Source: Shigella phage ShigP1
Sequence record: PQ818763
Length of the DNA stretch: 64,000 nt
Strand: one strand, 5' to 3'
In this document: in pieces, positions 1 through 64,000 of the stretch
How the letters are laid out: every line of letters starts with the position of its first letter
Position numbering within the stretch: the stretch's first letter is position 1
Made by a program: the position numbers and the translations under genes
The notes under the pieces: generated by a model
The model's database searches: none
What the model saw: the letters and a program-made list of their open reading frames with translations, nothing else
What the model was told of the DNA's origin: nothing

Positions 1-658
1 CCTGAAGGATTGTCCAGCCTTCAACCAACCATTTATGGAGGAAGGTTTCAACTTGACTCTCTTCATCTTCACAATAGAAGGTTCGGTCTAACATCAAATA
101 GAACAGACAACGATCAGCAGGGATATTCTCAGTTGCTACCCCCATAAAACCTTTATCGTGCCAGCGTAAACAGGAGGGACGATCTTTGTCCACAAATGCT
201 TCCATAGCTTCCAGTACAGCACGAGGTGTGGTTCGATGCTCAGGGTTTTTGTCGTTCCAACGTTCGATGTTGTTCTTAGGGGGCGTGTCTTCATCTTCAT
301 ACGAACACCAACTTAAAGCTTCAGCTACATGCTTTTCATCACGCCAACGTCTAAAACCTAACATCTTCATATGAGTTCCAGAGTTCCAGATATGCTTGAT
401 TTTACACATATCCATCTCTCGGCTTAACAGGAACTCTTCCCCATCAGCACTACGAACGTTAGCTTCTTCATGCCACACTCGAACGTGCATATTCCATCCA
501 TGAGTTGCCTCATACATGTTAGGGTCGAAGTAGTCATCATACTCTTCATCGTCTTCATCAACGCCACCGTTATAGTTGCGAAGCTGAAGGAACCCATAAC
601 AAGGAGGGTTGACTGTTAAAACATTACCTTCAGTATCTTCTAATGTTACTGGAAACAT
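1..658 (-). CDS. hypothetical protein, partial (start codon at 656-658, C-terminus beyond window start)
   Basis: Hand translation from ATG 656-658 (MFPVTLEDTEGNVLTVNPP...) stays open to position 1; acidic and Trp-rich, no recognised motif. Confidence 0.45.
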   Translation of the reverse strand, partial: MFPVTLEDTEGNVLTVNPPCYGFLQLRNYNGGVDEDDEEYDDYFDPNMYEATHGWNMHVRVWHEEANVRSADGEEFLLSREMDMCKIKHIWNSGTHMKMLGFRRWRDEKHVAEALSWCSYEDEDTPPKNNIERWNDKNPEHRTTPRAVLEAMEAFVDKDRPSCLRWHDKGFMGVATENIPADRCLFYLMLDRTFYCEDEESQVETFLHKWLVEGWTILQ

Positions 659-669
659 TATACCAACCT

Positions 670-1032
670 CTATTGGTTTTTAATCAACTCAATCGACTTA
701 CGAATATAAAGAATATCTCGGAAGTTTCGATAGTTGTTCATAAATTGATGCTTCTGGAACTCAGCTTCTTCCAGAGCTTTCTTTGCTTCTGCGTAGTTTT
801 TACGGGCAAGATGTACAACCCGATCCGGTAACACGTTTGCACGATGGATTAGATACTTATGAGCTTTCATGTTACTTTGCTCACGAGCAATCTTACCTTT
901 AGCAACCTTGATACCATTTGCAATCCAAGCAAGTTCTTGCTCAAGCTCTTCGTTGGACATACCACCGAGGTTTGATGCAACCTTGTTCAGAGTTTCAATA
1001 TTAACGTTGCCCTTGATGGGACGTGTATTCAT
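670..1032 (-). CDS. hypothetical protein (120 aa)
   Basis: ORF track; same strand as neighbours, tight spacing. Confidence 0.5.
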   Translation of the reverse strand: MNTRPIKGNVNIETLNKVASNLGGMSNEELEQELAWIANGIKVAKGKIAREQSNMKAHKYLIHRANVLPDRVVHLARKNYAEAKKALEEAEFQKHQFMNNYRNFRDILYIRKSIELIKNQ

Positions 1033-1204
1033 ACTTACTCCTGTTGTTTACACTCGTCAATAACCCACTGATAAGTGGATTGCCCAGAAAAGAAACACTG
1101 AATAAATCCAGATGTTCTCTGCGTTACCAGTGCTAGTGCACAAATCACTACCGCTGCTGCTAGCAGTTTTAAATCTAATTTAGACATATTTCCTCTCGTT
1201 GAAT

Positions 1205-1231
1205 TTAAAAAAGGACTCTCCGAAAAGAGTC
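1205..1231 (-). terminator. rho-independent terminator (minus strand)
   Basis: Hairpin GACTCT-ccgaaa-AGAGTC at 1214-1231, followed on the minus strand by a T-run (plus-strand A-run 1206-1212). Confidence 0.5.
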
Positions 1232-1297
1232 AAGCTTTAAATACAAAAAGATATTACCCAATATCTGTGGATAACCTGCTCTTAAAATATCTATCCG

Positions 1298-1418
1298 ACG
1301 GATGTTCGAGGAATGTTCCTCTCCCTAGCATCGGCCCCATACGGGAAATATATTAAGATTAGGTTAGTTGAGTCAGAATAACTCACATAGCCCTCCGAAG
1401 AAGGCTATAGGCGTTACT
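1298..1418 (-). repeat. conserved intergenic structured element, copy A
   Basis: About 120 nt shared with 6935-7050: blocks CGGATGTTCGAG, CTCTCCCTAGC, CTCACATAGCCCTC, GGCTATA; three hairpins with compensatory changes between copies. Confidence 0.55.
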
Positions 1419-1422
1419 ACAA

Positions 1423-1641
1423 CTAAAAATCACCTGATTTTACAAAATCATCACTAAGAATTTCGTCAATCTCTTTGCTAGTCAAATCTTTCCTGAACCA
1501 GCAACAAGGAACATTCACCCATTGACCAGAGTTGTTCTCTACAGAGCATAGATTCCCTGTCTTACTCTTGCATTTATAAGATTTTCCTTTATCTAGGCGA
1601 TAGTGTAATCTGTAAACTACAGACACAAGTGTTATCATCAC
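1423..1641 (-). CDS. small Cys-rich protein (72 aa)
   Basis: ORF track; several Cys residues (CKSK...CSVE...PCCW). Confidence 0.45.
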   Translation of the reverse strand: MMITLVSVVYRLHYRLDKGKSYKCKSKTGNLCSVENNSGQWVNVPCCWFRKDLTSKEIDEILSDDFVKSGDF

Positions 1642-1871
1642 TCACCTTTCTTAGCACGATCTTTGGCAGTTTTGCCAGTGCGGATGCGATGAGAAACGTT
1701 AACCAGAGTGCCACCATCAACTACGGTAACGCTCTTGTTTTTAGCCAGATCAAACACAGTCTTCTCTGTACCACCCAAGCGAATTTGCTTAGGTTCGCTG
1801 AAGGTTTGGGTTGATTTGGATTGGAACTGAAACGGTTGACGGATTGCATCGATTGCGCTTACTTTAGACAT
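1638..1871 (-). CDS. hypothetical protein (77 aa)
   Basis: ORF track; AAGGAA Shine-Dalgarno upstream of ATG; 4-nt overlap with downstream gene. Confidence 0.5.
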   Translation of the reverse strand: MSKVSAIDAIRQPFQFQSKSTQTFSEPKQIRLGGTEKTVFDLAKNKSVTVVDGGTLVNVSHRIRTGKTAKDRAKKGE

Positions 1872-1943
1872 AGGGGAAATTCCTTAAAAAATTATGGCTG
1901 CGTAGAGGGAATTCCCTACGCAAATCGGGCCGCCCACAGAGAG

Positions 1944-1961
1944 GCGTCATAGTACTAAAAG
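1944..1961 (-). promoter_or_regulatory. conserved 18-nt intergenic motif GCGTCATAGTACTAAAAG, copy 1
   Basis: Identical 18-mer recurs at 9762-9779; both copies sit just downstream of a minus-strand stop and upstream of a hairpin and the next gene. Confidence 0.4.
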
Positions 1962-2103
1962 GAGGAGAGAAGAGGGCTTATTTAGCTACCTTTTTCTGTC
2001 CGTTTACGAACCAGATAATTGAACCGTCAGGCTGTCGTTGACCGAAGCCTTTCTGGTTAATCATATCGTCATAAGAATATGCTTTACGTCTCATTTGTTT
2101 TCC

Positions 2104-2358
2104 CTACGAAGTTAAGATGATTTCAGCCTTAATAAACTTCTCACCAACAACCATATCACCAGAGATGACACGTAGTTCTCCAGTGCCTAGGTTAACAGCT
2201 CCAGCAGGTTGACAACCCCTGCTTTTAGCTGTCATCATATAAACCTTTTGATTTTGGCACTCTTGGAGAGTGAACACATCTGACATATTTAGATCTCTGA
2301 CGCGGAGGATTTTTTCCTCTTTGTCTTTAACTTTAATGTTAATAATGCTCATATGCAC
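2104..2358 (-). CDS. small protein, paralog family 1
   Basis: ORF track; shares L-x-x-G-[DA]-V-F and C-x-[VA]-N-L-x-x-G motifs with 8 other ORFs in 2104-7748. Confidence 0.5.
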   Translation of the reverse strand: MHMSIINIKVKDKEEKILRVRDLNMSDVFTLQECQNQKVYMMTAKSRGCQPAGAVNLGTGELRVISGDMVVGEKFIKAEIILTS

Positions 2359-2603
2359 TACTCCTGAACCACTGACATACGAATCATTTCTACCTGATCA
2401 TCAAGACCTTTAACAGATAACACACCTGTGGAAAGGTTTACCACAGGAACCCAACCACTGGCTATACGGATGTTACCAGAAGCATTTTCAACCCTCATGT
2501 AATACTGAGGAGAGGCACTTCCGTTCTGAACCACGAAAGGGTTTCCGGGAATGATTGTTTCCAATCGTACCGTATTATCCTTTTTCTTTGGGATGATTTT
2601 CAT
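2358..2603 (-). CDS. small protein, paralog family 1
   Basis: ORF track; tandem with neighbours; VVNLSTG motif. Confidence 0.5.
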   Translation of the reverse strand: MKIIPKKKDNTVRLETIIPGNPFVVQNGSASPQYYMRVENASGNIRIASGWVPVVNLSTGVLSVKGLDDQVEMIRMSVVQE

Positions 2604-2851
2604 TGCGTATTATCCACCAAAAGTTCTGCTGATACAGGAACAACTCGGCACCAGATAGAAGGTGCTGTTACGTTACCATCGGATAGACGAAGAGTAATTG
2701 TTCGATCAGAGTTAACGGTTACATTAGGACTTTCAGACACAGACCCTTTAACATAGAGAGTAGCACTCTCAGGGAATTTAAACACTGCTCCGCTGGGGAG
2801 GGAGTTGAGATCAATCGTGGTCACTTCTTCTTTCTTGTGGGTAATCTTCAT
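2600..2851 (-). CDS. small protein, paralog family 1
   Basis: ORF track; LPSGAVFKF motif; start overlaps upstream stop. Confidence 0.5.
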   Translation of the reverse strand: MKITHKKEEVTTIDLNSLPSGAVFKFPESATLYVKGSVSESPNVTVNSDRTITLRLSDGNVTAPSIWCRVVPVSAELLVDNTQ

Positions 2852-3102
2852 TTAGAATCCTTAATAACGTTAGCTTCAACCTTAACAGGAATAACAGAGA
2901 TGCCCTCAACGGGGCCACTTAAGTGTCCATCTTCCAGTCTGACACACACGACTCGATCTCGTGCAACTTCTACCCAATTAGTAGATGCCGCAGTACAGAC
3001 CATATGAATTGGACCGTTCTCTTCCAGCCGGAAGGTATCGCCCTTCTTCAGAGTGTGGAGTTTCACAGTCTTGATAGTTTTGTTCAATTCGTTAACTTTC
3101 AT
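2848..3102 (-). CDS. small protein, paralog family 1
   Basis: ORF track; LKKGDTFRL motif. Confidence 0.5.
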   Translation of the reverse strand: MKVNELNKTIKTVKLHTLKKGDTFRLEENGPIHMVCTAASTNWVEVARDRVVCVRLEDGHLSGPVEGISVIPVKVEANVIKDSK

Positions 3103-3110
3103 ATTGATTC

Positions 3111-3422
3111 CTATTTAAGTTTGAGGCTAATGTTAAGGTGCATACATGCTCTGTTCTGTACAGCAGCATAACTTCTACCGAGCATGTCAGCCATTCTCTG
3201 AATAGACATGAACCCAGCATTACGGATAAGGAACTGGTCTTCTTCTTCAGACCATTTAACTCGGATTGAAGCTCTTGATATTCCGAATTTAGTACAAGCT
3301 GTGTTAACTGCATTCTCCGTTACATTCATAATCTGAGCAACTTCTTGAACCGAGTACTCTTTGATTAGTCTCCGAAGATTTTCAATCTGCATCGGAGTCC
3401 ATATAGTTCTTCGTGCTTTCAT
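3111..3422 (-). CDS. putative DNA-binding protein with two Myb/SANT-like helix-turn-helix repeats
   Basis: Two repeats of W-x(2)-E-x(2)-L ... hydrophobic helix (WTPMQIENLRRL...; WSEEEDQFLIRN...MADMLGRSYAAVQNR). Confidence 0.45.
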   Translation of the reverse strand: MKARRTIWTPMQIENLRRLIKEYSVQEVAQIMNVTENAVNTACTKFGISRASIRVKWSEEEDQFLIRNAGFMSIQRMADMLGRSYAAVQNRACMHLNISLKLK

Positions 3423-3450
3423 ACATCCTCCAATTAGCTATTATTCAATT

Positions 3451-3596
3451 TGGTTACAGGTGTAGGATTCGAACCTACGCTCGGACTCCCTAGCCATCAC
3501 CAAAGGAATGCATCCAATGGGCATACGGTCATTCGACCACGGGCGACTGCTTTACCGTAGACTCTGCATTACTGAGTCCCATAAGCTATACCTGTA
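3451..3596 (-). ncRNA. tRNA-like stable RNA (about 146 nt), non-canonical
   Basis: 3' end is a canonical T-arm GTAGG-TTCGAAT-CCTAC plus acceptor ACCTGTA-A-CCA; the complementary TACAGGT lies 146 nt upstream; internal region does not fold as a standard tRNA. Confidence 0.3.
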
Positions 3597-4087
3597 ATTA
3601 AAAGGTTGTTCCACATTTACCCTAAAGTTATTGGGGAGTACACTAGCTCTGGGCCACGCTGTAGATATCGGCCTACCTTCCACAGCTAATCAGCTAATGT
3701 ACTCTCCTAATAGTTTATGAATAGGGGGAGGGGACGAATCCTCCCTTATCCTATTAATTAATATTGCATGTAAGACCTAACAATCGGTTGCCTTTGTAGG
3801 AATAAGCGTTATGCTAATCCAGCACTAAACTCCCGCCCCCTTAGTGGGCTGGGTTATTAAAGGGTAACGCCCTTATGGGCTAGTTACATGAATGTTAGTT
3901 TGATAGGAGATCTGAAGTCCTATCTCAAAGGACTCTCGTAAGAATCCTTCACGATATTACTTATTCATCTCTCGTCGGCTATCTCTCCAAGCCAACCAAG
4001 TGTAGGTTTTCAGTTCTTCAAAGTCTTCTGGAGAGAATAGATACTCTTTGAAGGTATCACCAAACCACTTTAAAAATTCTTCAGTCA

Positions 4088-4345
4088 TTAGTCCTCATAC
4101 TTTTTGTTAGGAAGGATGAAATCCCAAAGAGCAGCCCATGATACGAGTGCTATAAATAGTACAGCAATAATAGGCCACAAGAAAACCATAGCTGCTATCT
4201 TTCCGAGGTCTGGCTCACCATCCCAACCTCTGAAACACTGATTACCTTTAACATCTATAATCTTAATCAGAACACCTGATACTACTGATCCTATCAGATA
4301 GGCTATTAACATACTAACAAGACTGGTCACAAGGTTGATCTCCAC
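4088..4345 (-). CDS. small membrane protein (two predicted transmembrane helices)
   Basis: ORF track; hydrophobic stretches LVSMLIAYLIGSVVSGVLI and AAMVFLWPIIAVLFIALVSWAAL. Confidence 0.5.
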   Translation of the reverse strand: MEINLVTSLVSMLIAYLIGSVVSGVLIKIIDVKGNQCFRGWDGEPDLGKIAAMVFLWPIIAVLFIALVSWAALWDFILPNKKYED

Positions 4346-4496
4346 ATGTTTTACAGATCACTGGTGAGTAACTACAGGCAGGGTATACTGACACTCCATC
4401 AAATGTCTCACACCCACAGTCAGGGCATGTACCATTGGATTCCATGTCGTCGTCATCACACACTTCACCGCCACCATAACAGCTCATATGAACTCC

Positions 4497-4718
4497 TTAG
4501 TAAACTAAACCTACAGCCTTAGCATCAGGCTGAGGGACTACCTTTGCGCTAGGGCGATAACCATCCACTGAACCGTTCCAAAGATTGACACAGGTGATAT
4601 ATCCATCGTCTATGATGTCTGTTTTAATCCAGAAGTGTTTATCATGACCAAAAATACTTCCGTTTGGCAGCGTGGACAGCTCAACGGTTTTAAGTGACTG
4701 CTTAGAGTCTAGTTTCAT
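4497..4718 (-). CDS. small protein, paralog family 1
   Basis: ORF track; LPNGSIF and CVNLWNGS motifs. Confidence 0.5.
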   Translation of the reverse strand: MKLDSKQSLKTVELSTLPNGSIFGHDKHFWIKTDIIDDGYITCVNLWNGSVDGYRPSAKVVPQPDAKAVGLVY

Positions 4719-4727
4719 ATAAGTTCC

Positions 4728-4925
4728 TTAATATACCAAACCATGTAAAAGAAACACCCTCTTTGTAAGCTCTGCTTTAGCTCTGTAATAAGCCTTAGAA
4801 CCTAACAGGCGGCTCTTAACAAAGAACTTAATGTCATTGCTAACATCTTGTATTAAACGCTCCTGTACAGCTTCTGAGGAGCTATTAATTGAATCAATTA
4901 ACACCTTTGTGGATGTGTAATTCAT
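4728..4925 (-). CDS. hypothetical protein (65 aa)
   Basis: ORF track only. Confidence 0.4.
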   Translation of the reverse strand: MNYTSTKVLIDSINSSSEAVQERLIQDVSNDIKFFVKSRLLGSKAYYRAKAELTKRVFLLHGLVY

Positions 4926-4926
4926 A

Positions 4927-5226
4927 TCACCACTCCTTACCGGTTGTTGTTACAGAGCCACCACACCACAACGCTGTATCAATCACAACATTGTCTGGCG
5001 TAGACTTCTCTTCGTTGATAGAAGGGTTAGCATTAGAACAGGTTGCTCCGTTCCATCGCATATCAATTTCACCAGAAGGAATCTTCTCACCCTTATACCA
5101 GCGAGAAACACAAACACCTTCCACTGCTACTGCACACCATCCATCAGGACGGCTCTGTACGCAGCCTGTAAGGGCTATGCAGACAAGGAAGATACAGATT
5201 AAGGATATTACACCACCCCAACTCAT
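4927..5226 (-). CDS. putative lipoprotein (Cys-rich)
   Basis: N-terminal hydrophobic signal ending in lipobox-like LTGC; mature part Cys-rich. Confidence 0.5.
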   Translation of the reverse strand: MSWGGVISLICIFLVCIALTGCVQSRPDGWCAVAVEGVCVSRWYKGEKIPSGEIDMRWNGATCSNANPSINEEKSTPDNVVIDTALWCGGSVTTTGKEW

Positions 5227-5245
5227 AATTACCTCCTATTAGATT

Positions 5246-5340
5246 TGGTGGACTATCTGGAATCGAACCAGAAGCTCACTAAGAAAGTAATTCCCACTGT
5301 TATAAAAGCACTTGCCTCAACAGGGATACACTAACTCTGG
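5246..5340 (-). other. tRNA-like remnant (T-arm and acceptor 3' strand only)
   Basis: TCTGG-TTCGATT-CCAGA T-arm followed by TAGTCCA-C; no matching 5' acceptor strand within 100 nt. Confidence 0.25.
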
Positions 5341-5366
5341 TGCCGCACCCATACTAGCCCTAAATG

Positions 5367-5442
5367 TGGTGCGCCCTACAGGACTCGAACCTGTAACCAA
5401 TAGCTTAGAAGGCTACTGCTCTATCCATTGAGCTAAGAGCGC
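5367..5442 (-). tRNA. tRNA-Arg (anticodon UCU)
   Basis: Hand fold: acceptor GCGCTCT/AGGGCGC, D-arm GCTC-AATGGATA-GAGC, anticodon stem GTAGC/GCTAT with loop CTTCTAA, T-arm ACAGG-TTCGAGT-CCTGT, discriminator A, encoded CCA; 76 nt. Confidence 0.8.
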
Positions 5443-5622
5443 AGAATTATTTAGATCATATCTCGCTTGGTGATATGACCACATGTTTTACATCGAAGTA
5501 TATAACGAGTACCTGTGTCTTCTATTTGACCAATCTCATTATATATGTGTAAACGAACTTCTTTTATTGTCTCCCAATCATGGAGATGGAAGAAACGTTT
5601 AAACCACTTGAACATAATAACC

Positions 5623-5874
5623 TCAAGCACAAGCAGGGAGTGTGATGATTTTATACTGACCATCAAACTCACTAAACAAACCCAAGAATGTAGGACTGTA
5701 AGTACCAGTACAAACAAACTCATCAAACAGTGCGTTATAACTAGGCTTGATCTTCCAAGCCCATACATATCCCATCTTGTCAATTGCAATATAACGAGTG
5801 TTCAGAGGAACAGCCATCATCACATCATTAACTGCAATCACTTTAGTTATTGGTGCAGCTTGGAAGTTTTTCAT
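5623..5874 (-). CDS. hypothetical protein (83 aa)
   Basis: ORF track; start overlaps stop of upstream gene. Confidence 0.45.
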   Translation of the reverse strand: MKNFQAAPITKVIAVNDVMMAVPLNTRYIAIDKMGYVWAWKIKPSYNALFDEFVCTGTYSPTFLGLFSEFDGQYKIITLPACA

Positions 5875-6095
5875 CCTACTCTCCTAACGTTTAGGGTAGC
5901 TTGATAAAATTTGACAGGACAACTTCTGTCAAACGTAAATCTTGTTTCAGGATTATTTATACAGATAGCATGTCTGTGCATAACCTTCATATATAAAGGA
6001 GGTTTTGTATCCCCATCTATCTCTAGAGAGAACACATCACCATTACGGAGGCTACCAAAAGTGTTATCTTTAGGCTCAGAGCGAACGATAATCAT
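5871..6095 (-). CDS. small protein, paralog family 1
   Basis: ORF track; LRNGDVFSL motif. Confidence 0.5.
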   Translation of the reverse strand: MIIVRSEPKDNTFGSLRNGDVFSLEIDGDTKPPLYMKVMHRHAICINNPETRFTFDRSCPVKFYQATLNVRRVG

Positions 6096-6311
6096 ACTTT
6101 ACCTTTGATAAAAATATCATTACCACAGACACAGCATGAACGAACAACAGTAGCGCCACGCTGAACGATACGAACCTCTTCCTTAACCAGACTAATACGA
6201 GCACCGCAGCAAGGGGAGTTGACATAAGAGTAACCAGCTTGCGTATGTTTGATTGTTTGCTTAGACATTTTAGCTTCCTCTTGTTAGTTTAAGTAAGAGT
6301 TGTCCCTTAAT

Positions 6312-6341
6312 TAAAACAACAAAGGCCGCCCGAAGGCAGCC
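6312..6341 (-). terminator. rho-independent terminator (minus strand)
   Basis: Hairpin GGCTGCC-TTCG-GGCGGCC followed by TTTGTTGTTTT on the minus strand, just after the stop of 6347-6598. Confidence 0.55.
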
Positions 6342-6346
6342 TCTCT

Positions 6347-6598
6347 TTATTGACTCACACCACGAATCAGATGATTCTGTAGCGTACCGTCTTCTGCATT
6401 ATACAGGAATGCGAACATCAACTCCTTAGCCACATCTCTTGAGCAATTAAGACACTTAGAGATTTGAGTTAGTTGCATGTTACGTTCAGTGTGTTCCATC
6501 AAGGCAATGCGAATGATCTCTCGCATACCTATTACATGAACTGTTTTAACCGGCATAGGTCCAATTACCTTGCTTGTTACGAATGGCTGACATTGCAT
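6347..6598 (-). CDS. hypothetical protein (83 aa)
   Basis: ORF track only; start codon uncertain. Confidence 0.4.
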   Translation of the reverse strand: MQCQPFVTSKVIGPMPVKTVHVIGMREIIRIALMEHTERNMQLTQISKCLNCSRDVAKELMFAFLYNAEDGTLQNHLIRGVSQ

Positions 6599-6934
6599 GA
6601 ATCCAGAAGCCTTCCAGTTTCAGAGCACCATTAGCTACTGCATCCATACGTTCAGGGCGGTTCATACGTTTGGTTGATACTTTCATACCTATCTCTCTTT
6701 GTTAGTGGAGGCATTATTGCCAGTTGATATAAGGGATAGCCCTAGTCAGTAGACTAATCCTGACCGCGTACTCATTGCCGACCTTCTCTGCCTAAGAGTT
6801 CAGGTTCTAGAGCTATCTCTTATTCCAACTGGTGAAGACTCCCTACCCCTAGGAAGTCTCCTGAATCCCAAACCAATATGTACCCCTACATATTAGAAAG
6901 TCTTTTCGAAAATTAACAGGTTTTAGTCTAACAC

Positions 6935-7050
6935 CGGATGTTCGAGCAAGCTCTCCCTAGCGGTGTGGCATATGCCTGAATTAATAAGTTAATGAGGAAC
7001 ACCCTCACATAGCCCTCTGATAAACACAAGGGCTATAAGTCGGTGTTACT
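6935..7050 (-). repeat. conserved intergenic structured element, copy B
   Basis: Second copy of the 1298-1418 element; hairpins TGAGG/CCTCA and ATAGCCC/GGGCTAT covary with TGAGT/ACTCA and ATAGCC/GGCTAT in copy A. Confidence 0.55.
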
Positions 7051-7264
7051 TTTGGGATAAACACAGATCAGGACGGGGCATAACAGTGGTTGATAAACCG
7101 AAGACTTCAACAGAACCACTGCTCAAGTTAGCAGCCTTACACAAACCATCAGGGGTTTTATCTTCTAACATCAGCCAGAAACGTCTGTCGTAAGAGAAAA
7201 CATCACCACTTTTAATATCTTCTGCATTTGCATATTTAGGATAATCAACTACTTTAATTTCCAT
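7046..7264 (-). CDS. small protein, paralog family 1
   Basis: ORF track; IKSGDVFSY and ANLSSGS motifs. Confidence 0.5.
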   Translation of the reverse strand: MEIKVVDYPKYANAEDIKSGDVFSYDRRFWLMLEDKTPDGLCKAANLSSGSVEVFGLSTTVMPRPDLCLSQK

Positions 7265-7522
7265 CTACTTGCCCTTGTTAGTAATAACAACATCATGAAG
7301 AAGAACAACCTTGCTTTTCGAGCTAAGCTTAAGGACTTGCTTATTTGTCAGACTAAGGACGACACAACCACCATCAGAAGGCTTGGTCTCTTCAATCTGT
7401 GGGGTAAACAGCTGAACAACCATGTAGAAATCTGCTCGTGTTTCTCTGATTTGGAATACATCTCCAAGTTTGAGATCACCAACACACAAAGACGGTTCAT
7501 TTACTTCAAGATTAATCTTCAT
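7265..7522 (-). CDS. small protein, paralog family 1
   Basis: ORF track; LKLGDVFQI motif. Confidence 0.5.
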   Translation of the reverse strand: MKINLEVNEPSLCVGDLKLGDVFQIRETRADFYMVVQLFTPQIEETKPSDGGCVVLSLTNKQVLKLSSKSKVVLLHDVVITNKGK

Positions 7523-7748
7523 CTTTAGCCTCTATATTAGTTATGTGGAGATCGCTGCGTACTTGGCAGACTTCATCCCGTTTAAAAGGCATGAGCTTTC
7601 CAGTTACCACATCAACACAGTTGACATAATTGTCTGCGTACAATGTGTCGGTTCTAATGTAAAGGGATTCTTTACGCTCAAACAGAACGCCCGGCTTCAT
7701 GTTGTTTAATCGAAGCATTGTACGATCGGATTTAATATTAACTTTCAC
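7512..7748 (-). CDS. small protein, paralog family 1 (GTG start proposed)
   Basis: Track ORF 7512-7856 trimmed to a GTG at 7746-7748 preceded by AGGAG; resulting N-terminus KVNIKSD... matches family member MKVNELNK...; MKPGVLF and CVDVVTG motifs. Confidence 0.4.
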   Translation of the reverse strand: MKVNIKSDRTMLRLNNMKPGVLFERKESLYIRTDTLYADNYVNCVDVVTGKLMPFKRDEVCQVRSDLHITNIEAKDED

Positions 7749-8034
7749 TGTTAATCTCCTGCTGCTTAGCAATAGCCGCTCGCAAGTCTTCATTAGCACG
7801 AGCAAGGCGCAACACTTCATGATTGAGGTTCTGAAGACGTTTGTTTCTGTCTTCAACTTGCATAATAAGATCGTTGAGTGTTACTTTAACTTTCTCATTA
7901 TACATCTCATCCACTCGAACTAGGGATTTATACATTCTTTCCCAGCTTGCTGCTTTATTTCTGAGAATAATAAATCCTAGAACGCTGATAGTTAAACAGC
8001 TTACAAAAAGGAATTTATATACTTCTAAAGTCAT
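7738..8034 (-). CDS. membrane-anchored coiled-coil protein (Rz/i-spanin-like architecture)
   Basis: N-terminal transmembrane helix FLFVSCLTISVLGFIIL followed by heptad-like charged region. Confidence 0.4.
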   Translation of the reverse strand: MTLEVYKFLFVSCLTISVLGFIILRNKAASWERMYKSLVRVDEMYNEKVKVTLNDLIMQVEDRNKRLQNLNHEVLRLARANEDLRAAIAKQQEINSES

Positions 8035-8234
8035 ATTATTTACCCTTTTATCAGAGATTAAAAGTAATATTATTTAAGTAAGTTATATTTAGTAAACTTA
8101 TTTTCTAAGAAATTTTCAAAGGGTCTATATACAGAGCATTACCCATAGTCCCAGAATACTGCCATCTTTTTCAATAAATTTACTAAGTGGTTGGTTTATA
8201 AAGGAATTTAGTTTGTCAAATCTGGCACTAGTGA

Positions 8235-8624
8235 TTATTCCCTAGAGCTATTATCGAACACTAAATCACCACAATACATAGGATTGGCATACCATTTTGG
8301 CACCCCTTCGCTCTTACTCTGAAAGTAAGTCCCACTGTACAGCGGAACATAATTCTTCTTAAGGGCACGTTTAGCAAGTCGCTCGCTTTCTCCAATGGCT
8401 TGCTTAGTCATCGGATTTTTATCACGAATCAGCTTTACATAACGTTTATAAGGTTTCTCCTGTTTTAATAGTACCGGAATCCACTCAAACTGGTTCTTTT
8501 GTCTTATCACCTGTTCAGCGGTCAGTTTTCGTTGGGCCATTCTATTTATCACGGTATCCGCAACTAAAGCCTTACATGCGGTTGGCTGATTCCCTGCCTC
8601 ATAATAAATAGTCAATGTCAACAT
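8235..8624 (-). CDS. cell-wall hydrolase, SleB/CwlJ (Hydrolase_2) family
   Basis: Motifs YYEAGNQPTACKALVADTVINR and QFEWIP resemble the SleB/CwlJ catalytic core. Confidence 0.55.
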   Translation of the reverse strand: MLTLTIYYEAGNQPTACKALVADTVINRMAQRKLTAEQVIRQKNQFEWIPVLLKQEKPYKRYVKLIRDKNPMTKQAIGESERLAKRALKKNYVPLYSGTYFQSKSEGVPKWYANPMYCGDLVFDNSSRE

Positions 8625-8699
8625 TAGCTGTGCCGTTGTTATCAGAACTTGCTACCTCCTGTTTTGTTGTTTCAATAAACACCCTCGAAAAGATGCTTA

Positions 8700-8727
8700 T
8701 AGAAACACCCCTCCCTTTCGGGAGAGG
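8700..8727 (-). terminator. putative terminator (minus strand)
   Basis: Hairpin CCTCTCCC-GAAA-GGGAGGGG followed by TGTTTCT on the minus strand, after the stop at 8735. Confidence 0.45.
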
Positions 8728-8734
8728 CACTATC

Positions 8735-9636
8735 TTACCACTCGTAACTTACACCAGCGCCCAGAACAGCGTCACTCTCTGAAGTCATTGCCACTGATGC
8801 TTTAGTTACTACGTTTTCATTGAAACGAGCACTAACACCAATAGCAAGAGCAGATTCACCATCGTAAGCACCTACCCCAGCACCAACAGAGAAAGCAGAT
8901 CCTTGACTTACTTGCGGGATGTTAGCCATTGCAGCCACGCCAGAAATACCAGCAGAGGCATGATCACGGTTACGGTCTACTTGTTTTTGCAAAGAAGCAA
9001 AACGTTTGTTGGTGGATTGTTCCAGAGCTTTGATAGATTTGGCGTTAGCATTAACGGCAGACATATCTGCATCTTTACCATTTTTGCCATTTAATCCGTC
9101 AACGCCATTCAAACCTGCTGCACCAGTTAGGCCAGTTTCGCCTTTCTTACCATCTGCACCAGAATCACCTTTTTCACCTTGAGCGCCATCTTTACCATCA
9201 ATGCCATCTTTACCATTGATGCCATCTTTACCATCAATGCCATCTTTACCATCAATGCCATCTTNNNNNNNNNNNNNNNNNNNNNNNNNNNNNNNNNNNN
9301 NNNNNNNNNNNNNNNNNNNNNNNNNNNNNNNNNNNNNNNNNNNNNNNNNNNNNNNNNNNCAATGCCATCTTTACCATCAATGCCATCTTTACCATCAATG
9401 CCATTAGTACCATTGATGCCAGCCGATCCAGTATCACCTTTTAAGCCCTGCTCTCCGCGATCACCCTTGTCACCTTTCGGACCTTGTTCGCCTTGAATAC
9501 CCTGTTCTCCTTTATCACCTTTCGGCCCCTGCTGGACTTCACACTGTTTAGAGTGTGAGCATTTGTCAGAATGAGCAAAGGATGGGGCACTAATGGCAGA
9601 TAAAACTAGAATAGCTGACAATGCAAATGCTTTCAT
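8735..9636 (-). CDS. secreted collagen-like protein with YadA-type C-terminal anchor (trimeric-autotransporter-like); interrupted by assembly gap
   Basis: Signal peptide MKAFALSAILVLSAISAPSFA; G-X-Y triplets on both sides of the N-run; (IDGKDG)n encoded by an 18-bp tandem repeat; C-terminus GISGVAAMANIPQ...VGAGVGAYDGESALAIGVSARF...LGAGVSYEW matches the YadA anchor pattern; track ORFs 9127-9708 and 8735-9112 are the two halves put out of frame by the gap. Confidence 0.6.
9185..9410 (-). repeat. 18-bp tandem repeat (CATTGATGGTAAAGATGG on the coding strand) with N-run 9265-9359 inside
   Basis: At least 4 copies left of the gap and about 3 right of it; the gap is flanked by identical repeat units. 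Confidence 0.85.
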
Positions 9637-9661
9637 TTCATGGTTTCCTATATAATAGATA

Positions 9662-9717
9662 CAAAAAAGCCTCCAATTAAGGAGGCGGTAACGCAAAAAG
9701 CCGCCCAAAGGCGGCTA
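9662..9717 (-). terminator. tandem rho-independent terminators (minus strand)
   Basis: Hairpins AGCCGCC-TTTG-GGCGGCT and GCCTCC-TTAATT-GGAGGC, each followed by a T-run on the minus strand. Confidence 0.6.
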
Positions 9718-9761
9718 TGCGGAAGCTTCAAATGGGGAGAGGGCACGACGCTACAGAAAGA

Positions 9762-9779
9762 GCGTCATAGTACTAAAAG
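9762..9779 (-). promoter_or_regulatory. conserved 18-nt intergenic motif GCGTCATAGTACTAAAAG, copy 2
   Basis: Identical to 1944-1961; same position relative to flanking genes and hairpins. Confidence 0.4.
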
Positions 9780-9796
9780 AGGGGGCTATATTCCTA

Positions 9797-10240
9797 CTAC
9801 TTAACCCTTGCCTCTTTGATGGGGTCAATGTATTTCTCAACGCCCCACTTGTGTTTACTATCTGCGTAGAAAACATCAGGTGCACACTGGCTTGTCTTAG
9901 GGAATGCCTGAGGGTCTTTCGTGCTACCCTTAAACTTCTGTTTACCACGGGTGCGACCATTACAGAAGATTTCTAACTTCTTCTCTTCTTCTGTTTTAGC
10001 GCCCCCGCTCTGTAACAAAGAACGTTTATGATCAGCTAACAACAACGCATCAGCACGATGGACACGATGGCCTACACGTTTTGCCACACTGGAAGGAACA
10101 TGGGATTCAGCCTCAGCCTTTGCAGCACGGCGTTTTAAACTACGCTTACTAACGTGATTAGTTGCCTTCGGTTTCTCTTTCTCTAGTTCAGAGATAGCAA
10201 AACAACGCCCGCCCTTCATGCTGATTTTAGATTTAGCCAC
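9797..10240 (-). CDS. hypothetical basic protein (147 aa)
   Basis: ORF track; Lys/Arg-rich. Confidence 0.45.
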   Translation of the reverse strand: MAKSKISMKGGRCFAISELEKEKPKATNHVSKRSLKRRAAKAEAESHVPSSVAKRVGHRVHRADALLLADHKRSLLQSGGAKTEEEKKLEIFCNGRTRGKQKFKGSTKDPQAFPKTSQCAPDVFYADSKHKWGVEKYIDPIKEARVK

Positions 10241-10309
10241 AATCTTATTCCTTCCAGTGATAAGTTATATCGGGCAAGCCCATCAAGTCGATAGGCTTGA
10301 ACAAATAAC

Positions 10310-10519
10310 TTAATCAAGTAAACTAAACGATTTCCAACTACGTAGAAGGATTGTACCGTCATCCATAGTTACACATAATTTTAGTAGTTTCTTATTGGCA
10401 CTACTCACCGTTGTAATTCGTCCGGTTGTACATTTACCTTTATTGCTATAAAGATACACTACACGACGGCCTAACAGACGAGAGGGAGCTTTCTTAAACT
10501 CTGAAATGTTAGTGATCAT
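10310..10519 (-). CDS. hypothetical protein (69 aa)
   Basis: ORF track only. Confidence 0.4.
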   Translation of the reverse strand: MITNISEFKKAPSRLLGRRVVYLYSNKGKCTTGRITTVSSANKKLLKLCVTMDDGTILLRSWKSFSLLD

Positions 10520-10740
10520 GATGCTTGATACCTTTGAATGTGTTCAATACGGGTTGATTGAGCAAATGACGCTTTAACAGCCATTTTCCTAACTTCTTCT
10601 TTACGCTGGTTAGTGTGTACAGTATCCCAATGTTTGTTATCACGTTGGCGCTGTAATATCTTACTACATTTGCGATGGTTTCCCGTGCTGCGATGTTTCT
10701 CACAAATAGGACACTTGCCAAAATTACTACTGAATATCAT
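10516..10740 (-). CDS. small zinc-finger-like protein
   Basis: CPICEKH...HRKC motif; start and stop overlap neighbours. Confidence 0.4.
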   Translation of the reverse strand: MIFSSNFGKCPICEKHRSTGNHRKCSKILQRQRDNKHWDTVHTNQRKEEVRKMAVKASFAQSTRIEHIQRYQAS

Positions 10741-10964
10741 TTTCTCAATCCCAGCTTTCTTAAGATACGGCCTAACGTTGTTTCTTGCGTGATAATATAA
10801 CTGATCGCTTCACGTTCCAGCGTTTCAATCTTCATTGGTGACGGATACCATTCACCGGTAATAACACATTTACATTCAACGCCATACTTTTTAGATAGGC
10901 GGTAATGTTGACCGTTGACAAGATTCCTATAAATCGTGGTATGCGTAATTAACATGATCATCAC
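10737..10964 (-). CDS. hypothetical protein (75 aa)
   Basis: ORF track only. Confidence 0.4.
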   Translation of the reverse strand: MMIMLITHTTIYRNLVNGQHYRLSKKYGVECKCVITGEWYPSPMKIETLEREAISYIITQETTLGRILRKLGLRK

Positions 10965-11007
10965 CTTTGATTAAATTCTTTGATTAATGCACTGAATCAA
11001 TGCACTG

Positions 11008-11044
11008 ATAAAAGAAAAGGCGCTACCCGTTAAGATAGCGCCTT
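11008..11044 (-). terminator. rho-independent terminator (minus strand)
   Basis: 9-bp stem AAGGCGCTA/TAGCGCCTT followed by TTCTTTTAT on the minus strand, after the stop of 11067-11975. Confidence 0.5.
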
Positions 11045-11066
11045 ATGTTTATTCAAATTGTCTTAC

Positions 11067-11975
11067 TTATGCCGCCTGACGTGCCGCCATAATTTCAGCC
11101 GCTTTACGCAATACTTCTTCCTCTTCTGCTTTCGCCGCTTGTTCGGTACGGGTAGCAACCGTTGAAGAGATACGACCGCGCAGACTTTCTAACTTCTCCT
11201 GCATAGCTGCAACAGTCTTTTCCATTTCATCAGCGTATGAATCGAGTGATTCTAATTCCTTGCTTGATGCGTTCATCAGATAATCATCCGAGATCGCTAC
11301 CGTCGAGGCCGTGATTTTCTTGATGAGTGAATCAAAGGACTTTTTAACCTTCCCAACTTCTTCACTCAGGGCGATAGTGTTATCGCTGGTTGCGCCGTTG
11401 CGCTCATCAGCCAGTAATTTGGCTTCAATACGGATTGCATTCAAGCGTTCAACCAAAGCGTAAATATCCTGATTAAAATCTTCCTTGTTTTTCGCCGGAA
11501 TTTGCAGGTGTGCCGCCACGTTGTCATTGCAACCTTTGTAGAAGTTAGGATTATCCACTTCAATTGCACGACCTAATGCAAAGTTTTCGAAAGCGTTTGA
11601 CCAGCGGGCACGGTTTTGCTCCATTTTGGCTTTAATTTGCGCTTCTTTCGCATCTTCTTTAGCTTTCGCTTCACCTTCCAGATTAATCCACTTCTTACGA
11701 CCATTTGACGCATCAGTGTTAAACTTGATAGGAGTTAAGAAAGTGATCGCGGTGGCAATAACATCCATATCGCGGAAACGTTCGGTTAACAGGAAGTCAA
11801 CCGCCGCCTGCAATACATCTAACTTCTTACCGTTGCTACGAAAGTGCTGCAAATGACCTAACAGGAAGTTAGAAACATCTTGTTTGATCGCTGCATTATT
11901 GCTACGGATATTGTTAGCCAGAGCATTAAAACCAGATTCGTTAACCAGAGTAAAGATTTTAGCCATAATATTCAC
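11067..11975 (-). CDS. hypothetical protein (302 aa), coiled-coil rich C-terminal half
   Basis: ORF track; no recognised motif. Confidence 0.5.
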   Translation of the reverse strand: MNIMAKIFTLVNESGFNALANNIRSNNAAIKQDVSNFLLGHLQHFRSNGKKLDVLQAAVDFLLTERFRDMDVIATAITFLTPIKFNTDASNGRKKWINLEGEAKAKEDAKEAQIKAKMEQNRARWSNAFENFALGRAIEVDNPNFYKGCNDNVAAHLQIPAKNKEDFNQDIYALVERLNAIRIEAKLLADERNGATSDNTIALSEEVGKVKKSFDSLIKKITASTVAISDDYLMNASSKELESLDSYADEMEKTVAAMQEKLESLRGRISSTVATRTEQAAKAEEEEVLRKAAEIMAARQAA

Positions 11976-12786
11976 CTTTCAATTGTAAGGGCGCTATTGC
12001 CCCGCTCTCTATGAGCAATTCAAGTCACTATTGACTTAACTATAACCACTCATTGTAAGTAGTTATAGGTAAGCGGGGCGGTCTTATCAGGAGTTAACCT
12101 TGCCGCCCCCTTATCCGTGATGTTTCATCTGGTATCTTTAATTAGTCGCTATAAACGAAGCCGACCTGATAGCGATGATCAATCATCACAATAAGGCAGT
12201 GCGTCCGACTCTAATTAGTTACGTTATTGTAACCGTCGGCAATATCGTTTACTTTGCTTTCGCTCTCGCCTATCCTTTTATATCAACTCTCAATCGCTAG
12301 TCATCGCCCACTACGGGATACTATTGCGAAAGAGTCATTGACCGTCTAATGTTCCGACGTTTTATATCTTTCGGCAAGTTTACTACATAAACCGACTATG
12401 TACTTTCATCATAAGATGAATCTCAAGCCGTTCACATCGTAAACGTTCACACTAAACCTTATTGTTAAATAGCAATTTGCCACTTTTTAACCATTCACCG
12501 CCGCTCTCAATTGAGCGTTAATTCGTCGGGATTGCCTACCCTGATTAACTTCTTTCACCGTAGCACCATGTTAGCGATGACCGCCGCTACCCTTAACCGT
12601 GGGCGATTAGCTTAAGTCTTTGCGTGTACTCAATGAATCCGTTTATCAATGGTGACGTTTCCAGTAAGGGAATGTAAAACTGTTTACCCTGATAATTTAG
12701 GGAGTTTTACGCCGTTTTATCTGGTATGCTTTCCGATGGTTATTATCATCAAGCATATTCAACCGATATAGGAGAATGTTTAAATT

Positions 12787-13729
12787 ATTAAAGAGCGGTA
12801 AATCTATCAGTGTGCTTTCTCACACTATGCAACTGTTAGCCGTTGTTACGCTTTTCACTGAAGCGATGATTTGCTTAGTGAGTGCTCATTATGAATCATG
12901 TTGTTTTCGCTGTCAACCGCTTTTTAATCTTTTTCGTCGTTCCCGCTATTGGGAGGATATATCAATCAGCTTTATTTGATTGAAGATTAAGCGGTGAGGC
13001 TTAACTTATGACTCATGTTGTTAAAGAGCGTTTAGCCTTTTAAAGTGTCTGCTAATCACTGTCACATTGAAGGCTTACTGATTCATTAACAGGCCGCCTA
13101 CACCTGAACTAATCGCTGCACTATGTGCCACCTTTCCCGCGATACGTTGATTTGGGAACTAGTTAGCGATGTTTTGCTAACTTGTGGTTAGTATGGACTA
13201 CTTTAACCACGTTTGCAACTCTTTTTATCATCTTCTTTTAATTCCTTTCCCTTATCTCGCGTGAATCTATGCGAAAGGGCAAGATGATAAGTCTGATTTG
13301 TCTTTCAGGGAATCTAGTGCGCTTTCAAGCATTAATCTTTTGAAAGTATCGAACAAATAAGGCTTATTGATATTGCTTATTGTCCGCCTGCGTCACGTAT
13401 GAATCAGGAATCAATTCTACCGATTAACTGAGCGCCTTATAGTAATGACGTCGCCGCCACCCGTAAGACAAATCATATTTTTAAAGAGCGGGATTTTTTA
13501 AGTCATCGCTGACTATGCTCACTATATATCAGGCTGTTTTCGGTGTCAATACTCTTTTTAAGAATATTTTCACTTTCTAGCCTGATTTTTAAAGAGCGGG
13601 GCAAGTTTCCTTGCCTTGTATGTTTTACATCGTACCCGATGAAATGAAGTATACATTAATCAGTGAGGGATGCAATAGGGTAAAACAAAATATTTTAAAC
13701 TTTTTCACTATAGGAAGGTAAAAGAGCGG
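12787..13729 (+). repeat. five dispersed copies of the motif TTTAAAGAGCGG in an ORF-poor region
   Basis: Copies at 12787-12798, 13020-13031, 13480-13491, 13588-13599, 13718-13729, all in the same orientation; copy 4 is followed by a GGCAAG-TTTC-CTTGCC hairpin. Confidence 0.6.
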
Positions 13730-13935
13730 GCGAACGTGATACATCATAGGAAAAGGCTTGTAAAGCGATAACAAGCGGCCTATAACGCATCACAATGAGC
13801 TAAAAGGGAGTAAGGTATACAATCACCTTAGAAAAGAAAAAAGCCTCATAGCGAGGCTTATAGGAAGGATTTAAAGCATCAGATAGATTATGACCATAGG
13901 CATGACTACGGCACAATACAGGAGAAAGATTAAGC

Positions 13936-14301
13936 CTATGGATTTACACATTGACCATTACCGGACTCAATTTCATTCATGGACTCATCAAAGAGCGTCA
14001 ACGATGAGCGCATCAAGTGATCTATCGTGATTTGTTTACCGGTAGTTTCATTTACCAGCAGAATAGCTTTGTTATCTGATTGCACATGATCAAAATCATT
14101 TACATGCAAAATAATAACTTTAGGTGACTGTTTACCAGTTTCGTAATTCTCTACGAGATAGGTACACTGTAAACCGTCAACCGTATCAGGGGAGAATGTT
14201 GCAGCCTTAACGCTACCCATAGATGACAGCAGGACACCTAACAGGAGAACAACCAGAAAGAAGCCTACAAATACTTTCACTACAAACTTGATAACACCCA
14301 T
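13936..14301 (-). CDS. putative secreted or membrane protein (121 aa)
   Basis: N-terminal hydrophobic segment FVGFFLVVLLLGVLLS. Confidence 0.5.
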   Translation of the reverse strand: MGVIKFVVKVFVGFFLVVLLLGVLLSSMGSVKAATFSPDTVDGLQCTYLVENYETGKQSPKVIILHVNDFDHVQSDNKAILLVNETTGKQITIDHLMRSSLTLFDESMNEIESGNGQCVNP

Positions 14302-14396
14302 GATAATAAACCTTTAGTTAGAGAATGTAAGAATACAGCATATCAGCAATGAACAGCAGGAAGGTCGCACCAAACAAGCAACGCCAAAAATAATCA

Positions 14397-14672
14397 CTAT
14401 TCATCGTTGCTATTCTCGCCAAAAAATGCTACGCTAATCTGTTCCACTTCTTCCAGCGACAGGAGAATCCCGCGTTGGGCTAAATACTTCCCAACAGTTA
14501 GATAATCTTGCACTAAACAGACAATAGGAAAGCGTATGTTTTGTATCTCACCTTTAGAAAGAAAAGACAAATAACCAGCGTCGACTGATTCATCAAAGGA
14601 CAATGTAACGCCACCGTAATTATGCGTATCAATTAACGCAATAGTTTCATTTCCCATTGGTATCATCCCCAA
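14397..14672 (-). CDS. hypothetical protein (91 aa)
   Basis: ORF track only. Confidence 0.4.
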   Translation of the reverse strand: MGMIPMGNETIALIDTHNYGGVTLSFDESVDAGYLSFLSKGEIQNIRFPIVCLVQDYLTVGKYLAQRGILLSLEEVEQISVAFFGENSNDE

Positions 14673-14913
14673 TCAGACCATGATTAAGCAGGTTAGCCAG
14701 CGACAAATCACCGTCAATATAGATTGATCTGAAATCATCGCGGGTAATTTCGAAATCAGCAAAGGCTAGCCAATCTTTAAGAGGCTGATATTCCATCCTG
14801 CAAAAAGTGATAACAGGCAAGATTATCTGACCATCAAGTGTATTAAACTCGATAGATTGCCCACCAACAAAACAAGAAAAGCCGTTTGATAACTTAACTT
14901 CTTTGATAGCCAT
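14647..14913 (-). CDS. hypothetical protein (88 aa)
   Basis: ORF track only. Confidence 0.4.
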   Translation of the reverse strand: MAIKEVKLSNGFSCFVGGQSIEFNTLDGQIILPVITFCRMEYQPLKDWLAFADFEITRDDFRSIYIDGDLSLANLLNHGLIGDDTNGK

Positions 14914-14938
14914 TTTTACACTCCTGAAAATAGGTTAT

Positions 14939-15811
14939 TTACTTACTAGCCTTAATACAGTTGGCTAAACTAACGTGAACGGTATAAACAGCGTTATTAG
15001 CGTTATTGTAAACAGTGGTAGCAATCATCGACTCATTGATCGGGCCATAACTCACTAGATTGGTTACAGCTTTAACGTCTTCGTAACGTTGTACAGTGCC
15101 AAATGTAACCATATCCGAGTCACTATCGGTGCGCTTGAGAACTAGATCATTGTTAGGCTGATTGTCTAGTGTCTTAGACTGAAAGAGAACGCCATCATTA
15201 GTTACGTTGCTAAACTTCATTTTTAATACAATAGTACTTCCATCACTATCCGCACCGTTGCAAATCATCCAACCCTTATTGATGGAACTAGAGAAGACAC
15301 TAGCGGCATCAGTTGCAGGAGTAGAACTAGCGATAGCTTTATCAGAAAGAGATGTGACCAGTGCACTAACACCGATCGCTGCAACCAGTGCATAACTTGC
15401 CAGATTAACAGACTTCATAATCTTACTTGCAACAGTAGGCTTGATTGGCTGTTTCTTGTTTTTCTTATTCCATGCTTCAACCATGACAGACAAGCGGGAT
15501 AATTCAGCTTTCACATCGCGGCATGACTCAGGCCAATCCTTCTGATTCCAGCTATCTAAATTTGCTTGAATGTAGCAATTAATAGCGTCCTGCATATTGG
15601 TAAAACCGTTCTCTTTGAACGTGCTTTCATCTTCACACTGTAAAGCGTTCGCAGTAGAGTTAATGATCAAGCAAGCCAGCATTACAGAGTTTTTGAATCC
15701 TTTACGTGCACTTTCGTTTTCCATCCACGCATCAGGACTACCAACGGTTAAGCCTAAAGAGGAAAGGCTTTCGTTTGCTTTGTTCAAGTGGTTAATCGCT
15801 ACTTTAGACAT
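14939..15811 (-). CDS. hypothetical protein (290 aa), first gene of the leftward block
   Basis: ORF track; internal hydrophobic helix ASYALVAAIGVSALVTSL. Confidence 0.5.
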   Translation of the reverse strand: MSKVAINHLNKANESLSSLGLTVGSPDAWMENESARKGFKNSVMLACLIINSTANALQCEDESTFKENGFTNMQDAINCYIQANLDSWNQKDWPESCRDVKAELSRLSVMVEAWNKKNKKQPIKPTVASKIMKSVNLASYALVAAIGVSALVTSLSDKAIASSTPATDAASVFSSSINKGWMICNGADSDGSTIVLKMKFSNVTNDGVLFQSKTLDNQPNNDLVLKRTDSDSDMVTFGTVQRYEDVKAVTNLVSYGPINESMIATTVYNNANNAVYTVHVSLANCIKASK

Positions 15812-16404
15812 TTGATATTCCTTATGGTTGATGAAAACTACAAACTACAATCGCAACTATATAATAAAGGAAAAGGCTGTCAACCATTTATTTTCTAACT
15901 TTCCTATAACTCACTGAAAACTAAAGGGATTTAATTTACTAAACTTTCCATACTCAGAGAATCAGCTTACTTCTTATTGTTACTTTATAACACTACGGGT
16001 AACAGACCAACAGATCAGGACAAACGGGGATACAACAACCGCAGAACAGACCACGGGGAAACATAGGCAGATAGTGCGGTAGTAATATACCACTTAAATA
16101 ATTGTATAACTCAAACATCAAAGACGTTCGCTACGCTCACAAAGGCACGCTGAAAAAAGAAAAGAATAAAAGCAATTATTAAAAGAATTACAATCATCCA
16201 CTTAATTAATACATATATCATTATTGCACTCATAATCATTACTATTGAAACTATTTACATTCAAACTATGGGGGATGTGGGCTATTACTTATGGGTATTA
16301 TTAGCCTCTTATGGTAGTGCCTGTACTAGTTTATACAGTGCTAGCCTTTCTCTCACTCTTTAAAGGGGAACTAAATAAACGGGTAGCTAATGAATAGGAT
16401 GGTA

Positions 16405-16456
16405 TACACGGGGGAATAATTACGGGGAGTAGGCACGGGGAAAGGTGGAACGTGGG
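16405..16456 (+). repeat. G-rich direct repeats (ACGGGG x3, ACGTGGG x1) in the divergent intergenic region
   Basis: Copies at 16408, 16422, 16435, 16450, spaced 13-15 nt. Confidence 0.6.
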
Positions 16457-16594
16457 AATGGGCTTAAAGGCATTGCCAATAACCCTTTTTTTAAATGAGG
16501 ACTCCCCCTTTTTAGGAAACGCGCGGCGAGCGGCTAGCCCCATTCGGTCAAATCAGAATTTTAAACTCTTATATATAAGGTTGAAAGAGAACTT

Positions 16595-16759
16595 ATGTGG
16601 AAAATTAAGTTAATCATTAAGCAATTCAAATGTGATCATGAGTACTATCGGATACGCAAAGCTTACGGGGATGAAAGAGTTCACACCCTTTATAAGTCCA
16701 CTTGGAGATGTAGTAAATGTGGAAAGCTTAAACACAGCACATGGATGGATAGGCCTTAA
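16595..16759 (+). CDS. small zinc-ribbon-like protein (54 aa), first rightward gene
   Basis: Hand-translated (below the track length cut-off): MWKIKLIIKQFKCDHEYY...WRCSKCGKLKH...; frame checked from ATG 16595 to TAA 16757-16759. Confidence 0.35.
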   Translation: MWKIKLIIKQFKCDHEYYRIRKAYGDERVHTLYKSTWRCSKCGKLKHSTWMDRP

Positions 16760-16800
16760 CGTGACATGGCCTTTATGTGATAGTGCCTTAATGTGAAGTA
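16753..16800 (+). repeat. three tandem 16-bp repeats GCCTT(T/A)A(T/C)GTGA
   Basis: Copies at 16753, 16769, 16785; degenerate copies near 16818, 16934, 16961. Confidence 0.55.
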
Positions 16801-16993
16801 GTCATCAAAGATGACGTCCCCTTTATGTCTTAACTTTATCAGAGGGATGTATGACAGAAGATGAATACGGTAGCTTCTCTGAAGAAGACTACGAAAATGA
16901 ATACAGGTATTCTCACGGGTGTTAATGTGAGGTGGCCTTTACGGGTATGTCTTATGATGTGCCCTTTATACTCTTATTCAGAGGAGAAGAATT

Positions 16994-17248
16994 ATGAATT
17001 TAGTATTAGACTTTTTATCAGAGATGGTGCCTCGGTTCAGAACGGAGACATACGCTTTCGTGGTCAACAGTGACTCTGAAGAAGGGATGGAAGCTACTTG
17101 CTTAGGCCGTCTTGTTGATTTAGATGATGAAACAGATTTCGATATTACAATTGATGTAAGTAGTTTTGGTTGGCTCTTCTTCAGAGCATTCCGCACTTAC
17201 AGAAAAGAAACATACAAAGATTACAGCAAGGGAGATACAAATGAATAA
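16994..17248 (+). CDS. hypothetical acidic protein (84 aa)
   Basis: ORF track; GGAGAAG ribosome-binding site. Confidence 0.45.
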   Translation: MNLVLDFLSEMVPRFRTETYAFVVNSDSEEGMEATCLGRLVDLDDETDFDITIDVSSFGWLFFRAFRTYRKETYKDYSKGDTNE

Positions 17249-17873
17249 TTTAATCCAAGCGATGGACCTTAACGATTACAATTCACAGCTATGTCGCTCT
17301 GGTTGTAGCTTACAGCATTTAGAAACTATGGGAAATGTTTCAGGATTGGCTGTACAAGATTTATATAGTGGAAGTATTCTTAAACCAACTATTACGGAGA
17401 AGAAAGATATGATGAGTTTAGTAGAACAATACCGTGGACTTCAAGTCGGTACTATTGGTGATAAATATGAGAACTACTACAAAGATCGCTCAAAAGTACT
17501 TGAAGAAGTTGCACGGGCTAAGCCTTCTACTCTGGAAGTAGTTGAATACGAATCTACTAAACATGATCACCTCCCTGACTATGCTCGTGCAATGATTGAG
17601 ATGATTGAAGAAGCTGAATACGAAATGCTCCATGATTATATTACCTCCAAAGATGAATGGCATCGTGATGTTAGAATCGAAGAGGATGGTACAGAAACAA
17701 TTACGTGGATTCACAAGAGTGAGCTAGTAGACGACGCACTGCGAGACTACGAAAAATTTTTGGTCGACGGCTCTATTCTTTTAGAGGAAGAGAAGGGTGC
17801 AGAACTTCCGTGGGAAGGTGAGACGATTGCTCTAGGTAAGATGTTTAACCTGTCCGTTGGTGATTGTAAGTAA
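17241..17873 (+). CDS. hypothetical protein (210 aa)
   Basis: Track ORF 17166-17873 trimmed to ATG 17241, preceded by AAGGGAG and overlapping the upstream stop. Confidence 0.5.
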   Translation: MNNLIQAMDLNDYNSQLCRSGCSLQHLETMGNVSGLAVQDLYSGSILKPTITEKKDMMSLVEQYRGLQVGTIGDKYENYYKDRSKVLEEVARAKPSTLEVVEYESTKHDHLPDYARAMIEMIEEAEYEMLHDYITSKDEWHRDVRIEEDGTETITWIHKSELVDDALRDYEKFLVDGSILLEEEKGAELPWEGETIALGKMFNLSVGDCK

Positions 17874-17878
17874 TATTT

Positions 17879-17902
17879 GCCTCCATTGGGAGGCTTTTTG
17901 TG
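17879..17902 (+). terminator. rho-independent terminator
   Basis: GCCTCC-ATTG-GGAGGC followed by TTTTTGTG. Confidence 0.6.
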
Positions 17903-17929
17903 TTGTTGATAATGTAGAAGGAGTATAAA

Positions 17930-18403
17930 ATGTTTGGAGAAAACGGAGAACTCACGCCTGCACAGGTAGCTGAGATTACAGGAAGATTACCCGGAGTAAC
18001 GGAAGAACTCGAAAGCCGTGGTATGAACCCAAGCAATGGGAAGTTTCAAAAGGGAAATAAATTCGGACGACCCAGAGGTAGTAGAGGTAAACTGACACAA
18101 TTAATGTTGGACCGTGTTGCTGCAAGTCATTTGTCTCCTGATGAAGTGTTAATTCAAATTTACGAAGATCCTAATATTCCACCCGATCTTAGATTCAAGG
18201 CTGCATCAAAAGTTGCAGATCTGGTATATCCTAAGGCGGCCTCTGTTGAAGTTAAGATTGAGGAAGAGAATGTAATCAACGAAGAATCACTGAATGCACA
18301 AATCAAGGACTTCTTGACTGGAGCACTTGGTGTTGACGTTATGCCTCCAGAAGAAGATAACTCTGAGGACGCTGAAAAGGGGGAGGAAGCGGACGAGAGT
18401 TAA
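17930..18403 (+). CDS. putative terminase small subunit
   Basis: Immediately upstream of the large terminase; basic Gly-rich N-terminal segment KGNKFGRPRGSRGK typical of small-terminase DNA-binding regions; acidic C-terminus. Confidence 0.45.
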   Translation: MFGENGELTPAQVAEITGRLPGVTEELESRGMNPSNGKFQKGNKFGRPRGSRGKLTQLMLDRVAASHLSPDEVLIQIYEDPNIPPDLRFKAASKVADLVYPKAASVEVKIEEENVINEESLNAQIKDFLTGALGVDVMPPEEDNSEDAEKGEEADES

Positions 18404-18564
18404 GTAAAGGAAACAGGGAGCTGTCGAAGATCATCTGATTAATAATCTGAGGATTGTTATAGTTTTATTGCCACGATGTTCTTTTGCAGTGTACCCTTGT
18501 AGTGGAGAGGGGAGGTTCTTTGACGAAGGGACTTTCCCTTTTCTATTTTTAAACTGGAGGAAGT

Positions 18565-20106
18565 ATGTCATTAGATAAACAAATTTATGAAGCTCTAACT
18601 GGTAACAACCTTAGTGTAGAGGAAAAGAAAGCACTATTGAATATGTTGAAAGAGCGTGACCAATGGAGGAAGTATAATAAGATTTTGTCTTTCAAGGCGT
18701 ATGACTTCCAAAAGAAATTTTATGCAGCAGGATTGAAGCATCGCTTTAGATTCTTGTGTGCAGCGAACCGTGTTGGTAAATCTTATAGCGAGGCATACGA
18801 GTTTGCTTGTCATGTCACAGGTCGCTACCCAACTTGGTGGACAGGGTATAAATTTAAAAGACCTATCTTAGCATGGGCAGTTGGTATTACAGGGGATTCC
18901 ACAAGGAAAGTATTGCAAAAGGAGTTGTTTGGTACACCTATCGGAAAGGATACAAATTTATTAGGGACAGGTGTCATTCCTCGTGATGCTATCGTCATTG
19001 ACACGATAGAACGAGATGGTAACAAACTTCAAATCGTACAAATCAAACATCAAAACGAAAGAGGAGAGTTTGACGGTTTAAGTACATTAGAATTCCGTTC
19101 AACCCAACAGGGTGAACACACATTGATGGGTGCAACAGTTGACTACATTTGGTTAGACGAAGAAGATCCATACGAGTCTATGGCTATATTCGCACAGTGC
19201 GTCACACGTACACTCACAACTAAAGGTCTAGTTACAATTACAGCTACACCAGAGAACGGTTTAACTGAACTGGTAGATAAATTTATGAAAGGTGAAGGGG
19301 ATGAGAACACAGGTTCTCTATATTTCCAGAACGCTTCTTGGTGGGATGCTCATGCAGACCTAGGTGGACACATCACTGACCAAGATATAAAAGATATGAC
19401 TGAAGGTATTCCAGCGTGGCAGTTAGAGATGCGTTCGAAAGGTATGCCATTGTTAGGAAGTGGTTTGATTTATGATGTATCGGATGACACAATTAAATGT
19501 GAACCATTCGAAATTCCTGATACGTGGAAACGTGTCTGTGCAATTGATATTGGTATTGATCACCCAACTGCTGCTGTTTGGACAGCTTACGATGCAAACA
19601 CGGATACTATCTATGTTTACGACTCATATAAAGAAGGTGGCTTTACTCCAGTGTATCATGCTCCAGCTATTAATGGTCGTGGTCAGTGGATTCCTGTCAT
19701 CCTACCGCATGATGCGGACAATATTGAGAAAGGTAGTGGTTCATCTGTTGCTCAATTCTATAAGAATGCAGGAGTTAACGTACAGAGTGAGACCTTCTAC
19801 AACAAAATTGGAATGGATGGTAAAAAGAACTTCTTTGTAGAACCCGGAATCACAGATATCCGAGAAAGAATGATGAGTGGACGCTTTAAAATCTTTAACA
19901 CAGCTGCTAACGCTAAGCTATTCGAAGAGAAAGCTAGATATCACCGTAAGGTTGGTAAGATTATTAAAGAACATGATGACTTAATGGATGCAATGCGCTA
20001 TTCAGCGTGCTCTGTTACACATCGTGGTCGCTCTAAACATGACGTTAGCTACGGAAGTGCTTCTCTGTATGAGGCAAACGTAAGCAGATGGAATCAGAGT
20101 TACTAA
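18565..20106 (+). CDS. terminase large subunit
   Basis: Walker A-like CAANRVGKS, Walker B-like DYIWLDEED, nuclease-domain acidic motifs (AIDIGIDHP, LPHDAD); 513 aa. Confidence 0.8.
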   Translation: MSLDKQIYEALTGNNLSVEEKKALLNMLKERDQWRKYNKILSFKAYDFQKKFYAAGLKHRFRFLCAANRVGKSYSEAYEFACHVTGRYPTWWTGYKFKRPILAWAVGITGDSTRKVLQKELFGTPIGKDTNLLGTGVIPRDAIVIDTIERDGNKLQIVQIKHQNERGEFDGLSTLEFRSTQQGEHTLMGATVDYIWLDEEDPYESMAIFAQCVTRTLTTKGLVTITATPENGLTELVDKFMKGEGDENTGSLYFQNASWWDAHADLGGHITDQDIKDMTEGIPAWQLEMRSKGMPLLGSGLIYDVSDDTIKCEPFEIPDTWKRVCAIDIGIDHPTAAVWTAYDANTDTIYVYDSYKEGGFTPVYHAPAINGRGQWIPVILPHDADNIEKGSGSSVAQFYKNAGVNVQSETFYNKIGMDGKKNFFVEPGITDIRERMMSGRFKIFNTAANAKLFEEKARYHRKVGKIIKEHDDLMDAMRYSACSVTHRGRSKHDVSYGSASLYEANVSRWNQSY

Positions 20107-20167
20107 AGTAAGGGGGAGGTTTGTCCTCCCTTCTTTTATTTAAGCTATCAACCGAGGGAGAGAATCG

Positions 20168-22411
20168 ATGGCTAAGCAAAAATATAGTGAAGAGGTGTTG
20201 GACGAGTTACGTGTTGACCTTCAACGTCGTTTTAATTATGCTCAAGGCTACGTGGACATGGCTGTTAAGGGCTATGCTCGTGAAGCTTGGGAATATTTCT
20301 ATGGTAACTTACCTGCACCAGTAACTGCTGGCAGCTCTAGTTGGGTAGATCGTACTGTTTGGGAATCTGTTAACGGTACATTGCAAGATATTATTAACGT
20401 ATTCTGTTCTGGTGATGAAGCAGTTACTTTCGTAGCTGACAACCAACAGGATTCTGATGCTGCTGACGTAGCAACTAAATTAGTTAACCAAATTCTTCTG
20501 CGTGATAATCCGGGATACAATATTATCTCTTCTGCTGCACAAGAATGTCTGGTTACTCGTAACTCTTTTATCAAGTATTATTGGGATGAACAAACTTCTA
20601 CTCAAACTGAAGAAGCTGAAGGTGTACCACCGGAAGCATTGGCTGCATATGTTCAGGGATTAGAAGCTGGTGGACTCAAGAATCTGGAAATCTTCACTGA
20701 AGAAAATGAAGATGGTACAGTAGATGTTAAAGTTACTTACGAACAAACCGTTAAACGTGTGAAAGTTGAATATGTTCCTTCAGAGCAAATCTTTGTTGAC
20801 GAACATGCTACCTCTTTTGCAGATGCACAATACTTCTGTCATCGTGTACGTCGTTCTAAAGAAGATCTGGTTGCTATGGGATTCCCTAAAGATGAGATTG
20901 AAGCATTTAACGACTGGACAGATACAATGGATACCACTCAATCTACAGTTGCTTGGTCTCGTACTGACTGGCGTCAGGATATTGATGCTGATATTGGTAC
21001 AGATACCGAAGATATCGCTTCTATGGTTTGGGTTTATGAGCACTATATTCGTACTGGTGTTCTAGATAAGAATAAAGAGTCTAAACTCTATCAGGTTATT
21101 CAAGCTGGTGAGCATATCCTTCACACTGAAGAAGTAACTCACATTCCGTTTGTAACCTTCTGCCCGTATCCGATTCCGGGTTCCTTCTATGGTCAATCGG
21201 TCTATGACATTACGAAAGATATTCAAGATTTACGTACCGCGTTAGTTCGTGGTTATATTGATAACGTCAACAATGCTAACTATGGTCGATACAAGGCTCT
21301 TGTTGGTGCATACGACCGTCGCTCTCTGCTTGATAACCGTCCCGGTGGAGTGGTTGAAATGGAACGTCAGGACGCTATTGACCTGTTCCCATACCATAAC
21401 CTACCTCAAGGTATTGACGGCCTCCTAGGCATGTCTGAGGAGCTTAAAGAGACACGTACAGGTGTAACCAAACTAGGCATGGGTATCAACCCTGATGTGT
21501 TTAAGAATGATAACGCTTATGCAACCGTAGGCTTGATGATGAATGCTGCACAGAACCGTCTCCGTATGGTATGTCGTAACATTGCTCACAATGGTATGGT
21601 TGAATTGATGCGTGGTATTTACAACCTTATCAGAGAAAATGGTGAAGTTCCTATCGAGGTACAAACCCCTCGTGGTATGATTCAGGTAAATCCAAAACAA
21701 TTACCAGCTCGTCACAATCTTCAAGTTGTTGTAGCTATCTCTCCTAACGAGAAAGCAGAACGTGCACAGAAACTGATTAGCTTGAAACAGCTGATTGCAG
21801 CAGATGCACAGTTAGCACCTCTCTTTGGTTTGGAGCAAGACCGTTACATGACTGCACAGATCTTTGAGTTGATGGGTATTAAAGATACTCATAAATATCT
21901 TCTGCCTCTGGAACAGTATCAGCCTCCAGAACCTTCTCCGATGGAAATCCTCCAGCTCGAGATGACTAAAGCACAGGTTGAGAACGTACAGGCTTCTTCT
22001 CAGAAGATGATTGCTGATGCATTCGACCAACGTGAACGTACTACATTCGAACAGCAGAAAGCTGCGGATGAATTAAGTCTACGTCAGGAAGAGTTGCAAT
22101 TCAAGCAAGAAAATGCAGCAGATGCAATGACTCTGGAAAACCGTAAAGAAGATAACAATGCTACTCTGGAACAAGCTAAGCACAAGTTAGCTCTTATGCA
22201 ACAGCAGGTCCGTCAGTATGAATCTGTACTGAAAGAATTGCAGATGGTTATGTCTCATCAGGTAGACCAAGAGAAGATTGTTCAGCAAGCTCGTGTTCAG
22301 GATAAAACTTTGGAACTCCAAAAGAAAGAAGCTAATGTAACTAAGAAAGAGCAACAAGCTTCTCTCAAAGATTCACGGATTCCAGGCAAACGTCTTGGAA
22401 GTAAAAACTAA
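20168..22411 (+). CDS. portal protein
   Basis: 747 aa ORF directly after the terminase; position and size; C-terminal coiled coil. Confidence 0.65.
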   Translation: MAKQKYSEEVLDELRVDLQRRFNYAQGYVDMAVKGYAREAWEYFYGNLPAPVTAGSSSWVDRTVWESVNGTLQDIINVFCSGDEAVTFVADNQQDSDAADVATKLVNQILLRDNPGYNIISSAAQECLVTRNSFIKYYWDEQTSTQTEEAEGVPPEALAAYVQGLEAGGLKNLEIFTEENEDGTVDVKVTYEQTVKRVKVEYVPSEQIFVDEHATSFADAQYFCHRVRRSKEDLVAMGFPKDEIEAFNDWTDTMDTTQSTVAWSRTDWRQDIDADIGTDTEDIASMVWVYEHYIRTGVLDKNKESKLYQVIQAGEHILHTEEVTHIPFVTFCPYPIPGSFYGQSVYDITKDIQDLRTALVRGYIDNVNNANYGRYKALVGAYDRRSLLDNRPGGVVEMERQDAIDLFPYHNLPQGIDGLLGMSEELKETRTGVTKLGMGINPDVFKNDNAYATVGLMMNAAQNRLRMVCRNIAHNGMVELMRGIYNLIRENGEVPIEVQTPRGMIQVNPKQLPARHNLQVVVAISPNEKAERAQKLISLKQLIAADAQLAPLFGLEQDRYMTAQIFELMGIKDTHKYLLPLEQYQPPEPSPMEILQLEMTKAQVENVQASSQKMIADAFDQRERTTFEQQKAADELSLRQEELQFKQENAADAMTLENRKEDNNATLEQAKHKLALMQQQVRQYESVLKELQMVMSHQVDQEKIVQQARVQDKTLELQKKEANVTKKEQQASLKDSRIPGKRLGSKN

Positions 22412-22420
22412 GGACGTCGA

Positions 22421-22657
22421 ATGAACATTAGACATCAATTTAATAAAGAGCACGCCGCCGCTTTGGCGGCTCTCAACCTTAACGGCAGTCTTGACGCAGC
22501 ATTAGAGGCATTGAAAGAAAGACTCATGACAGAGATAGTTCAAACAGAACCTCATGAGAATAAGAAACGCGAAGATTGTTATCAAAAGTATAAAATGGTT
22601 GGTAGCTTAAAAGAGGTCATAAAAGCTGCTATCAATAGTGCAGGAGATGTTTCATAA
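22421..22657 (+). CDS. hypothetical protein (78 aa)
   Basis: ORF track only. Confidence 0.4.
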   Translation: MNIRHQFNKEHAAALAALNLNGSLDAALEALKERLMTEIVQTEPHENKKREDCYQKYKMVGSLKEVIKAAINSAGDVS

Positions 22658-23733
22658 TGCCACAAGATAATTATATTGACCCGAACGATTTTAAATCTTT
22701 CCTCCAACTGGATGACCTGAAAGGTTCTTTCAAAGAAGAACTCGGTCGATTAGAATCTGAACAAGAACCAGAAGTGGACATTGACGATGAGTTCCCGGAA
22801 AAAGACGGTGACGATTTCGACTTTGATACCGACCTTCTCGGTGAAAGCGATGAGCTTAAGTTCGAAGATGAAGATGGTTGGGAAGATCGTGAAGAGGAAG
22901 GCGAAGTCGAAGAAGATGAAGACGAATCCTCTGAAGCAGAAGAACAAGAGGAAGAAGATTCAAGCGATGCAGAGTATGAAGATGATTCTGCTGACGGTGA
23001 AGGTGAAGTCTTTGATGTAGACTACGAAACCGTTATCACCCTTCCTGATGGACGTGAGATGACTATTGAAGAACTTTCTAATGGCTATCTTACTGGTGCT
23101 GATATGACAGAACGAGAATCAACTCTTCAGCGTCATATGGAAGCATTCGAGGAACGTGTAGTAGGTTTGAAGGATGTATTAGAACTAGCGTCTTTAGAAG
23201 CAGACCGAGTAATTGAAGATTATAACGGTTTTGATTGGGACAAGCTTGCAGTAGAAGATCCTCAAGCATATGTTGAAAACAAACGTTTCCTAGAGAAGTA
23301 CACAGCTCGCCGTCAACAGCTTGAACAGGCTCAGGTCCGTATTAAGCAGGAAGCAGCAGCTAAAGAGCAGGAAGCTTTCCAAGCCAAGAGTATTGAATGT
23401 GTTAATATTCTGAAACGCGAGATTCCAAATTGGGATGAAAACTTATATCAAAACTTAATGCAATACGCAATTGACTTAGGTGCTACTGAAGAAGAAGTAT
23501 TGAAGGAAAACCGTCCGTCTATTTTCCTAGCTCTCCATAAAGCATACCAATTTGATAAAGGTAAGCAACAGGTGATGGCTAAGATTAAACGTCCCGGTGC
23601 TCCACGCAAGGTTGTGAAGTCTGATGCTGCAAAGTCTCGCACTTCCAATAAGCCCGACAACGCTAAGGTTGCCAAGGCATTCGCAGAGGGTCGCGTTAGT
23701 CACGAAGACGCATTCAAATTCCTCGTAGATTAA
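22657..23733 (+). CDS. putative scaffolding protein
   Basis: Very acidic low-complexity N-terminal half, helical C-terminal half; sits between portal and capsid genes. Confidence 0.55.
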   Translation: MPQDNYIDPNDFKSFLQLDDLKGSFKEELGRLESEQEPEVDIDDEFPEKDGDDFDFDTDLLGESDELKFEDEDGWEDREEEGEVEEDEDESSEAEEQEEEDSSDAEYEDDSADGEGEVFDVDYETVITLPDGREMTIEELSNGYLTGADMTERESTLQRHMEAFEERVVGLKDVLELASLEADRVIEDYNGFDWDKLAVEDPQAYVENKRFLEKYTARRQQLEQAQVRIKQEAAAKEQEAFQAKSIECVNILKREIPNWDENLYQNLMQYAIDLGATEEEVLKENRPSIFLALHKAYQFDKGKQQVMAKIKRPGAPRKVVKSDAAKSRTSNKPDNAKVAKAFAEGRVSHEDAFKFLVD

Positions 23734-23773
23734 TCGACAAATTAATTATTAATAGTATAGGAGCTAACATAAC

Positions 23774-24832
23774 ATGGCTAATCCAACTTTATTTGTATCG
23801 TATGACCAGAATGGTAAAAAACTTTCTTTTGCTAACTGGATTTCTGTTCTGTCCCCTCAGGATACCCCGTTCGTATCTATGACCGGTAAAGAGTCTATCA
23901 ACCAGACTATCTTTAGCTGGCAGACCGATGCACTGGCAAGCGTTGACGGTAATAACGCACACGTCGAAGGCTCTCGTGCTGAAGACGGTGAAATGAAACC
24001 GACTGTTATCAAATCTAACGTTACTCAGATTCTGCGTAAGGTTGTTCGTGTTTCTGATACTGCTAACACCACCGCTAACTACGGTCGTGGTCGTGAACTG
24101 ATGTATCAGCTGGAGAAGAAAGGTAAAGAGATCAAGCGTGACCTCGAGAAAATCCTTCTGTCCGGTCAGGCTCGTACCGACGTTCTGGCTGACCAGTATC
24201 TGACTAACTCTGCAACTGATCCTGCTGTTGTTGGTCTGAATGACACCCATGCAGCTCGTAAGACTGGTGCATTCCAGTTCCTGTGTGCTCACGGTGGTCT
24301 GGCTGGTGGCGTTGTTGACAAGACCAAGAATGGTCCTGCTGACCCGGATACTGGTGCAGTGACTGTTAAAGTTGCACAGAATGCTTCTAACCCGACCACT
24401 AACATTGGTTTCGACGAAGCTGATATCTTTGATATGACTCTGCAACTGTATACCGCTGGTTCTGAAGCAGATATCATCATGATTAACCCGGCTCATGCTA
24501 AGATCTTCGCTGGTCTGCAAGAAAATACTCAGGGTTCACGTAAGCGTATCTTTGAGAACACCAAGCAGTTCATCTACGAAGTTAATAGCATCACTGACCC
24601 GCTGGGCCAGAGCTACAAAATCATCGTTAACCGTTGGATGCCTACCGATGCAGTTTACTTCTTCCGTAGCGCTGACTGGACTCAGATGGTTCTGCGTGCT
24701 CCGAAACGTACTGAACTAGCAAAAGATGGTTCTTACGAGAAGTGGATGATTGAAATGGAAGTTGGTCTGCGTCACCGCAACCCGTATGCTTCCGGCGTCC
24801 TGTTCACTGCTGCGGGAAAGGTGGCGGCGTAA
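23774..24832 (+). CDS. major capsid protein
   Basis: 352 aa after the scaffold gene; followed by a frameshift site, an Ig-like ORF and a strong terminator. Confidence 0.65.
   Translation: MANPTLFVSYDQNGKKLSFANWISVLSPQDTPFVSMTGKESINQTIFSWQTDALASVDGNNAHVEGSRAEDGEMKPTVIKSNVTQILRKVVRVSDTANTTANYGRGRELMYQLEKKGKEIKRDLEKILLSGQARTDVLADQYLTNSATDPAVVGLNDTHAARKTGAFQFLCAHGGLAGGVVDKTKNGPADPDTGAVTVKVAQNASNPTTNIGFDEADIFDMTLQLYTAGSEADIIMINPAHAKIFAGLQENTQGSRKRIFENTKQFIYEVNSITDPLGQSYKIIVNRWMPTDAVYFFRSADWTQMVLRAPKRTELAKDGSYEKWMIEMEVGLRHRNPYASGVLFTAAGKVAA
24814..24820 (+). other. candidate programmed -1 ribosomal frameshift site (slippery heptamer G GGA AAG)
   Basis: X XXY YYZ heptamer in the capsid frame, 10 nt before its stop; the -1 frame is open from 24754 and continues into ORF 24844-25356. 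Confidence 0.55.
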
Positions 24833-24843
24833 CAGTAGACAGT

Positions 24844-25356
24844 GTGACTGTTAGCCCTGCGTCTTTAGCAAGTCTAGAGACAGGGGCTACTCGGCAGTTC
24901 ACTGCAAGCGCGGAGAAAAGTGATGGTTCTACCGAAACAACTGGCTTTACTTGGTCAGTGACAGGGGGTGGTTCTATCACTCAGTCGGGTTTGTATACTG
25001 CTCCGAGTGCGTCTCAATCCACTGATGTATCCATTACTGCAACTTTAGAAGGTGTTTCTGGTACAGCAACCATTTCTGAAATTGTTGCTCCTGCTCCTAC
25101 TATTGTAGCTAAGGGTCCAATTACGGGTAAAACTGGTGGTTCCTCCACTAATTTCACTACCATGTTTACTGTAACTAACTCTGCTGCTGCGGATTACACG
25201 TTTGTTGTAACTCCTACAGAAGCCGGTACAGTAAGCGCCGCTGGTGCGTTAACCTTAGATGCTGCTGCAAGTGGCGAAGTTACTGTTCAAGCAAGTTTGA
25301 CAGCTGACCCGTCCATCAATGCAACATGCACTTTTACTGGTGTAACACCTACTTAA
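24844..25356 (+). CDS. Ig-like (Big_2-type) domain, probably made as a C-terminal extension of the capsid protein
   Basis: Ser/Thr/Gly-rich beta-strand pattern VTVSPASLASLETGATRQFTA...FTWSVTGGGSITQSGLYTA; no ATG or ribosome-binding site of its own (track start is GTG); -1 frame relative to the capsid gene. Confidence 0.55.
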   Translation: MTVSPASLASLETGATRQFTASAEKSDGSTETTGFTWSVTGGGSITQSGLYTAPSASQSTDVSITATLEGVSGTATISEIVAPAPTIVAKGPITGKTGGSSTNFTTMFTVTNSAAADYTFVVTPTEAGTVSAAGALTLDAAASGEVTVQASLTADPSINATCTFTGVTPT

Positions 25357-25363
25357 AACTAGA

Positions 25364-25388
25364 CCCTGCCTTCGGGCGGGGTTTTTTC
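25364..25388 (+). terminator. rho-independent terminator
   Basis: CCCTGCC-TTCG-GGCGGGG followed by TTTTTTCG. Confidence 0.7.
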
Positions 25389-25457
25389 GTTTTAAGACCT
25401 ATACAAGCTAGTGTGTAATGTATATTCTTTGTCTACATATAACAAGGAGGACAACCT

Positions 25458-26210
25458 ATGGCAATGCCAGATGTTCAATACCCCATCAATACCTATGGGT
25501 GGCTAAAGAAGGCCGTGGCCCTCTGGGCAGATAGGGACGATGACGAATTTGTTAATCAAATTCCAAACTTTATTAACTTTGCAGAGAAAGAGATTTATCG
25601 TAACTTACGTATTCCTCCTCTGGAAAAAGAAGTGTATTTAGATATTAAAGATGGAGTAGCTTATATTCCTCCTGATTACCTAGAAGCTCAATGGATGATG
25701 AGAGCCAAAGATGGTACAATCTTCCAAGTAACATCTCCTGAAGAGATTAGCTATCGTAGACAGCATGGAACAATTAACCCATCTCACTGGAATAACCAAC
25801 CTGTCAACTTTGCTCGTTTCGGTAGTCGTTTCATTTTCTACCCTAGCATCGAAGCAGATACTCCGTACTACCCTGATGATGGAAGCCCTTTGATTCCAGC
25901 AGAAAACTCAGTGATTCTTAGCTATTATGCAGACCCACCGGAATTCCATGAAGATACAGATACTAGTACTATTCTTACTATAGCACCAGAACTTCTTCTG
26001 TACTTCACCCTACGTCATGCTTGTCTCTTTGTTCAAGATGATAATGGTGTTCAGAAATGGTCAGCATTAGGAAAAGCTATCCTTGATGAAATGGTAGAAC
26101 AGAATAAGAAACAAGAGTACTCAGGTTCACCTATCGCAATTCCGAATAACATGACTCGACTTCAGAGCAGCCTGCCTGATATTTATGGTATTCGTACTTC
26201 TCGTGTATAA
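25458..26210 (+). CDS. virion structural protein (possible head-tail adaptor)
   Basis: Position in the structural operon only. Confidence 0.4.
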   Translation: MAMPDVQYPINTYGWLKKAVALWADRDDDEFVNQIPNFINFAEKEIYRNLRIPPLEKEVYLDIKDGVAYIPPDYLEAQWMMRAKDGTIFQVTSPEEISYRRQHGTINPSHWNNQPVNFARFGSRFIFYPSIEADTPYYPDDGSPLIPAENSVILSYYADPPEFHEDTDTSTILTIAPELLLYFTLRHACLFVQDDNGVQKWSALGKAILDEMVEQNKKQEYSGSPIAIPNNMTRLQSSLPDIYGIRTSRV

Positions 26211-26219
26211 GGAGATAAT

Positions 26220-28622
26220 ATGATCGTTTATAATAACCAAGCACCTGATGCAGTGAATAACGTTGGGCAGTTTGGTGCTACTGAAGGCTCTATCGGGGCT
26301 TATAAGCAAGCAGCAGAATATGCAGCTGACTCCAAATATTGGGCACTGTTAGCAGAATCTAAGTTTGGTACAATTGATGATTTAATCGCTGAAGTAGAAC
26401 GTCTATATCAACAGGGTGTTCTGATGAAGCAGGATATTGAAGATCTTAAGCAGGATTTTAAGGATCAAGATGCTCGTTTGATGACTCTGATTGCCCAAAC
26501 CAACGCAGCAGTATCGGATGCTAATAATGCCGTTGCTCTCATTAACCAAAAACTTATTGAAGTCCAGAATCAGCTTGATGTTCTGTTAGGAATGTCTGTT
26601 GATGTAACAACTCTCCCTCCGGGAACTCCGGCTACTGGCTCTTTTAATCCTAACACTGGTGTAATCTCTTTAGGTATTCCAGAAGGTGATCCCGGAAAAG
26701 ATGGTTCTGTTAAGGATTTGGATACAGCACCTACAGGTGTTCCAGAGCTAGGTGATTTAGGTTTCTATGTTGACAAAGATGACAATACCGTCCACAAAAC
26801 TACTCTAGATAACATTGCTAATTTAATCCCATCTGTTCGTTCTGTCTCTATTAACGGCGGTCCAGCTCTTGATGGAGAGGTTGCTCTAACACTTAACAAA
26901 GAGACGGTAGGTTTAGGGAATGTTCTGAACGTTGCTCAGTACAGTCGTCAAGAGATTAATGACAAGTTTGATAAAACCACCAAGACATATCAATCTAAAG
27001 CAGAAGCTGATGCTGACGCTCAGTATCGCCAAGTTGGTGAGAAGGTCTTAGTTTGGGCAGCTACTAAGTATGAATTTTATACTGTTGCTGCTAACAAAAC
27101 ATTAACTCCTGTTAAAACTGAAGGTAGAATTCTTACTGTTAATTCCCGTTCTCCAGACTCCAGTGGTAATATTGACATTACCATTCCAACAGGAAACCCT
27201 TCTCTATATCTTGGTGAGATGGTAATGTTCCCTTATGACCCAACGAAGAATATCTCCTATCCGGGCGTTCTTCCAGCCGATGGTCGTCTAGTGTCTAAAG
27301 AGTCTGCTTCAGATTTAGGCCCATCCCTTGTCAGTGGACAACTTCCTGTTGTTTCTGAAACTGAATGGCAAGCAGGGGCTAAACAATACTTCTCTTGGGG
27401 TAAATTGGCAGATGGTATTACCGATGCAGATTCTACTAATTTTATCAACATTCGACTTCCTGATTGGACTGGAGGGGAGGCAATAAGAGCACCAGATTCT
27501 GATAAAGACTCTCAGTACAATGGGTCTGTACAGGCTCAGAAACCTTATGTTGTTACTGTAAATAACCAAGCTCCTGATGAGATTACTGGTAATGTGAACA
27601 TCTCCAGATCAATTTTAGGTGCTGCCGCTTCTGGTACAAACTCTGATATAACATCCCTCACGGGACTCACTACAGCACTGTCTGTCACACAAGGAGGCAC
27701 TGGAGCTAAAGACGCTGCTAGTGCTCGTTCTAATCTAGGTCTNNNNNNNNNNNNNNNNNNNNNNNNNNNNNNNNNNNNNNNNNNNNNNNNNNNNNNNNNN
27801 NNNNNNNNNNNNNNNNNNNNNNNNNNNNNNNNNNNNNNTGCTGCTAGTGCTCGTTCTAATCTAGGGTTGGGAAGTGTTTCCACTCTGGATAATGTACCTA
27901 TTGCTAATGGTGGGACAGGGGCTGGAGATGCTGCTGGTGCAAGGTTCAATATTGGAGCGCTAAGTAACACCCCAGCAAATTCAGGCGTAGGTGGTACTGG
28001 GGATCGTGTCCAACATGCCTCCGGGAACGGCCTGTTTACTTTAGACTTGTTTAACTGCTACTGGTATATGCAGCCAGAGGATACTAACTTCTGGATTGCC
28101 CACGGTGTGTCATATGCAGGGTCTGGTGGCGAAGCCTCACAATACGGTCGCATATCTTACGCAATAAAGATTGCAGACGGAACAATAAAATATGTCCATT
28201 GTCTTACAAACAAAAACACCACTGTTGATGTAAACGGATTTATCAAAGCGGCATCTCCGGTAGTTCATATTTACTCCGACGGTCGATATGAGACGAACGA
28301 GGAATCTGAGGGGGTTAATGTCATTCGGCAAGGTGTTGGTGAGTACTTGATTACCGGTTGCCTTGGCTTAAACGCAGATGCAAAATGGGGAGGCATTGAC
28401 GGCGGCTTTGAAATCCCTACTGACCGCAACAAACAACCTAGGGTTTGGCTGGACTATGAGATTAAAGAAGATGGTTCTATTTTAGTTAAAACCCATCACA
28501 GAACCCATCCAACCTCTCCGGTTTTTGCTAGAAATGAGATAGAAGGTTTTTCTGACGGTGATCCTATTGATATCCCGAGTGATGCTTTTATTTCAGTTCG
28601 TGTTGAAATGCCTTCTGAGTAA
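26220..28622 (+). CDS. tail fibre or tail spike protein, contains assembly gap
   Basis: 800 aa; repeated motif AASARSNLG either side of N-run 27743-27838; Gly-rich repeats GGTGA...AAGARFNIG. Confidence 0.55.
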   Translation: MIVYNNQAPDAVNNVGQFGATEGSIGAYKQAAEYAADSKYWALLAESKFGTIDDLIAEVERLYQQGVLMKQDIEDLKQDFKDQDARLMTLIAQTNAAVSDANNAVALINQKLIEVQNQLDVLLGMSVDVTTLPPGTPATGSFNPNTGVISLGIPEGDPGKDGSVKDLDTAPTGVPELGDLGFYVDKDDNTVHKTTLDNIANLIPSVRSVSINGGPALDGEVALTLNKETVGLGNVLNVAQYSRQEINDKFDKTTKTYQSKAEADADAQYRQVGEKVLVWAATKYEFYTVAANKTLTPVKTEGRILTVNSRSPDSSGNIDITIPTGNPSLYLGEMVMFPYDPTKNISYPGVLPADGRLVSKESASDLGPSLVSGQLPVVSETEWQAGAKQYFSWGKLADGITDADSTNFINIRLPDWTGGEAIRAPDSDKDSQYNGSVQAQKPYVVTVNNQAPDEITGNVNISRSILGAAASGTNSDITSLTGLTTALSVTQGGTGAKDAASARSNLGXXXXXXXXXXXXXXXXXXXXXXXXXXXXXXXXXAASARSNLGLGSVSTLDNVPIANGGTGAGDAAGARFNIGALSNTPANSGVGGTGDRVQHASGNGLFTLDLFNCYWYMQPEDTNFWIAHGVSYAGSGGEASQYGRISYAIKIADGTIKYVHCLTNKNTTVDVNGFIKAASPVVHIYSDGRYETNEESEGVNVIRQGVGEYLITGCLGLNADAKWGGIDGGFEIPTDRNKQPRVWLDYEIKEDGSILVKTHHRTHPTSPVFARNEIEGFSDGDPIDIPSDAFISVRVEMPSE

Positions 28623-28662
28623 TTTAACAATGCTCCCTTCGGGGGGCTTTAAGGAGATTTAA

Positions 28663-30861
28663 ATGTCTAGAGAATTAATGCCCAAATCTGGTATAATGAT
28701 GCCTCATGTGGTTGTAACCAGAGACGCGGCTGTTGTTGGGGTTTCTACTGTAGATGGACAGGCTGGAGCTATTAACCTCACCGGAAAATATTTACAGAAA
28801 ACCGACGCAGCTGCTACCTATCAAACTAAAACAGAGGGTGCATCTAAAGATTTTGTGCTGGATTCGATTCAACCTATTATGTCTGGTGCGCTGTTCCGAG
28901 AAGACCCTTGGGTTGTTAATGATACCCCATTCCGTTCTACTGGAGCTAATGGTGTAGAATCAGTTGATATGATGAAAGTTACTACTGATAACTCAATCAA
29001 GATTGGTAGTTATGCCTCTTCAGTTCAAGGTGTAGAGATTCATTCTGCTGGTCGTCTTCAGGTTGTTGACCAGAATGACTCTGGGGTAGAAACTAAGTAT
29101 CCAGTTTATTCTAAACGTTACCGTCCTGAGATTGAGGATTTGCCTTTTGCTGCAATTGGTTCTTATGTTAAAGACTCTAAAGGTCGTACGGTAGGTGTTA
29201 CTCGTACAGGGATTAACTCTGATATCAAACAGCTCACACAGAAAGTTACTTTCACTCAACCAGTAACTGTCCCTGATGCAGTTGGTGATTATGATGCGGT
29301 TACTTTGAGACAGCTTCGAAACAGTGGTGGTGGCTCTGGTGGTCCTACGATGAGCGGTATCTCTAACTTTGGTATTGGTGATTTCCATTTACGTGACAGT
29401 CGAGCTTTTATTCCAGCTTTTGAGGTAACGTCAGACGGTCAGCTTCTTAATCGTTCAGAGTACCCAGATCTCTGGGCTTATGCACAGCTGTTATCCCCTA
29501 TCTCAGATTCTGAATGGCTTAGTGATGCCCAAAAACGTGGACAGTACTCTACTGGTGATGGTTCTACTACTTTCCGCGTTCCAGACCGCAACGGGGTTCA
29601 GGTCGGTTCTATTAGGGAGCTATTTGGTCGCGGTGATGGTGGTACATCATCCAACGATGGTGTTATCTATGATTCTGCTGCACCTAATATCAAAGGTAAG
29701 GTCGCTGGTGTATCAGCCGGGACTTATGCAGGGATATTCGGGACGTATGTGCAAGATTCATTCTATACGGATAACAGTTTGTATCCGGCTGGTGGAGGGG
29801 ACACTATACCTCCGGGGTCCGGTGCAGTTGATGGACGTAATAATACTCTAGTCTTCGACGCAAGCCAGTCCAACCCAGTTTATGGTCGTTATAGTATCTC
29901 TGACAATATTATACCGAGAAACTTTGTGGGGGTTTGGACTATTCGTGCTCATGGTGGATTTGTTGCTGCTAATACTTCTTGGTCTGTTATTAATAGTGAC
30001 ACCACACGACCTTCCAACGGAACGAAAGTTTCTAGTGGGTCAGTTGTCTCTGAGTATAAAATCGGTTCAGAAGTAGAAGCTTCTACTACTCTCAAAACTG
30101 ATGCCTACATCAACGGAGCTTACTATGGAATCATTGACGTCTATAATAAAACTAAAGGAGTTACCAAGCAGTTAGCTTTCGACGATTCTGGTACACTGAA
30201 TTCTGATAGGTATGTTTCTAGATTTGGCACTTTGATATCTTGGAGTGAAACAGGAGCTAGGAAAGGAACATTCTCCATGGACAACCAAGGGATAGGGTCT
30301 GACTTCTCCTTCAATTCCATACTAAGTGCTTCTCAAACATCTAGTGGGGGATACAAGACCACCACTCATGTTGGCATGATTCACAACGACGCCGGAACTT
30401 TTGCCGATTCTTGCTGGCACGTTGCAGGTGATGAAGACAACAAATACGGTTGTCGCCTAACCCTTCGACCAAACAGGAATGAGATTTTCTATTATACTTG
30501 GCAACCCAGCTCTACTGGAACATATACCCTTGCCTTGAATCCTGTGTCAGATGAAAGGTTAAAACATAATATCCAAGATATTTCCCCTGAGAAAGCTATC
30601 AAGGCTATCAAAGGTTTGGATTTCAAATCGTTTGTGTACAACAGTGATGAACAAGGAAGAACTCGTCGCGGTGTTATTGCACAGCAAGCAGAAAAGGTAG
30701 AACCTCTTTATGTTAAGACTCGTAGGTTCCACGACAATGATGGTGTAGAGCAAGAACAGAAAGAGCTAGACTCAGCTCCTATGCTCCTTGATACTATGCA
30801 GGTTGTTCAAGACCTTCTGAAGCGTATTGAAGTTCTAGAAGCAAAACTAGCAGAGAGGTAA
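28663..30861 (+). CDS. tail fibre protein with C-terminal intramolecular chaperone (S74-like) domain
   Basis: C-terminus SDERLKHNIQDISPEKAIKAIKGLDFKSFVYN...GVIAQQAEKVEP... matches the auto-cleaving chaperone domain of phage fibres and endosialidases. Confidence 0.6.
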   Translation: MSRELMPKSGIMMPHVVVTRDAAVVGVSTVDGQAGAINLTGKYLQKTDAAATYQTKTEGASKDFVLDSIQPIMSGALFREDPWVVNDTPFRSTGANGVESVDMMKVTTDNSIKIGSYASSVQGVEIHSAGRLQVVDQNDSGVETKYPVYSKRYRPEIEDLPFAAIGSYVKDSKGRTVGVTRTGINSDIKQLTQKVTFTQPVTVPDAVGDYDAVTLRQLRNSGGGSGGPTMSGISNFGIGDFHLRDSRAFIPAFEVTSDGQLLNRSEYPDLWAYAQLLSPISDSEWLSDAQKRGQYSTGDGSTTFRVPDRNGVQVGSIRELFGRGDGGTSSNDGVIYDSAAPNIKGKVAGVSAGTYAGIFGTYVQDSFYTDNSLYPAGGGDTIPPGSGAVDGRNNTLVFDASQSNPVYGRYSISDNIIPRNFVGVWTIRAHGGFVAANTSWSVINSDTTRPSNGTKVSSGSVVSEYKIGSEVEASTTLKTDAYINGAYYGIIDVYNKTKGVTKQLAFDDSGTLNSDRYVSRFGTLISWSETGARKGTFSMDNQGIGSDFSFNSILSASQTSSGGYKTTTHVGMIHNDAGTFADSCWHVAGDEDNKYGCRLTLRPNRNEIFYYTWQPSSTGTYTLALNPVSDERLKHNIQDISPEKAIKAIKGLDFKSFVYNSDEQGRTRRGVIAQQAEKVEPLYVKTRRFHDNDGVEQEQKELDSAPMLLDTMQVVQDLLKRIEVLEAKLAER

Positions 30862-30953
30862 TATAAGCCCCTTCGGGGGCTTTAGTAGTGAGTACCCTTA
30901 GTAAGTAATGAAACTAATATATCCCAAGAGGTTAATATATAGGAGACACTCAA

Positions 30954-31172
30954 ATGAAAATGATGAAACAAGCTGCATATGGTTTAATATGTTTAGGCGC
31001 AGGTGTTGTGGTATCCACCGCAGTTCCTGTAGGCGCAGTTCATCCATTAGTAACTGTCCCTGCTCCAGTAGAGAAGCTTAGCTCTCAATGCAAGCAGAGA
31101 ACAATTCAAAATAACTTAGTTGTTATTTGCCCTGATGCTGAATCTAACGCTCTGAGAAAGATACTACCTTAA
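30954..31172 (+). CDS. small membrane protein, holin candidate
   Basis: One transmembrane segment AAYGLICLGAGVVVSTAVPVGAV; immediately upstream of the endolysin. Confidence 0.35.
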   Translation: MKMMKQAAYGLICLGAGVVVSTAVPVGAVHPLVTVPAPVEKLSSQCKQRTIQNNLVVICPDAESNALRKILP

Positions 31173-31201
31173 TTTAAAGGGACTACAAAAGGAGGTTAGA
31201 A

Positions 31202-31693
31202 ATGGATAACGTCGCATTGCCACCTGTACAACTAAACTTAAGCCCAGCTGGAATGGAATTCATCATGAAGCATGAGGGTATGAGAACAAAGGCTTATAAA
31301 GATTCCGCAGGTATCTGGACTATATGTGTAGGGGCTACGCGCGATATGAATGGTTATCCGGTTAGACAAGGATTAACGTATTCTATAGAGGATTGTCTAG
31401 CTCTGCTAGATAGAGACACACAAGACTCTGTTCGTGCTACTCAGAAGAACATAAAGGTTCCTTTACTAGTTCATGAGTTTGATGCACTCACTTCTTTCAA
31501 CTTCAATGTTGGCAGTGGAGCTTTGAGCACATCTAAGTTAAGGAAGGTAATCAATGGAGATGTTAAGGGGGATGTTTATTCCGAATTTCTTCGTTGGGAT
31601 AAAATAACGGTCAAGGGAGAGAAGCAGAGAAGTCAGGGTCTTCATAATAGAAGAGTTGCAGAAGCTAATCTTTACACCGAAGGTAAATATTAA
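31202..31693 (+). CDS. endolysin, GH24 (T4/lambda-type) lysozyme
   Basis: FIMKHEGMRTKAYKDSAGIWTICVGAT with catalytic Glu in HEG; conserved Asp and Thr positions. Confidence 0.75.
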   Translation: MDNVALPPVQLNLSPAGMEFIMKHEGMRTKAYKDSAGIWTICVGATRDMNGYPVRQGLTYSIEDCLALLDRDTQDSVRATQKNIKVPLLVHEFDALTSFNFNVGSGALSTSKLRKVINGDVKGDVYSEFLRWDKITVKGEKQRSQGLHNRRVAEANLYTEGKY

Positions 31694-31705
31694 TGGAGGT
31701 GCCTT

Positions 31706-32509
31706 TTGGCTATCGAAACTAATGCGGTAGTTATTACCGACTTAAACCCACTCTATCCTAGAGACAGGGATTACATCTACGAAGGGGCGGCTCAAATCCG
31801 CCTCATTAAACAAACGTTACAGAACACATTCCCCAATGTTACAGAACCGGTTGATATAGATTCTGACACCTTTAAGATTATGTCAGAGAAGCTCAAGTTT
31901 ACTGGTGATGCAATGGATGTTGGTGGTCTTATGATCAATAACGTTACTCCGGGAACTGGTGACAAGGATGTTGTTACTAAAGGTCAGATGGAAGCGTTCA
32001 TGAAGAACTGGATGGAGAATAAGCTCTATCGAATTGGTTCTTACTACATCACTGAAGAAGATATTAACCCCGGTGATTCTATCTCCTTAGGGTTTGGTTC
32101 TTGGGCTAAAGTGACTGGTGTCATTATGGGTACTGGTGTAGTAAACCCTGATGGTTCTGTCCCTAATGCTCAGAGAGTTGAGTTCCAAGCAGGTGGTACT
32201 GGTGGTCGTGTCTTCAATACCATTCGAACTGAGAACGTACCTCTGATGACAGTTAATGGCTCCAGCTTCTCTCTATCCAGTAACACTCACAGTCACAATA
32301 TGGTGTTTGGTCGTGGAGATGCTAGTGGTCATAACAGCTCACCAAACTGGTATAGTCCGGGTGGTGGTTACAGTCAGAGAACTGATAGCGACACTCACAC
32401 TCATACAATCTCTGGTAGTGTAAGTCTTGGTCGTGATGATATCTCTCGTCAACCTATTAACACTTTGCCACCATTCAGAGCAGCTCACATTTGGAGACGT
32501 ATTAGCTAA
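31706..32509 (+). CDS. tail structural protein (267 aa)
   Basis: Position; Gly/Ser/Thr-rich C-terminus. Confidence 0.4.
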   Translation: MAIETNAVVITDLNPLYPRDRDYIYEGAAQIRLIKQTLQNTFPNVTEPVDIDSDTFKIMSEKLKFTGDAMDVGGLMINNVTPGTGDKDVVTKGQMEAFMKNWMENKLYRIGSYYITEEDINPGDSISLGFGSWAKVTGVIMGTGVVNPDGSVPNAQRVEFQAGGTGGRVFNTIRTENVPLMTVNGSSFSLSSNTHSHNMVFGRGDASGHNSSPNWYSPGGGYSQRTDSDTHTHTISGSVSLGRDDISRQPINTLPPFRAAHIWRRIS

Positions 32510-32518
32510 GGAGGAATT

Positions 32519-35500
32519 ATGGCGCTGTATCCAATAAAGTCACTAGGTGCTGTAGGCGTTATCGCTGATCAGGCTCCGACAGACTTAGCTCCTAATGCTT
32601 TCACTAATGCTATAAATGCTCGATTTGTTGAGCAGAGAGTATTTAAGACGGGGGGCAATGCCCCTCTTTCTTATGTAGATGAAGATAAGGATTTAACCCC
32701 TCTGTCTTTCGTTTCTATGCCTTTCGATTATTATAGCGCAGGTAATAGCTTTCTTGTTGTAGGTACGGATAAGAAGTTATATAAACTGACAGATGAAAGC
32801 TTGACTGATATTAGCCGTAAGGTTGCTACAGTCACTAAGAAGGCTTCTGCCTCAATTAAGATTTATCCAGTTGTTTCTCAGATTGTTCCTAAAGAATCAA
32901 CTATCTCAATGAACTTCAATCAGACCAAGAATCTAGAGGTTTCTCTTCTCCCTGCTGATGCTAACAACACTGATCTTATTTGGGAGGTTAGTAACTCATC
33001 CTATGGAAGTATTACGGTAGACCCTGGTGACTCTAAACTTGCTACTCTAACATCTTTTGAGAAAGAGGGTAATCTTGTAGTAACTATCTCTACTGCCAAC
33101 GAATCCGTAGTGGCTCAGATTGCTGTTAATATTATCGATGGTGATTCAGGTATCTTCTTGAGTCAAGATACTGTTACAATTCGTAAAGGAGGGACTACTA
33201 CTCTCACGGCTGTTACTGGCAAGACCCCTGTAACTTGGTCCAGCAATAATGCTTCTATTGTATCCGTAACCCCTAACGCCAACTCTTTAACTGCTGTCAT
33301 TACAGCGAATGGAGAAGGTAATGTAACAATCACTGCTGATAACGGAACTAAGACTGCTTCTTGTGAGGTTGTTTCCATCCCTCAGATTGATAGTATCTCT
33401 TTAAGCCAGTCAGATGTTACTGTGAGTAGAGGTTCTCAGTATATCTTAACTGCTACCCTTTCTCCTGCTAACGCCCCTAATCAAAATATTACTTGGACCT
33501 CTTCTAATCCAAATATTGCAACAGTATCAGGGACTAGCACACAAGGGACGATCAACGCTCTACTTGCTGGTTTTACTGAGATTACAGCTACCACTGAAGA
33601 AGGTAACAGAGTTGCTGTCTGTACTGTACGTGTGGATTTAGCTGGAAGGACAATGAGGACAAGTGCTATGGCATTTGCTGCTCCTGTGTCAGAGCCAGTA
33701 GAAACTCAAGAGGAAGAAGTAGTAACTCCTCCTGAAAGTGAAGAGACGGTTTATTTTGCTGAGCCTACATCCGGTATTGATACGTCAGGGATGTACGAAG
33801 GTAATAACTTCTATGACTACTCTAACGTGAATGACATTGAAGGTTTTGCAAGAGCTTCTTTACTGGCAACCCCTTTGTCATCTGTAACCTTAGATGTTGT
33901 CAGCGCCTCACTTGATGTTGGTGAAGAGATTGTCATTACAGCTACGGCTTCTCCAGAAGGTGATTATTCTTATCAATGGTCTGTTGATAAAACTGGCTAT
34001 GTTTCTACAACTTCAGTCACTGGTAAATCTATCAAACTGGTTGCTCTCCGTAAAGGGGAGATTAATGTAACTTGTACTGTTAGTCAGATGACTCAGAAAG
34101 ATTACGATGCTTTTGATGACTATCCTTGGTATCACGCTGTTATCTCTAACTGTGCAGTTGCTACAACTCACTATGAAACTCCTCAGGTAAAAGAATTCGA
34201 ATCAGAATACTTTGTAGATCTTCCGGGATGGGGTGAGCAAACAGTTGTTGATAATGATGGAAACCCTTCAGTCAAGAAGTTTAACTGGAAATGTGAGAGA
34301 GTAAGATCTTTTAACAACCGTCTTTTTGCTCTGAATATGAGAGAGGCTAATGCTTCTGGTGTTACCACTAACTATCCACTTCGTCTTCGTTGGTCTAACT
34401 TTGCCAATGAGAACAAGGCTCCTACACTGTGGGATGACTTTGCCTATGATCGAGTTGTGTCTTCGGACTTAGCTTCTAATATCGTAGGACAGACTCAGGC
34501 TTTGGAAAATGGGTATGCTGGCTATATCGACTTAGCTGACTCTAACGGAAGCTTAATTGATATTCTACCCCTTAAAGATTACTTGTTCGTTTATACAGAG
34601 TTTGAAACGTATATTGGTTCTCCGACTAATAACACATACCAACCTCTGATGTTCAAGAAACTCTTTAATGACTCTGGTATCCTTGCCCCTGAGTGTGTGG
34701 TTGAAGTAGAAGGTAGCCACTTCGTAGTTACTCAGAACGATGTAATCTTACACAACGGTGCAACCAAGAAGTCAATTGCATCTAACCGTGTTAAGAACAT
34801 GCTGATTAATGAGGTGTGTCTGGTTAATCCTCTAGCAACTCGAGTACACTTGCATCAGGATAAGAAAGAAGTTTGGGTTCTCTATGTAGGTCCGGGAGAG
34901 CCGAAAGAAAGCTTCGCTTGCACTAAAGCTGCTGTATGGAATTATGAGTTTGATACTTGGTCTTTCCGTACTATCCCTTATGCTCAATGTATCGGTCTAG
35001 TCGATCCTCCTGTTTTAGAGAGAGGGCCAATCTGGTCTGACTTCCAAGAGATCACTTGGGATGACCCATCTATCAAAGAGCTTGTTTGGAGAAAGGATGC
35101 AACAAACTTTAGACAGAGGGTTACGATAGTAGGTTCGTTCTTGAGGGGATTCTACCAAGTGGATGTAGGTGCTCTTGACTATTTCTATGACAGGTTAAAT
35201 GATGTTGTTATAGAGAAGCCTCTGGAGATGAGGTTGGAGAGAACTGGTCTAGATTTTGATAATGTGACGAATGAGTGGAATCAGAAGCATATTAACAGAT
35301 TCCGTCCTCAGACAACTGGCTCAGGCACTTATACCTTTGAAGCTGGAGGTAGTCAATTCTCAAATGAATATGGACACCCACACACATCTAAGACTTATAC
35401 AATTGGTGTTGACAGGCATGTCTCGGTGAGACTGAACCATCCATACCTTTTCTATAATGTTATAGATAATGATGTTAACAGTAATGCTGCTATCAATGGG

Positions 35501-35536
35501 TTAACGATAGAGTTTGCTGTTGGCGGACGGAGATAA
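32519..35536 (+). CDS. large tail protein with tandem Ig-like (Big_2-type) domains
   Basis: 1005 aa; repeated pattern TLTAVTGKTPVTWSSNNASIVSVTP... and ILTATLSPANAPNQNITWTSSNPNIATVS... Confidence 0.5.
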   Translation: MALYPIKSLGAVGVIADQAPTDLAPNAFTNAINARFVEQRVFKTGGNAPLSYVDEDKDLTPLSFVSMPFDYYSAGNSFLVVGTDKKLYKLTDESLTDISRKVATVTKKASASIKIYPVVSQIVPKESTISMNFNQTKNLEVSLLPADANNTDLIWEVSNSSYGSITVDPGDSKLATLTSFEKEGNLVVTISTANESVVAQIAVNIIDGDSGIFLSQDTVTIRKGGTTTLTAVTGKTPVTWSSNNASIVSVTPNANSLTAVITANGEGNVTITADNGTKTASCEVVSIPQIDSISLSQSDVTVSRGSQYILTATLSPANAPNQNITWTSSNPNIATVSGTSTQGTINALLAGFTEITATTEEGNRVAVCTVRVDLAGRTMRTSAMAFAAPVSEPVETQEEEVVTPPESEETVYFAEPTSGIDTSGMYEGNNFYDYSNVNDIEGFARASLLATPLSSVTLDVVSASLDVGEEIVITATASPEGDYSYQWSVDKTGYVSTTSVTGKSIKLVALRKGEINVTCTVSQMTQKDYDAFDDYPWYHAVISNCAVATTHYETPQVKEFESEYFVDLPGWGEQTVVDNDGNPSVKKFNWKCERVRSFNNRLFALNMREANASGVTTNYPLRLRWSNFANENKAPTLWDDFAYDRVVSSDLASNIVGQTQALENGYAGYIDLADSNGSLIDILPLKDYLFVYTEFETYIGSPTNNTYQPLMFKKLFNDSGILAPECVVEVEGSHFVVTQNDVILHNGATKKSIASNRVKNMLINEVCLVNPLATRVHLHQDKKEVWVLYVGPGEPKESFACTKAAVWNYEFDTWSFRTIPYAQCIGLVDPPVLERGPIWSDFQEITWDDPSIKELVWRKDATNFRQRVTIVGSFLRGFYQVDVGALDYFYDRLNDVVIEKPLEMRLERTGLDFDNVTNEWNQKHINRFRPQTTGSGTYTFEAGGSQFSNEYGHPHTSKTYTIGVDRHVSVRLNHPYLFYNVIDNDVNSNAAINGLTIEFAVGGRR

Positions 35537-35540
35537 CAAC

Positions 35541-35569
35541 AAGGGGCTTCGTGCCCCTTTTATTGTTTT
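35541..35569 (+). terminator. rho-independent terminator or attenuator
   Basis: AAGGGGC-TTCGT-GCCCCTT followed by TTTATTGTTTT. Confidence 0.55.
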
Positions 35570-35579
35570 GGAGGAACTT

Positions 35580-36548
35580 ATGGGTGCAGGTGGTTTTCGT
35601 AAGAACACTGGTCGTAATAACACCACACTCCCGTACAACGTTGGGTTTCTCAATAATGTACAGGACACAGAAACATATAACGTAGCCGTATATGACGAGC
35701 TACAGAAAGTCAGCACAGCTACTAACCAAATGTTCCAAGCTATTGATGAGATTCACGATGAGATTGATGTTCGTATCAAAGCCCTTCATGCGATGAACTT
35801 ACAATTTGATGAGCTTGAGAATAGAATTACCACAGAGATAGAGACAGCTATTGCAGATATTCAAACACAGATGGGGAATCTCTCCACTGAAGATATTTGG
35901 GATAATTCTGTTCAACCTCCGGTAAAACTAGAAAGCACTGTATCTGGCTTTAAAACAAGTATTGAAGGTAACACAACTAAGATTCAAACGGTAGAAGGGA
36001 TTGTTAACGACCAAGGTCAAGAGATTGCTTTAGTTCAGACAGAGATTCAAAATATTAATGGAAGCCTATCTCAGTATATGAAGCTTTCTGAGTATGAAGC
36101 TACATGGGGTGTTAACTCTACAGTCAACGGAAGATATGCTGGGGTTAAGTTAACTAACAATGGAACAAACAGCCAATTCCAAGTAACAGCTAACAAGTTT
36201 ATTGTTGGTGATGGCAGCTCTGGTAACACCCCTTTTGTATTTGAGGGCGGAAGAGCTAGGATGGAATTCGCTGACATAAAGAACGTCAACATCACAACGG
36301 CTCAGATTGCCAACGCCAGAATCCAATGGGCACAGATAGATAACGTATCTATATCCAATGCTCAGATTCAGAATTTATCAGCGGATAAAATCACTGCTGG
36401 TTCTATGTGGGGTTCTAACTGGAGACTTACCGTTGGGGGTGACTTTGTTATGGGTGGTACAGGTGGGGCACAACTATGGATGAATGGAAACAGAATAGAC
36501 TTCTACGATGGAAGTGGTGCTCTAAGAATTAGAATAGGGAGTTGGTAA
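35580..36548 (+). CDS. virion protein (323 aa)
   Basis: Track ORF 35514-36548 trimmed to ATG 35580 (GGAGG upstream, downstream of the terminator hairpin). Confidence 0.45.
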   Translation: MGAGGFRKNTGRNNTTLPYNVGFLNNVQDTETYNVAVYDELQKVSTATNQMFQAIDEIHDEIDVRIKALHAMNLQFDELENRITTEIETAIADIQTQMGNLSTEDIWDNSVQPPVKLESTVSGFKTSIEGNTTKIQTVEGIVNDQGQEIALVQTEIQNINGSLSQYMKLSEYEATWGVNSTVNGRYAGVKLTNNGTNSQFQVTANKFIVGDGSSGNTPFVFEGGRARMEFADIKNVNITTAQIANARIQWAQIDNVSISNAQIQNLSADKITAGSMWGSNWRLTVGGDFVMGGTGGAQLWMNGNRIDFYDGSGALRIRIGSW

Positions 36549-36549
36549 T

Positions 36550-37581
36550 ATGGCATATGGAATATGGACACAACCAGTAGGGCCGGGGCCAGCAACCCCC
36601 GCTCCCTTGTTTATTGATAGCGGAAGTACTTTCCCTCAGTTCAAGAATAGCATAAGAGGGAGTTTTAACTTCAATGGAGCTGGGAGATCTTTCCCTATTA
36701 GTGGATGGGATGGTAGTGGTCAGATAGTTATTGTTCCCACTGGTTCTCTATGCTGGCAATGGGAAGTCCCTCCTAACTTAGTCCCTGATGTTTATTGTGT
36801 AAATAACATCTATGTAGAAAATACCTCATCTTTTAGGGTGACTCTGAACCAGAATCCCGGCGGCAATCCTTTGTTTGACTGTGGATTCAACGTCTACCAG
36901 ATTTGGCCTAGAGCTGATAGAAACTATGGGATAACTTTCTCAAATACAGCAGACTACTTTTCCATATCAGATGCTGGGGTTGTTGGTCAATGCATTTGGG
37001 CTTGGCAGGGGGTCATAAACAATGCCCTTCAGATACCAAATATCGGTGGGTTCAATATGACCAATGCTGTTGTATTTGCTAATTGGTCTGATGGAGGACT
37101 TGGGCTGTCTTATACCTCTGATGATAGAGTTATTCGTGTCTACCAGAACAGACCTTACGTAAACGGCAACACTAATGAGGGTGGTTCTGTGTTTGCTAGA
37201 ATTGCAGTATTCTGCAATGGGGCAGGTGTTCCGGAACATAATGGAGGTTTAAATATCTACTCTCCGGGAACCACTCAATGTGTATTTTCTACTAACAGAA
37301 CACCTTTTACTGTGGATACTTTTATAGGCTCAGGAGGTGGTAACACTGGAATGGCGTACCCTATGATACCTCTTACTTCTGGAATAGGTGCAATAAAAGG
37401 CCAAGGTAGTGGGTGGAGATACCAGCAAATGAGATCTCACACAATGAGTGGCTCTAGCATAGGAACTGGTTATGGAAGGTACTTATTTCAGTGGAATCAA
37501 AATTACGACCTAGGGGCTGACACTGTTGTTAACTTATCAGTTCCTGTAATAAACGCAGCTAAGGTTTTTGCTGGACTATAA
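36550..37581 (+). CDS. virion protein (343 aa)
   Basis: ORF track; position. Confidence 0.45.
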   Translation: MAYGIWTQPVGPGPATPAPLFIDSGSTFPQFKNSIRGSFNFNGAGRSFPISGWDGSGQIVIVPTGSLCWQWEVPPNLVPDVYCVNNIYVENTSSFRVTLNQNPGGNPLFDCGFNVYQIWPRADRNYGITFSNTADYFSISDAGVVGQCIWAWQGVINNALQIPNIGGFNMTNAVVFANWSDGGLGLSYTSDDRVIRVYQNRPYVNGNTNEGGSVFARIAVFCNGAGVPEHNGGLNIYSPGTTQCVFSTNRTPFTVDTFIGSGGGNTGMAYPMIPLTSGIGAIKGQGSGWRYQQMRSHTMSGSSIGTGYGRYLFQWNQNYDLGADTVVNLSVPVINAAKVFAGL

Positions 37582-37593
37582 CAAGGAGATATT

Positions 37594-38376
37594 ATGGCAA
37601 TTAAAATGGGTATTGAAGAACTAGACCCAATGGTGCAACAGGCTTCAAAAAAGTATGGAATACCAGCTGCTTTGATTCATGCTGTAATCCAAAGAGAGTC
37701 TAGTGGACGTCCTAAGGTAGCCTCTGGAACTGGTCCTGTAGGTTTAATGCAGATCAGTAAAGGATTGGCTAAAGACTATGGATACAAACTGGAAGATAGA
37801 CTGGACCCAGCAAAGAATATTGACATGGGTGCTCGTTATATCAGAGATAACTTAAAAGCTTTTAATGGCGATGTTAAGAAAGCAATGGTTGGTTATTCAG
37901 AAGGAACCGGTGGTGCTAGGCAGATGTTCGCTGGTAAGAAAGGGTTTACCCCTCAGGCTCTAGACTCAATGAACAACAAACACTTTCTTCCTTTTTACGG
38001 TGATGCAGCTTCTCAGATTGCTAACCCAATTGGAGCTTTACAAGCTGTTCAACCAGTCAATCAGTTTAATCCTGACTTGTTAGACAGAGAGAAGGCTGCA
38101 CAAGCTCCCACTCAGGCAGAGATTGCTGCTTCTAAGACAGGCGCTTTAGGTGGTAATCCGGTAGAGTTTTACTCTGATGAAGTACAGGAAGGTGAAGACC
38201 AGAAGCCTCAACAGAACTTTGGTAATGCAGTATTAGGAGTAGCTGCTATGCTTGCTGGTAAACCTCCTACTTCTCAAACAGTTCAGAGAGCGAGTGCACC
38301 ACATGCGGCAGGTTCTCAGTACAGTCCACAAACACAAGCAGTGCTTAGACGTTTGGCTAGCATTGGTGTTAAGTAA
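37594..38376 (+). CDS. lytic transglycosylase (SLT domain) virion protein
   Basis: ALIHAVIQRESSGRPKVASGTGPVGLMQIS with catalytic E-S and GLMQ motifs. Confidence 0.65.
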   Translation: MAIKMGIEELDPMVQQASKKYGIPAALIHAVIQRESSGRPKVASGTGPVGLMQISKGLAKDYGYKLEDRLDPAKNIDMGARYIRDNLKAFNGDVKKAMVGYSEGTGGARQMFAGKKGFTPQALDSMNNKHFLPFYGDAASQIANPIGALQAVQPVNQFNPDLLDREKAAQAPTQAEIAASKTGALGGNPVEFYSDEVQEGEDQKPQQNFGNAVLGVAAMLAGKPPTSQTVQRASAPHAAGSQYSPQTQAVLRRLASIGVK

Positions 38377-38395
38377 TAATCGTTAAGGAGGACTT

Positions 38396-39448
38396 ATGTC
38401 TTTATTTGGAAAATCAGCTTCTAGCAAAACCACAGTGGCTCCTTCCTCTCAGGTTGATGCCCTGCTGAAGCAGATTGTTGCTAATGCTCAGAATATGCAG
38501 AACAACGATCCGGGATTCATCTCCCAACAGCTAGCTGGGTTTAATGGCAACCAACAGGGTGCTCTGAACAACTTAGCAGCTTCTACTACTCAGAAGCAAT
38601 TGGCTGATATGTACACACCTCGTACACAGCAAGGGTTGGACCAACTAAATGCTCTTGCTCAACAATATCAGAATATTGTCAACGGTGGTGGTCTAACTGC
38701 TGAAGGTGTTAATAAGTTTAGTAAAGGGTTGAATAACTCAGCTCTTGCTCAGGCTACTAGCAAGGCAGCTTCTAATGTATCTCTTGGAAATGGTTCTGAT
38801 TCAGGTTCCCTCCGTAGAGCTGCGGCTCAAGGGGCTGCTTTGAATGGTGCTAATACAAACCTATCTCGTACCATCAACGGTAAGAACATGGGGATTAGTG
38901 CTCTTCAACAAGATCAGAACTTCCAGAGAGGTTTGCTTGGTGCTCAGTCTGGTCTAGCTGGACAGAATCTCAATCTTGGTGCACAAGGTGTTCAGGCAAC
39001 TCAACAGGCTATTCAGAATCAGCTGATGGCTGGTAATCTACAACAGCAACAAGCTCAAGCTCAAGCGGATATTAACTGGCAAAATGCTATTGGCTCTCAG
39101 CAGTATGGGTGGAATCAGCTTAACAACCAACTTAATGTATTAAATAGTGTAAGCCCAATGGCTGGGTACACGATTAAGAATGCTGCTCCGGGGGTTAATA
39201 CTGGACAACAGCTCCTAGGTGCTGGTATCACTGGATTAGGTATTGCAGGTCGTATGGGTGCTTTCTCTCCTAATCAACAGACTCAGAATGCTTGGAGTTC
39301 CTATAACAACTCAGGTGGGCAATCTGGAATGGCTGGTCCTATGATTGGTGGTTCTAATCTTTCTCAACAGAGAGGTCAGTCTAACTGGTTATCCACAGCA
39401 GGTAGTAATATCTTAGGTGGTGTCTTAGGGGCATTTGGAGCAAACTAA
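38396..39448 (+). CDS. Gln/Asn-rich virion protein, paralog of 39461-40429
   Basis: Begins MSLFGKSASSKTT, ends in a Gly-rich hydrophobic tail; strongly Q/N-biased. Confidence 0.45.
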   Translation: MSLFGKSASSKTTVAPSSQVDALLKQIVANAQNMQNNDPGFISQQLAGFNGNQQGALNNLAASTTQKQLADMYTPRTQQGLDQLNALAQQYQNIVNGGGLTAEGVNKFSKGLNNSALAQATSKAASNVSLGNGSDSGSLRRAAAQGAALNGANTNLSRTINGKNMGISALQQDQNFQRGLLGAQSGLAGQNLNLGAQGVQATQQAIQNQLMAGNLQQQQAQAQADINWQNAIGSQQYGWNQLNNQLNVLNSVSPMAGYTIKNAAPGVNTGQQLLGAGITGLGIAGRMGAFSPNQQTQNAWSSYNNSGGQSGMAGPMIGGSNLSQQRGQSNWLSTAGSNILGGVLGAFGAN

Positions 39449-39460
39449 AGGAGATTTGAT

Positions 39461-40429
39461 ATGGGACTTTTCGGAGGCGGGGGTAGTAAAACTACTTCCC
39501 AAATGATTCGCCCTGAATACATTCAACAGTATATTGACCAGCTTAACCAACAGATTGGTAATACTAGTTCAGGGGATTATGTCTATCGTGACAATGTAGG
39601 GTTTAATAACAATCAGACAGAGGCACTTAATAACCTAGCACAATCTGGCGCTTTGGGCACTCTCTCACAGCAATACATGGATGCAGCAGGTCAAGGGTTA
39701 GGGTATCTGGATAATGCCTATAAAGGCTATCAGAGCCTCTCTGGACAAGGTGGGATTACTGGAGAACAGATTGGTGCTCTCGCTGGTCAACTGTATGATG
39801 ATGACGCTGTGCAAGCAGCCATTACAGCTAATAATGAACAGGTTCAACAGAACTTGGCACGTAATGCTCTTCCTCAGTTAGCTCAACAGTATGCTGGTCA
39901 GCAGGGTTCAGGTGCTCGTATGGCTAAATCTTTTGCCCAAGGTGATGCTCTGAATCAGATGCAAGGGCAAGCAACAGATATTACCAATAGTGCATATAAC
40001 TCGGCTATCAGCCAAGCTGAAAGCATCCTCTCTGGTAATAGACAGAATCAGGCAGCTGCTCTCTCTGGTCTTTCTAATATTGGTTCTAACCTTTCTAACC
40101 TAGGTCAGCAGGGTGCTAATTTGTCTCAACAGCAAATAATGAATCAATGGAATGCAGGGTTGCAGCAACAACAGCAACAACAGAATGAATATGATAATGC
40201 CTACCAGAATGCTCAGAACGCAGCTAATTGGGGATGGCAAGATATCAATAACCAACTCGGTGCAGCAGGTGTACTTAACGGTGCTCTCGGACAAACTACA
40301 ACTACTAAAACATCTGGTGGCAAAGGTGGTTTCCTTGGTGGAGCTATGAGTGGTGCAGCAGCTGGCTCTTCCTTTGGACCTTGGGGTGCATTAGCTGGGG
40401 GTGTAATCGGTGGGTTGGCTAGTACTTAA
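39461..40429 (+). CDS. Gln/Asn-rich virion protein, paralog of 38396-39448
   Basis: Begins MGLFGGGGSKTT, ends in a Gly-rich hydrophobic tail; same composition. Confidence 0.45.
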   Translation: MGLFGGGGSKTTSQMIRPEYIQQYIDQLNQQIGNTSSGDYVYRDNVGFNNNQTEALNNLAQSGALGTLSQQYMDAAGQGLGYLDNAYKGYQSLSGQGGITGEQIGALAGQLYDDDAVQAAITANNEQVQQNLARNALPQLAQQYAGQQGSGARMAKSFAQGDALNQMQGQATDITNSAYNSAISQAESILSGNRQNQAAALSGLSNIGSNLSNLGQQGANLSQQQIMNQWNAGLQQQQQQQNEYDNAYQNAQNAANWGWQDINNQLGAAGVLNGALGQTTTTKTSGGKGGFLGGAMSGAAAGSSFGPWGALAGGVIGGLAST

Positions 40430-40442
40430 TTAGGAGATAAAT

Positions 40443-42098
40443 ATGCAACAGACAACTTACGCTCAGGTCAGAAGTCGTGACCCGAGAAATACTTTCTATG
40501 GTGTTAATCCGGGAGCGGCTTCGGCCTCTCCTTATATGGCTAGACCTACTCAGACAGCAGATATTTCTATGTATCAACGTCCTGCTGTACCTTCATCTCT
40601 TGCGGGTCTTGTCTCTCAGGCAGAGGAAGATCAGAATGCTATGGTTAATCCGGGATTCCAGCAACGTCTTATGGAACAGCAGAATCAAGGAACTCCTACC
40701 AGTCTTCAGGGTATTGATATTGGAGCACCGGCCCCTGTATCAGCTAATCCTAACCTATCCACTGATCAAGGTTTACAGGATGCTGGGCTTATGCCTAGTG
40801 GCCCTCTTCCGGTAACACCTCCTCCTAAACCACTAGAAGCTGGTCCTATGGAGTTTACTCCTTCTCAGGTGGAACAGGCACAGGGTGTGATTAATACTCT
40901 TGCTCAAGGACAAGACACTGGTGATGGAATGGCTGCTGCTACTCGTGCTAAAGATCAGGAACGTGTTAACAACGATATCTTGCAAGTTGCGAAAGCTAAA
41001 GACCCTTCGGAAGCTTGGAACAAACTACAGAAAGAACCATTCTACCAAAACTCCAGTTTCTACACAGGTTTGATGGGTGTAGGTCTTTCCATTATGTCAG
41101 GTAAGTCTCCTATTGAAGCTTTCCAGATTGGTCAGGGAATGGCTAATCAAGATGAGACTAAGAAGCAACTGGAAGCTAACCGTGATGCTCTGATTGAACA
41201 AGGCTTCTCTCAAGACTCGATTGCAGCTGCTATTGCTAACGGAGACCCGTCTCTACTGAAGATGAGAGCTGTAGACCCTGCTCAGAAAGAAGCGCTGTAT
41301 GCTGCTCGTGAAGAACGACAAAATGCTGAATGGGATAGACGTCAACAGATTCAAGAGCAGACTATGCGTGAGCGTGCTGAGGAAACTCGTCGTGCTGCTG
41401 AAGAAAGGGCTAATATGAACTTTGAACGTCAGAAAGAGTTGATTGGGTATCGTGATCAAGTCAAGGCTGAACGTGCTGAACAAGCTGCTCAGAGTTTTAA
41501 CTTTAACCCGAAAGAAGTTCGTCTTGCTCAGAATACAGCTGAAGGTACGGTTGCTAAGCAGTGGGCAGAGAAAGGTGGCCTGTTTAACCAGTCTAATAAA
41601 GACTTGGATTTGGCTGATAAGGCTGTTAAGGATAAAGACTATCAGACAGCTCGTTCTGCTTACATGCAAGCTATCATGAACTCCGCAAGGGCTGAAATCG
41701 GTGCTACTCGTTCTCTTACCGAAGAAGACTTGGGGCACTTTGCAGAAGACCCGTCAATCTTCGTTCGTGTTGGCAACAAGTTTGCACTGAAGTCTGGATG
41801 GCGTCCTACTGATTCTGCTCTTGCTTATGCTCGTAAGCAAGCTAACGTTGGTCATACCTCTGCAATGAAAGGTGTTGCTGATGCTAAGAGAGCTACGATT
41901 GAAGCTTACATTGGTTCTGGTATGGATAAGAAGAGAGCTACTGCATTGGTCAACCGTGCAATCCCTTCTGGTGGTTTCTATGACCCTCTAGGTGTTTTCT
42001 CTGAACAAGCAGAAGAAGCGGTTGGTGGTGCAGCAACCAATCCTAAGCTTAATGGTGCTCTATCAGCTGTTGAAGATACGAGCTGGTTCACTCAATAA
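40443..42098 (+). CDS. internal virion protein (551 aa)
   Basis: Position; charged coiled-coil central region. Confidence 0.4.
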   Translation: MQQTTYAQVRSRDPRNTFYGVNPGAASASPYMARPTQTADISMYQRPAVPSSLAGLVSQAEEDQNAMVNPGFQQRLMEQQNQGTPTSLQGIDIGAPAPVSANPNLSTDQGLQDAGLMPSGPLPVTPPPKPLEAGPMEFTPSQVEQAQGVINTLAQGQDTGDGMAAATRAKDQERVNNDILQVAKAKDPSEAWNKLQKEPFYQNSSFYTGLMGVGLSIMSGKSPIEAFQIGQGMANQDETKKQLEANRDALIEQGFSQDSIAAAIANGDPSLLKMRAVDPAQKEALYAAREERQNAEWDRRQQIQEQTMRERAEETRRAAEERANMNFERQKELIGYRDQVKAERAEQAAQSFNFNPKEVRLAQNTAEGTVAKQWAEKGGLFNQSNKDLDLADKAVKDKDYQTARSAYMQAIMNSARAEIGATRSLTEEDLGHFAEDPSIFVRVGNKFALKSGWRPTDSALAYARKQANVGHTSAMKGVADAKRATIEAYIGSGMDKKRATALVNRAIPSGGFYDPLGVFSEQAEEAVGGAATNPKLNGALSAVEDTSWFTQ

Positions 42099-42165
42099 GA
42101 CCTAAGTCCTGCCTTCTATAATGTATATAGGGGGTAGGACATTTTTATTTATAAAAGGAGACGTT

Positions 42166-45100
42166 ATGGCTAACATTAAACCGTGGGAAGAAGCTTCCAA
42201 AGCTCCTGCGTATCTGAATGCCTCTCCGGAGCAACAAGCTCAAATGAGAGAACAATATAAGGCAGCAGGTGGCTCTATTCCTGAGGAACAGCCAGTAGCA
42301 CAACCACAACAAGAAGAACGTGGTGCTATAGGTGAGTTTGCTCAAGGTGTGTCAAATGCTCTTCAATCTGGTGGTGCAAATATTGCAGCTAGTGCTGCTA
42401 AAGGTATTGGTGGTTTAGTTGAGATTGGTGAGAATCTAGCTGGAGCACAAACTAGTTATGGTAAGCGTATCCAAGAGAACTCTCAGAATCTTCTGAAAGA
42501 ACGTATGGATAAGATTGAGGATGGGATTGGTAAAACTGTAGGTCAGTATGCTGGCGTTGCTGGTGATATTGGTATGACTGTTGCTAACCCATTGGCTGCT
42601 GCTGCTATCATCGCAGGTCGTGAGACAGGTCGTGCATATGCAGACCAAACCCCTGAAGAGGGGGAAGATAAATCTATTCTAGATGCAGCCTTGGTTGGTG
42701 GTGCTAACTATGCGGCTCAGAGAATCCTTCCGGGCGCTGTTGGTACAGCTGAGTCCACACTTGGACGTATTGGTCAGAACGTTGCTACTAACGCAGTGGC
42801 TGGTGCTAAAGGTGGTGCTCTTGTAGGTGCTGCTGAAGCTCAGAACAAGCATGGAGATGATACAACCTTTGCTAATGTATTAGAGGGTGCTATCGAAGAA
42901 GGTGCTATGGGTGCTGCATTCGGTGGTGCAGTTGGTGGGGTTCATGGTTTGATTAGCCGTCCGGATTCTGCTGTCTTCAAGAACACTCCAGAGTATGCGA
43001 AGACCGATATTGCTGCTGATGATGAACTGATTCGTAGTGCTAAGAATATTGATGAATTGAAAGAAGCTTACTCTAAAGCTGAAACTGCTAACGCTGCTTC
43101 TGCTCTGAACCTTCTGGATGAGAATGGATTCCGTATTACAGATGCTGTTGCTGTAGATTCTCCTGCCGCTCAGCGTATTCTTAATACTGACCAAGCTCGT
43201 GCTGAGAAAGCTGCTTCCGTTCAGAAAGAACATTCCAACATTCCGGGCCTCAACCCTTTAGCTTCTCCTGCTAAGACTCGTGGTAAAGCATTCGCTGATA
43301 ACGAGCACAACCAGAAGCAGGCTGTTGCTATGAAGGATGCAATGGCTGACTACACCAAAGACAACACGAAAGCTCTTACAGATGTTCTAGATAATCTAGA
43401 CCGTGAATTAACCTCTCTCCGAGCTTCTGGTGATTTTACTGGTAGTCCGATTGATATTAAGAATCGTACACAAGCCGACCGTGACTTCATTGATGCTTAC
43501 AAGACTTTCTATAATGAAGCAAATCGATTCAAAGCTCGTGATGGTGAAGACTTTAACAACTTTGTAGAGAAAGCTGCTGAACTACAGAAGATGGCTGATA
43601 ATGTTTCTCCAGAGATGAAGAAAGCTATTGGTGGGTTGAAGAAACTGAAAGGTATGCCTGAAGGTTTTAATCCTATTCAAGATGCTTACACTCTGAACAA
43701 TACAGCTAAGTTCATGAGCAATCAAGACCGTGGTTGGACTTCCCTGACTGATGATGGATTCCGTGAGGCTTCTTCACCTAGTCTGGTAATGAACACTCTT
43801 GGTGCTGCTAAGTATGCTCTGAATCGCTTCTCTTCTCAGCGTGCTCGCTCTCAACGTGTTAAGCAACAAGAATCTAACAGCGAAGCTATCCGCTCTCTTG
43901 CTCGTGGTGATTTGGAAGTTGCTCGTGCTAAATCTACTGCTGATGAAGCTCGTGCTAAAATGGAAGAAGAACCAGTTGTTGATGACATTAAATTTAAGAC
44001 GCAAAATGACGTGGAAACCGAACCGGTTCGGGAGCCTTCTTCTAGTACTGTGACGGAAGAAAATCTTCCTTCTTCTGCTCCTCAAGAAACTCCTCTTACA
44101 GCTCGTGATTTAGTTGCGCAAAGACGCGCTATCCGTCAGGCTGAACAGCGTCGCGCTGAAGAAGAGGCATTGGCTGCTCAAGAAGCTCCGGTCGAACAAA
44201 CTCCACAGGCTGAACCTCTCCCTGCTCGTAACCCTCTAGAGGAGCGTCGTGCAATGGAACAGCAACGTGCTCAAGAAGAGGCCGCACAGGCTCCAGAACC
44301 AACCGTAGAGGAACCAACAGTCAAAGCTGAGCCATTACCTGCTCGTGCTCCTAAAGCTCCTAAGGAAGCTGTACAGGACGTTAAACCGGCAAGTGGTGTA
44401 GAACGTTTAGCTGCTATGTCTAGTGCTGCTCGTCAGGCTACTAAAGATCGTGCAGAACGTTTTGCTCGTTCTCTGTACTCTAAGGCTGCTAAAGCTAAAG
44501 CTACTGCTGAAAACTTCTTGGCCTATAAAGGTGATCCTAAGGAACTGATGCGTCGTATTCGTCAGGAAGATAATGCTATCAACACTGAACGTCATGAAGA
44601 AATGGCTCGTAACCAGCTGGCTTCTCAGCAAGGTATTGCTACTGCTAAGAACAACACTGTACGAACTAATTTTGCTGAGTGGGTTAAGGAACGTGGTCTG
44701 CCAGAAGACATTGCTACTAAGGCATTACGTGCTGAAGAGAAAGGTTTAGGTGGGAACGTAACTAACTTGGATAGTCTGAAACGTCGTGCTGAAAGGTTGT
44801 ATCAGAAGCAGCGTGAGGATGAGTTTGATAGATTATATCAACAAGCTCTAGAAGAGAACAAAGCTTTCGATAAGAAGGATGCTCCTAAACTGGTTGACCA
44901 GAAGAAAGAGCTTCAGTCTGAGATTGATGCTTTGATTGATTCAGAACCTTTACGTCCTGCTCAGAAAGATGCTATGCGTAAGCTGATGAATGACTTTGTA
45001 GATGGGAAGTTTAAATCTTCAGAGAAGGCTGGCAGGGAAGAGGCTTTGGAAGTTGGTCAGATGAAGGATATTTGGGATGGGTTTATTAACACCTACAACA

Positions 45101-46587
45101 GAGAAGTGAATGCCTTCAACAAAGCTAACAAGAACTCTCAGTACGAAGCTGCTGCTAAGCATTTACAGGCTCGTGAAGAACGTCTTGCTACTCTGAAAAA
45201 CAAAGCTCAGGCTCGTTCAGATGCTAAGGCTGCTGTTGAGAATGAACGTAAAACTTTAGAGGCTATTGCAGCTCAGAAGAGTGAGATTGAGAAGATGATG
45301 GAAGGTTTACCTAAACCTGTTCGTGAGGCTCAGGAATCTCGTACATTGAAACAGTTGGCTGCTCACCATGACAAGAACTCTCCAGTTCCTCCAGAGAAGT
45401 TCCGTAGTTACATTGAACGTATCCACAACGCCGAGTCAGATTACCTTGATCGTCAGCGTCGTTTAACTGATGCAGAGGAAGATGCTCGTCAGGCCAAGTG
45501 GAACAAGATGTACGAGCAAGCGGAAGAGATGAACCGTAAGTTTGATGTGGACAAGAGAGTTAAGCGCAGTGAAGAGCTTAAAGCGGCCCAAGAGCGTGAG
45601 AATGATCTTATGGCAGTACAACGTCAACGTGATGACATTCATCGCCGCCTGATGCGTACTATGGAAGATAAGGGCATATCTAGAGAGGATGCTGAAGCAT
45701 TTGCTGGTTCCTATATGGATAACCGTTATGCACTTCTTGAGAAGCCTATGACTCCTACTGAACATCAGAATGCTCGTTCTCGTATCGAAGCTGATGTTGA
45801 GAAGTTTGCTAAGAAGTACGAATCAATGACTCCTATCGAGAAAGAGATTGTTAAGGTTACTGGAGATACTGAAGGTAAGCTTGATAACTTGGATGCGGAT
45901 ACTAGGAAGGCTATTGAGGAGGCTCAGAAGGTTGACTCTGATATTAAGAAACTGCAAGAGGAAGAATTGGAGATGGAGAAGATTCGTTCTGCTCTGCCTG
46001 ATGATGAAAAATCTCAAGCAAATTCTGATATCTTGGAAAGCATTAAACAACAGGAAGAGGTCTTTGCTGATAAAGTAGAGAAAGCTTTCTTGAGTGGGAA
46101 GAGCTTGGATGAGTTGGCTAGTGTGGCTGAAGTTTTAGACAGGGTTCATGGTGCAGATAAGGCTGGTAACAACCGTCGCTTTGTACGTGCATTGCAGACT
46201 GCTGCTGAAAACAAGAAGAAGTATGGTGATAATCCAGTAGCTTGGTTTAGTGCTGATGATTACTCTGCCATTGCTAAACTTGGTGCTTCTTCCGCAGGTG
46301 GTAACAAATCCAGAGCACTGGAGAAGATCTTTGGTTCTACAGCTGAACAGGCTAAGAGTAAGTTGCTTGGTAGGGATGATGTAGCGAAGATGAGACGTGT
46401 AATTGAAGAGAACCCTGATATTAAGATTCCTTCTTACAAGACAACGAATCGTACTGAGTACTTGAAGTTCTTGGAGAAGTTTAATGACGAAGGGAAGCCG
46501 AAGATTAAACGTGGCTCATTGTCAGAGAAGCTTGAACGCAGTAAGCGTCAATCGAGACTCCGTGTAAGAGTTCGACCTAAGGAGTGA
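42166..46587 (+). CDS. large internal virion or ejection protein (tape-measure-like), about 1473 aa
   Basis: Track ORF trimmed to ATG 42166 (AAAAGGAG upstream); Gly/Ala-rich hydrophobic N-terminal third, long charged helical remainder; last gene of the structural block. Confidence 0.45.
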   Translation: MANIKPWEEASKAPAYLNASPEQQAQMREQYKAAGGSIPEEQPVAQPQQEERGAIGEFAQGVSNALQSGGANIAASAAKGIGGLVEIGENLAGAQTSYGKRIQENSQNLLKERMDKIEDGIGKTVGQYAGVAGDIGMTVANPLAAAAIIAGRETGRAYADQTPEEGEDKSILDAALVGGANYAAQRILPGAVGTAESTLGRIGQNVATNAVAGAKGGALVGAAEAQNKHGDDTTFANVLEGAIEEGAMGAAFGGAVGGVHGLISRPDSAVFKNTPEYAKTDIAADDELIRSAKNIDELKEAYSKAETANAASALNLLDENGFRITDAVAVDSPAAQRILNTDQARAEKAASVQKEHSNIPGLNPLASPAKTRGKAFADNEHNQKQAVAMKDAMADYTKDNTKALTDVLDNLDRELTSLRASGDFTGSPIDIKNRTQADRDFIDAYKTFYNEANRFKARDGEDFNNFVEKAAELQKMADNVSPEMKKAIGGLKKLKGMPEGFNPIQDAYTLNNTAKFMSNQDRGWTSLTDDGFREASSPSLVMNTLGAAKYALNRFSSQRARSQRVKQQESNSEAIRSLARGDLEVARAKSTADEARAKMEEEPVVDDIKFKTQNDVETEPVREPSSSTVTEENLPSSAPQETPLTARDLVAQRRAIRQAEQRRAEEEALAAQEAPVEQTPQAEPLPARNPLEERRAMEQQRAQEEAAQAPEPTVEEPTVKAEPLPARAPKAPKEAVQDVKPASGVERLAAMSSAARQATKDRAERFARSLYSKAAKAKATAENFLAYKGDPKELMRRIRQEDNAINTERHEEMARNQLASQQGIATAKNNTVRTNFAEWVKERGLPEDIATKALRAEEKGLGGNVTNLDSLKRRAERLYQKQREDEFDRLYQQALEENKAFDKKDAPKLVDQKKELQSEIDALIDSEPLRPAQKDAMRKLMNDFVDGKFKSSEKAGREEALEVGQMKDIWDGFINTYNREVNAFNKANKNSQYEAAAKHLQAREERLATLKNKAQARSDAKAAVENERKTLEAIAAQKSEIEKMMEGLPKPVREAQESRTLKQLAAHHDKNSPVPPEKFRSYIERIHNAESDYLDRQRRLTDAEEDARQAKWNKMYEQAEEMNRKFDVDKRVKRSEELKAAQERENDLMAVQRQRDDIHRRLMRTMEDKGISREDAEAFAGSYMDNRYALLEKPMTPTEHQNARSRIEADVEKFAKKYESMTPIEKEIVKVTGDTEGKLDNLDADTRKAIEEAQKVDSDIKKLQEEELEMEKIRSALPDDEKSQANSDILESIKQQEEVFADKVEKAFLSGKSLDELASVAEVLDRVHGADKAGNNRRFVRALQTAAENKKKYGDNPVAWFSADDYSAIAKLGASSAGGNKSRALEKIFGSTAEQAKSKLLGRDDVAKMRRVIEENPDIKIPSYKTTNRTEYLKFLEKFNDEGKPKIKRGSLSEKLERSKRQSRLRVRVRPKE

Positions 46588-46631
46588 TAAAAGAAAAGCC
46601 CTCAAGGAGAAATCCAAGAGGGCTTTATTAT

Positions 46632-46997
46632 TTAACGTCCCCAATCTTTATTGGTAAACGTTTTTAGTCGGTGACAGTTCGCACAAAGTGTTTGAAGATT
46701 TTCTTCTCTATTATCTTTGTGATTACCGTTTATGTGATCTACATCTAATTGACAAGTGTGTTTAGGGACGAAACCACACAACTCGCACACTTCTTTCTTA
46801 AAGTCTACGTATGGCGATTTATATCGTCTAGTACGTTCTCTGTGTGCATCCATATTCTCGTACTCTCTTTTATTGCAAGGAGAGCACAAAGGTGCAAACT
46901 TTCCACCACCTTTTGATTTCTGAGGGTTCTTGTTGCACAAAACACAAAGACCACGAACATTAGATGGCTCTGTTTTTCTAAACCTCCATGTTCCCAT
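46632..46997 (-). CDS. HNH endonuclease
   Basis: CxxC ... DVDHINGNHKDN ... LQTLCANCH motif. Confidence 0.7.
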   Translation of the reverse strand: MGTWRFRKTEPSNVRGLCVLCNKNPQKSKGGGKFAPLCSPCNKREYENMDAHRERTRRYKSPYVDFKKEVCELCGFVPKHTCQLDVDHINGNHKDNREENLQTLCANCHRLKTFTNKDWGR

Positions 46998-47053
46998 TAA
47001 TCCTCCTTGAAGGGGCTTTATTTGTTTCTATATGCTAGAATCCATCAAATTCA

Positions 47054-47314
47054 TCATACATCCCAATTTTCTTCTTCGAAGTCAATCATATAGACCTCCC
47101 AATCATCTGCAAATAAATCACCCTGAGATGGAATCCATCCGGGCTGAATAATACCTTGAGCGTTCTTTAAGACCAAATATGGGGCAAAACGGTATTGACC
47201 TACAGTATCAACTTTATCACCTACTTTAAAAATGAACTGGTTTGCACCATTCCAACCAGAGCGGGTAATCTTTTTCCCTTCTTTTACTTTCTCAAGTGCT
47301 AAACTAAAATCCAT
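47054..47314 (-). CDS. DUF2829-family small protein (Tad2-family-like candidate)
   Basis: ALEKVKEGKKITRSGWNG ... WIPSQGDLFADDWEV resembles the DUF2829 pattern as recalled. Confidence 0.45.
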   Translation of the reverse strand: MDFSLALEKVKEGKKITRSGWNGANQFIFKVGDKVDTVGQYRFAPYLVLKNAQGIIQPGWIPSQGDLFADDWEVYMIDFEEENWDV

Positions 47315-47322
47315 TTGTTCTC

Positions 47323-47550
47323 CTAGATTAAATCATAATACTTAATAATATCAGAGAGTTTGAACTCTCGAATCTCATCCTTCTCTACATCAATCGCTGT
47401 CATAATCCAACAAGGTTTGCCACCGTTATGAAAACGGGAGCTAGCAACGGAGGTTCGGAGTGGAATAACGGACCGGTCAGCGATCTCACCTCTCCAATTG
47501 CGATAGCGAAAGCGAAGCACTTGTTGCGTAGATTTTTGATCATCACTCAT
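47323..47550 (-). CDS. hypothetical protein (75 aa)
   Basis: Track ORF trimmed to ATG 47548-47550, which overlaps the upstream stop by 8 nt. Confidence 0.4.
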   Translation of the reverse strand: MSDDQKSTQQVLRFRYRNWRGEIADRSVIPLRTSVASSRFHNGGKPCWIMTAIDVEKDEIREFKLSDIIKYYDLI

Positions 47551-47944
47551 TTCCTTTTTTGAATTGTTTTCTTGCATCATTTTCCATCTTAGTTTTAATC
47601 TTATGACAAGGGTCTTTACACAGAACCTGAAAACCTTCTTTCTCACATAGAGCACGAGAGATGATTTCATCCCAAGTTGCTTCATGGTCAAGAGGAACTA
47701 TAGGCTCTATGTGGTCAATAGCCATATCCTTTACAGGGTGGTCAGAACCACACATGGCACACTTGAAGTGCATTGCCAGTCTACCTGTCTTTGGATTAAT
47801 CTTCTGCTCTGTCTTGGCGTCTGCTAGTGCATCGAACATGGGCTTCCACTTTCTAGTCAGAGAACGAATCCCGGACTTGATGAAAGAGTTGTAACGAGCT
47901 TCAGTCCACATTCCACTACAGCGAGTCTTCTCAGACTTCGCCAT
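47543..47944 (-). CDS. HNH endonuclease
   Basis: CAMCG ... AIDHIEPI ... LC..CHK motif. Confidence 0.6.
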   Translation of the reverse strand: MAKSEKTRCSGMWTEARYNSFIKSGIRSLTRKWKPMFDALADAKTEQKINPKTGRLAMHFKCAMCGSDHPVKDMAIDHIEPIVPLDHEATWDEIISRALCEKEGFQVLCKDPCHKIKTKMENDARKQFKKGNE

Positions 47945-48123
47945 AATCAGCTTCTTCCCAAACTCGTTTGTTTACACGATGGCTCACCTTACCCTCACGA
48001 GGAATACGACCAGTTCTCTGATCAAACAGTTGATGTTTAATCTTTTGGTCTTTACGAGATTCACGATTGGAGGAGTTTTCATCATATGAACGATAATCAA
48101 ATTTACCCATTATAATATCCTTA

Positions 48124-48942
48124 TTACCAAGATTTATCTAACCATGTCCAGTCGAACAGGTCTTCCGGAGTCTGACCAACAAAGAGCAGCCGAGCATTCT
48201 CAAGCATCTTCTCTTCATCTTCAGTATCGAACTTCTTATAATATTCCATTCGTACTATATGATACATGGTCCACTTATCTGTAACACCAGCCAATAGTTT
48301 AGCTGCTGCTTTCTTCCCTATTCCTTGACGTCGAAGCTGGAGCTTACCACCCCACATAACTTCTTCACGTTCTCCACATCCGGGGATATTATCTGTACCA
48401 TCTCCAATCAACATTTGATAGAAGAAGTTTTGCCATGAAACTAAATCAGATACATAGTGAGGAGGAACCTCTTTCTGTCTTTCTCCACAAGCCCAACGGT
48501 AGTGCCATCCGGGAGTTATCAACAAATCCTTGTCTCTAGTACAGATGATAGTGTTTTTATCCCTACGTTGCCTTTCAGCTAGTGCATCATCAGCCTCTCT
48601 CCCAAATACATCTATGTATTCATATTTACCTTTAATGTAATCACCAACATTTTGCCAGTGAAAAGGTCTTTCTCCGGGAGGTCTGTTTGCCTTGTAGTCT
48701 TGCTGCTTAGCAACATCAAAACGGAAATTACCACCTTCGCTGAAGTAGAACACAACCTTACTACAACCTGATCGAGCTATGATTGTATCAATCTTATACT
48801 GAAGTCGTTCAATCATGAAATTGTAATCAACTGGAACACGTCCTGTGTCAAGAAAGGGATGCTCCTGAGTAAGAGCACCCACTTCATATCGAAGAACGTC
48901 AGCATCCACTATAGCTACCTCAGGGAGCTTAACGTCTTCCAT
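48124..48942 (-). CDS. 5'-3' exonuclease / flap endonuclease
   Basis: Acidic clusters DADVLRY, DDALAE, TRDKDLL and helix-hairpin-helix LIGDGTDNIPGCGE...GKKAAAKLL. Confidence 0.7.
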   Translation of the reverse strand: MEDVKLPEVAIVDADVLRYEVGALTQEHPFLDTGRVPVDYNFMIERLQYKIDTIIARSGCSKVVFYFSEGGNFRFDVAKQQDYKANRPPGERPFHWQNVGDYIKGKYEYIDVFGREADDALAERQRRDKNTIICTRDKDLLITPGWHYRWACGERQKEVPPHYVSDLVSWQNFFYQMLIGDGTDNIPGCGEREEVMWGGKLQLRRQGIGKKAAAKLLAGVTDKWTMYHIVRMEYYKKFDTEDEEKMLENARLLFVGQTPEDLFDWTWLDKSW

Positions 48943-48943
48943 A

Positions 48944-49470
48944 TTATTCTCCTAACAGCTTACGGATTTCATTGCGGAAGTTATCATACTCTTCAGGGTA
49001 TTCAAACCCACACTCAAGAAGGGCGTAGTGAACAACCTTCAACAAATCCTGAACCTTATTCTTATCTTTGTGTCGATAAGCGTATTTGATCATATTGGTT
49101 TGTTGGAAGTTCAACTGAGGGTTTGCATGGTAAAACTCAACAGGCTGAATGATTTTAGATTCAGGGTTATAGTGTGCACCCCCAACCATAGTGTCTAAAG
49201 CTGGACTTCTTTTGCTGGTTTGTTCAGTTGTAGGCTTAAAACTGACTACAGGAACAGAGGAATAAATTGGATACTCTTCACCTACTGGCGGCTTTACTAT
49301 CAACCTTTTCATTGCATACCGAATTTCTGTATCAGCAGAACACGAAGAGATTTCTTCAACAGATTTACGATAGCTATCAATAACTGCACGTAACATAGAA
49401 ATCGTTCTGGTCTTATCTCTTAATTTGTGACACAGATCAGCAATCTCTTCTTCCATAAGGTTAAACTTAT

Positions 49471-49480
<10 letters not shown>
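48944..49480 (-). CDS. DUF3310-like protein
   Basis: C-terminal GGAHYNPESKIIQPVEFYHANPQLNFQQTNMIKYAYRHKDKNKVQDLLKVVHYAL matches the DUF3310 pattern as recalled. Confidence 0.4.
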
Positions 49481-50966
<1,486 letters not shown>

Positions 50967-50967
<1 letters not shown>

Positions 50968-51227
50968 TATTCTATTCCACGCTCTTTCAGAGCTTCTAAC
51001 AATCCATTGTGATTGGCAGCACATTCTGTGTACTGGTCCTGATACCACTCCAACGTAGTGGCTAATGCTTTTCCTTGAGCACTTTCTAAAAGAGGCAGGT
51101 CAACCCTACATTCAGCTTTTAGGTTTGTTGGTAAGGGCATTGATTGCCTGCTGTTGTCGCTCGTTGAACAAGCTGACATACTCATCACTAGCGCAGACAT
51201 TATAAAAAACTGGTTTAGTTTTCTCAT
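50967..51227 (-). CDS. putative o-spanin (Rz1-like outer-membrane lipoprotein)
   Basis: Signal peptide MRKLNQFFIMSALVMSMSAC with lipobox-like SAC; Pro-containing mature part; starts inside the i-spanin candidate in another frame and extends past its stop. Confidence 0.45.
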
Positions 51228-51462
51228 AATGCATCTCTTTATAAACGGTTTCCGTGTTCTTCTTCCAGTTAGATAAACCGGTAAGAACTCTCTGAGCAAC
51301 TTCATCAGCTGCTCTACTTCTTTCAATCTCTAACTCTTGCTGGTGCTTCTCTTTGTCCAGATTACTGCTGTCTGTTTGATATTCGTTAAACTTCATACCA
51401 CCAAAGAATACAAGAGCTGAGAAAACGATAAACCCTAAGTTATCACTTAATGTGTTTTGCAT
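51112..51462 (-). CDS. putative i-spanin (Rz-like)
   Basis: N-terminal transmembrane helix LGFIVFSALVFFGG then periplasmic coiled coil; start trimmed to ATG 51462 (GGAG upstream). Confidence 0.45.
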   Translation of the reverse strand: MQNTLSDNLGFIVFSALVFFGGMKFNEYQTDSSNLDKEKHQQELEIERSRAADEVAQRVLTGLSNWKKNTETVYKEMHYEKTKPVFYNVCASDEYVSLFNERQQQAINALTNKPKS

Positions 51463-51473
51463 GTTGTCTCCAA

Positions 51474-51498
51474 CGAAAAAAGCCACCCGGAGGTGGCT
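51474..51498 (-). terminator. rho-independent terminator (minus strand)
   Basis: AGCCACC-TCCG-GGTGGCT followed by TTTTTTCG on the minus strand. Confidence 0.6.
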
Positions 51499-51519
51499 AA
51501 GCTATAACAAGGAGAGTTA

Positions 51520-52266
51520 TTAGAATGGGCTATCGTTGTCGTCTTCGTAAGTAGAAGCAGGCTCTTTATCAATCGTAGGGATTGAAGGAGTAGCTTCTTT
51601 CTGCTCTGTTTCAGAAGCACGAGTAATTTCACGACCAGCCAGAGGCATGTTCTTAGCGTCATTAGCTTGAGTAAGCAGGTTGCGCTGGAACGGGAACATC
51701 AGTTGATAGGATGCTACGTTCTCATCGGTTTCAGCATACGGTTCGAAGAATACCAGAGGACTACGAGCTTCACCAACTGCTGCACGATATTTGGTTGGGA
51801 TTGGAGAAATGGTCTTGATGGAGTTTTTAACTTCACCAGATTTGTTAGTATAAGAGTTAACCAGAATGTTAACAGGCTGACCTAACAGAACATCCTTGAA
51901 CCAAGACAGATCACCTTTCAGTGCTTGAATACTTGGGTCAATCATTTTGCAAAGATCAAGAATACCAGAGTTCTTAGCTCGTGGGTTTACATCATAGCTC
52001 TTGAACTGGCAAGCTGGACGTGGTTCTAATGCCTTACCATCGGAATCTTTACCAGTAGCATCAACACCAATCAGCTCGAAAGCTAAATCCATACGGAAAG
52101 CCGGATTCTTAGGAGTTACTGCTTTGGTCTTCGGGTCAATCCAAGGGTCACGATTGTGAACACCCAAACCTACTACACGAACGATACGTGCTTCGTATTC
52201 ACCATCAGGGATTACATCGTAGTTGGATTTACGGGAAGCAGTTGCGATAGTTGGAATCATAGACAT
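51520..52266 (-). CDS. putative single-stranded DNA-binding protein
   Basis: C-terminal acidic tail YEDDNDSPF resembles the SSB tail DDDIPF; N-terminal fold not assessed. Confidence 0.4.
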   Translation of the reverse strand: MSMIPTIATASRKSNYDVIPDGEYEARIVRVVGLGVHNRDPWIDPKTKAVTPKNPAFRMDLAFELIGVDATGKDSDGKALEPRPACQFKSYDVNPRAKNSGILDLCKMIDPSIQALKGDLSWFKDVLLGQPVNILVNSYTNKSGEVKNSIKTISPIPTKYRAAVGEARSPLVFFEPYAETDENVASYQLMFPFQRNLLTQANDAKNMPLAGREITRASETEQKEATPSIPTIDKEPASTYEDDNDSPF

Positions 52267-52682
52267 ATTTTAATTTCCTTATTTAATTTGAAAGATTGTT
52301 GCTCTCTTTGAGCGGTTATGTATAGTATACATTACGCTTATACCGATAAGAGTACTATATAATATAAGTATCTTTGGTAGTAGATATAACACACTAGTAA
52401 TGTATATATTGTATAGCTGATAAAGTTATTGCAGGCTTGTATATTGGGCAATTCACAGAATCCCTTGCAAGTACCGAAGGGCAGGAGCCACCTGCGAGAT
52501 AAAAATAGAGAATTAAGGAATCCTTGATTTAGGTTGTAGGGACTCCTAGGGACTTTGATTCTCTATTTAAAAGAATATTAATTACTTATTACCTAAATAA
52601 TTAACTAACCTACTTAAACCAAATTCAAGAATAATAGATAAAAAGATTATTCCTAAGAAAGCTAAAAAGTAAAGGATATAAG

Positions 52683-52910
52683 TTACCATTCAAGTAAACC
52701 TTTAAAGTTAGTTTGTTCTACTATCCTCTGATAACGAAGATTAGAATCAGCTTGTTTCTTTAACATCTCATTATATTGATCTCTGATAGAGTCTTTATAA
52801 ACTACAGGTTCTTTAAATACTGAGATCTTCTTTTTCTCAGAGTTAGATAGTACATCCATCACAGGTAAGATCTCCGAGAAGGGACAGTGATAACAAACGA
52901 GACTGCTCAT
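52683..52910 (-). CDS. hypothetical protein
   Basis: ORF track; overlaps the next ORF, start uncertain. Confidence 0.3.
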   Translation of the reverse strand: MSSLVCYHCPFSEILPVMDVLSNSEKKKISVFKEPVVYKDSIRDQYNEMLKKQADSNLRYQRIVEQTNFKGLLEW

Positions 52911-53058
52911 CGCTATACAGTTGATCTATCTCTTCTTTAAGTTTTGCTAACTCAATGAAATTGATAAGTTGACCATGTTCAAGACAGTCTGTTTTTAGTA
53001 TAAATAAAACTTCAGCGTTTGTTGAATCTTCACTTGAGTATTTATCAATGTATTCCAT
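52843..53058 (-). CDS. hypothetical protein (71 aa)
   Basis: ORF track only. Confidence 0.35.
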   Translation of the reverse strand: MEYIDKYSSEDSTNAEVLFILKTDCLEHGQLINFIELAKLKEEIDQLYSDEQSRLLSLSLLGDLTCDGCTI

Positions 53059-53060
53059 TT

Positions 53061-53282
53061 TTATGCCACATCTCCTTGTTTGTTGTTAATAACATCCAGT
53101 GCTGTGTAAGGTTTACCTGTTCCTAAGTATTCCAGAACTGGAGGATTCTTCTTTTCTTCAGCGACTACATAAGGTGTGATCTTTCCTTTCAGTACAGCCT
53201 GAGATGCTTTAGCACTATCTTCAGATGTGTGAATAGTAGTAAGCCCTTTCTTCCCAATTCTATAAGTGTGAACCCAAATCAT
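53061..53282 (-). CDS. hypothetical protein (73 aa)
   Basis: ORF track only. Confidence 0.35.
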   Translation of the reverse strand: MIWVHTYRIGKKGLTTIHTSEDSAKASQAVLKGKITPYVVAEEKKNPPVLEYLGTGKPYTALDVINNKQGDVA

Positions 53283-53442
53283 ACTTCTTCCTCATATTCC
53301 CAATTTCTTTCATAATACCCAGAGTTGTAGTTTAGGGCGCACTTCTCGGCCTCTTCTATGTCGTCGGTGTTTAGGATATTCACCCACCCTCCAGCTTCAT
53401 CAAAACCTTCTTCTTCCTCGTTAATCCATACACTATATTTCT

Positions 53443-53853
53443 TCATCGAATCACCAAAGGCTCTTCAGAGTACACAGGAGCGGCTATTTCTACAGGAGGT
53501 GCTGCCCTAAGGTCATTAAGTCTTACGCCCTTCAGCATACCGTCTAGGTGGTCCTTTTTGGGGATTCCAACAGGGAAGTCGTCAATCCAGATATCGACGA
53601 AGAAACCTAGCTGTCGACAGACCTCATCCTTCTGCACACCATTACAAAAGATAATAGGAATCTGCAAACACTCTGCATCAATCTTAATGTCGTGGTTATC
53701 GTACCCATTAGGCTCTGCAAAGCGATAAGTTACAAAGCGTACATCGTAGCCCTTTTCTTGCATTAATGCCACCACAGAGCGCCACAGCTTTTTATCTGAG
53801 GTGTAAGTGTCATCGTAATCTAAACCAATATTCATGTCAAATCCTTTAGACAA
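53443..53853 (-). CDS. HAD-like hydrolase (possible 5'-nucleotidase)
   Basis: Motif I IGLDYDDT (D-x-D-x-T); acidic motif VDIWIDD. Confidence 0.45.
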   Translation of the reverse strand: MSKGFDMNIGLDYDDTYTSDKKLWRSVVALMQEKGYDVRFVTYRFAEPNGYDNHDIKIDAECLQIPIIFCNGVQKDEVCRQLGFFVDIWIDDFPVGIPKKDHLDGMLKGVRLNDLRAAPPVEIAAPVYSEEPLVIR

Positions 53854-53877
53854 GAAAAGCCGCCCGAAGGCAGCTTC
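53851..53877 (-). terminator. rho-independent terminator (minus strand)
   Basis: AGCTGCC-TTCG-GGCGGCT followed by TTTCTTGTC on the minus strand. Confidence 0.55.
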
Positions 53878-54067
53878 TTATTTAACTGTTCACTTTAGCT
53901 TCAAGTGTTTCGTTTTCAATACTCAAGTCAATCACTACACCAGTAAGCTCAACGACTGCTTGGCGAAGGGCATCTTTACCCATAGAGTGTACTTGAGATA
54001 AGAAGAAAGCTTTACCTTCTTCAGTGGATAGGGTTTCTTTTAATTCAGAAGCAGTCATTGATATTCC

Positions 54068-54262
54068 TTATGTTATGTTATAAATTCGCATGATTGTACC
54101 ACCATTGGCTTCAATAGCAGCAACCATTTGGTTTCGTTCTTCATCCGTGTAAACTAACACACTTCTAAACTCGCCTGTTGCATCAGTATAAAGGATGTTA
54201 TATTTTGGAGGCGGTTTACGGTAAATACCTTCCATCACTCTTTCTCCTCTCGTTCTTTCCAC
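54068..54262 (-). CDS. hypothetical protein (64 aa)
   Basis: ORF track only. Confidence 0.35.
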   Translation of the reverse strand: MERTRGERVMEGIYRKPPPKYNILYTDATGEFRSVLVYTDEERNQMVAAIEANGGTIMRIYNIT

Positions 54263-54418
54263 AGTTCGGCTAGCTCTAGATAGAACTCAGCCTCATCAAG
54301 ACGACCTTGTTCATTACAGATGGCGCTCTGACGATAACACCAATCCGATGGCATCTCTTCCACTTCAATCTCCTTGTTACGAACCAATCAATAAGAATAG
54401 TTCATTCGTCTTATTTAT

Positions 54419-54613
54419 TCACTCTACCAATGCAGGTACTTCTATCATTTTAACTGTGAATGTCTTGTTTGGAAACTTTCGAACTAGCTCTGCTGCTTTG
54501 GTTATTGCTAAGTTCTCTGTCTCAAAGATACACAGTTGACCATTTAACGCTACGAGAGTGGAGCCACCACTGAAGACGGCCCAAGATTCATAATAACCAC
54601 GAACACTCATCAC
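54419..54613 (-). CDS. hypothetical protein (64 aa)
   Basis: ORF track; overlaps the upstream stop. Confidence 0.35.
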   Translation of the reverse strand: MMSVRGYYESWAVFSGGSTLVALNGQLCIFETENLAITKAAELVRKFPNKTFTVKMIEVPALVE

Positions 54614-54978
54614 TCAACCTCAATATTATATAGAGTTTTCAGTGTATCTTTAATCCAAGCACGTCGTTTTGGATTCTTATGATGTGCCCCGTTTTCCCTA
54701 TCTCTAAAATATTGATCACATCCGAATGGGTATGTTGGGTCAAAAAACTTTTCTTGATTAAACATATTCTTCATGTCGTCAATATCTAAATGCTTTGTGA
54801 AATAGTAATACCTCTTATAACAGCGAAAGTTGAAGCATAATCCTTGATCTTCACTAAACCATTTTGGATAAATTCCAGTCTTAGCTATTTCATAATATTG
54901 GAGGAGGAAATCCTCCATCCCCCTCTCTTTAGCTAAACATCTCAATGTTCTGTAGATGATATTGGTTTCTTTCATCAC
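54610..54978 (-). CDS. hypothetical protein (122 aa)
   Basis: ORF track; immediately downstream of the polymerase gene. Confidence 0.45.
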   Translation of the reverse strand: MMKETNIIYRTLRCLAKERGMEDFLLQYYEIAKTGIYPKWFSEDQGLCFNFRCYKRYYYFTKHLDIDDMKNMFNQEKFFDPTYPFGCDQYFRDRENGAHHKNPKRRAWIKDTLKTLYNIEVE

Positions 54979-54983
54979 TCACC

Positions 54984-56828
54984 TTAGTGTGTATGCATCC
55001 AGTTAAGTCCAATCTGACAATCAGATGCCAGAGGACATTCCATATTCAGATACTCGCCAGCTTTCTTAACACAAAGCTCGGTGTGCTCTTTGAGTTTCTG
55101 TACATCATTACGGTTTACTGAGAATTGACCTTCATCGTGCATATCAATTACCTTAGCACAACGAACCTTATCTTTCTCAATCCACTTGTTAAGGAACATC
55201 ATAGCATATTTCATAACAACAGCACCAGCACATTGCAGGAGTGTGTTAAGGGCTTTATGAACCATAACCTTACCAGTGGCATCCCGTCTCATTGTAATCT
55301 TACGACCATCAACTCCAATCAAGTATCCTTGAGCAGCTTTCTCTGTCATACGATCAATGAGGATTGCAATACATGGGTTCTCTGCTAAGAAACGTGCTCG
55401 CATCACTGAACCTTCGTCAGCCCCACCACCTACAATTGAACCAAGCTTAGCATCACCAGCACCATAGTTGAATGCGTAGATAAACGTCTTAGCGTTGTCA
55501 CGAGTAGGAAGACCAGCAAGTTTCTGGTTGTGGGAGTGGATATCACCTTCAAGGAGAATATCACGATACATAATAGCAGAAGCTAAACCACGTTCTGCCA
55601 GAGCTTTCTTAGCTGGGTTGTTCTCTTCAATTGCCTCAGCAAGCATATCCCTACACTCTTTAATGAGGTAGTGAGCGAGCATACGAAGTTCAAGTCCAGA
55701 ACCATCATACCCTAAGAATACTTCTTTACCAGCGGGTATGTAATATTTGTAAGCACCTATAGGTTTATCTTTCTTCCCCGGCTTACCTTTCTCGTAAATT
55801 ACGTTAGTACCTTTTCGTATATAACAACCATCAGGAACAACGTTAGTAATAACGAAAGGACGAGAGTGATCACTGTCTGAGTTATAGTCAGACTCAAACA
55901 GACTGCGACACTCGTGACCAAACAAACCACGGGAGGGAATATTAACCACGATACGATGTTTGAATCGAAAAGTCGGCGTAGCGCAGCTGTTAGCTTCTGC
56001 CGAAAGTTTACCATCTTCGCGTTCCTTTGCTATGAGTCCACTGATAAGACCTAGCCTGTGAGCCGCTACAACGCGTCTCTTAAGCAAACTTCCAACACTC
56101 CCTAGTTCACCCCCTAGCCCTTCTTCAAGAGTCTCCTCGAGGTTTGTAGGAGCTGTAGGCCACTTGTTTGATGTGGCTAATGCTTTCTTAATCTCATCAA
56201 ACGTTACAGGATTACGGCGATTAGGGTTCAATCCCAAACCAAACACGTAAGCTTTCATGTAGTTCTTAGTTTTAAACCTGAAGTGCTTTTCTAAGAACTT
56301 CTTAATATCAGCGTCAACCATCTCGGCTGTCTGCTTTTGCTTAGCATTGCCTCGCATCCAAGCAGTATACCATGCTTGGTATGTTCCATACTTTCTCATA
56401 TCTTTCTTAATTTCGAAAGTATTCCAAGGCTTCTTAGATACGTTAAACTCTGGAGGAAGAAAGCCCTCATCCATAAGAGCTTCTTTAACTCGTGCATCCT
56501 TCGATGGGTCAAAGTCTACATATTCGACACAGGTGAAAGCTCCACCAATGTCTTCTCTCTTCAGTCCAACCCTATCACAATAAGCTTGAGGCCACTTCTG
56601 CAAAGCCCCTGACTTCTTAAATGGCTTCATGTAAGTAGAGCCATCTAATCTCATCTTAGGTAAGAGAGGAATCAACTCTCTGTCAATATTAACAATAATC
56701 TCTTTAAGGAGGTGAACATACCACCGAGCATTTCTTCGGTTGAAACTCACTCCGTGCTTTGCTTGCTTAGAGATTATATCAGCGACAGTCATCTCTGTCA
56801 AAAATGGAAGAGCGTCCGGGTTGCTCAC
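54984..56828 (-). CDS. DNA polymerase, family A (T7-like), polymerase domain only
   Basis: Motif A DGSGLELR, motif B RDNAKTFIYAFNYGAG, motif C MHDE; C-terminal third alignable with T7 gp5 as recalled (GVDGRK..., KALNTLLQCAGA); no Exo I/II/III motifs in the N-terminal 250 aa. Confidence 0.8.
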   Translation of the reverse strand: MSNPDALPFLTEMTVADIISKQAKHGVSFNRRNARWYVHLLKEIIVNIDRELIPLLPKMRLDGSTYMKPFKKSGALQKWPQAYCDRVGLKREDIGGAFTCVEYVDFDPSKDARVKEALMDEGFLPPEFNVSKKPWNTFEIKKDMRKYGTYQAWYTAWMRGNAKQKQTAEMVDADIKKFLEKHFRFKTKNYMKAYVFGLGLNPNRRNPVTFDEIKKALATSNKWPTAPTNLEETLEEGLGGELGSVGSLLKRRVVAAHRLGLISGLIAKEREDGKLSAEANSCATPTFRFKHRIVVNIPSRGLFGHECRSLFESDYNSDSDHSRPFVITNVVPDGCYIRKGTNVIYEKGKPGKKDKPIGAYKYYIPAGKEVFLGYDGSGLELRMLAHYLIKECRDMLAEAIEENNPAKKALAERGLASAIMYRDILLEGDIHSHNQKLAGLPTRDNAKTFIYAFNYGAGDAKLGSIVGGGADEGSVMRARFLAENPCIAILIDRMTEKAAQGYLIGVDGRKITMRRDATGKVMVHKALNTLLQCAGAVVMKYAMMFLNKWIEKDKVRCAKVIDMHDEGQFSVNRNDVQKLKEHTELCVKKAGEYLNMECPLASDCQIGLNWMHTH

Positions 56829-56844
56829 TTTATACTCCTTTAAA

Positions 56845-57258
56845 TTATTGGTAAAGTAAATCTGTAAATGCTTGGTTATCTTCTACTACATCCAAGGATG
56901 TGGAATCAACAGCATATGTTCTCATTGCTGCATTTGTTTGTGCCCAAGTAGGTGGAGAATAAGAAGACCTAACCTCACGAGGCTGCTCTCTGACTAGATG
57001 GGCCACAACCCTCTGATTAGCAACTTCTTCTCTTTCTCTAATAGCCCTCTGGATATAGGCCAGCTTCATGCCCCAAGCTTCTTCAAACTCTTGAGGATGC
57101 TTATCACTGATAACCACATACTGACGTTCAGGAATACCAGAGCGAATCTCTGATAATAACTCATGGAATAAATCTAGTTCATGTTCAGTGAGATTCATTT
57201 CAATATCATCCCACTTAAGAACTAGGAAACGGTTTTGGTGTCTAGCTGGTAATGGCAT
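56845..57258 (-). CDS. hypothetical protein (137 aa)
   Basis: ORF track only. Confidence 0.45.
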   Translation of the reverse strand: MPLPARHQNRFLVLKWDDIEMNLTEHELDLFHELLSEIRSGIPERQYVVISDKHPQEFEEAWGMKLAYIQRAIREREEVANQRVVAHLVREQPREVRSSYSPPTWAQTNAAMRTYAVDSTSLDVVEDNQAFTDLLYQ

Positions 57259-57421
57259 TCTACTCCACCTCTACTTCAATGTAAGTTCTCTCGCCAACGT
57301 CATCTTTTAAGACCCATGCCTTGGCATCTTCTTCAGACTTAAAAGCTTTCACAACGCTGTATCCCCCTTCCCATTCATCACCGACCCAGCGCTGTCCTAC
57401 GTAAATGTATTCTTTCATCAC

Positions 57422-57706
57422 TCAACCTTTCGGGAATGGCATTAAAAACTCTACAGCAGATTTGATTTCGTTATTGATTCGTGAATCACGGTAAGAGATA
57501 AACTTACCTTTGCTGTCACGTAACATCACATGGGTTCTGGCTGTTTTGTGAGGAAGCAAAGTGATACTGGTTGGTATAGTATCAATTCCTACAGAGCATG
57601 AATTAATAGTCTTACTCTCTACTAGCAGATAAGACCAAGTACGCGGTTTCTGCTCCGGACGGTTGGGGTATGTGTCTCGAATCTGTACCATAGCTAACTT
57701 ATTCAT
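57422..57706 (-). CDS. small protein, paralog pair 2 (C-terminal PFPKG)
   Basis: Shares KTARTxVxLR...GKFISY...PFPKG with 57708-57962. Confidence 0.5.
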   Translation of the reverse strand: MNKLAMVQIRDTYPNRPEQKPRTWSYLLVESKTINSCSVGIDTIPTSITLLPHKTARTHVMLRDSKGKFISYRDSRINNEIKSAVEFLMPFPKG

Positions 57707-57707
57707 G

Positions 57708-57962
57708 TTAAACTCCTTTAGGGAATGGGATGAGATTTTCTACTGCAACACGGAAAGATTTTTCTACATCTTTGTTTTTATAAGAAATGAATTTACCATC
57801 AGCACCACGAAGGATTACATTAGTGCGAGCTGTTTTTGGGTTAATCTCAATCATCCGTTCGATGATCTTGTTTGATTTGTTGTGGTGGTTAGTGAAAGTC
57901 CACTTAACAATCTTGCCATCTCTGGTTACATCAAAAATATTTACGATTTTTACAATAGACAT
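57708..57962 (-). CDS. small protein, paralog pair 2 (C-terminal PFPKG)
   Basis: Shares KTARTxVxLR...GKFISY...PFPKG with 57422-57706. Confidence 0.5.
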   Translation of the reverse strand: MSIVKIVNIFDVTRDGKIVKWTFTNHHNKSNKIIERMIEINPKTARTNVILRGADGKFISYKNKDVEKSFRVAVENLIPFPKGV

Positions 57963-58030
57963 ATTTATTACCTAAGAAGTTTATTTTGGTTTATATAAAA
58001 GAAAAGGCCACCCATTTGGGTAGCCTCATA

Positions 58031-58348
58031 TTACGATGAGCTTAAAGCCCCTTTGCGTGCTCCAGCTGCTTTTCCAGCTCGATCACCACTTTTGCCGCCG
58101 TTTGAACGGTTTGAGCTGACTGATTCAACACGTAAGTTGCTTGACGCATTAGAGCCTCCAGACTTGACAGCTCGTTTGTGTCCAACATCTTTACCTCTGA
58201 CAGCAGCTTTTCCATCGCGCTTTTCAACGATGCGACGTGCACGGTGGCGCTGAGCATCTCCGCTCTTGCTCCCAACGCCTGTTTCACCACGGGCAATTGC
58301 GGTACGTCTTTCTTGTGCATAATCTCTCTTTCCTACATGGTCTGCCAT
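58031..58348 (-). CDS. basic low-complexity protein, possible nucleic-acid binder
   Basis: Strong AAGGAG Shine-Dalgarno 6 nt before the ATG; Arg/Lys/Gly/Ser-rich; preferred over overlapping 58042-58320. Confidence 0.5.
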   Translation of the reverse strand: MADHVGKRDYAQERRTAIARGETGVGSKSGDAQRHRARRIVEKRDGKAAVRGKDVGHKRAVKSGGSNASSNLRVESVSSNRSNGGKSGDRAGKAAGARKGALSSS

Positions 58349-58404
58349 TTAGAACTCCTTAATATATCAGTGTACACTAAGGAGTATACATTATAAGTTA
58401 CTGT

Positions 58405-59142
58405 TTAAGCTTTCTTTTCCATTGCTTTAACAATCGCCTTACAGAAACCAGAACGAACAATATCATCTGATTCACCATCTACAATCTCAGCAAACTCATA
58501 CAGATCGTGTTCATCAATAAAGTTAGTAGCCCAAGTTAGACCACTCTCTCGACCACGCATATCATGCTGGTTTGTATCACCCATACAGAACAATTGAGAG
58601 GTTTCTCCCAATCGAGTCATGATGGAGAAGGCTTCATCCTTAGTTGTATTCTGGAACTCATCTACGATAACAATGGCATCATTGAAAGAGCGACCACGGA
58701 GATATTCCAGAGGTACAAATTCAATGTTACCATTTCCGATTTGGCATTCATAGAATCCCTTACCGTATCGCTGAGTAATAACATCAATGATAGGCATCAG
58801 GTATGGTTCAAACTTCTCACGCATTCCTCCCGGAAGTAACCCAAGAGAGTTACCCATGCCAACTGAAGGTCGACTCAGGATGATCTTCTGAATCTTACCA
58901 CTCTTCAGTGCATCGATAACCGTGGAAGTGATTACAAAGGTCTTACCACAGCCCGCAGGAGCGTCTGTGAACACAACTTGTTTAGTCTTAATAGCATTGA
59001 GTAGCTCAGACTGAAACTGGTTCTGAGGGACTACAGGCTTTGCTAAAACCACCTCTTCATACTCTCGCTTACCTTTACGAGTAACAAGTGCTTCCCGACG
59101 AAGGTCTTTCCGTGATTCTTTCCGTGATTGACGACGACTCAT
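58405..59142 (-). CDS. phoH: PhoH-like ATPase
   Basis: Walker A APAGCGKTF; Walker B IVIVDEFQN; typical PhoH length. Confidence 0.7.
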   Translation of the reverse strand: MSRRQSRKESRKDLRREALVTRKGKREYEEVVLAKPVVPQNQFQSELLNAIKTKQVVFTDAPAGCGKTFVITSTVIDALKSGKIQKIILSRPSVGMGNSLGLLPGGMREKFEPYLMPIIDVITQRYGKGFYECQIGNGNIEFVPLEYLRGRSFNDAIVIVDEFQNTTKDEAFSIMTRLGETSQLFCMGDTNQHDMRGRESGLTWATNFIDEHDLYEFAEIVDGESDDIVRSGFCKAIVKAMEKKA

Positions 59143-59324
59143 TTACGCTCTCCAATTTCTTCGTAATGACATTCAGTAGTTAAACAATCTTTACAGATTG
59201 CTGTGTAAACCCTGACGTTAGTAAATCGTTTGTTCTTCCCTTTGGTTGGAGAGCCTTTAGCAAGCTCTCTGATAACCTTGTTACTTAAGTGAAGGTTTGT
59301 CCCTTCACATCTAGAGCACTTCAT
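59139..59324 (-). CDS. small zinc-ribbon protein
   Basis: CSRCEG...CKDC motifs. Confidence 0.4.
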   Translation of the reverse strand: MKCSRCEGTNLHLSNKVIRELAKGSPTKGKNKRFTNVRVYTAICKDCLTTECHYEEIGERK

Positions 59325-59640
59325 GGTTCATATCTTTATGAAGTCTATAAACAGCTGTCGCCATACAAGCAACAGCTTCATTATGCGGGAGATGCATACC
59401 TGTAGAACCATCCCAATCCCTGAACTCATTGTCAAAGACTCCGGTAGGCTCTTGATACAAGGCTTGCAACTCCACTAGATCATTAGCAACTTGTTGCCAT
59501 TTATCATCAGACCAGATAGGGTCATCCAACCAGTAATACAAATAGGAATGGATGATCAATTGCCTTCTGTGCCGATTAATTACTTCAGCGGGACTTATCT
59601 CACTTCCATTTGAAGTCCTAAATGTATTACTGTCAATCAT
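59311..59640 (-). CDS. hypothetical protein (109 aa)
   Basis: ORF track only. Confidence 0.4.
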   Translation of the reverse strand: MIDSNTFRTSNGSEISPAEVINRHRRQLIIHSYLYYWLDDPIWSDDKWQQVANDLVELQALYQEPTGVFDNEFRDWDGSTGMHLPHNEAVACMATAVYRLHKDMNHEVL

Positions 59641-59891
59641 TTCACAACCTTAAATTTGAATGTTGTTGGGTGATAATAATGCAACCTGTTGATGGTGTGC
59701 TTGATTTCAAGGTATGTCCTACAGGAGTGGCACATAACATGAGACAAACCAGTCACAGGATTGGGCTTAAAATTGATGATAGGCTTCTCTTTCTTACAGA
59801 AGCTACAGACTTTCTTTTCCATCTTTTCTCCAGTGGTCAACGAATTGCTGAAACACTTTATGGTCGAATGTGAAACCTCGAGCAATCCCAC
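59637..59891 (-). CDS. small zinc-finger-like protein
   Basis: CSFCKK...CHSC motifs. Confidence 0.4.
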   Translation of the reverse strand: MGLLEVSHSTIKCFSNSLTTGEKMEKKVCSFCKKEKPIINFKPNPVTGLSHVMCHSCRTYLEIKHTINRLHYYHPTTFKFKVVK

Positions 59892-60036
59892 ACTCTACGA
59901 AAGTAGAAGGCATATAGTCTACATCATCTTTAGATGTATGACCATAAACTTGAATAAGCTTTTTAATCTTATCCTTCTCTCTTCGAGGAAGCATTCTAAA
60001 TGCCTCCTGAATATCTGTAATATGTTTGATTTTCAT
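59803..60036 (-). CDS. hypothetical protein (77 aa)
   Basis: ORF track; overlaps the previous ORF in another frame. Confidence 0.3.
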   Translation of the reverse strand: MKIKHITDIQEAFRMLPRREKDKIKKLIQVYGHTSKDDVDYMPSTFVECGIARGFTFDHKVFQQFVDHWRKDGKESL

Positions 60037-60052
60037 CAGAAAGCCTCTGATA

Positions 60053-60709
60053 TTAACTCTCCAAAGTTTTCTTCAGAGCTGCCCACGAGATTGGGTAGAG
60101 TTTAGCCATCTCTTCATCTAGAGATTTAGCAAACACTCGAACTTCATATTGAGCGTGAGAGGAGAGTCGCTGACGACACAACTCAAACCAGCCGTACAAA
60201 GAACCGGTCCACACCCACTCAGTGATCATCCCCTGAGGAAGAACAAATCGAGCTTGCTCTGGTGCAATAAATTCAATCAACTTGTCATATGCTGCTAGAG
60301 AAGCTTCATATGAATCGTTAATCAGCATTAATGCTTCAGCTCGCTCTCCGTCGATGAGTTGAACCCCTGAACCTGCATGGAGGTCCGAAGGTCTCGCAAA
60401 AATCTCTTTAGGGATGAAGACTTCAACTGCTCCATCTTTATACCGCCGGGACATTTCGTTCCACGAGAATCCAACCTGATGCTTCTGTAGTTGACGAGCG
60501 ATTGCAATTGGAGCCTTACAACGAAAGGACACTTGTGGATGACGGAACGGAGTGCAGTGTTTCTCTCTAGCCAAGAAGTTAATCAGCCGAGTATCACGAT
60601 CATTCAAATCACCCTCTCGTACAACACCAAAAGAAACTCTTGCAGCATTAACAACAGTTTTATCACTGCCCATAGCTTCAATCAATGTTGCTTGCAATTG
60701 TTCATTCAT
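60053..60709 (-). CDS. thyX: flavin-dependent thymidylate synthase (ThyX)
   Basis: ThyX signature RHxxVSF...SxNEMSRRY. Confidence 0.75.
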   Translation of the reverse strand: MNEQLQATLIEAMGSDKTVVNAARVSFGVVREGDLNDRDTRLINFLAREKHCTPFRHPQVSFRCKAPIAIARQLQKHQVGFSWNEMSRRYKDGAVEVFIPKEIFARPSDLHAGSGVQLIDGERAEALMLINDSYEASLAAYDKLIEFIAPEQARFVLPQGMITEWVWTGSLYGWFELCRQRLSSHAQYEVRVFAKSLDEEMAKLYPISWAALKKTLES

Positions 60710-61181
60710 ACTTCAACTTCTCCTTGTTATAAGCAATCTCTGCTTCTTCTGGAGTATGGAAAGTTCCTAAATGCTTAGTCTTTCCGTTAACTCCGATGAT
60801 AGCTCTGAATTTTGTACCACTAGCCGTCTCTCTGATGTAAACACCCATTGGGAGTTTTCCAGCTTTTCCGGCTCTGTTGTATTGTTTTCTGTTATGACAG
60901 TTTGTAGATGGGTCAACATCTCTTAGGTTTTTAAGAGAGTCATCCAGTTTAATCTGGTTGATGTGATCAATCTCAAACTCAGGCATCTTTCCATAAGAGA
61001 AAAACCAAGCTAATCGACATGCTCTGTAAGATTTCCCTTCATAATAGATGTACCTGTAGCCTAATGTTGAGATACACCCAGCAATATTCCCTGATACTCT
61101 CCGACCTTTAGTGTTCTTCCACCTAAAGATTCCAGTATCAGGGTCATATGCTAGGTCTTCTTTTATCTTATCAGTTAACAC
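60702..61181 (-). CDS. HNH homing endonuclease with C-terminal AP2 DNA-binding domain
   Basis: EIDHINQIKLDDSLKNLR...CHN (HNH_3-like) and GVYIRETASGTKFRAIIGVNGKTKHLGTFHTPEEA (AP2-like); free-standing between the thioredoxin and thyX genes. Confidence 0.65.
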   Translation of the reverse strand: MLTDKIKEDLAYDPDTGIFRWKNTKGRRVSGNIAGCISTLGYRYIYYEGKSYRACRLAWFFSYGKMPEFEIDHINQIKLDDSLKNLRDVDPSTNCHNRKQYNRAGKAGKLPMGVYIRETASGTKFRAIIGVNGKTKHLGTFHTPEEAEIAYNKEKLKYE

Positions 61182-61446
61182 CTAAAGCTGTATCCAAAAA
61201 TGCTTTCAGGTTTGCTTCGGTTTGCATACCAGAGAGGCTATAGTGTGCACCACTGTTACGGTTAGGTACAACGAAAGCAGGGATGCTACGAACCCCGTAC
61301 TTAACAGCTTGTTCACGACCATCACCTTCAAGGATGTTAATCTCTTCCACTTCTACATCAAACTCCTTAACAACCTTCTCAAAGGTAGGAGCCATTGCTT
61401 TACATGGAGCACACTGATCGCTATAAAACTTAATTACTTTAGACAT
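61171..61446 (-). CDS. thioredoxin-like protein
   Basis: CAPC active site and cis-Pro motif SIPAFVV; 91 aa. Confidence 0.6.
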   Translation of the reverse strand: MSKVIKFYSDQCAPCKAMAPTFEKVVKEFDVEVEEINILEGDGREQAVKYGVRSIPAFVVPNRNSGAHYSLSGMQTEANLKAFLDTALGVN

Positions 61447-61695
61447 GTAAATCCTTATGCAGTCAGGAGGTGAAGCAGGAATGGGATAACAACAGCTACG
61501 ATAACCATGACAGTTGATGCTGTTTGAATCTCACCTTTCTTATCAGGAGTTTCTTCAATAAGCTTACCAGAAGCCCAATAAATACCACCACCAATAAAGA
61601 TAGCCCAAATACCCCATACGATTGCTGATAACATATATCTATATCCTTATAAATAAGTTCGCCCCACCTCGGGTTAGGAGACAGGGCGGAGGTTT

Positions 61696-62307
61696 TTAGT
61701 AAGACACGTCACCACTTGAATGGGACATGTTGCTCTTGACGAAGTAGCAATACTTGCCAAGACCTTCATTTATTTCTTGAAGCATACTCTGGTCAACTGG
61801 ATAAGTGGCTAAATCGCCATCAAACTCATCCATCTTCTCAATAATACACATCAATGTCATGCACATATCAGAGAGCATACCGTCCATGTCTAGATCAGCA
61901 TTACCCTCTGAGAACCAAGCATGAGATAGGTAGTTAGCTGCTGTAGCGTCCACTTTAACACAGTGGTAACGCATACGTTCAGCAATACGATCTCCTACTT
62001 GTCGTGCGTAATCTTCCAGCTCATCAAACATACCATGAACACCCTGAAATCCTGAACCAGAGACGTTCCAGTGGTAGTTTTTAGCTTTGATATGCAAGAG
62101 TTCCATGTTAGCTTGTAAGCAGCTCAGGATGTGTTCTAGGCTGTTTCCACTAATCATACCTTGCATCGTTTCAAGGCGAGAGATTGATAGGTCGGACCGG
62201 TCTAACATATTGTAGCTGTCACGACCAATCTCAGGTAAATCAAAGACATTCTTATGCATTTGGGTTTTCTCCATCAAGTTCAACTGAGTTAGCAACGTTA
62301 CGTGCAA
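61696..62307 (-). CDS. Dps-like ferritin-superfamily protein
   Basis: YHWNVSGSGFQGVHGMFDE and DRIAERM match the Dps ferroxidase-site pattern. Confidence 0.55.
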   Translation of the reverse strand: MHVTLLTQLNLMEKTQMHKNVFDLPEIGRDSYNMLDRSDLSISRLETMQGMISGNSLEHILSCLQANMELLHIKAKNYHWNVSGSGFQGVHGMFDELEDYARQVGDRIAERMRYHCVKVDATAANYLSHAWFSEGNADLDMDGMLSDMCMTLMCIIEKMDEFDGDLATYPVDQSMLQEINEGLGKYCYFVKSNMSHSSGDVSY

Positions 62308-62581
62308 TATTATCCATTACCTGCTGGGTAATTACGATGCAGTTCTGTGGGTCTACTGACTTAGAACGCCCCATTTCAGGGTCATACACCTTAACTCGCT
62401 TAGCAGTTGAACCTGTAACCTGAAGAACCTTCAACAGATACCCCTGATTACCAATAGACCAAGCAACAACATCACGATTCTTGATAAAGCGACCAAGCAT
62501 ATCACGATGATAAAACTGTTGCATCACCTTGGATTTTGTAATCTCTTCAGTGGGCGGGGCCACTTTACTCAAATCTAACAT
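62252..62581 (-). CDS. hypothetical protein (109 aa)
   Basis: ORF track only. Confidence 0.4.
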   Translation of the reverse strand: MLDLSKVAPPTEEITKSKVMQQFYHRDMLGRFIKNRDVVAWSIGNQGYLLKVLQVTGSTAKRVKVYDPEMGRSKSVDPQNCIVITQQVMDNIARNVANSVELDGENPNA

Positions 62582-62653
62582 AACTCTCTCCTGTAAAATA
62601 CAAATTCTTATTGTACTCTATATACATTTGAGAGTTATCATATCTACTACCAA

Positions 62654-62863
62654 TCAGTAGTAAATTACTTTAGACATAAAAGAACCAGTGTTAGGGTCTT
62701 CATACCAGCGATGTATGTCAGCGCTTTTTACTATTGTGCCCAGAGTCTTCAACTGTTTCTTAGCAATACGAGCCTCTTTGCGAGTGTCAAACAATTTGAT
62801 GTTATCTTTTCTCATGTGTTGCTCAAGATCCCAAACAACATGAATAGCCCACATCTTTTTCAT
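62654..62863 (-). CDS. small protein, paralog triplet 3 (C-terminal Y-Y)
   Basis: Basic, about 67 aa, ends VIYY; tandem with two similar ORFs. Confidence 0.45.
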   Translation of the reverse strand: MKKMWAIHVVWDLEQHMRKDNIKLFDTRKEARIAKKQLKTLGTIVKSADIHRWYEDPNTGSFMSKVIYY

Positions 62864-63072
62864 TAGTAATGTACCTTTCCGCTGATATAAACACGACCAG
62901 AAGAATACTCCTTGGCCTTATGGATGCTGATACTATTAACCACGTCACCAGTAAGCATAGTCTTTTTAAAATCTCGAGCTTGTTGACGAGTAGGGAGTGC
63001 AGTCATAGTCATACCACCTGATGCCCACTTAATCTTCGCTAACCAGAATTTTCTCATAGTGATTGGTCTCAT
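62863..63072 (-). CDS. small protein, paralog triplet 3
   Basis: About 69 aa, ends KVHY; overlapping start and stop. Confidence 0.45.
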   Translation of the reverse strand: MRPITMRKFWLAKIKWASGGMTMTALPTRQQARDFKKTMLTGDVVNSISIHKAKEYSSGRVYISGKVHY

Positions 63073-63269
63073 TAGTAATAAACCTTACTGTTGACACAAA
63101 AAGCACCTTCACTATTCACGATAGCTTTTCCTAGTGTAACCTTATTAAGTCTAAAAGTAGACTTGTATTGATTTTTGACCCTACGTGCGTGCTCTCGAGT
63201 CTTAACAAAATCTACAGCTACTAACTCTCCAGTCGTGTTATCATGTACACGAACAATCCACTTTTTCAT
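63072..63269 (-). CDS. small protein, paralog triplet 3
   Basis: About 65 aa, ends KVYY; overlapping start and stop. Confidence 0.45.
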   Translation of the reverse strand: MKKWIVRVHDNTTGELVAVDFVKTREHARRVKNQYKSTFRLNKVTLGKAIVNSEGAFCVNSKVYY

Positions 63270-63803
63270 TTACACACCTTTAGATGCAACCACACCTTCA
63301 GAGTTATTATAACGACCCTTCACTGCGTAGGAATGTTCCCCTGCATGAGAGTGCTCAAACATAACCATCTGACCAACACGCATACCAGCACGAACTCGTA
63401 AGCTGTGGTGCTTGGTTACGTTATGGAATTCAAATGTCAGCTTACTACTATTAAATCCTGCATCTGCCCAACCGGCGTGAAGGTGGTTCAAACCACAACG
63501 AGCCATAGACGAACGCAGAACAAACAGACTTGAGATGTTATCTGGAAGATTAAACTCCTCCATAGAGTGAGCCAAGAAGAACTGACCCGGAGTGATAACC
63601 AAACCCTCTTCAGGAATCTTTACTTCCTTCCACTGAAGATTCTCTTTCGCATCAATATCAACGATGCCATCAGCCTGTTCTTCAACAAGGATAGTATCAC
63701 CAATACGGATATCCACACTAGCAGCGTTAACATACTTATGCTCCGCATCCAGATAGCCATTGTCAATTACATCATGCAGTTCAATACTTCCTAGTAAACT
63801 CAT
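63270..63803 (-). CDS. dcd: dCTP deaminase / dUTPase-superfamily protein
   Basis: ASVD ... R ... GW ... G ... E spacing typical of the Dcd/Dut jelly-roll family; 177 aa. Confidence 0.6.
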   Translation of the reverse strand: MSLLGSIELHDVIDNGYLDAEHKYVNAASVDIRIGDTILVEEQADGIVDIDAKENLQWKEVKIPEEGLVITPGQFFLAHSMEEFNLPDNISSLFVLRSSMARCGLNHLHAGWADAGFNSSKLTFEFHNVTKHHSLRVRAGMRVGQMVMFEHSHAGEHSYAVKGRYNNSEGVVASKGV

Positions 63804-63812
63804 TCTTATTCC

Positions 63813-64000
63813 TTAGTTATTTGTTTCCATGTCAAAAGAGATTCCACGACCCGCTTCATCGGCAAACCGAACTGTACGGGTTTGAGGTTCTAATACTTCA
63901 GGGTTGTTAGCAATAAAGCGATCAGCGAGACTATCTCCCAAATCTTGTTCCATACCTTCATCAGTCCAGATAACACGAGAAGGGGCGTTGATATCACCAA
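63813..64000 (-). CDS. hypothetical protein, partial (N-terminus beyond window end)
   Basis: Hand translation open from 64000 to TAA at 63813-63815 (...RGISFDMETNN*). Confidence 0.35.
   Translation of the reverse strand, partial: GDINAPSRVIWTDEGMEQDLGDSLADRFIANNPEVLEPQTRTVRFADEAGRGISFDMETNN

Follow-up and report, generated by a model that had tools for sequence, protein, structure and literature searches.

The two runs of N in the window, that is the whole 64 kb stretch of DNA analysed here, are assembly gaps caused by repeats, an artefact rather than biology. They very probably mark places where a short-read assembly using small words stopped at the only two repeats available to stop it, the 95 and 96 N being placeholders and not measurements of the missing sequence. 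The window (42% G+C) matches phiEco32-like podophages (Kuravirus, Gordonclarkvirinae) at ~95-99.5% identity in all regions tested, and the closest phage-database records fall within the same 95-99.5% range. Exact-pattern scans with flank sequences and with a SNP specific to the window gave no match among viral, genome or metagenome contigs. It carries a single tRNA gene, tRNA-Arg(TCT), at 5367-5442 on the minus strand (ARAGORN, and Rfam with 72.4 bits). Ns are found at two places only:

9265..9359, no strand: N-run 1, 95 N, scaffold gap within an 18-bp tandem array
27743..27838, no strand: N-run 2, 96 N, scaffold gap in place of ~252 nt, most of them unique, on the basis of phage MN03 and of contigs L022, L027 and L029

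An exhaustive k-mer search of the 64 kb, covering both strands and all distances, returned no exact repeat of at least 19 nt that does not adjoin an N-run. Tandem Repeats Finder, applied to the whole window, reported arrays scoring at least 60 at gap 1 only. As the N-runs sit at the window's only exact repeats of at least 19 nt, their placement is driven by these repeats, far beyond what chance would produce. The two interrupted genes belong to known families, a phage-borne collagen/YadA-anchor protein at gap 1 and the Kuravirus long tail fibre proximal protein at gap 2.

The gene at gap 1 and its parts are the following:

8735..9636, minus strand: secreted collagen-like protein with a YadA-type membrane anchor, homologue of the phiEco32 gp119 'agglutinating adhesin', assigned from Pfam and from the match of its flanks to EcP-vB; falsely frameshifted by N-run 1
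9574..9636, minus strand: probable Sec signal peptide MKAFALSAILVLSAISAPSFA, read by eye from the translation
9360..9421, minus strand: 18-bp tandem array on the promoter-proximal side of gap 1, 2.5 copies at 100% up to 9404, 3.4 degenerate copies up to 9421 (Tandem Repeats Finder)
9185..9264, minus strand: 18-bp tandem array on the promoter-distal side of gap 1, 4.4 copies with 93% matches, unit GGCATTGATGGTAAAGAT encoding GIDGKD (Tandem Repeats Finder)
8738..8917, minus strand: YadA_anchor domain, the final 60 codons up to the ...GVSYEW end (C-terminal fragment, residues 116-175, on profile positions 1-60 of 60)

From its N-terminus, the adhesin thus displays a probable signal peptide, a short Cys-containing segment, a collagen G-X-Y stalk and the YadA anchor. 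Read by eye, MKAFALSAILVLSAISAPSFA/HSD shows n, h and c regions like those of a typical signal peptide. The Pfam Collagen profile (PF01391, cut-off 27.2) is matched in both halves of the gene, with 43.5 and 41.3 bits, and the uninterrupted GXY triplets visible beside the gap number 18 on one side and 21 on the other. At the extreme C-terminus, YadA_anchor (PF03895) is matched over its full 60 positions with 70.9 bits for a cut-off of 22.7. Collagen GXY repeats trimerise by nature. The adhesin is predicted to be a Sec-exported, trimeric surface protein with a YadA-type anchor; whereas the passenger of YadA is composed of a head and a coiled-coil stalk, that of the window protein is the collagen GXY repeat. 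Terminator-like hairpins surround the gene, two upstream (9716-9699 and 9686-9669) and one just past the stop codon (8727-8710). Of the 10 related contigs examined, 6 lack it (L013-L016, L018 and L019), SU10 among them, the neighbouring genes being otherwise the same. The gene for this collagen/YadA-anchor protein resembles an accessory cassette that is self-contained.

The first-pass annotation had placed N-run 1 inside an 18-bp (IDGKDG)n repeat with identical repeat units on each side, and both points stand here: the arrays detected by Tandem Repeats Finder adjoin the gap on both sides, their minus-strand translation reads IDGKDG in frame, and the 30 nt before the gap (9235-9264) are identical to the 30 nt after it (9360-9389). 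As scaffolded, the gene measures 902 nt, composed of a 5' part of 277 nt, a 3' part of 530 nt and the 95 N. The two halves lie in different frames, and the list of open reading frames accordingly gives them as separate pieces, 9127-9708 and 8735-9112. To keep the frame the gap should be a multiple of 3, and to keep the phase of the repeat it should equal 6+18n; 95 satisfies neither of these and 96 would satisfy both. Two out-of-frame ORFs appear in the list because the 95 N miss both the frame and the 18-bp phase by one base. The split of the collagen gene in two is therefore artificial, as had been claimed, and here the N-run does break a gene, by a false frameshift.

All 807 visible bases of this gene are those of the intact EcP-vB gene (277/277 and 530/530). 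Merging the flanks on their 30-nt overlap restores exactly the EcP-vB gene, 777 nt long with 3 IDGKDG units. An intact ORF is also obtained with a 12-nt overlap, giving 4 units, or with any fill of 6+18n, giving at least 5 units (10 for a fill of 96 nt). Since all these solutions give an intact ORF, the copy number of IDGKDG is fixed only as at least 3, in agreement with the earlier view that it could not be read from the record. The real adhesin gene is almost certainly intact, with at least 3 IDGKDG units and possibly more, 3 meaning identity with EcP-vB.

The simplest of these solutions, a sub-case of the scaffold-gap explanation, supposes that nothing is missing at gap 1: two contig ends overlapping by 30 nt were left unmerged, and the true gene is the 777-nt, 3-unit allele. 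We consider this possible, although we would not favour it. The identity of the 30-nt ends and the base-for-base return to the EcP-vB gene speak for it, as does the rest of the flank, which is 99.5-99.8% identical to EcP-vB, EcM-vB1 and EcK-vB. On the other hand, reads of at least 75 nt normally span a 54-nt array, and failure of the assembly suggests a longer one; the 12-nt overlap and every 6+18n fill fit equally well; and the comparable 30-nt geometry at gap 2 is no true overlap, as only 27 of 30 positions agree there.

Among relatives, the YadA-like protein of EcP-vB, EcM-vB1 and EcK-vB (XTK89988.1, XTB81317.1) has the same probable signal peptide, Cys motif, GXY stalk and YadA anchor as that of the window. 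Their records show 3 IDGKDG units in an intact 777-nt ORF, whereas the window has 30 extra repeat bases and 95 N. In phiEco32, where a yadA homologue was already noted (PMC3728262), gp119 (ABY52920.1) occupies the same locus as the window gene, between a 147-aa gene and a cell-wall hydrolase gene. Its C-terminal ~150 aa, including the YadA anchor, are nearly identical to those of the window, but it displays another N-terminal allele (GNNGNGNGGCGVGQ...), a shorter collagen stalk and 2 IDGKDG units. KM01 has 0 of these units, EK5 has 1 and phiEco32 has 2; each of the three Egyptian phages (EcP-vB, EcM-vB1, EcK-vB) has 3, and the phiEc_1 contig (L017) has 4. Over 120 clusters of adhesin homologues, protein length extends from 189 to 440 aa and the stalk from 12 to 58 GXY triplets, and none of these clusters contains 4 or more identical tandem hexapeptides. 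The gene is intact in all relatives examined, only the stalk length varying.

At least two N-terminal adhesin alleles are carried on a nearly identical C-terminal half, MKAFALS...HSDKCSHSKQC and MKAIVLS...GNNGNGNGGCGVGQ (window 9360-9636 compared with phiEco32, L001, and EK5, L002). In the window, moreover, an adhesin allele of the EcP-vB type occurs together with a long fibre allele of the MN03 type, EcP-vB itself having apparently the short fibre form. This pairing of adhesin and fibre alleles points to mosaic recombination among kuraviruses.

The second gap lies in the first of two consecutive fibre genes:

26220..28622, plus strand: long tail fibre proximal protein, homologue of SU10 gp12, 800 codons as scaffolded and probably 852, after the SU10_adaptor gene; its relatives carry PF25670
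27692..27739, plus strand: left copy of a 48-nt direct repeat (GGTGAKDAASARSNLG); the two copies in MN03, 2193-2240 and 2475-2522, are 96% identical
27840..27865, plus strand: right copy of the 48-nt direct repeat, the visible 26 nt; the Ns cover its first 21 nt, and base 27839 (T) also belongs to the copy
28663..30861, plus strand: long tail fibre distal protein, at the position of SU10 gp13, with a Peptidase_S74 chaperone domain

An exact 26-nt repeat (27714-27739 and 27840-27865), encoding AASARSNLG, is found on either side of gap 2. The first-pass annotation was thus right to place this N-run between two AASARSNLG copies but not to see in it a tandem coding repeat: Tandem Repeats Finder detects none around gap 2, and none in the intact gene of MN03. 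In this MN03 gene, 282 nt separate the starts of the two 48-nt copies, the sequence in between is unique, and two further degenerate copies show 60-67% identity. Nor are the flanks identical at this gap, the 30-nt ends agreeing at 27 of 30 positions with each differing base fitting the corresponding MN03 copy. The left flank ends ...GGTGAKD-AASARSNLG-L (GAC...GGTCT), and the right flank begins T-GCTGCT...GGGTTG, encoding (N)AASARSNLGLGS. GAC and GGTCT on the left, and T and GGGTTG on the right, are specific to the long form of the fibre. Contrary to the notion that both N-runs break genes, the 96 Ns leave ORF 26220-28622 open, and its frame is kept only by the accident that 96 is divisible by 3.

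In MN03, and likewise in the metagenome contigs L022, L027 and L029, the exact flanks of gap 2 are separated by 252 nt. In these relatives the 252-nt segment encodes SSIATLNTIPIANGGTGATTVDAARSNLSIDRVDQASGESRLLSPNKETYLFVDNNGWGCYSTSPGRVGDLALGVERGGTGAKN, an 84-aa module, and it is unique at the DNA level, with no additional AASARSNLG copies in series; the shaft module between the fibre repeats consists of a 30-aa unit followed by a 64-aa unit. Judged from these four relatives, the sequence hidden at gap 2 is probably unique and non-repetitive, and not the repeat sequence which the first-pass annotation had supposed. When the MN03 segment is put into the gap, an intact ORF of 852 aa is obtained, and we infer that the missing sequence resembles that of MN03. 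The 96 N would imply an 800-aa fibre and a 42-aa module spacing, neither of which occurs in 120 clusters of fibre homologues; in these, the distance between GGTG motifs is always 30 or 61-68 aa. With no 800-aa homologue and no such spacing, 96 N is not the real length of gap 2. As at gap 1, where 95 fits neither frame nor phase, the N count is arbitrary, in line with the previous claim. The real fibre protein of the window probably has 852 aa and not 800, so that 52 residues would be missing from the scaffolded form.

The closest relative is MN03 (99.5% identity), with a tail fibre of 852 aa (YP_010674078.1); the window differs from it at 11 of the 1523 bases visible before the gap and at 3 of the 784 visible after it. 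MN03 shares with the window the repeat copies and the junction bases, as well as the C-terminal PF25670 domain and the place of the gene behind that of the adaptor, and differs by its 252 nt where the window has 96 N, hence 852 aa for an apparent 800. Phage_tail_C_2 (PF25670), at the C-terminus, scores 202.5 bits in MN03, and it is in the 3' flank that the window differs from MN03 at the 3 of 784 bases. A 250-aa protein of the window is SU10_adaptor (PF24175), and the order adaptor, fibre, Peptidase_S74 fibre is found in all 10 contigs; the SU10 structure paper is the reference for gp12 as the long tail fibre proximal protein (PMC9509320).

KM01 and YW01 carry the same gene in a short form of 758 aa, at least 99% identical outside the module. 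They have a single copy of the 48-nt repeat and lack the 94-aa segment, whereas the window has both copies and the junction bases of the long form. The fibre matches of EcM-vB1, EcK-vB and EcP-vB are shorter by the same amount as those of KM01 and YW01. A deletion between the two repeats would yield just such a short fibre with a single copy. More generally, the fibre shaft appears as a succession of 30-aa and 61-68-aa modules, each ending with GGTGA..AR.NLG (P0121-P0240, L020-L029), and the number of modules varies from phage to phage, resulting in proteins of 758 to ~930 aa. The conserved motif DNA appears to be a recombination site for gain and loss of modules. The distal fibre protein has 732 aa, with the Peptidase_S74 intramolecular chaperone at residues 629-682, and an exact-protein look-up in a 153-billion-gene position index returned no sequence identical to it. 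The receptor-binding tip of the window phage may be a new variant.

How the gaps arose can be proposed from the direct observations above, namely the position of the gaps with respect to the repeats, the mismatch of frame and phase, the content of relatives at these places and the domain identities. A short-read assembly of the de Bruijn type with a word size of at most 26 would collapse the 18-bp array as well as the loop formed by the 48-nt repeat; this word size is deduced from the fact that a 26-nt exact repeat sufficed to stop the assembly. At gap 2, the 48-nt dispersed direct repeat would make a loop in the assembly graph, both copies would be retained and the ~252-nt segment between them would be lost by the assembler. 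The contigs would next be joined by placeholder Ns. Two independent size estimates are unlikely to agree within 1 nt, so a placeholder length is favoured.

Some features do not fit this scheme well. Common scaffolders use round placeholders of 10 or 100, and 95 and 96 are not such values, which counts against a placeholder. The 95 N is moreover one base from perfect phase, a coincidence with a chance of ~1 in 6. A simple break between de Bruijn unitigs is also difficult to reconcile with the gap-2 flanks, which run 3 nt past the left 26-mer and start 1 nt before the right one. The flank ends of the two gaps have a shared geometry (9235-9264/9360-9389 and 27713-27742/27839-27868), and in each case the two visible flanks add up to exactly 30 nt more than the shortest intact allele known. 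This 30-nt excess, together with the 95 and 96 lengths, looks like a systematic signature of the scaffold-building software. Particular assembler models, either overlaps with k=31 or a 100-N placeholder minus trimmed bases, were rejected, none fitting both gaps.

Alternatively, the lysate could have been heterogeneous, with mixed IDGKDG copy numbers and both long and short fibre alleles, the polymorphism itself stopping the assembler. Both loci are indeed polymorphic among near-identical relatives (0-4 IDGKDG units; fibre of 758 or 852 aa), the short fibre is the product expected of a deletion between the two repeats, and a repeat of 26-48 nt alone should not halt an assembler working at k above 48. 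We nevertheless regard a mixed lysate as unlikely, since the flank ends of gap 2 carry only long-form bases, and a small k accounts for both gaps without polymorphism, no other repeats of at least 19 nt being present. Slightly less likely still, in our opinion, is that the assembler failed on a phage population polymorphic at both loci, in which the IDGKDG array would slip to longer or shorter forms and the 94-aa fibre module would be lost by recombination between the 48-nt repeats.

The near-phase length of N-run 1 could be a sign that a real array of 10 units, with a 1-nt error, was masked base for base. Extended to both gaps, this amounts to length-preserving masks over real sequence, namely an IDGKDG array of 10 units that carries a 1-nt deletion and, in the fibre, a novel insert of 32 aa; the deletion would then correspond to a frameshifted adhesin gene or to a sequencing error. 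It is true that 95 is within one base of the in-phase 96, that 96 makes whole codons, that 10 units would bring the stalk to ~51 GXY triplets in total, inside the family range of 12-58, and that one sequence collection is described as containing stretches masked as N. Yet a repeat masker would also have covered the perfect copies visible on both sides and spared the unique sequence between the repeats, and a random mask would not hit the window's only two repeats. Furthermore, an 800-aa fibre or a 42-aa spacing occurs in no relative (120 clusters), the longest IDGKDG run in any relative is 4 with no cluster of the 120 having 4 or more identical tandem hexapeptides, and the homologous adhesin genes are all intact. 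We therefore hold length-preserving masks to be quite improbable.

Several other readings were considered and dismissed. Hard-masking of repeats or of low complexity would not leave perfect copies exposed beside gap 1, and the sequence that relatives have under gap 2 is unique; random or content-blind masking disagrees with the coincidence of both N-runs with these only repeats. Gap 2 as a contig-end overlap of the KM01 short form is contradicted by the 3 mismatches in the 30-nt ends, each as in the MN03 long form, and by the left junction, which is absent from KM01 and YW01. A natural 800-aa allele or 42-aa module has no counterpart in the 120 homologue clusters.

Scaffold gaps at these two repeats have direct consequences for annotation. 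The split collagen/YadA gene should be considered as one intact gene with the repeat number left open, and not as two ORFs or a pseudogene. Similarly, the 800-aa fibre should not be entered as a new allele, since it is most likely an MN03-like protein of 852 aa with 52 residues missing. Comparisons of fibre length, of host-range modules or of adhesin stalk length drawn from the window record would be wrong at the two N-run sites. What lies beneath is real and already known in kind, namely a variable collagen stalk on a phage-borne YadA-type protein and fibre modules bounded by GGTGA...ARSNLG. If the population proved to be polymorphic, the length of the adhesin stalk and that of the long tail fibre would be two fast-switching traits in one lysate.

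Follow-up and report, generated by a model that had tools for sequence, protein, structure and literature searches.

The 64,000 nucleotides of Shigella phage ShigP1 analysed here (sequence record PQ818763; hereafter the window) come from a Kuravirus-type (phiEco32-like) coliphage that is 99% identical to SkaterBoy_Bas90, and they raise the question of what is encoded by a stretch of nearly 2 kb that seems to hold no gene. A first-pass annotation, made from the sequence alone, had described this ORF-poor stretch between minus-strand genes, with five same-orientation copies of a short repeat, and had offered three readings of it: an origin with iterons, a promoter cluster for the phage sigma-like factor, or a set of small RNA genes. 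The stretch is real and its flanking genes all lie on the minus strand, but its limits had to be corrected: the first early gene 3' of it, the homologue of phiEco32 gp124, starts at the ATG behind the Shine-Dalgarno sequence AAAGGTGA (Table 1) and not at the GTG at 11975, so that the gene-free stretch is 11967–13935. Its counterpart in phiEco32 is the gap at 72787–74730. The sole ORF of at least 60 amino acids (12776–12979, plus strand) had been regarded as probably spurious for want of a ribosome-binding site, and we agree, since the AGGAG that precedes it lies 1 nt 5' of the ATG, too tight a spacing for a ribosome-binding site, and the ORF is broken up or shortened in phiEco32, Paul, LAMP and KBNP1711. 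The minus strand is without any ORF of at least 30 amino acids across 11976–13503. Comparison with the homologous region of related phages, which had been suggested as a check, revealed no conserved ORF within 11967–13935 among 18 relatives, and the records of these relatives carry no consistent gene annotation there. In some phage records gene finders have placed spurious small ORFs here; those of EK5 occur on both strands and are not common to other phages.

Table 1. Features of the gene-free stretch and its borders, listed in the direction of minus-strand transcription (positions in the window)
Feature	Positions	Strand	Remarks
Intrinsic terminator (AAGCCTCGCTATGAGGCTT + T-run)	13831–13859	-	Closes the preceding early operon; upstream limit of the gene-free region; from terminator scan; identical in sequence to the SU10 terminator listed at 74441
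Hairpin upstream of copy 5	13776–13756	-	
Degenerate BoxA-like copy 5 (CCGCTCTTTTACC)	13717–13729	-	Off the GYTCTTTAANA consensus (GCTCTTTTACC)
gp36 (phage sigma) promoter consensus TAATGTATA	13650–13658	-	Exact match; same direction as the early promoters; ~50 nt upstream of BoxA copy 4
Hairpin GGCAAG-GAAA-CUUGCC (on transcript)	13600–13615	-	2 nt upstream of BoxA copy 4; different hairpins there in other phages (GGCAAGAAATTGCC, GGCACTTAGTGCC, GGCTAGATGTTTAGCC)
BoxA copy 4 (GCTCTTTAAAA)	13587–13597	-	Exact GYTCTTTAANA match
Early sigma-70 promoter P-A, TTGACA-17-TATAGT	13549–13521 (with upstream stretch 13521–13571)	-	11/12 consensus positions; sequence identical to that of the early promoter given for SU10 at 73996
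Small hairpin GTCAGCGATGAC near BoxA copy 3	13513–13502	-	
BoxA copy 3 (GCTCTTTAAAA)	13479–13489	-	Exact consensus match; ~25 nt past the predicted P-A start
Decayed promoter GTGACA-16-TTAAAA upstream of BoxA copy 2	13038–13065	-	TTGACA-16-TAGAAT or TTGACA-17-TATACT there in relatives
BoxA copy 2 (GCTCTTTAACA)	13019–13029	-	Exact consensus match
Early sigma-70 promoter P-B, TTGACA-17-CATAAT	12888–12916	-	11/12 consensus positions; matches the SU10 promoter listed at 73511
Hairpin AGUGUG-AGAAAG-CACACU	12809–12826	-	Purine-rich loop; 12 nt upstream of BoxA copy 1; stem with compensatory changes
BoxA copy 1 (GCTCTTTAATA)	12786–12796	-	Exact consensus match; ~85 nt past the predicted P-B start
Conserved structured untranslated leader RNA, ~0.8 kb	11988–12784	-	Conservation 0.84–0.96, at least that of gp124
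Leader domain I	12784–12486	-	
Leader hairpin holding invariant BoxA-like TTGCTATTTAACAAT	12485–12467	-	
Leader domain II	12465–12188	-	
Leader 3' hairpin series	12187–11988	-	
phiEco32 gp124 homologue, first early gene 3' of the leader	11067–11979	-	Shine-Dalgarno AAAGGTGA, ATG 11966–11964; strong third-position periodicity

The five repeats were confirmed in number and orientation, the exact 12-mer TTTAAAGAGCGG being present in only two of them (13480 and 13588) while the others vary. On the plus strand TTAAAGAGCGG is exact at 12788, 13481 and 13589 and has one mismatch at each of 13021 and 13719; a search of the window that tolerates one mismatch yields 7 matches vs 0.95 expected, a number reached in none of 100 shuffles, and a repeat search returned the same five copies, spaced by 233, 460, 108 and 130 nt. 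The motif had been read on the plus strand alone, which hid what it is: on the minus strand it reads (C)CGCTCTTTAAnAAT. BoxA is the signal by which E. coli keeps RNA polymerase from stopping on untranslated RNA. Its gamma-proteobacterial consensus, GYTCTTTAANA (PMC5725501), is matched exactly by copies 1 to 4, all on the minus strand and within 0.8 kb, in a window where 6 matches are found vs 0.56 expected; the two that lie outside the region are antisense to the local genes, as judged by skew and orientation. Exact copies, four or five in number and in a single orientation, are present in all 18 relatives, and the degenerate form of copy 5 is kept in ECBP2, 172-1, EcoN5, MN05 and ES17. Across about 68 distinct flanking contexts the only common part is C(C)GCTCTTTAAnAAT, a core of 13 nt that stayed unchanged while the surrounding sequence diverged. 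Copy 1 and its 5' flank show no variation when the window is aligned with 17 relatives (columns T80–A94), and copy 2 with its flanks (ACGCTCTTTAACAAC) is of all copies the nearest to the rrn BoxA TGCTCTTTAACAAT. In the early leader of the related phage 7-11 the BoxA consensus was not found. To judge by its sequence, the repeat (C)CGCUCUUUAAnAAU is on RNA a BoxA element of the rrn type, and it would bind NusB/S10.

Two promoters of the host sigma-70 type, P-A and P-B, are directed along the minus strand, with predicted starts at about 13514 and 12882, and P-A has just upstream an A/T-rich stretch, GAAAATATTCTTAAAAAGAGTA (13571–13550), similar to the rrnB P1 UP element. Both are identical to early promoters that earlier work had predicted for SU10 and phiEco32 (SU10 paper and its S2 table), which in SU10 occupy the spacer of genes 120 and 121. 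The early cluster of phiEco32-like phages is characterized by -35 and -10 hexamers close to consensus, 16–18 nt apart, that point at the early genes from between the gp124 and gp125 homologues, as P-A and P-B do. P-B was found in all 17 relatives given a promoter scan, with TTGACG as its -35 hexamer in five. In relatives the number of TTGACA-16/17-TATAAT promoters reaches four, with a BoxA after every one, and the spacing of a BoxA from the -35 hexamer that comes next is a constant 47–48 nt. In ShigP1, counted from the first base of the -35 hexamer, BoxA copies lie 60 nt (P-A) and 120 nt (P-B) further on (the starts of transcription being predicted). A promoter cluster had thus been rightly suspected, but its promoters are of the host sigma-70 type, they lie on the minus strand, and the repeat itself is not a promoter element. 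That the repeat could serve the phage sigma factor gp36 has virtually no chance of being right: the gp36 consensus, tAATGTAtA, which lies 6–8 nt ahead of the start site, has no relation to CCGCTCTTTAA on either strand. The region does contain one true gp36-type element (Table 1), in a window with 6 matches to this consensus vs 0.70 expected; at this position it is present only in Bas90, KBNP1711 and ECBP2.

P-A and P-B are paralogous, as they have in common a 34-nt repeat of 82% identity, and the number of promoter modules varies from 2 to 4 among relatives, which could mean that the motif is a functionless remnant of module duplication. We consider this very improbable, because the 13-nt core is invariant among the many diverged contexts, because copy 1, which lies in another context 85 nt from the promoter, is invariant throughout the alignment, and because equality with the host BoxA consensus is improbable by chance.

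The RNA encoded 3' of the promoters, over 0.8–1.5 kb, is untranslated, and its leader part has a conserved, strand-specific structure. Substitutions in the leader are spread evenly over the codon phases (139/130/146, p = 0.63), vs 86/53/298 in gp124 (p = 2e-53), stop codons are in excess (136 vs 100.6 +/- 5.5 in shuffles), and the longest stop-free run is of 41 codons vs 75 +/- 17 in shuffles. A protein-coding or frameshifted gene is therefore ruled out by the lack of a conserved ORF and of codon periodicity and by the excess of stops. The leader folds with a z of -6.35 relative to shuffled sequences, compared with -0.21 and +0.88 for the neighbouring coding RNA, and with a z of -7.89 in TH34, the most divergent relative. 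In the covariation analysis 98.9% of the cells of its 248 pairs are paired, with 445 G-U cells vs 17 A-C cells, and both sides have changed in 73 of the 248 pairs vs 32.4 +/- 3.3 in shuffles (0/500) and 6–10 in slid controls, the compensatory-cell counts including inherited changes since the sequences compared are 75–99% identical. The alignment fold is of -249 kcal/mol in sense and -171 in antisense, and this strand-specific structure with its many G-U pairs fits RNA and not DNA. A CsrA-type sponge was ruled out, GGA (7 vs 14.2) and AGGA (1 vs 4.0) being both depleted. A scan of Rfam 15 gave no family at gathering score and only noise at E up to 10, and a tRNA/tmRNA scan of the region found none. 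The suggestion of small RNA genes thus holds in so far as a non-coding RNA is encoded, but this is one long structured leader and not a set of small genes.

Strong promoters beside a structured untranslated RNA are reminiscent of transcription-primed origins, and direct repeats in one orientation within a long A/T-rich gene-free stretch could be DNA sites, iterons or operators, for a DNA-binding protein of the phage or the host, at an origin or in a repressor-controlled region, with the transcripts as R-loop primers, as in the ColE1 and T4 origins. To our knowledge no replication origin has been mapped in phiEco32-like phages. However, the repeats are irregularly spaced and co-oriented with transcription, their number differs between relatives, the motif equals an RNA-level signal as far as the extended GCTCTTTAAnAAT, and the G-U-rich structure is that of an RNA. 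The cumulative GC skew has its turning points near 16 kb and 46 kb and not at 12–14 kb, which is weak evidence as skew tracks gene direction. An iteron origin would be recognized by direct repeats at regular spacing beside an unwinding element, together with a skew switch or an initiator gene; regular spacing and a skew switch are absent here, and the flanking genes are without informative assignment, Pfam and PHROG having given none for their proteins. A role of the repeats as DNA sites is in our opinion quite improbable, and an iteron origin is not supported.

BoxA copies on the transcribed strand, 3' of promoters and 5' of a long untranslated RNA, conserved independently of their flanks, are placed where elements that protect this RNA should be, and the arrangement suggests that the gene-free stretch is probably the front end, built like that of an rRNA operon, of the main early transcription unit, where promoters and BoxA would load Nus factors so that polymerase crosses structured untranslated RNA. 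Host sigma-70 RNA polymerase would start at the strong tandem promoters P-A and P-B (relatives have decayed or extra copies too), and the nascent RNA would bear BoxA (C)CGCUCUUUAAnAAU about 25–95 nt past each start. NusB-S10 would bind BoxA and, together with NusA, NusG and probably SuhB/S4, would render polymerase resistant to termination; the resistant complex would then cross the 0.8–1.5 kb of untranslated RNA despite Rho and go on into the early genes, and it may in addition help the leader RNA to fold. Rho may act poorly on the leader even if BoxA were absent, given that G outnumbers C in it (207 vs 167) and that it is heavily structured.

The E. coli rrn leader is among the closest known counterparts of the model that we favour. 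Both have tandem strong sigma-70 promoters (P1 and P2 in rrn), with the P-A upstream stretch resembling the rrnB P1 UP element; in both BoxA follows soon after the start, GCTCTTTAAnAAT in the phage vs GCTCTTTAACAAT in rrnB; and in both a long structured untranslated RNA comes after. The rrnB leader has the sequence hairpin-ACT-GCTCTTTAACAATTTA, and a hairpin also lies 0–3 nt upstream of several of the phage BoxA copies. The perfect GGCAAG-TTTC-CTTGCC hairpin previously noticed at copy 4 is indeed present, and the one upstream of copy 1 has both-side changes in 3 of its 6 pairs, with 100% of cells paired in the covariation analysis. A hairpin beside every BoxA was nevertheless dropped as a general rule: 18 of 51 copies adjoin one vs 27% of random 32-mers, which is not significant (p = 0.13). 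No element common to the contexts of the BoxA copies and similar to the GU-rich boxC, which in rrn lies downstream of boxA, was seen, and for these two reasons the boxB-boxA-boxC layout of rrn is not established in full. The phage further differs from rrn in having four or five BoxA, one per promoter module, whereas rrn has one per operon segment; its RNA is of a kind other than rRNA, with no Rfam match, its transcript runs on into protein-coding early genes, and the binding of Nus factors, a fact for rrn, is a prediction for the phage. Antitermination in rrn operons runs without the phage N protein, and we know of no N-like protein in phiEco32-like phages.

Four or five BoxA per transcript, made from near-consensus promoters of which one has a UP-like upstream stretch, could also act mainly as decoys that soak up NusB/S10, and SuhB with them, starve the host rRNA operons and so aid shut-off, protection of the transcript being secondary. 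This agrees with all the sequence evidence for BoxA, and sequence does not separate titration from action in cis; every copy is however placed as a cis-acting BoxA would be, soon after a start, so that we regard titration as a supplement to transcript protection rather than an alternative to it, and as unlikely to be the main role.

Loading of Nus factors at BoxA ahead of untranslated RNA has precedents. In CRISPR arrays BoxA keeps Rho from acting on long untranslated transcripts (Stringer et al., 2020; PMC7665894), and there, as in the suhB leader (Baniulyte et al., 2017; PMC5725501), a host-type BoxA of the same consensus lies 5' of a long untranslated RNA; these elements are chromosomal and single-copy, whereas those of ShigP1 are multi-copy, behind very strong promoters and in a virulent phage. 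T7, also a podovirus with terminal repeats, has the host-polymerase promoters A1, A2 and A3 near the early-gene end and an untranslated leader, in which one exact BoxA match, a candidate by sequence, is found between A3 and gene 0.3 (CGCTCTTTAACAA, 813–825); in contrast with the 0.8–1.5 kb of ShigP1, its BoxA per promoter and its covariation-supported fold, the T7 leader is of about 0.2–0.4 kb with a single BoxA. The T7 early region also has the RNase III site R0.3. In the lambda nut sites, a boxA that is a weak variant (CGCTCTTA) is followed by the N-binding boxB hairpin. ShigP1 would resemble lambda in carrying BoxA on early transcripts for use by host Nus factors, but its BoxA is of the strong rrn type and its hairpins, where present, are 5' of BoxA, which is not the arrangement of nut.

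The leader itself recalls other large RNAs. GOLLD and ROOL are often phage-associated. Like these two and OLE, the ShigP1 RNA is hundreds of nucleotides long, multi-domain and supported by covariation, and the function of such RNAs is little known (PMC12286853); it has no sequence or structure match with them, and it is the 5' leader of an mRNA. Against a phage collection, blastn returned 98 records, from Escherichia and Shigella phages only, and searches for distant homologues (invariant 22–24-mer; IMG/VR, metagenomes, GTDB) gave close relatives of 88–94% identity or nothing, so that by sequence search the leader is confined to Gordonclarkvirinae coliphages. We found no description of this 0.8-kb RNA in the literature. 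Tentatively, and with less confidence than we place in the antitermination model, we propose that the leader may represent a hitherto undescribed family of large structured phage RNAs that has its own function, such as binding or sequestering a host factor during take-over, and that is made at the outset of infection by polymerase turned, through the BoxA array, into an rRNA-type antitermination and folding complex. If so, a virulent phage would have taken over the logic of an rRNA operon as a whole, from UP-element promoters and BoxA to chaperoned folding, for a non-ribosomal RNA.

Beyond rRNA operons, antitermination by Nus factors is known mainly from lambdoid phages with N and, lately, from suhB and CRISPR arrays. 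Among the papers searched, none brings boxA together with phiEco32, Kuravirus or lytic phage. The question of antitermination was raised for the related phage 7-11 by workers on phiEco32-like phages, and the BoxA array is a candidate answer to it, although 7-11 itself is without the consensus. The group to which ShigP1 belongs is common in nature and is used in therapy studies, and the BASEL collection includes members that grow on E. coli K-12, so that the leader, with its covariation-supported 0.8 kb a candidate new large structured RNA, is open to direct testing. If our reading is right, an rrn-type BoxA array in virulent coliphages would widen the mechanism to N-independent early transcription in phages.

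The five repeat copies that the first-pass annotation placed at 12787, 13020, 13480, 13588 and 13718 are all present, three of them as perfect 11-mers and the other two with a single mismatch each, at spacings of 233, 460, 108 and 130 nt; the window holds seven matches with at most one mismatch, for 0.95 expected. Because local transcription runs on the minus strand, the motif was read in that sense, as (C)CGCTCTTTAAnAAT. Four copies, including copy 2 (ACGCTCTTTAACAAC), match exactly the gamma-proteobacterial BoxA consensus GYTCTTTAANA (Baniulyte et al., 2017; PMC5725501). Across all 64 kb of the window there are six consensus matches versus 0.56 expected: four on the transcribed strand within 0.8 kb, and two on the strand opposite local transcription, as judged from skew. 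All 18 relatives fetched carry four or five exact BoxA matches, in one orientation and all within this region. The 75 BoxA instances occur in 68 distinct 86-nt contexts that have only the core C(C)GCTCTTTAAnAAT in common, so selection targets the motif itself. The degeneracy of copy 5 recurs in the same form in several relatives. The GGCAAG-type hairpin reported next to copy 4 is real (13600–13615); a hairpin directly adjoins BoxA in 18 of 51 distinct contexts, which does not exceed the background (p = 0.13). Read directly, the rrnB leader of E. coli is GCCGCTGAGAAAAAGCGAAGCGGC-ACT-GCTCTTTAACAATTTATCA...TGTGTGGG (boxB hairpin, boxA and boxC); in contrast with rrn, no boxC common to the phage BoxA contexts was found. 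By its sequence, position and conservation, the motif is filed as a putative BoxA.

The 2.1 kb around the repeats shares 99% identity with Escherichia phage SkaterBoy_Bas90 and matches 97–98 Gordonclarkvirinae records (Kuravirus, Suseptimavirus, Nieuwekanaalvirus), phiEco32, SU10 and ES17 among them; the phiEco32 counterpart is the 1.94 kb gap from phi32_124 to phi32_125 (EU330206, 72787–74730). Every flanking gene, on either side, is encoded by the minus strand. The stretch is as poor in ORFs as first described, with a single ORF of at least 60 aa, on the plus strand, and no minus-strand ORF of at least 30 aa in 11976–13503, but its edge at 11976 has to be moved, as the downstream gene begins at the ATG at 11966 rather than at 11975. 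The 121-aa early protein encoded upstream (13936–14301, minus strand) goes by the name 'terminase' in PHROG 13168 and in many records. Given its place in the early operon and the lack of any Pfam match, this is apparently an annotation error that has been copied from record to record. The window contains a single tRNA, a tRNA-Arg (TCT) at 5367–5442, minus strand.

A consensus scan for promoters on the minus strand gave two sites at 11 of 12 matches, P-A and P-B. The SU10 authors place three sigma-70 early promoters 'between CDS120 and CDS121', and P-A and P-B have the same sequences as two of these; the authors describe the same promoter arrangement in phiEco32, and early promoters in the gp124/gp125 spacer are already in the literature. 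P-A and P-B are paralogous, sharing a 34-nt repeat, and GAAAATATTCTTAAAAAGAGTA, upstream of P-A, resembles the rrnB P1 UP element AGAAAATTATTTTAAATTTCCTC. In relatives the module order is BoxA, 47–48 nt, a TTGACA-16/17-TATAAT-like promoter, then a BoxA about 47–64 nt past the start of the -35 hexamer, with two to four promoter modules per phage and some perfect promoters (12/12). This module zone (about 13030–13900) is the variable, indel-rich portion of the region. Within it, the block TTATCATCTTGCCCTTTCGCATA (13268–13290, minus strand) is 95% conserved; it comes right after a BoxA in other phages and has no BoxA ahead of it in the window, and it is apparently left over from a promoter–BoxA module that has been lost. 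In Suseptimavirus SU7 (sequence L003, 2829–3029, minus strand) the variable zone carries on its transcribed strand an annotated 66-aa ORF with a ribosome-binding site, SU7_114, whose counterpart is absent from the window. An exact consensus for promoters of gp36, the phage sigma factor, TAATGTATA (13650–13658, minus strand), lies inside the sigma-70 cluster, co-directional with the early promoters; the hairpin and BoxA copy 4 follow about 50 nt downstream. Of the relatives, only Bas90, KBNP1711 and ECBP2 have this element at the same position. Once gp79 has shut off sigma-70, it could sustain transcription of the leader and the early genes.

Features of the early promoter and leader region (window positions)
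Feature	Position	Strand	Remarks
Promoter P-A	13549–13521	-	TTGACA-17-TATAGT, 11/12
Promoter P-B	12916–12888	-	TTGACA-17-CATAAT, 11/12
Terminator	13859–13831	-	Same as SU10 terminator at 74441
Copy 5, degenerate BoxA-like	13729–13717	-	GCTCTTTTACC
Covarying hairpin just upstream of BoxA copy 1	12826–12809	-	Predicted fold
Domain I	12784–12486	-	Predicted fold
Hairpin with invariant BoxA-like TTGCTATTTAACAAT	12485–12467	-	Predicted fold
Domain II	12465–12188	-	Predicted fold
Several 3' hairpins, ahead of Shine-Dalgarno	12187–11988	-	Predicted fold

From 13025 to the start codon the region, which contains the leader, is nearly indel-free and at least as conserved as the gene that follows it (84–96% identity to relatives in 50-nt windows, compared with 80–94% for gp124). 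This conserved leader is not coding. Neither of its strands has an ORF conserved among relatives, and its substitutions are even across codon phases (139/130/146, p = 0.63) whereas those of gp124 are not (86/53/298, p = 2e-53). Its transcribed strand has 136 stop codons, whereas dinucleotide shuffles have 100.6 ± 5.5; the longest run free of stops spans 41 codons versus 75 ± 17 (0 of 300 shuffles as short), and Shine-Dalgarno-like AGGA is depleted. The leader matches no Rfam family, all hits of the sequence searches were to Gordonclarkvirinae phages or to close relatives in metagenomes, and its invariant 24-mer has no match in 185,579 bacterial and archaeal genomes. The first-pass annotation was partly right, in that a promoter cluster and non-coding RNA are found here, but it misread the strand, the sigma factor and what the motif does; we consider it likely that the region is an antitermination leader with BoxA sites.

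The 922-nt leader folds at -281 kcal/mol versus -224 ± 9 for shuffled sequences (z = -6.35), while z is -0.21 and +0.88 for two equally long coding RNAs from the neighbourhood; TH34, the most divergent relative (about 75% identity), gives z = -7.89 with an unchanged overall architecture. RNAalifold on the 18-sequence alignment predicts 248 pairs, with 98.9% of cells paired. Changes on both sides affect 73 pairs, a number that none of 500 column shuffles reached (32.4 ± 3.3), and covariation scores 0.226 versus 0.119. Compensatory cells are partly inherited because the relatives are close, a point addressed by sliding the partners by 1–3 columns, which leaves 6–10 such pairs. G-U cells number 445 versus 17 A-C cells, and the alignment folds at -249 kcal/mol in the sense orientation (248 pairs) versus -171 in antisense (219 pairs); both argue against a DNA-level cruciform, and the predicted structure belongs to the minus-strand RNA. 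The variable part between the promoters (12882–13514, minus strand) is likewise more stably folded than its shuffles (z = -4.29); structure may therefore extend to the upstream transcript. The BoxA-like TTGCTATTTAACAAT (12461–12475, minus strand) differs from the rrn BoxA by a single base, with A for C at consensus position 4, and does not vary among the 18 relatives; the predicted fold buries it in the hairpin between domains I and II. RNAalifold also predicts a 9-bp long-range helix closing the whole leader (12793–12803 with 11970–11980, minus strand), which pairs the beginning of BoxA copy 1 and its 5' flank (AUUUACC..UC) with the first early gene's Shine-Dalgarno region (GA..GGUGAAU); as all its positions are invariant, covariation speaks neither for nor against it. 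If real, it would recall the rrn leader–trailer helix and make translation of the gp124 homologue depend in some way on whether BoxA is occupied.

Untranslated RNA of 0.8–1.5 kb is a classic Rho target in E. coli. Here strong promoters are followed by a consensus BoxA soon after each predicted start, then by a long untranslated structured RNA and the early genes, an order that leads us to read the repeats as sites that would load Nus factors and make early transcription processive. In rRNA operons BoxA recruits NusB/S10 and other Nus factors against Rho (see PMC6614797 and PMC6614801), and its role was more recently extended to upstream of CRISPR arrays (PMC7665894); the phage region shows every sequence feature of that arrangement. 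Binding of Nus factors at the repeats, resistance to Rho and any help that the RNA receives in folding are inferred. The copies might also be decoys that titrate NusB/S10 off rrn operons, which is compatible with the data and which sequence alone does not separate from a role in cis. The leader may also be a poor Rho substrate regardless of BoxA, since it is structured and has more G than C.

The arrangement has a small-scale analogue in T7, where a single exact BoxA match, CGCTCTTTAACAA (NC_001604, 813–825), falls between A3, a promoter for the host polymerase (750), and gene 0.3 (925). For the related Salmonella phage 7-11, antitermination of some undefined kind was suspected by its authors; in this phage the gene-free right end of about 1 kb (sequence L029, 13865–14917) has no E. 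coli-type BoxA; it lies upstream of gp151, where the early promoters of that phage were mapped. In the library searched, no paper connects phiEco32, Kuravirus or lytic phages with BoxA or Nus factors, although mention in Savalia 2008 or Pavlova 2012 is possible; papers of 2022 and 2025 on phiEco32-type transcription are silent on such a link, and the BASEL paper has nothing to say on this region. The kind of arrangement is already known; what appears to be new is a putative BoxA array together with a large covarying leader in a virulent phage.

What the first reader, a model, noticed from the sequence alone, without database searches (positions are those of the whole stretch)
15812..16994. Divergent intergenic region with G-rich and 16-bp tandem repeats
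The switch point between the leftward and rightward gene blocks holds three ACGGGG copies and one ACGTGGG copy spaced 13-15 nt (16408-16456), an upstream purine-rich tract, and downstream three tandem 16-bp units GCCTT(T/A)A(T/C)GTGA (16753-16800) with degenerate copies to about 16970. This is the expected place for early promoters and operators, and possibly for a genome terminus or packaging site.
Basis: seen in the sequence. Interest (0 to 1): 0.5.

Follow-up and report, generated by a model that had tools for sequence, protein, structure and literature searches.

The report
Genome-end repeat region of a phiEco32-like phage
This stretch is where the two ends of a phiEco32-like (Kuravirus) coliphage genome meet: the G-rich repeats lie inside the already known 193-bp terminal repeat, so the region is known, and only the conserved short-motif arrays in it appear to be undescribed.

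Summary
ACGGGG sits at 16408, 16422 and 16435, ACGTGGG at 16450. Three 16-bp GCCTTWAYGTGA units lie at 16753-16796, with looser copies to 16969. Both motifs are strongly clustered and all copies are on the + strand.

The window is a Kuravirus genome assembled through its ends. Window 16343-16535 is the 193-bp homolog (92.8% identical) of the phiEco32 direct terminal repeat (DTR). Phages Paul and 4E8 place the boundaries at the same points. So the G-rich boxes lie inside the DTR.

- **Second box cluster:** it lies about 300 bp to the left (15995-16058).
- **Conservation:** boxes are conserved in all relatives examined while spacers drift. One sublineage has ATGGGTA boxes in both clusters, which points to a shared sequence-specific reader.
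- **Early promoter:** the sigma-70 promoter is separate, at 15883-15856 on the minus strand.
- **16-bp array:** the unit is TGA-N4-SCCTTWAY, with 4-7 copies of its SCCTTWAY core in every relative examined. It lies inside the putative left-end operon, and its last copies form a terminator-like hairpin.

The layout mirrors the CCTAAAG arrays at the T7 ends. Box function is inferred (end recognition or processing for packaging), not shown. The region is of a known kind; the motif arrays appear undescribed.

The parts
14939..15811 (-). First gene of the leftward early block (homolog of phiEco32 gene 128); function unknown
   Evidence: ORF list. It aligns to phi32_128. PHROG 36409 matches at E = 2e-196 with no functional annotation; no Pfam hit.
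15856..15883 (-). Sigma-70 early promoter: -35 TTGACA at 15883-15878, 16-nt spacer, -10 TATAGT at 15861-15856
   Evidence: Matches 11 of 12 consensus positions. Same sequence as the SU10 'early promoter upstream of CDS125' and the promoter annotated in phage 4E8. Conserved in 13 of 14 relatives.
15995..16058 (+). Box cluster A, in the right-end unique DNA: ACGGGT at 15995, ACGGGG at 16024 and 16053, spaced 29 nt apart
   Evidence: Every relative whose boundaries the scan located (21 of 22) has 2-5 such boxes between -250 and -420 from the DTR start. In type-3 phages the boxes change to ATGGGTA(R)G in step with cluster B.
16075..16265 (.). A+T-rich non-coding block; its ends (16075-16124 and 16200-16249) are conserved. 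It contains the direct repeat CCACTTAAWTAAT at 16090 and 16198
   Evidence: Fraction identical to the window is 0.97-0.98 in the 25-nt windows at 16075, 16200 and 16225, as high as the flanking genes, but only about 0.80 at 16125-16199. Repeat family D10. AT skew. No conserved ORF.
16268..16342 (.). Hypervariable spacer directly left of the DTR boundary, with loose G-boxes (ATGGGGG, TGTGGGC, ATGGGT)
   Evidence: Fraction identical to the window falls to 0.68-0.78 (windows from 16275), with many indels. This marks the left DTR boundary sharply.
16343..16535 (+). Homolog of the 193-bp direct terminal repeat, present once because the assembly runs through the ends. Inferred cut points are 16342|16343 and 16535|16536
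   Evidence: phiEco32's first 193 nt equal its last 193 nt exactly. The window segment is also 193 nt and 92.8% identical to it. The boundaries match the PhageTerm DTR of Paul and the annotated DTR of 4E8. Literature. Only one copy is present in the window.
16379..16440 (+). Box cluster B inside the DTR: ACGGGT at 16379, ACGGGG at 16408, 16422 and 16435 (DTR positions +36, +65, +79, +92)
   Evidence: The same positions occur in all type-1 relatives. Box columns are 96% conserved against 84% for the rest of the left part of the DTR (permutation P = 0.006). The boxes persist in the 68%-identical 4E8 DTR.
16450..16456 (+). Fourth copy, ACGTGGG: not a conserved box
   Evidence: This stretch is variable and carries 1-nt indels in relatives.
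16466..16516 (+). Most conserved DTR core (AAAGGCATTGCCAATAACCCTTTTTTTAAATGAGGACTCCCCCTTTTTAGG), with two CCCTTTTT(T)A motifs
   Evidence: TGAGGACT and CCCC are invariant in all 22 aligned genomes, across all three DTR types, and the flanking T-run is nearly invariant. Its right-hand part corresponds to the 'highly conserved region ~130-170' of PMC9965538. The CCCTTTTTTA repeat was noted for SU10.
16536..16594 (+). Left-end leader containing the near-invariant TCGGTCAAATCAGAATTTTAAAC (16544-16566) and TATATA; a putative weak sigma-70 promoter for gene 1
   Evidence: Near-invariant in the 22 aligned genomes; GTCAAAT and AATTTT are strictly invariant. [quoted passage not shown] My scan did not reach its threshold here.
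16595..16759 (+). Gene 1: a 54-aa protein with C-x-H ... C-x-x-C, probably zinc-binding. Its stop codon lies in the first array unit
   Evidence: PHROG 7696, E = 6e-17. No Pfam hit and no significant PDB match. Only one homolog cluster found.
16746..16826 (+). Proximal part of the TGA-N4-SCCTTWAY array: units at 16746 (1 mismatch), 16762, 16778 and 16812. The hairpin GTCATC-AAA-GATGAC lies at 16801-16815
   Evidence: All 22 relatives that could be scanned, covering all three DTR types, have 4-7 copies of the SCCTTWAY core at 14-16 nt period (sequences of two further phages). Hairpin read from the sequence.
16928..16969 (+). Distal two array units (16928-16942, 16955-16969). Together they form a hairpin (16943-16949 paired with 16958-16964) followed by TTTATACTCTTATT
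   Evidence: Scored as terminator-like. The consensus fold keeps the stem in two sequence versions, with U-A to A-U exchange at one pair.
16971..16986 (+). Small hairpin CUCUU/AGGAG that would cover the ribosome-binding site of the next gene (16994-17248)
   Evidence: Five pairs kept in all 8 sequences folded; no covariation because the sequence is nearly invariant.
17879..17918 (+). Context only, outside the finding: an intrinsic terminator (17879-17894), then the late promoter element TAATGTAGA (17910-17918). It lies ahead of the putative small terminase (17930-18403) and large terminase (18565-20106)
   Evidence: Same element as the SU10 late promoter 'gttgataatgtagaagg'. The small-terminase assignment comes from PMC9965538. 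Large terminase.

Best explanation
What is shown (confidence about 0.9). The region is the concatemer junction of a phiEco32-like podophage (Kuravirus), that is, the place where the right and left ends of the linear virion DNA meet in a run-through assembly. From left to right it holds:
- the first early gene and its sigma-70 promoter (15856-15883, minus strand);
- about 460 bp of right-end unique non-coding DNA, carrying box cluster A and an A+T-rich block with conserved ends;
- the 193-bp direct terminal repeat (16343-16535), carrying box cluster B and an invariant core;
- the left-end leader, small gene 1, the 16-bp array, further small genes, and then the terminase genes.

What is inferred for the G-rich boxes (about 0.4). 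The ACGGG(G/T) boxes are binding sites for one phage-specified, sequence-specific protein that acts on genome ends. The most likely candidates are the terminase or a partner protein. It would bind both clusters on the concatemer and position or license the two cuts at the shared context sCT|RGCC, 193 bp apart. Polymerase fill-in, as proposed for T7, would then give each daughter genome a full repeat.

What is inferred for the second array (about 0.3-0.35 for each of two roles). The TGA-N4-SCCTTWAY array is a separate element. It lies on the sense strand of the putative left-end operon, between gene 1 and the next gene. One role is a row of protein-binding sites next to the end, comparable to lambda cosB. 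The other is a transcript-level attenuator. For the last two units only, the hairpin plus U-tract and the hairpin over the ribosome-binding site favour the second role.
For: Identity of the region:
- The window matches about 90 Kuravirus genomes.
- phiEco32 has an exact 193-bp DTR. The window homolog has the same length and is 92.8% identical.
- Independent end calls in Paul (PhageTerm) and 4E8 give the same boundaries.
- SU10 reads and YF01 nanopore reads also give 193 bp.

Boundaries:
- In 24 genomes the left boundary reads ...gcT|aGCCTtTC and the right boundary reads AGCGnCT|AGcCcCAcTCGG. The two share sCT|RGCC.
- Hypervariable DNA abuts the left boundary.

Boxes as functional sites:
- They are strongly clustered and on one strand only.
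- They keep fixed DTR positions (+36, +65, +79, +92) in all type-1 genomes, and a second cluster lies at -250 to -420 in all.
- Box columns are more conserved than spacers (P = 0.006).
- They are retained in DTRs of only 68% identity.
- They change together to A(T/C)GGGTA(R)G in both clusters in Bas86 and MLP3, and in the DTR of ECBP2.

Architecture parallel:
- T7 has 11 CCTAAAG copies, all on one strand, in its first 340 bp. Three are inside its terminal repeat, many are 13 bp apart, and related boxes lie before the right repeat.

Array:
- It is specific to this locus in the 64 kb.
- 4-7 copies occur in every relative examined.
- The hairpin shows a compensatory change and scores as terminator-like.
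Against: - No reads or virion DNA for this phage are available, so the ends are inferred by homology only.
- No binding protein is identified.
- The putative small terminase is at least 90% identical across the three box types. Substitutions specific to the type-3 pair (N33E, N36T, M138L in TerS; 4 in TerL) are no more numerous than for control pairs. Terminase co-variation is therefore not demonstrated.
- The invariant DTR core, rather than the variable boxes, fits an almost invariant small terminase better.
- Box spacings (13-14 and 27-29 bp) are not in helical phase.
- As far as I know the function of the T7 arrays has never been established, so the analogy gives architecture, not mechanism.
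- The array region is a mosaic with many indels, which sits uneasily with an essential packaging signal.
- The hairpin covariation rests on only two sequence versions.
Confidence: 0.6

Rival explanations
1. Replication origin. The two ACGGG box clusters would be iterons for a phage initiator. They flank the roughly 290-bp stretch between them, which includes the A+T-rich block and would serve as the unwinding element.
For: - Two same-sense clusters bracket an A+T-rich non-coding stretch whose ends are strongly conserved.
- The concerted change of both clusters implies one specific reader.
- The cumulative GC skew of the scanned stretch reaches its minimum at about 16100-16300.
Against: - One cluster lies inside the terminal repeat, so it would be duplicated at both genome ends.
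- No initiator gene is adjacent.
- The skew minimum is explained by the divergent transcription and the genome ends.
- No DnaA-box-like match was seen on reading the region.
- T7 shows the same box layout at its ends. Its primary origin lies elsewhere in the genome (my own knowledge, not checked here).
Confidence: 0.15
2. Transcription control. The repeats would be promoters or operators for early genes. For example, the small zinc-binding gene 1 protein might bind the 16-bp array just downstream of its own gene.
For: - A real early promoter lies in the region.
- The array lies inside the putative early left-end operon and begins at the stop codon of a probable zinc-binding protein.
- Its bipartite, asymmetric 15-nt unit looks like a protein-binding site.
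Against: - No sigma-70-like hexamer pair falls on either repeat.
- There is no match to the phage sigma consensus tAATGTAtA in the array.
- The G-rich boxes lie 110-580 bp from the mapped promoter, and half of them are inside the terminal repeat.
- The gene 1 protein has no detectable DNA-binding family.
Confidence: 0.12
3. DNA structure rather than protein code. The G-runs would form a G-quadruplex on the displaced or single-stranded + strand of the terminal repeat, for example during repeat duplication or at the ends.
For: - Positions 16410-16459 have the highest G4Hunter score of the whole 64 kb in 50-nt windows (1.42). In 25-nt windows, 16424-16448 ties for the highest absolute score (1.72).
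- Runs of at least three G survive in all three box types, while the flanking letters change.
Against: - Loops of 9-11 nt are long for a stable quadruplex.
- Cluster A boxes are 29 nt apart, too far apart for one.
- The concerted change of non-G positions (C to T, G to TA) is what a protein reader predicts, not a quadruplex.
- Ordinary single-strand folding of the DTR is no better than shuffled sequence.
Confidence: 0.07
4. Neutral repeats or protein-coding sequence. The boxes would be slippage products without function, or part of the ORFs that some depositors annotate across this region.
For: - EK5 and Paul records annotate CDSs across the DTR.
- Copy number and spacing of array units vary among relatives, with indels in and next to the array, as unequal recombination would give.
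Against: - 1-nt indels and 12-56-nt length differences break every reading frame across the DTR among relatives.
- Window ORFs here are short and not conserved.
- Boxes are better conserved than their spacers and keep fixed positions.
- Both motifs are retained in lineages whose surrounding sequence has diverged to 68% identity.
Confidence: 0.04

Closest known systems
Direct terminal repeat (about 193 bp) of phiEco32 and other Kuravirus phages (phiEco32, SU10, Paul, YF01)
   Same: - Same sequence family: 92.8% identical to phiEco32 over 193 nt.
- Same length and same boundaries.
- Same place between the first early gene and gene 1 and the terminase genes.
- Same CCCTTTTT(T)A repeat and conserved core described for SU10 and YF01.
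   Different: Nothing essential differs; this is another member. Small differences are 7 T instead of 6 in the first T-run and a divergent stretch at 16450-16475. The ACGGG box clusters, the shared cut-site context and the three box types are not mentioned in the papers I could read.
Short-repeat arrays at the ends of phage T7 DNA (CCTAAAG family, in and beside the 160-bp terminal repeat)
   Same: - Short boxes all on one strand.
- Some lie inside the terminal repeat and more lie in unique DNA beside it, on both sides of the concatemer junction.
- 13-bp spacing is common.
- They lie between the genome end and the first host-polymerase promoters.
   Different: - No sequence similarity (CCTAAAG versus ACGGGG).
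- T7 packaging is coupled to its own RNA polymerase pausing at the junction (PMC3276506). To my knowledge Kuraviruses have no phage RNA polymerase; the papers read describe only a phage sigma factor working with host RNA polymerase.
- In T7 the boxes abut the repeat, whereas here cluster A is about 290 bp away.
- The motif on the left-end side is a different one.
Lambda cosB (several 16-bp small-terminase sites beside the cut site) and P1 pac (hexamer repeats flanking the cut). Comparison from my own knowledge.
   Same: Several short same-sense sites lie within a few hundred bp of the terminase cut, between the cut and the terminase genes.
   Different: - Ends here are blunt with a 193-bp repeat, not cohesive or headful.
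- No binding data exist.
- No exact IHF consensus lies in the region.
- Membership is not claimed.
phiEco32 early sigma-70 promoter upstream of gene 128, and the gp36-dependent late promoters (tAATGTAtA)
   Same: - The early promoter is present and nearly identical to that listed for SU10.
- The late element TAATGTAGA lies ahead of the small terminase gene, as in SU10.
   Different: Neither coincides with the repeats of the finding. The late promoter lies outside the given coordinates.

Membership tests
Kuravirus (phiEco32-type) direct terminal repeat | Full-length sequence homology to a DTR whose ends were determined experimentally | tested here: met
   193 nt against 193 nt, 92.8% identical to phiEco32. 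Also 87.6% to Paul and 67.9% to 4E8. phiEco32 ends were mapped by restriction, primer walking and subcloning, according to PMC9965538.
Kuravirus (phiEco32-type) direct terminal repeat | Same genomic position: after the first early gene and its promoter, before gene 1 and the terminase genes | tested here: met
   The gene order in the window equals the two ends of phiEco32 joined together.
Kuravirus (phiEco32-type) direct terminal repeat | Conserved boundary sequences at both ends of the repeat | tested here: met
   Left boundary GCT|AGCCTTTC and right boundary GCGGCT|AGCCCC in the window. The consensus is shared by 24 genomes.
Kuravirus (phiEco32-type) direct terminal repeat | Virion DNA of this phage physically ends at these points and carries the repeat at both ends | not testable with these tools
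   No reads or virion DNA are available. The window holds a single collapsed copy.
T7-type terminal short-repeat arrays | Same-strand short boxes inside the terminal repeat and in the adjoining unique DNA | tested here: met
   Window. T7.
T7-type terminal short-repeat arrays | Sequence relatedness of the boxes or of the repeat to T7 | tested here: not met
   ACGGGG against CCTAAAG, with no similarity. This is an analogy only, not membership.
Sigma-70 early promoter of phiEco32-like phages | -35/-10 hexamers with 16-18 nt spacing, homologous to the promoter ahead of the first early gene | tested here: met
   Matches 11 of 12 positions at 15883-15856 on the minus strand. It matches the SU10 table and the 4E8 annotation. 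Activity in this phage was not tested.
gp36-dependent middle/late promoter (tAATGTAtA) | Match of the 16-bp units to the single consensus element | tested here: not met
   No match with at most 1 mismatch lies in 16745-16970. The units read TAACGTGAC, TTATGTGAT and TAATGTGAA.
Small-terminase recognition array (cosB- or pac-like) | Specific binding by the terminase small subunit | not testable with these tools
   Only position is suggestive. The co-variation test of TerS and TerL against box type was inconclusive.
Intrinsic terminator (for the distal array units) | G+C-containing stem-loop followed by a U-rich tract, conserved in relatives | tested here: inconclusive
   A 7-9 bp stem with wobble pairs, followed by TTTATACTCTT. 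One pair shows an exchange on both sides across two sequence versions. The U-tract is weak.
Replication-origin iterons | Iterons next to an unwinding element and bound by an initiator | not testable with these tools
   The layout is compatible, but no initiator or initiation data exist.
Described RNA families (Rfam) | Covariance-model match | tested here: not met
   No match at E up to 1 in 15500-17500.

The most novel reading that the evidence does not exclude
The boxes may be a co-evolving end-recognition code. Kuraviruses fall into at least three terminal-repeat types:
- 193 bp with ACGGGG boxes;
- 205-206 bp with ACGGGG boxes plus an extra box;
- 249 bp with ATGGGTA(R)G boxes.

The box sequence changes together in the repeat and in the distant right-end cluster. 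If one phage protein reads both clusters to set the two cuts, box type would define packaging-specificity groups among otherwise similar phages. The two type-3-specific changes N33E and N36T in the putative small terminase are a weak lead to such a protein. This would also offer a tractable model for how short terminal repeats are measured and duplicated without a phage RNA polymerase.
Probability: 0.25. Interest if true: 0.5.

Novelty: new member of a known kind. Interest (0 to 1): 0.3.

Why it matters
- **Annotation:** the genome should be opened at 16343 and given a 193-bp repeat at both ends. ORFs called across 16268-16594 should be dropped.
- **Biology:** how short exact terminal repeats are recognised, cut and duplicated is, as far as I know, poorly understood even for T7. 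A second, unrelated phage group with the same box architecture and natural box variants gives a comparative handle on it.
- **Phage engineering:** Kuraviruses are candidates for therapy. The minimal junction (about 15990-16600, possibly to 16970) is the piece that must be kept intact. It is also the piece most likely to be needed for packaging a phagemid.

Tried and rejected
- **Rfam scan** of 15500-17500 gave nothing.
- **Single-strand folding** of the DTR on either strand was no better than shuffles (z = +1.2 and +0.5). RNA folding of the whole array was only marginally better than shuffles (z = -1.5).
- **Phage sigma consensus** tAATGTAtA has no match in the array.
- **IHF consensus:** no exact match lies in the region. 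AATCAGAATTTTA at 16551 is one mismatch off by my reading, which is too weak to use.
- **GCTAGCC as a rare cut-site word:** it is not rarer than chance in the window, so the word alone cannot specify the cuts.
- **Coding explanation:** rejected because frames are broken among relatives.
- **Terminase co-variation:** substitutions specific to type-3 phages are no more frequent than in control pairs. ECBP2 and KBNP1711 are only about 84% identical in DNA, so a two-genome contrast has no power.
- **Gene 1 protein and putative small terminase:** no Pfam family and no significant PDB sequence match. The homolog search gave one cluster only.
- **Distant relatives:** terminase searches in IMG/VR returned only close Kuraviruses or unrelated environmental contigs. 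The phage 7-11 record is not opened at its ends, and its non-coding region is not alignable.
- **Nick sites of LUZ24-like phages** (TACT/RTGMC) share only RTGAC with the array. They are dispersed genome-wide, unlike this array, so this was rejected.
- **Primary phiEco32 papers** (PMC2587145, PMC3275717) were not held.
- **Full-text search** for the motif strings found no relevant paper.
Full report

Yes. ACGGGG lies at 16408, 16422 and 16435, and ACGTGGG at 16450. Of the 13 ACGGGG in the 64-kb window (both strands), six lie between 16024 and 16670, all on the + strand. Widening the pattern to ACGGGK adds 15995, 16379, 16915 and 16941. For a pre-chosen interval, five copies in 417 nt has Poisson P of about 1e-9.

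The 16-bp units GCCTTAACGTGA, GCCTTTATGTGA and GCCTTAATGTGA start at 16753, 16769 and 16785. Tandem Repeats Finder gives period 16 and 2.8 copies. Seven of 19 SCCTTWAY matches in the window lie in 16686-16969. All five exact matches to the fuller unit TGA-N4-SCCTTWAY lie in 16762-16969, on the + strand. The A-rich tract and the divergent gene blocks are also as described.

**2. What the region is**

The stretch matches about 90 Escherichia and Shigella phages of the genus Kuravirus (phiEco32-like podophages) at 80-95% identity.

- In the phiEco32 record the match to the left part of my query runs to the very last base.
- The first 193 nt of that record equal its last 193 nt exactly.
- The window counterpart is 16343-16535. 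It is again 193 nt and 92.8% identical.
- Phage Paul carries a 193-bp repeat predicted from read starts, and phage 4E8 an annotated 206-bp repeat. Both align to the same two boundaries.
- The literature gives 193 bp for phiEco32 (restriction mapping, primer walking, subcloning), for SU10 (sharp read drop-offs, blunt ends) and for YF01 (full-length nanopore reads). It also reports 192-193-bp repeats found by similarity in 30 phages.

The window has only one copy. It is therefore an assembly that runs through the ends, and 15812-16994 is the concatemer junction.

**3. Anatomy, left to right**

- **(a) First early gene.** 14939-15811 on the minus strand, homolog of phiEco32 gene 128.
- **(b) Early promoter.** A near-consensus sigma-70 promoter, TTGACA-16-TATAGT, at 15883-15856 on the minus strand. 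It is the same sequence that the SU10 authors list as the early promoter upstream of their last gene, and that the 4E8 record annotates. [quoted passage not shown]
- **(c) Box cluster A.** ACGGGT, ACGGGG and ACGGGG at 15995, 16024 and 16053, spaced 29 nt apart.
- **(d) A+T-rich block.** 16075-16265, with no conserved ORF. Its ends (16075-16124 and 16200-16249) are as conserved as the neighbouring genes; the middle (16125-16199) is less so.
- **(e) Hypervariable pocket.** About 70 bp ending exactly at the repeat boundary.
- **(f) The terminal repeat.** It holds box cluster B at repeat positions +36, +65, +79 and +92. A variable stretch follows, which contains the fourth copy, ACGTGGG. Then comes the most conserved core, 16466-16516, within which TGAGGACT and CCCC are invariant in all 22 aligned genomes.
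- **(g) Left-end leader.** It carries the near-invariant TCGGTCAAATCAGAATTTTAAAC and a TATATA element. The SU10 authors list it as a possible sigma-70 promoter.
- **(h) Gene 1.** 16595-16759, a 54-aa protein with a C-x-H ... C-x-x-C pattern.
- **(i) The TGA-N4-SCCTTWAY array.**
- **(j) The next conserved gene**, at 16994.

Further right lie a terminator, the late promoter element TAATGTAGA (17910), the putative small terminase and the large terminase.

**4. The two cut sites look alike**

I took the boundaries from the phages with determined ends and transferred them by alignment to 24 genomes. The left junction reads ...gcT|aGCCTtTC and the right junction reads AGCGnCT|AGcCcCAcTCGG. Both cuts therefore fall in sCT|RGCC. 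In the window the right site is the 8-bp palindrome GGCT|AGCC, cut at its centre. This agrees with the blunt ends reported for SU10. The word itself is not rare in the genome, so other elements must give the specificity.

**5. Evidence that the G-rich boxes are functional sites**

- **(i) Fixed positions.** In every type-1 relative the four boxes in the repeat sit at the same positions. In every relative whose boundaries the scan located (21 of 22) there is a second cluster of 2-5 boxes 250-420 bp to the left of the repeat.
- **(ii) Better conserved than spacers.** Box columns are 96% conserved, against 84% for the rest of the left part of the repeat (permutation P = 0.006).
- **(iii) Retained at low identity.** In 4E8, EP335 and KBNP1711 the repeat is only about 68% identical and 205-206 bp long. 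The boxes persist and a fifth is added.
- **(iv) Concerted change.** In Bas86 and MLP3 the repeat is 249 bp and the boxes read A(T/C)GGGTA(R)G in both the repeat and the distant cluster. ECBP2 shows the same boxes in its repeat.

A concerted change in two separate clusters is what one expects if a single sequence-specific protein reads both. It is not expected from a pure DNA-structure element or from neutral slippage. The repeat does not fold better than shuffled sequence as single-stranded DNA, and no reading frame is preserved across it.

**6. Who reads the boxes?**

This remains unresolved.

- The putative small terminase is at least 90% identical across the three box types.
- Two type-3 phages share N33E and N36T, next to a basic stretch. 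However, the number of pair-specific substitutions (3 in the small subunit, 4 in the large) is no greater than for control pairs.
- The nearly invariant small terminase fits better with the invariant core of the repeat and the invariant leader.
- In T3 and T7 the packaging specificity maps to the large subunit and to DNA within 5% of the ends (PMC3276506). The large subunit therefore remains a candidate.

I hold the end-processing or packaging reading at about 0.4, a replication-origin reading at 0.15 and a G-quadruplex reading at 0.07. For the last, the cluster has the top G4Hunter score of the window in 50-nt windows (1.42).

**7. The 16-bp array**

The unit is bipartite and asymmetric: (Y/R)RTGA, four variable bases, then SCCTTWAY. 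All 22 relatives that could be scanned, covering all three repeat types, have 4-7 copies of the SCCTTWAY core. There are three to five in tandem at 14-16 nt period, starting at the stop codon of gene 1. Where that part of the region is retained, two more lie just ahead of the next conserved gene. The region between them is a mosaic of indels and small inserted ORFs.

The last two units form a hairpin (16943-16949 with 16958-16964) followed by TTTATACTCTT. The stem exists in two sequence versions with an exchange on both sides at one pair. A second small hairpin, CUCUU/AGGAG, would cover the ribosome-binding site at 16982-16986.

Because all units are on the sense strand of the putative early left-end operon, a transcript-level role is as likely as a DNA-binding role. 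The transcript-level role would be attenuation or translational control of the downstream genes. The DNA-binding role would be a cosB-like terminase array, or operators for the gene 1 protein. The units do not match the phage sigma-factor promoter consensus.

**8. Comparison with what is known**

The terminal repeat, its length, its conserved core, its internal CCCTTTTTTA repeat and the early promoter are already described for this phage group.

The closest analogue for the boxes is phage T7. In its first 340 bp CCTAAAG occurs 11 times, all on one strand. Three copies are inside the 160-bp terminal repeat and eight are just beyond it, often 13 bp apart. Related CCTAWRG boxes precede the right-hand repeat. 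The architecture is the same but the sequences are unrelated, so this is analogy and not membership. To my knowledge the role of the T7 arrays has not been settled (not checked here).

I found no description of the ACGGG clusters, of the shared cut-site context, of the three box types, or of the TGA-N4-SCCTTWAY array in the papers I could read or by full-text search for the motif strings.

**9. Verdict**

The region is a further example of a known structure, the Kuravirus genome-end junction with its 193-bp direct terminal repeat and early promoter. What may be new is at the level of detail: two conserved, strand-specific motif arrays. One of them co-varies between two separate clusters across sublineages. 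Interest is modest (0.3). Its main practical value is correct genome-end annotation and a comparative handle on how short terminal repeats are recognised.

Noticed in passing
window 17879-17918: A strong intrinsic terminator (GCCTCCATTGGGAGGC followed by a T-run) is followed 16 nt later by TAATGTAGA. This is the homolog of the phage-sigma-dependent late promoter ahead of the putative small terminase gene. It marks the early-to-late boundary on the left arm.
   Followed up: partly
window 16595-16759: Gene 1 encodes a 54-aa protein with C13-x-H15 ... C39-x-x-C42, probably a zinc ribbon. It is conserved in all relatives but has two different N-terminal versions. No family assignment was found.
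   Followed up: partly
L011 (SGF2), L013 (rybdy3), L014 (PE006), L010 (TH38), L028, L029, at the position of window 16760: Several relatives carry an extra 26-aa, very hydrophobic mini-ORF (MEIIFWLVIVFCLFICFSIARCIKYD). It is inserted right after gene 1 and starts in a TAATG overlap with the gene 1 stop codon. The window lacks it.
   Followed up: no
window 16483-16493: The first T-run of the terminal repeat has 7 T here, whereas all 21 aligned relatives have 6. The SU10 authors reported read-level length variation in the T-runs of this repeat. This may be real slippage or a homopolymer sequencing error.
   Followed up: no
L003 (EK5) 888-1211 and L018 (Paul) 104-415: Public records annotate protein-coding genes running across the terminal repeat. 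Frame-breaking indels among relatives indicate that these calls are spurious.
   Followed up: partly
L005 (EC.W2-6), L016 (4E8), L022, L024, after the position of window 16566: Some relatives have a 42-bp insertion that repeats ATTTTAAAC and contains a palindrome (ACAGAT...ATCTGT). It sits between the invariant leader and the TATATA element. The 4E8 depositors place their left-end promoter in it.
   Followed up: no
L049 (phage 7-11) 880-1100: The distantly related phage 7-11 has a non-coding region of more than 2 kb at the matching place. It carries its own same-strand G-rich boxes (TGTATGGATA twice, CGTGTGGATA, CGTGTGGTAA, and a run of 9 G). It is not alignable to the window.
   Followed up: no
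window 14939-15811 compared with L012, L014, L021, L022, L024, L015: The first early gene is 873 nt here, but several relatives have a 492-nt gene in its place that matches only its C-terminal part (PHROG 21410). The protein therefore looks like a two-module fusion.
   Followed up: no
window 16851-16925: A 24-aa, very acidic mini-ORF (MTEDEYGSFSEEDYENEYRYSHGC) with a good ribosome-binding site lies between the two parts of the array. phiEco32 has a 66-nt longer version, and other relatives lack it.
   Followed up: no

Follow-up and report, generated by a model that had tools for sequence, protein, structure and literature searches.

The capsid locus of Shigella phage ShigP1 (PQ818763) raises the question of how an Ig-like open reading frame, lying out of frame behind the major capsid gene, comes to be translated. 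A preliminary description of the window, by which we mean the whole 64,000-nt stretch of DNA that was analysed, had proposed that the two are fused by a candidate -1 programmed frameshift. Our results argue that positions 24814-24820 are very probably the -1 programmed ribosomal frameshift site of a Kuravirus major capsid gene, with a predicted long form that carries two Ig-like domains. Frameshifting of the capsid gene at this locus is already known from papers or sequence records on phiEco32, SU10, Paul, YF01 and Privateer. Added by the present analysis are the conservation of synonymous positions past the slip, the routes by which other lineages arrive at a capsid-Ig fusion, and the 1-nt insertion that truncates the extension in SU10 only.

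Judged by sequence similarity, the window comes from a phiEco32/SU10-like coliphage, a Kuravirus. Positions 23774-25400 share 98-99.4% nucleotide identity with many Escherichia Kuravirus genomes, including EK5 and SkaterBoy_Bas90, and the values for phiEco32 and SU10 are 98.4% and 98.0%. The genes are ordered portal (20168-22411), a small ORF, scaffold (22657-23733), major capsid (23774-24832), adaptor (25458-26210) and tail fibre; the portal-scaffold-capsid-adaptor order is the same in the annotation of SU10 and phiEco32, and the gene 3' of the capsid unit matches Pfam SU10_adaptor. The capsid ORF matches Pfam SU10_MCP (PF17236; E 9e-77, 258.8 bits, cut-off 24.1), and its product has 100% protein identity with several Kuravirus records. 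The GGAG sequence upstream of it is the sole ribosome entry site for both the short and the long capsid product. The unit ends at the strong terminator that had been described after the Ig-like ORF, a stem-loop of 10 pairs, 6 being G-C, with a run of T behind it, and a terminator is annotated at the equivalent place in the SU10 and Paul records. The features of the locus are as follows.

23760-23763, plus strand: Shine-Dalgarno sequence GGAG of the major capsid gene (anti-SD duplex -6.5 kcal/mol).
23774-24832, plus strand: major capsid protein gene, 0 frame, 352 aa, 38.7 kDa (ORF; SU10_MCP match).
24814-24820, plus strand: slippery heptamer G GGA AAG in the X XXY YYZ register (sequence, conservation and literature).
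24820-25356, plus strand: -1 frame extension of 178 codons plus TAA, giving a predicted fusion of 527 aa and 55.6 kDa (open frame, dN/dS, PHROG match).
24826-24856, plus strand: candidate hairpin H1, GGC.GUAACAGU / ACUGUUAGCC, pairing 24830-24836 with 24847-24853 (MFE -10.3 kcal/mol, z -1.0).
24830-24832, plus strand: TAA, the 0-frame stop of the short capsid protein (sequence and ORF).
24835-25068, plus strand: predicted Ig-like domain 1, Pfam Big_2 (PF02368 match; AF2 beta-sandwich).
24854-24887, plus strand: candidate hairpin H2 (RNAalifold; 98.9% of cells paired).
25096-25353, plus strand: predicted Ig-like domain 2, a beta-sandwich (AF2 model; Foldseek).
25361-25394, plus strand: intrinsic terminator at the end of the capsid transcription unit (stem-loop 25361-25384).

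Around the heptamer, the capsid frame reads GCG GGA AAG GTG GCG GCG TAA, which confirms the X XXY YYZ register and leaves 9 nt (24821-24829) before the TAA. Beginning at 24754, just behind a TGA at 24751-24753, the -1 frame runs without a stop, as had been claimed, through ORF 24844-25356 to the TAA at 25354-25356. Translation across the slip would give ...TAAGK-GGGVTVDSVTVSPASL..., identical to the junction in the preliminary description. The GGGAAAG motif alone is uninformative, because the window holds 8 bare copies against 6.7 expected; its register and its context are what count. Within ORFs of at least 150 aa, the window has 15 in-register X XXY YYZ heptamers, behind which the -1 frame stays open for a median of 10 codons. 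For GGGAAAG at 24814-24820 this stretch is 178 codons, the next longest being 16, and it alone among the 15 passes its 0-frame stop in the -1 frame. In E. coli, G_GGA_AAG counts as a highly shift-prone heptamer (PMC5009743). Three papers (PMC4281155, PMC7881722, PMC9965538) and a note in the GenBank record of phage Paul identify GGGAAAG as the place of slippage. Inspection of the window sequence found no SD-like stimulatory sequence upstream of the heptamer.

Comparison with relatives shows that GGGAAAG is invariant and in register in all 15 genomes compared (the window, SU10, Paul, phiEco32, KBNP1711, NJ01, L014, MLP3, Bas94, Bas86, E20-1, MN05, TH34, Privateer and Cronobacter vB_CsaP_009). 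It is kept in Privateer and vB_CsaP_009, whose capsid proteins are ~57% identical to that of the window. The bases directly 3' of it vary (GTGGCGGCG, GCGGGAGCG, GTAGCGGCGGCG, TTGGATCCGC, and TAA at once in Privateer), and the flanking capsid C-terminal residues and the linker are variable while the heptamer stays fixed. Its conservation at the nucleotide level exceeds what the protein requires, as the surrounding residues differ in Privateer and vB_CsaP_009. A -1 extension of 169 to >545 aa follows in 14 of the 15 genomes. The lone exception is SU10, in which a 1-nt insertion at alignment column 36 ends the extension after 11 codons, in agreement with PMC9965538.

It could be argued that the Ig-like ORF is translated on its own, as a gene that starts at GTG 24844 and is perhaps reached by ribosomes that reinitiate once they have terminated at the capsid TAA. 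This GTG, with which the ORF reported by the ORF finder begins, sits 12 nt past the capsid stop; most GenBank records give a separate CDS named 'Ig domain containing protein', and the authors of the SU10 cryo-EM study took gp10 as a separate protein (PMC9509320). We consider separate initiation very improbable, since the start signals are not maintained. The GTG is changed to GTA in 6 of 11 distinct relatives (Paul, NJ01, KBNP1711, E20-1, Bas86 and TH34), and the best anti-Shine-Dalgarno duplex before it reaches just -1.7 kcal/mol, compared with -6.0 to -11.4 kcal/mol for six neighbouring genes. No ATG occurs in frame before residue 115 of the extension, and where gene callers place an ATG start in other phages (MSDGST...), the window has a codon for Lys. 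The earlier observation that the ORF has no ATG or ribosome-binding site of its own thus holds. Moreover, the starts annotated in different records disagree and fall inside the first beta-sandwich. Both the conserved stretch GGGVTVDS and the opening beta-strand of the model, which begins at extension residue 6, are encoded 5' of the GTG. A separate gene would also leave unexplained the invariance of the in-register GGGAAAG across capsid proteins that are 57% identical. The two possibilities predict different peptides. The predicted tryptic peptide GGGVTVDSVTVSPASLASLETGATR is impossible from an independently initiated product, because its first eight residues are encoded 5' of GTG 24844; the predicted chymotryptic peptide across the capsid-Ig junction is TAAGKGGGVTVDSVTVSPASL.

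Another possibility is decay: the out-of-frame layout would be what is left of a former in-frame capsid-Ig fusion, or of a decoration gene since lost, with no useful level of expression. SU10 is viable without the extension, and none is present in relatives such as Vp_R1. Decay is nevertheless at odds with the long form having been seen in Privateer virions by mass spectrometry (PMC7881722), with a frame intact in 14 of the 15 genomes, and with the extensions of Paul, E20-1 and Bas86, which have grown by additional modules. It is also at odds with purifying selection on the extension. Against phiEco32, NJ01, L014 and KBNP1711, the dN/dS pairs are 0.016/0.080, 0.28/1.24, 0.13/0.67 and 0.13/0.65, a ratio of ~0.2 at dS up to 1.2, and substitutions pile up at codon position 3 of the -1 frame (e.g. 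42/38/98). This coding signature argues that the extension is translated, and we regard a disused remnant as highly unlikely. A change of frame by transcriptional slippage of RNA polymerase instead of the ribosome, for which nothing at the window site speaks specifically and which is conceivable alongside ribosomal slippage at the six-A site A AAA AAG found at the homologous place in L022, can be dismissed as just as unlikely, because the window has runs of only G3 and A3, too short for productive polymerase slippage, and because conservation of the X XXY YYZ register is the signature of tandem tRNA slippage.

What the extension encodes is indicated by profile and structure comparisons. The search with an Ig-like domain profile gave a Big_2 (PF02368) match on extension residues 6-83 that is marginal, at 24.8 bits where the gathering score is 22.8, and PHROG 13745, 'Ig domain containing protein', matches the extension with E 2e-80. 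The Pfam search gave no significant match for domain 2 (25096-25353). An AlphaFold2 model built from an input of 22 sequences has a pLDDT of 96.7 and shows two all-beta domains. Its best Foldseek match in the PDB is to the tandem Big domains of Leptospira LigA (E 6e-11); other matches include many tandem Ig proteins, the nozzle Ig domains of SU10 and the BIG2 domain of the phi29 capsid protein. The module of domain 2 is repeated several times in the 545-aa extension of phage Paul. A broad homologue search with the extension returned close Kuravirus-like relatives and a few weak Big_2 proteins only, and served just to deepen the input to the structure model. On the model, the extension is predicted to consist of two Ig-like beta-sandwich domains, so that the Ig-like character described earlier is borne out and the single domain is not.

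The proposal of a -1 programmed frameshift is therefore supported by the register, the conservation of the heptamer, the -1 coding signature, the missing initiation signals and the Ig-like fold established here, and by the literature, from which the long product is known in virions of relatives. Under the frameshift reading, most ribosomes would read GGA AAG GTG GCG GCG TAA and make the 352-aa HK97-type capsid protein. A minority would slip back by one base, with tRNA-Gly and tRNA-Lys on G GGA AAG re-pairing with GGG AAA, and would read 178 further codons in the -1 frame to give the 527-aa fusion. This long form would comprise the capsid protein, a Gly-rich linker and the two Ig-like beta-sandwich domains, and would be co-assembled in the prolate head with the Ig domains outside. 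The predicted masses of 38.7 and 55.6 kDa match the forms of 38.5 and 55.4 kDa reported for SU10 (PMC4281155). By analogy with other G_GGA_AAG sites, the efficiency of frameshifting is probably a few percent. The Ig domains could possibly serve in weak adhesion to carbohydrate of the cell surface or of mucus, or in capsid decoration. Independent support for capsid-Ig fusions as genuine proteins of this clade comes from the in-frame fused capsid genes of Salmonella phage 7-11 and ECO319P1.

Is there a stimulatory RNA element, such as a hairpin or pseudoknot at a spacing of 5-9 nt, downstream of the slip site? Candidate hairpin H1 starts 5 nt 3' of the heptamer, a spacing that is 8 nt in Paul, and Privateer has an unrelated hairpin 6 nt downstream of the heptamer. 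The 7-bp core of H1 is invariant in 11 distinct sequences, including the wobble bases of the stem. In H2, compensatory changes are found at two pairs, UA/GC/AU at columns 55-69 and GC/UG at columns 56-68. Compared with shuffled sequence, the hairpins predicted downstream in the window, Paul and Privateer show no gain in stability (z -0.2 to -1.5, values of -1.0 and -1.2 among them). Across the 11 sequences, 48 codons have an invariant, degenerate amino acid, and the third base is invariant in 8 of them; these fall in 6 of 14 within codons 1-26 and 2 of 34 beyond (Fisher p 0.005, for a post hoc comparison among related sequences). This conservation at synonymous sites suggests that a constrained RNA element may lie just 3' of the slip site, and the downstream hairpins are possible stimulators of frameshifting. 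In the segment 24826-24900, an ACUGUU sequence can pair alternatively with AACAGU upstream or CAGUU downstream.

A different structure, a stem-loop around the slip site (CTGCTGC-GGGAAAG-GCGGCGG), was proposed in the SU10 paper (PMC4281155). It does fold in the window (-13.9 kcal/mol, z -2.5). We rejected it as the stimulator: by manual pairing its arms are unpaired in KBNP1711 and E20-1 (CCGCTGC versus GCGGGAG or GTGGAGG), and its 5' arm would be within the ribosome during the slip.

We would venture a broader proposal, which we hold tentatively and think somewhat less probable than its being wrong in some part. A conserved RNA element might form at 24826-24900 and tune the ratio of short to long capsid protein, and the clade of prolate podophages might have arrived at a capsid-Ig subunit in substoichiometric amounts in four or more interchangeable ways, namely slippage at G_GGA_AAG, at the non-canonical G_GUA_AAG or at A_AAA_AAG, and duplication of the capsid gene with in-frame fusion.

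The main value of these results lies in annotation and no new biological question is opened. Most GenBank records show the Ig-like ORF as free-standing, with arbitrary starts, and not as part of a joined capsid CDS, and the affected records are those of therapeutic-candidate coliphages. Joined capsid CDSs are found in RefSeq for Paul, with a note that cites PMID 18294652, and for Privateer. A capsid subunit bearing Ig domains is a candidate for adherence to mucus or the cell surface, which bears on phage therapy with Kuravirus. The results also bear on how the capsid structure of SU10 is read. In the cryo-EM study of SU10, neither Ig density nor a band of the long form was seen (PMC9509320, PMC9965538). 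The density is lacking because the strain-specific 1-nt insertion cuts the extension to 11 aa, whereas the extension of the window is intact. The case of SU10 shows that a phage can do without the extension under laboratory conditions.

Among known systems, gp11/gp12 of phiEco32 represents the same locus as the window, as do its counterparts in SU10, Paul, YF01, NJ01 and other Kuravirus-like phages. Compared with phiEco32, the window has the same heptamer, the same linker and a 178-aa extension at 97% amino-acid identity, with 5 differences in the extension. The long capsid form of phiEco32 is known through sources that cite it (PMC7881722 and the GenBank note for Paul); for SU10, the slippage site GGGAAAG and both forms of the protein were described 'as in phiEco32' (PMC4281155), and frameshifting was described for YF01 and the whole Kuravirus-like group (PMC9965538). 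The 'frameshift' in another Kuravirus paper (PMC11281504) refers to bacterial mutants.

Privateer, a Proteus phage, is like the window in that an in-register GGGAAAG ends a homologous capsid gene (57% identity) and leads into a -1 frame extension, of 169 aa, with Ig-like domains; its minor capsid protein made by frameshifting at GGGAAAG was identified by mass spectrometry of virions (PMC7881722). It differs in that the heptamer abuts the stop (GGGAAAG TAA) and in that its extension, with I-set and Big_2 domains, is not homologous in sequence to the Big_2 and unclassified beta-sandwich of the window.

T3 gene 10 and T7 10A/10B are likewise cases in which a -1 frameshift near the end of a podophage capsid gene gives a minor species with a C-terminal extension. 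Their capsid family has no relation to the capsid of the window at the level of sequence. The slip site in T7 and T3 differs from the G GGA AAG of the window. The extension of T3 is Ig-like, as in the window, and that of T7 10B is not (PMC5009743). The parallel with T7 10A/10B drawn in the preliminary description is apt for the capsid frameshift and not for the Ig-like extension, for which T3 gene 10 is the closer case. Lambda G/GT resembles the window in its low-level -1 slippage, but there the gene encodes a tail assembly chaperone, both products are absent from the virion, and tail assembly is controlled by their ratio. Levin et al. are said to have reported in 1993 that lambda G/GT slips at G GGA AAG. 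Its frameshift rate is ~3.5% (PMC9965538).

In other phages the Ig-like domain is joined to the capsid protein by other means. The gp8 of phi29 is also a capsid protein of a prolate-headed podophage with a C-terminal Big_2 domain (Foldseek, 28% identity over 108 columns), but carries the domain on every subunit, without recoding. Salmonella phage 7-11 encodes a 585-aa protein in which SU10_MCP and Big_2 are joined in frame, also without recoding, and in both 7-11 and ECO319P1 the long form comes from a second, duplicated capsid gene.

In the Lahexavirus-like Aeromonas phages LAh_9 and L017-L020, the -1 frame is open past the capsid stop, and the only slip site available is G GUA AAG. The extensions of these phages contain two Big_2 domains or one I-set domain, and the record of LAh_9 annotates a separate I-set protein. 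A non-targeted search of the literature found no report of the G_GUA_AAG site in Lahexavirus-like Aeromonas phages.

The recoding variants G_GGA_AAG, G_GUA_AAG and A_AAA_AAG all have A_AAG in common, which is known as a minimal -1 shift site in E. coli (PMC5009743). Adding Ig-like domains to phage structural proteins by frameshifting is indeed an established habit, as had been suggested for this locus: C-terminal Ig-like domains derived by frameshifting are found on the coat proteins of T3, A2, A118, A500 and PSA (PMC5009743). In a view cited in the same paper, whether an Ig domain is joined in frame or by frameshift reflects chance landing followed by selection, and the varied routes to capsid-Ig described here fit this view.

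The major capsid locus varies among the relatives of ShigP1, in the reading frames over the capsid stop and in the number of capsid genes. The features discussed are listed below, those of related phages in the coordinates of their own loci.

Window 24830-24900: two mutually exclusive predicted RNA pairings, 3' of the slip site
SU10 locus (L001), about 3575-3585, corresponding to window 24845-24850: 1-nt insertion
Aeromonas phage LAh_9 locus (L009), 3400-3700, and L017-L020 (Lahexavirus-like Aeromonas phages), 3861-4430: -1 frame over the capsid stop
Salmonella phage 7-11 locus (L005), 1482-4258, and ECO319P1 locus (L008), 2492-4596: tandem capsid genes
Aeromonas phage APT65 locus (L010), 569-3427: three paralogous major capsid genes in tandem
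Window 9265-9359 (95 bases) and 27743-27838 (96 bases): runs of N
Phage MLP3 locus (L023), 2882-3394: HNH homing endonuclease gene

In SU10, one nucleotide is inserted (GACACTGTCTACTG vs GACAGTGTGACTG), which closes the -1 frame after 11 codons and shifts the Ig ORF into the capsid 0 frame, behind two stop codons. Read off the sequence without folding, the insertion would also lengthen the candidate hairpin downstream of the slip site (H1) to 10 bp. A 55.4 kDa form was reported for SU10 in 2014 (PMC4281155) and is absent in the 2022 structure (PMC9509320). The insertion conflicts with the earlier report and is consistent with the missing long form in the later structure.

In the window, ACUGUU (24847-24852) can pair upstream with AACAGU (24831-24836) or downstream with (G/A)CAGUU (about 24895-24900). 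The long-range pairing is favoured by RNAalifold, whereas the short hairpin is favoured by local folding.

In the Lahexavirus-like Aeromonas phages, the homologous capsid gene lacks GGGAAAG at its 3' end, and the non-canonical G GUA AAG, with an A_AAG core, is the sole candidate for a slip site. No stop codon nonetheless interrupts the -1 frame between a point 61 nt ahead of the capsid stop and 89-170 codons past it, and the extension codes for either a pair of Big_2 domains or a single I-set domain, annotated in LAh_9 as a separate 'immunoglobulin I-set domain protein'. The literature searched, in a search not targeted at this question, held no report of a capsid frameshift in these phages.

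Salmonella phage 7-11 and ECO319P1 carry two capsid genes in tandem, one of them short; the other (585 and 361 aa, respectively) is fused in frame to an extension that contains Big_2. Here gene duplication, rather than frameshifting, offers a route to a decorated subunit present in the minority. In APT65, the paralogues of 310, 310 and 307 aa are followed by a 428-aa hypothetical protein, and they may be linked to a prolate head built from distinct cap and body subunits. Three major capsid genes in a row are unusual among tailed phages.

The second run of N lies within an 800-aa tail fibre ORF (26220-28622), flanked by two copies of the peptide AASARSNLG, and is probably a repeat that was masked or left unresolved. 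In MLP3, the endonuclease gene is inserted ahead of the adaptor gene, past the terminator that closes the capsid/Ig unit; in the window, this position holds just a 100-nt spacer.
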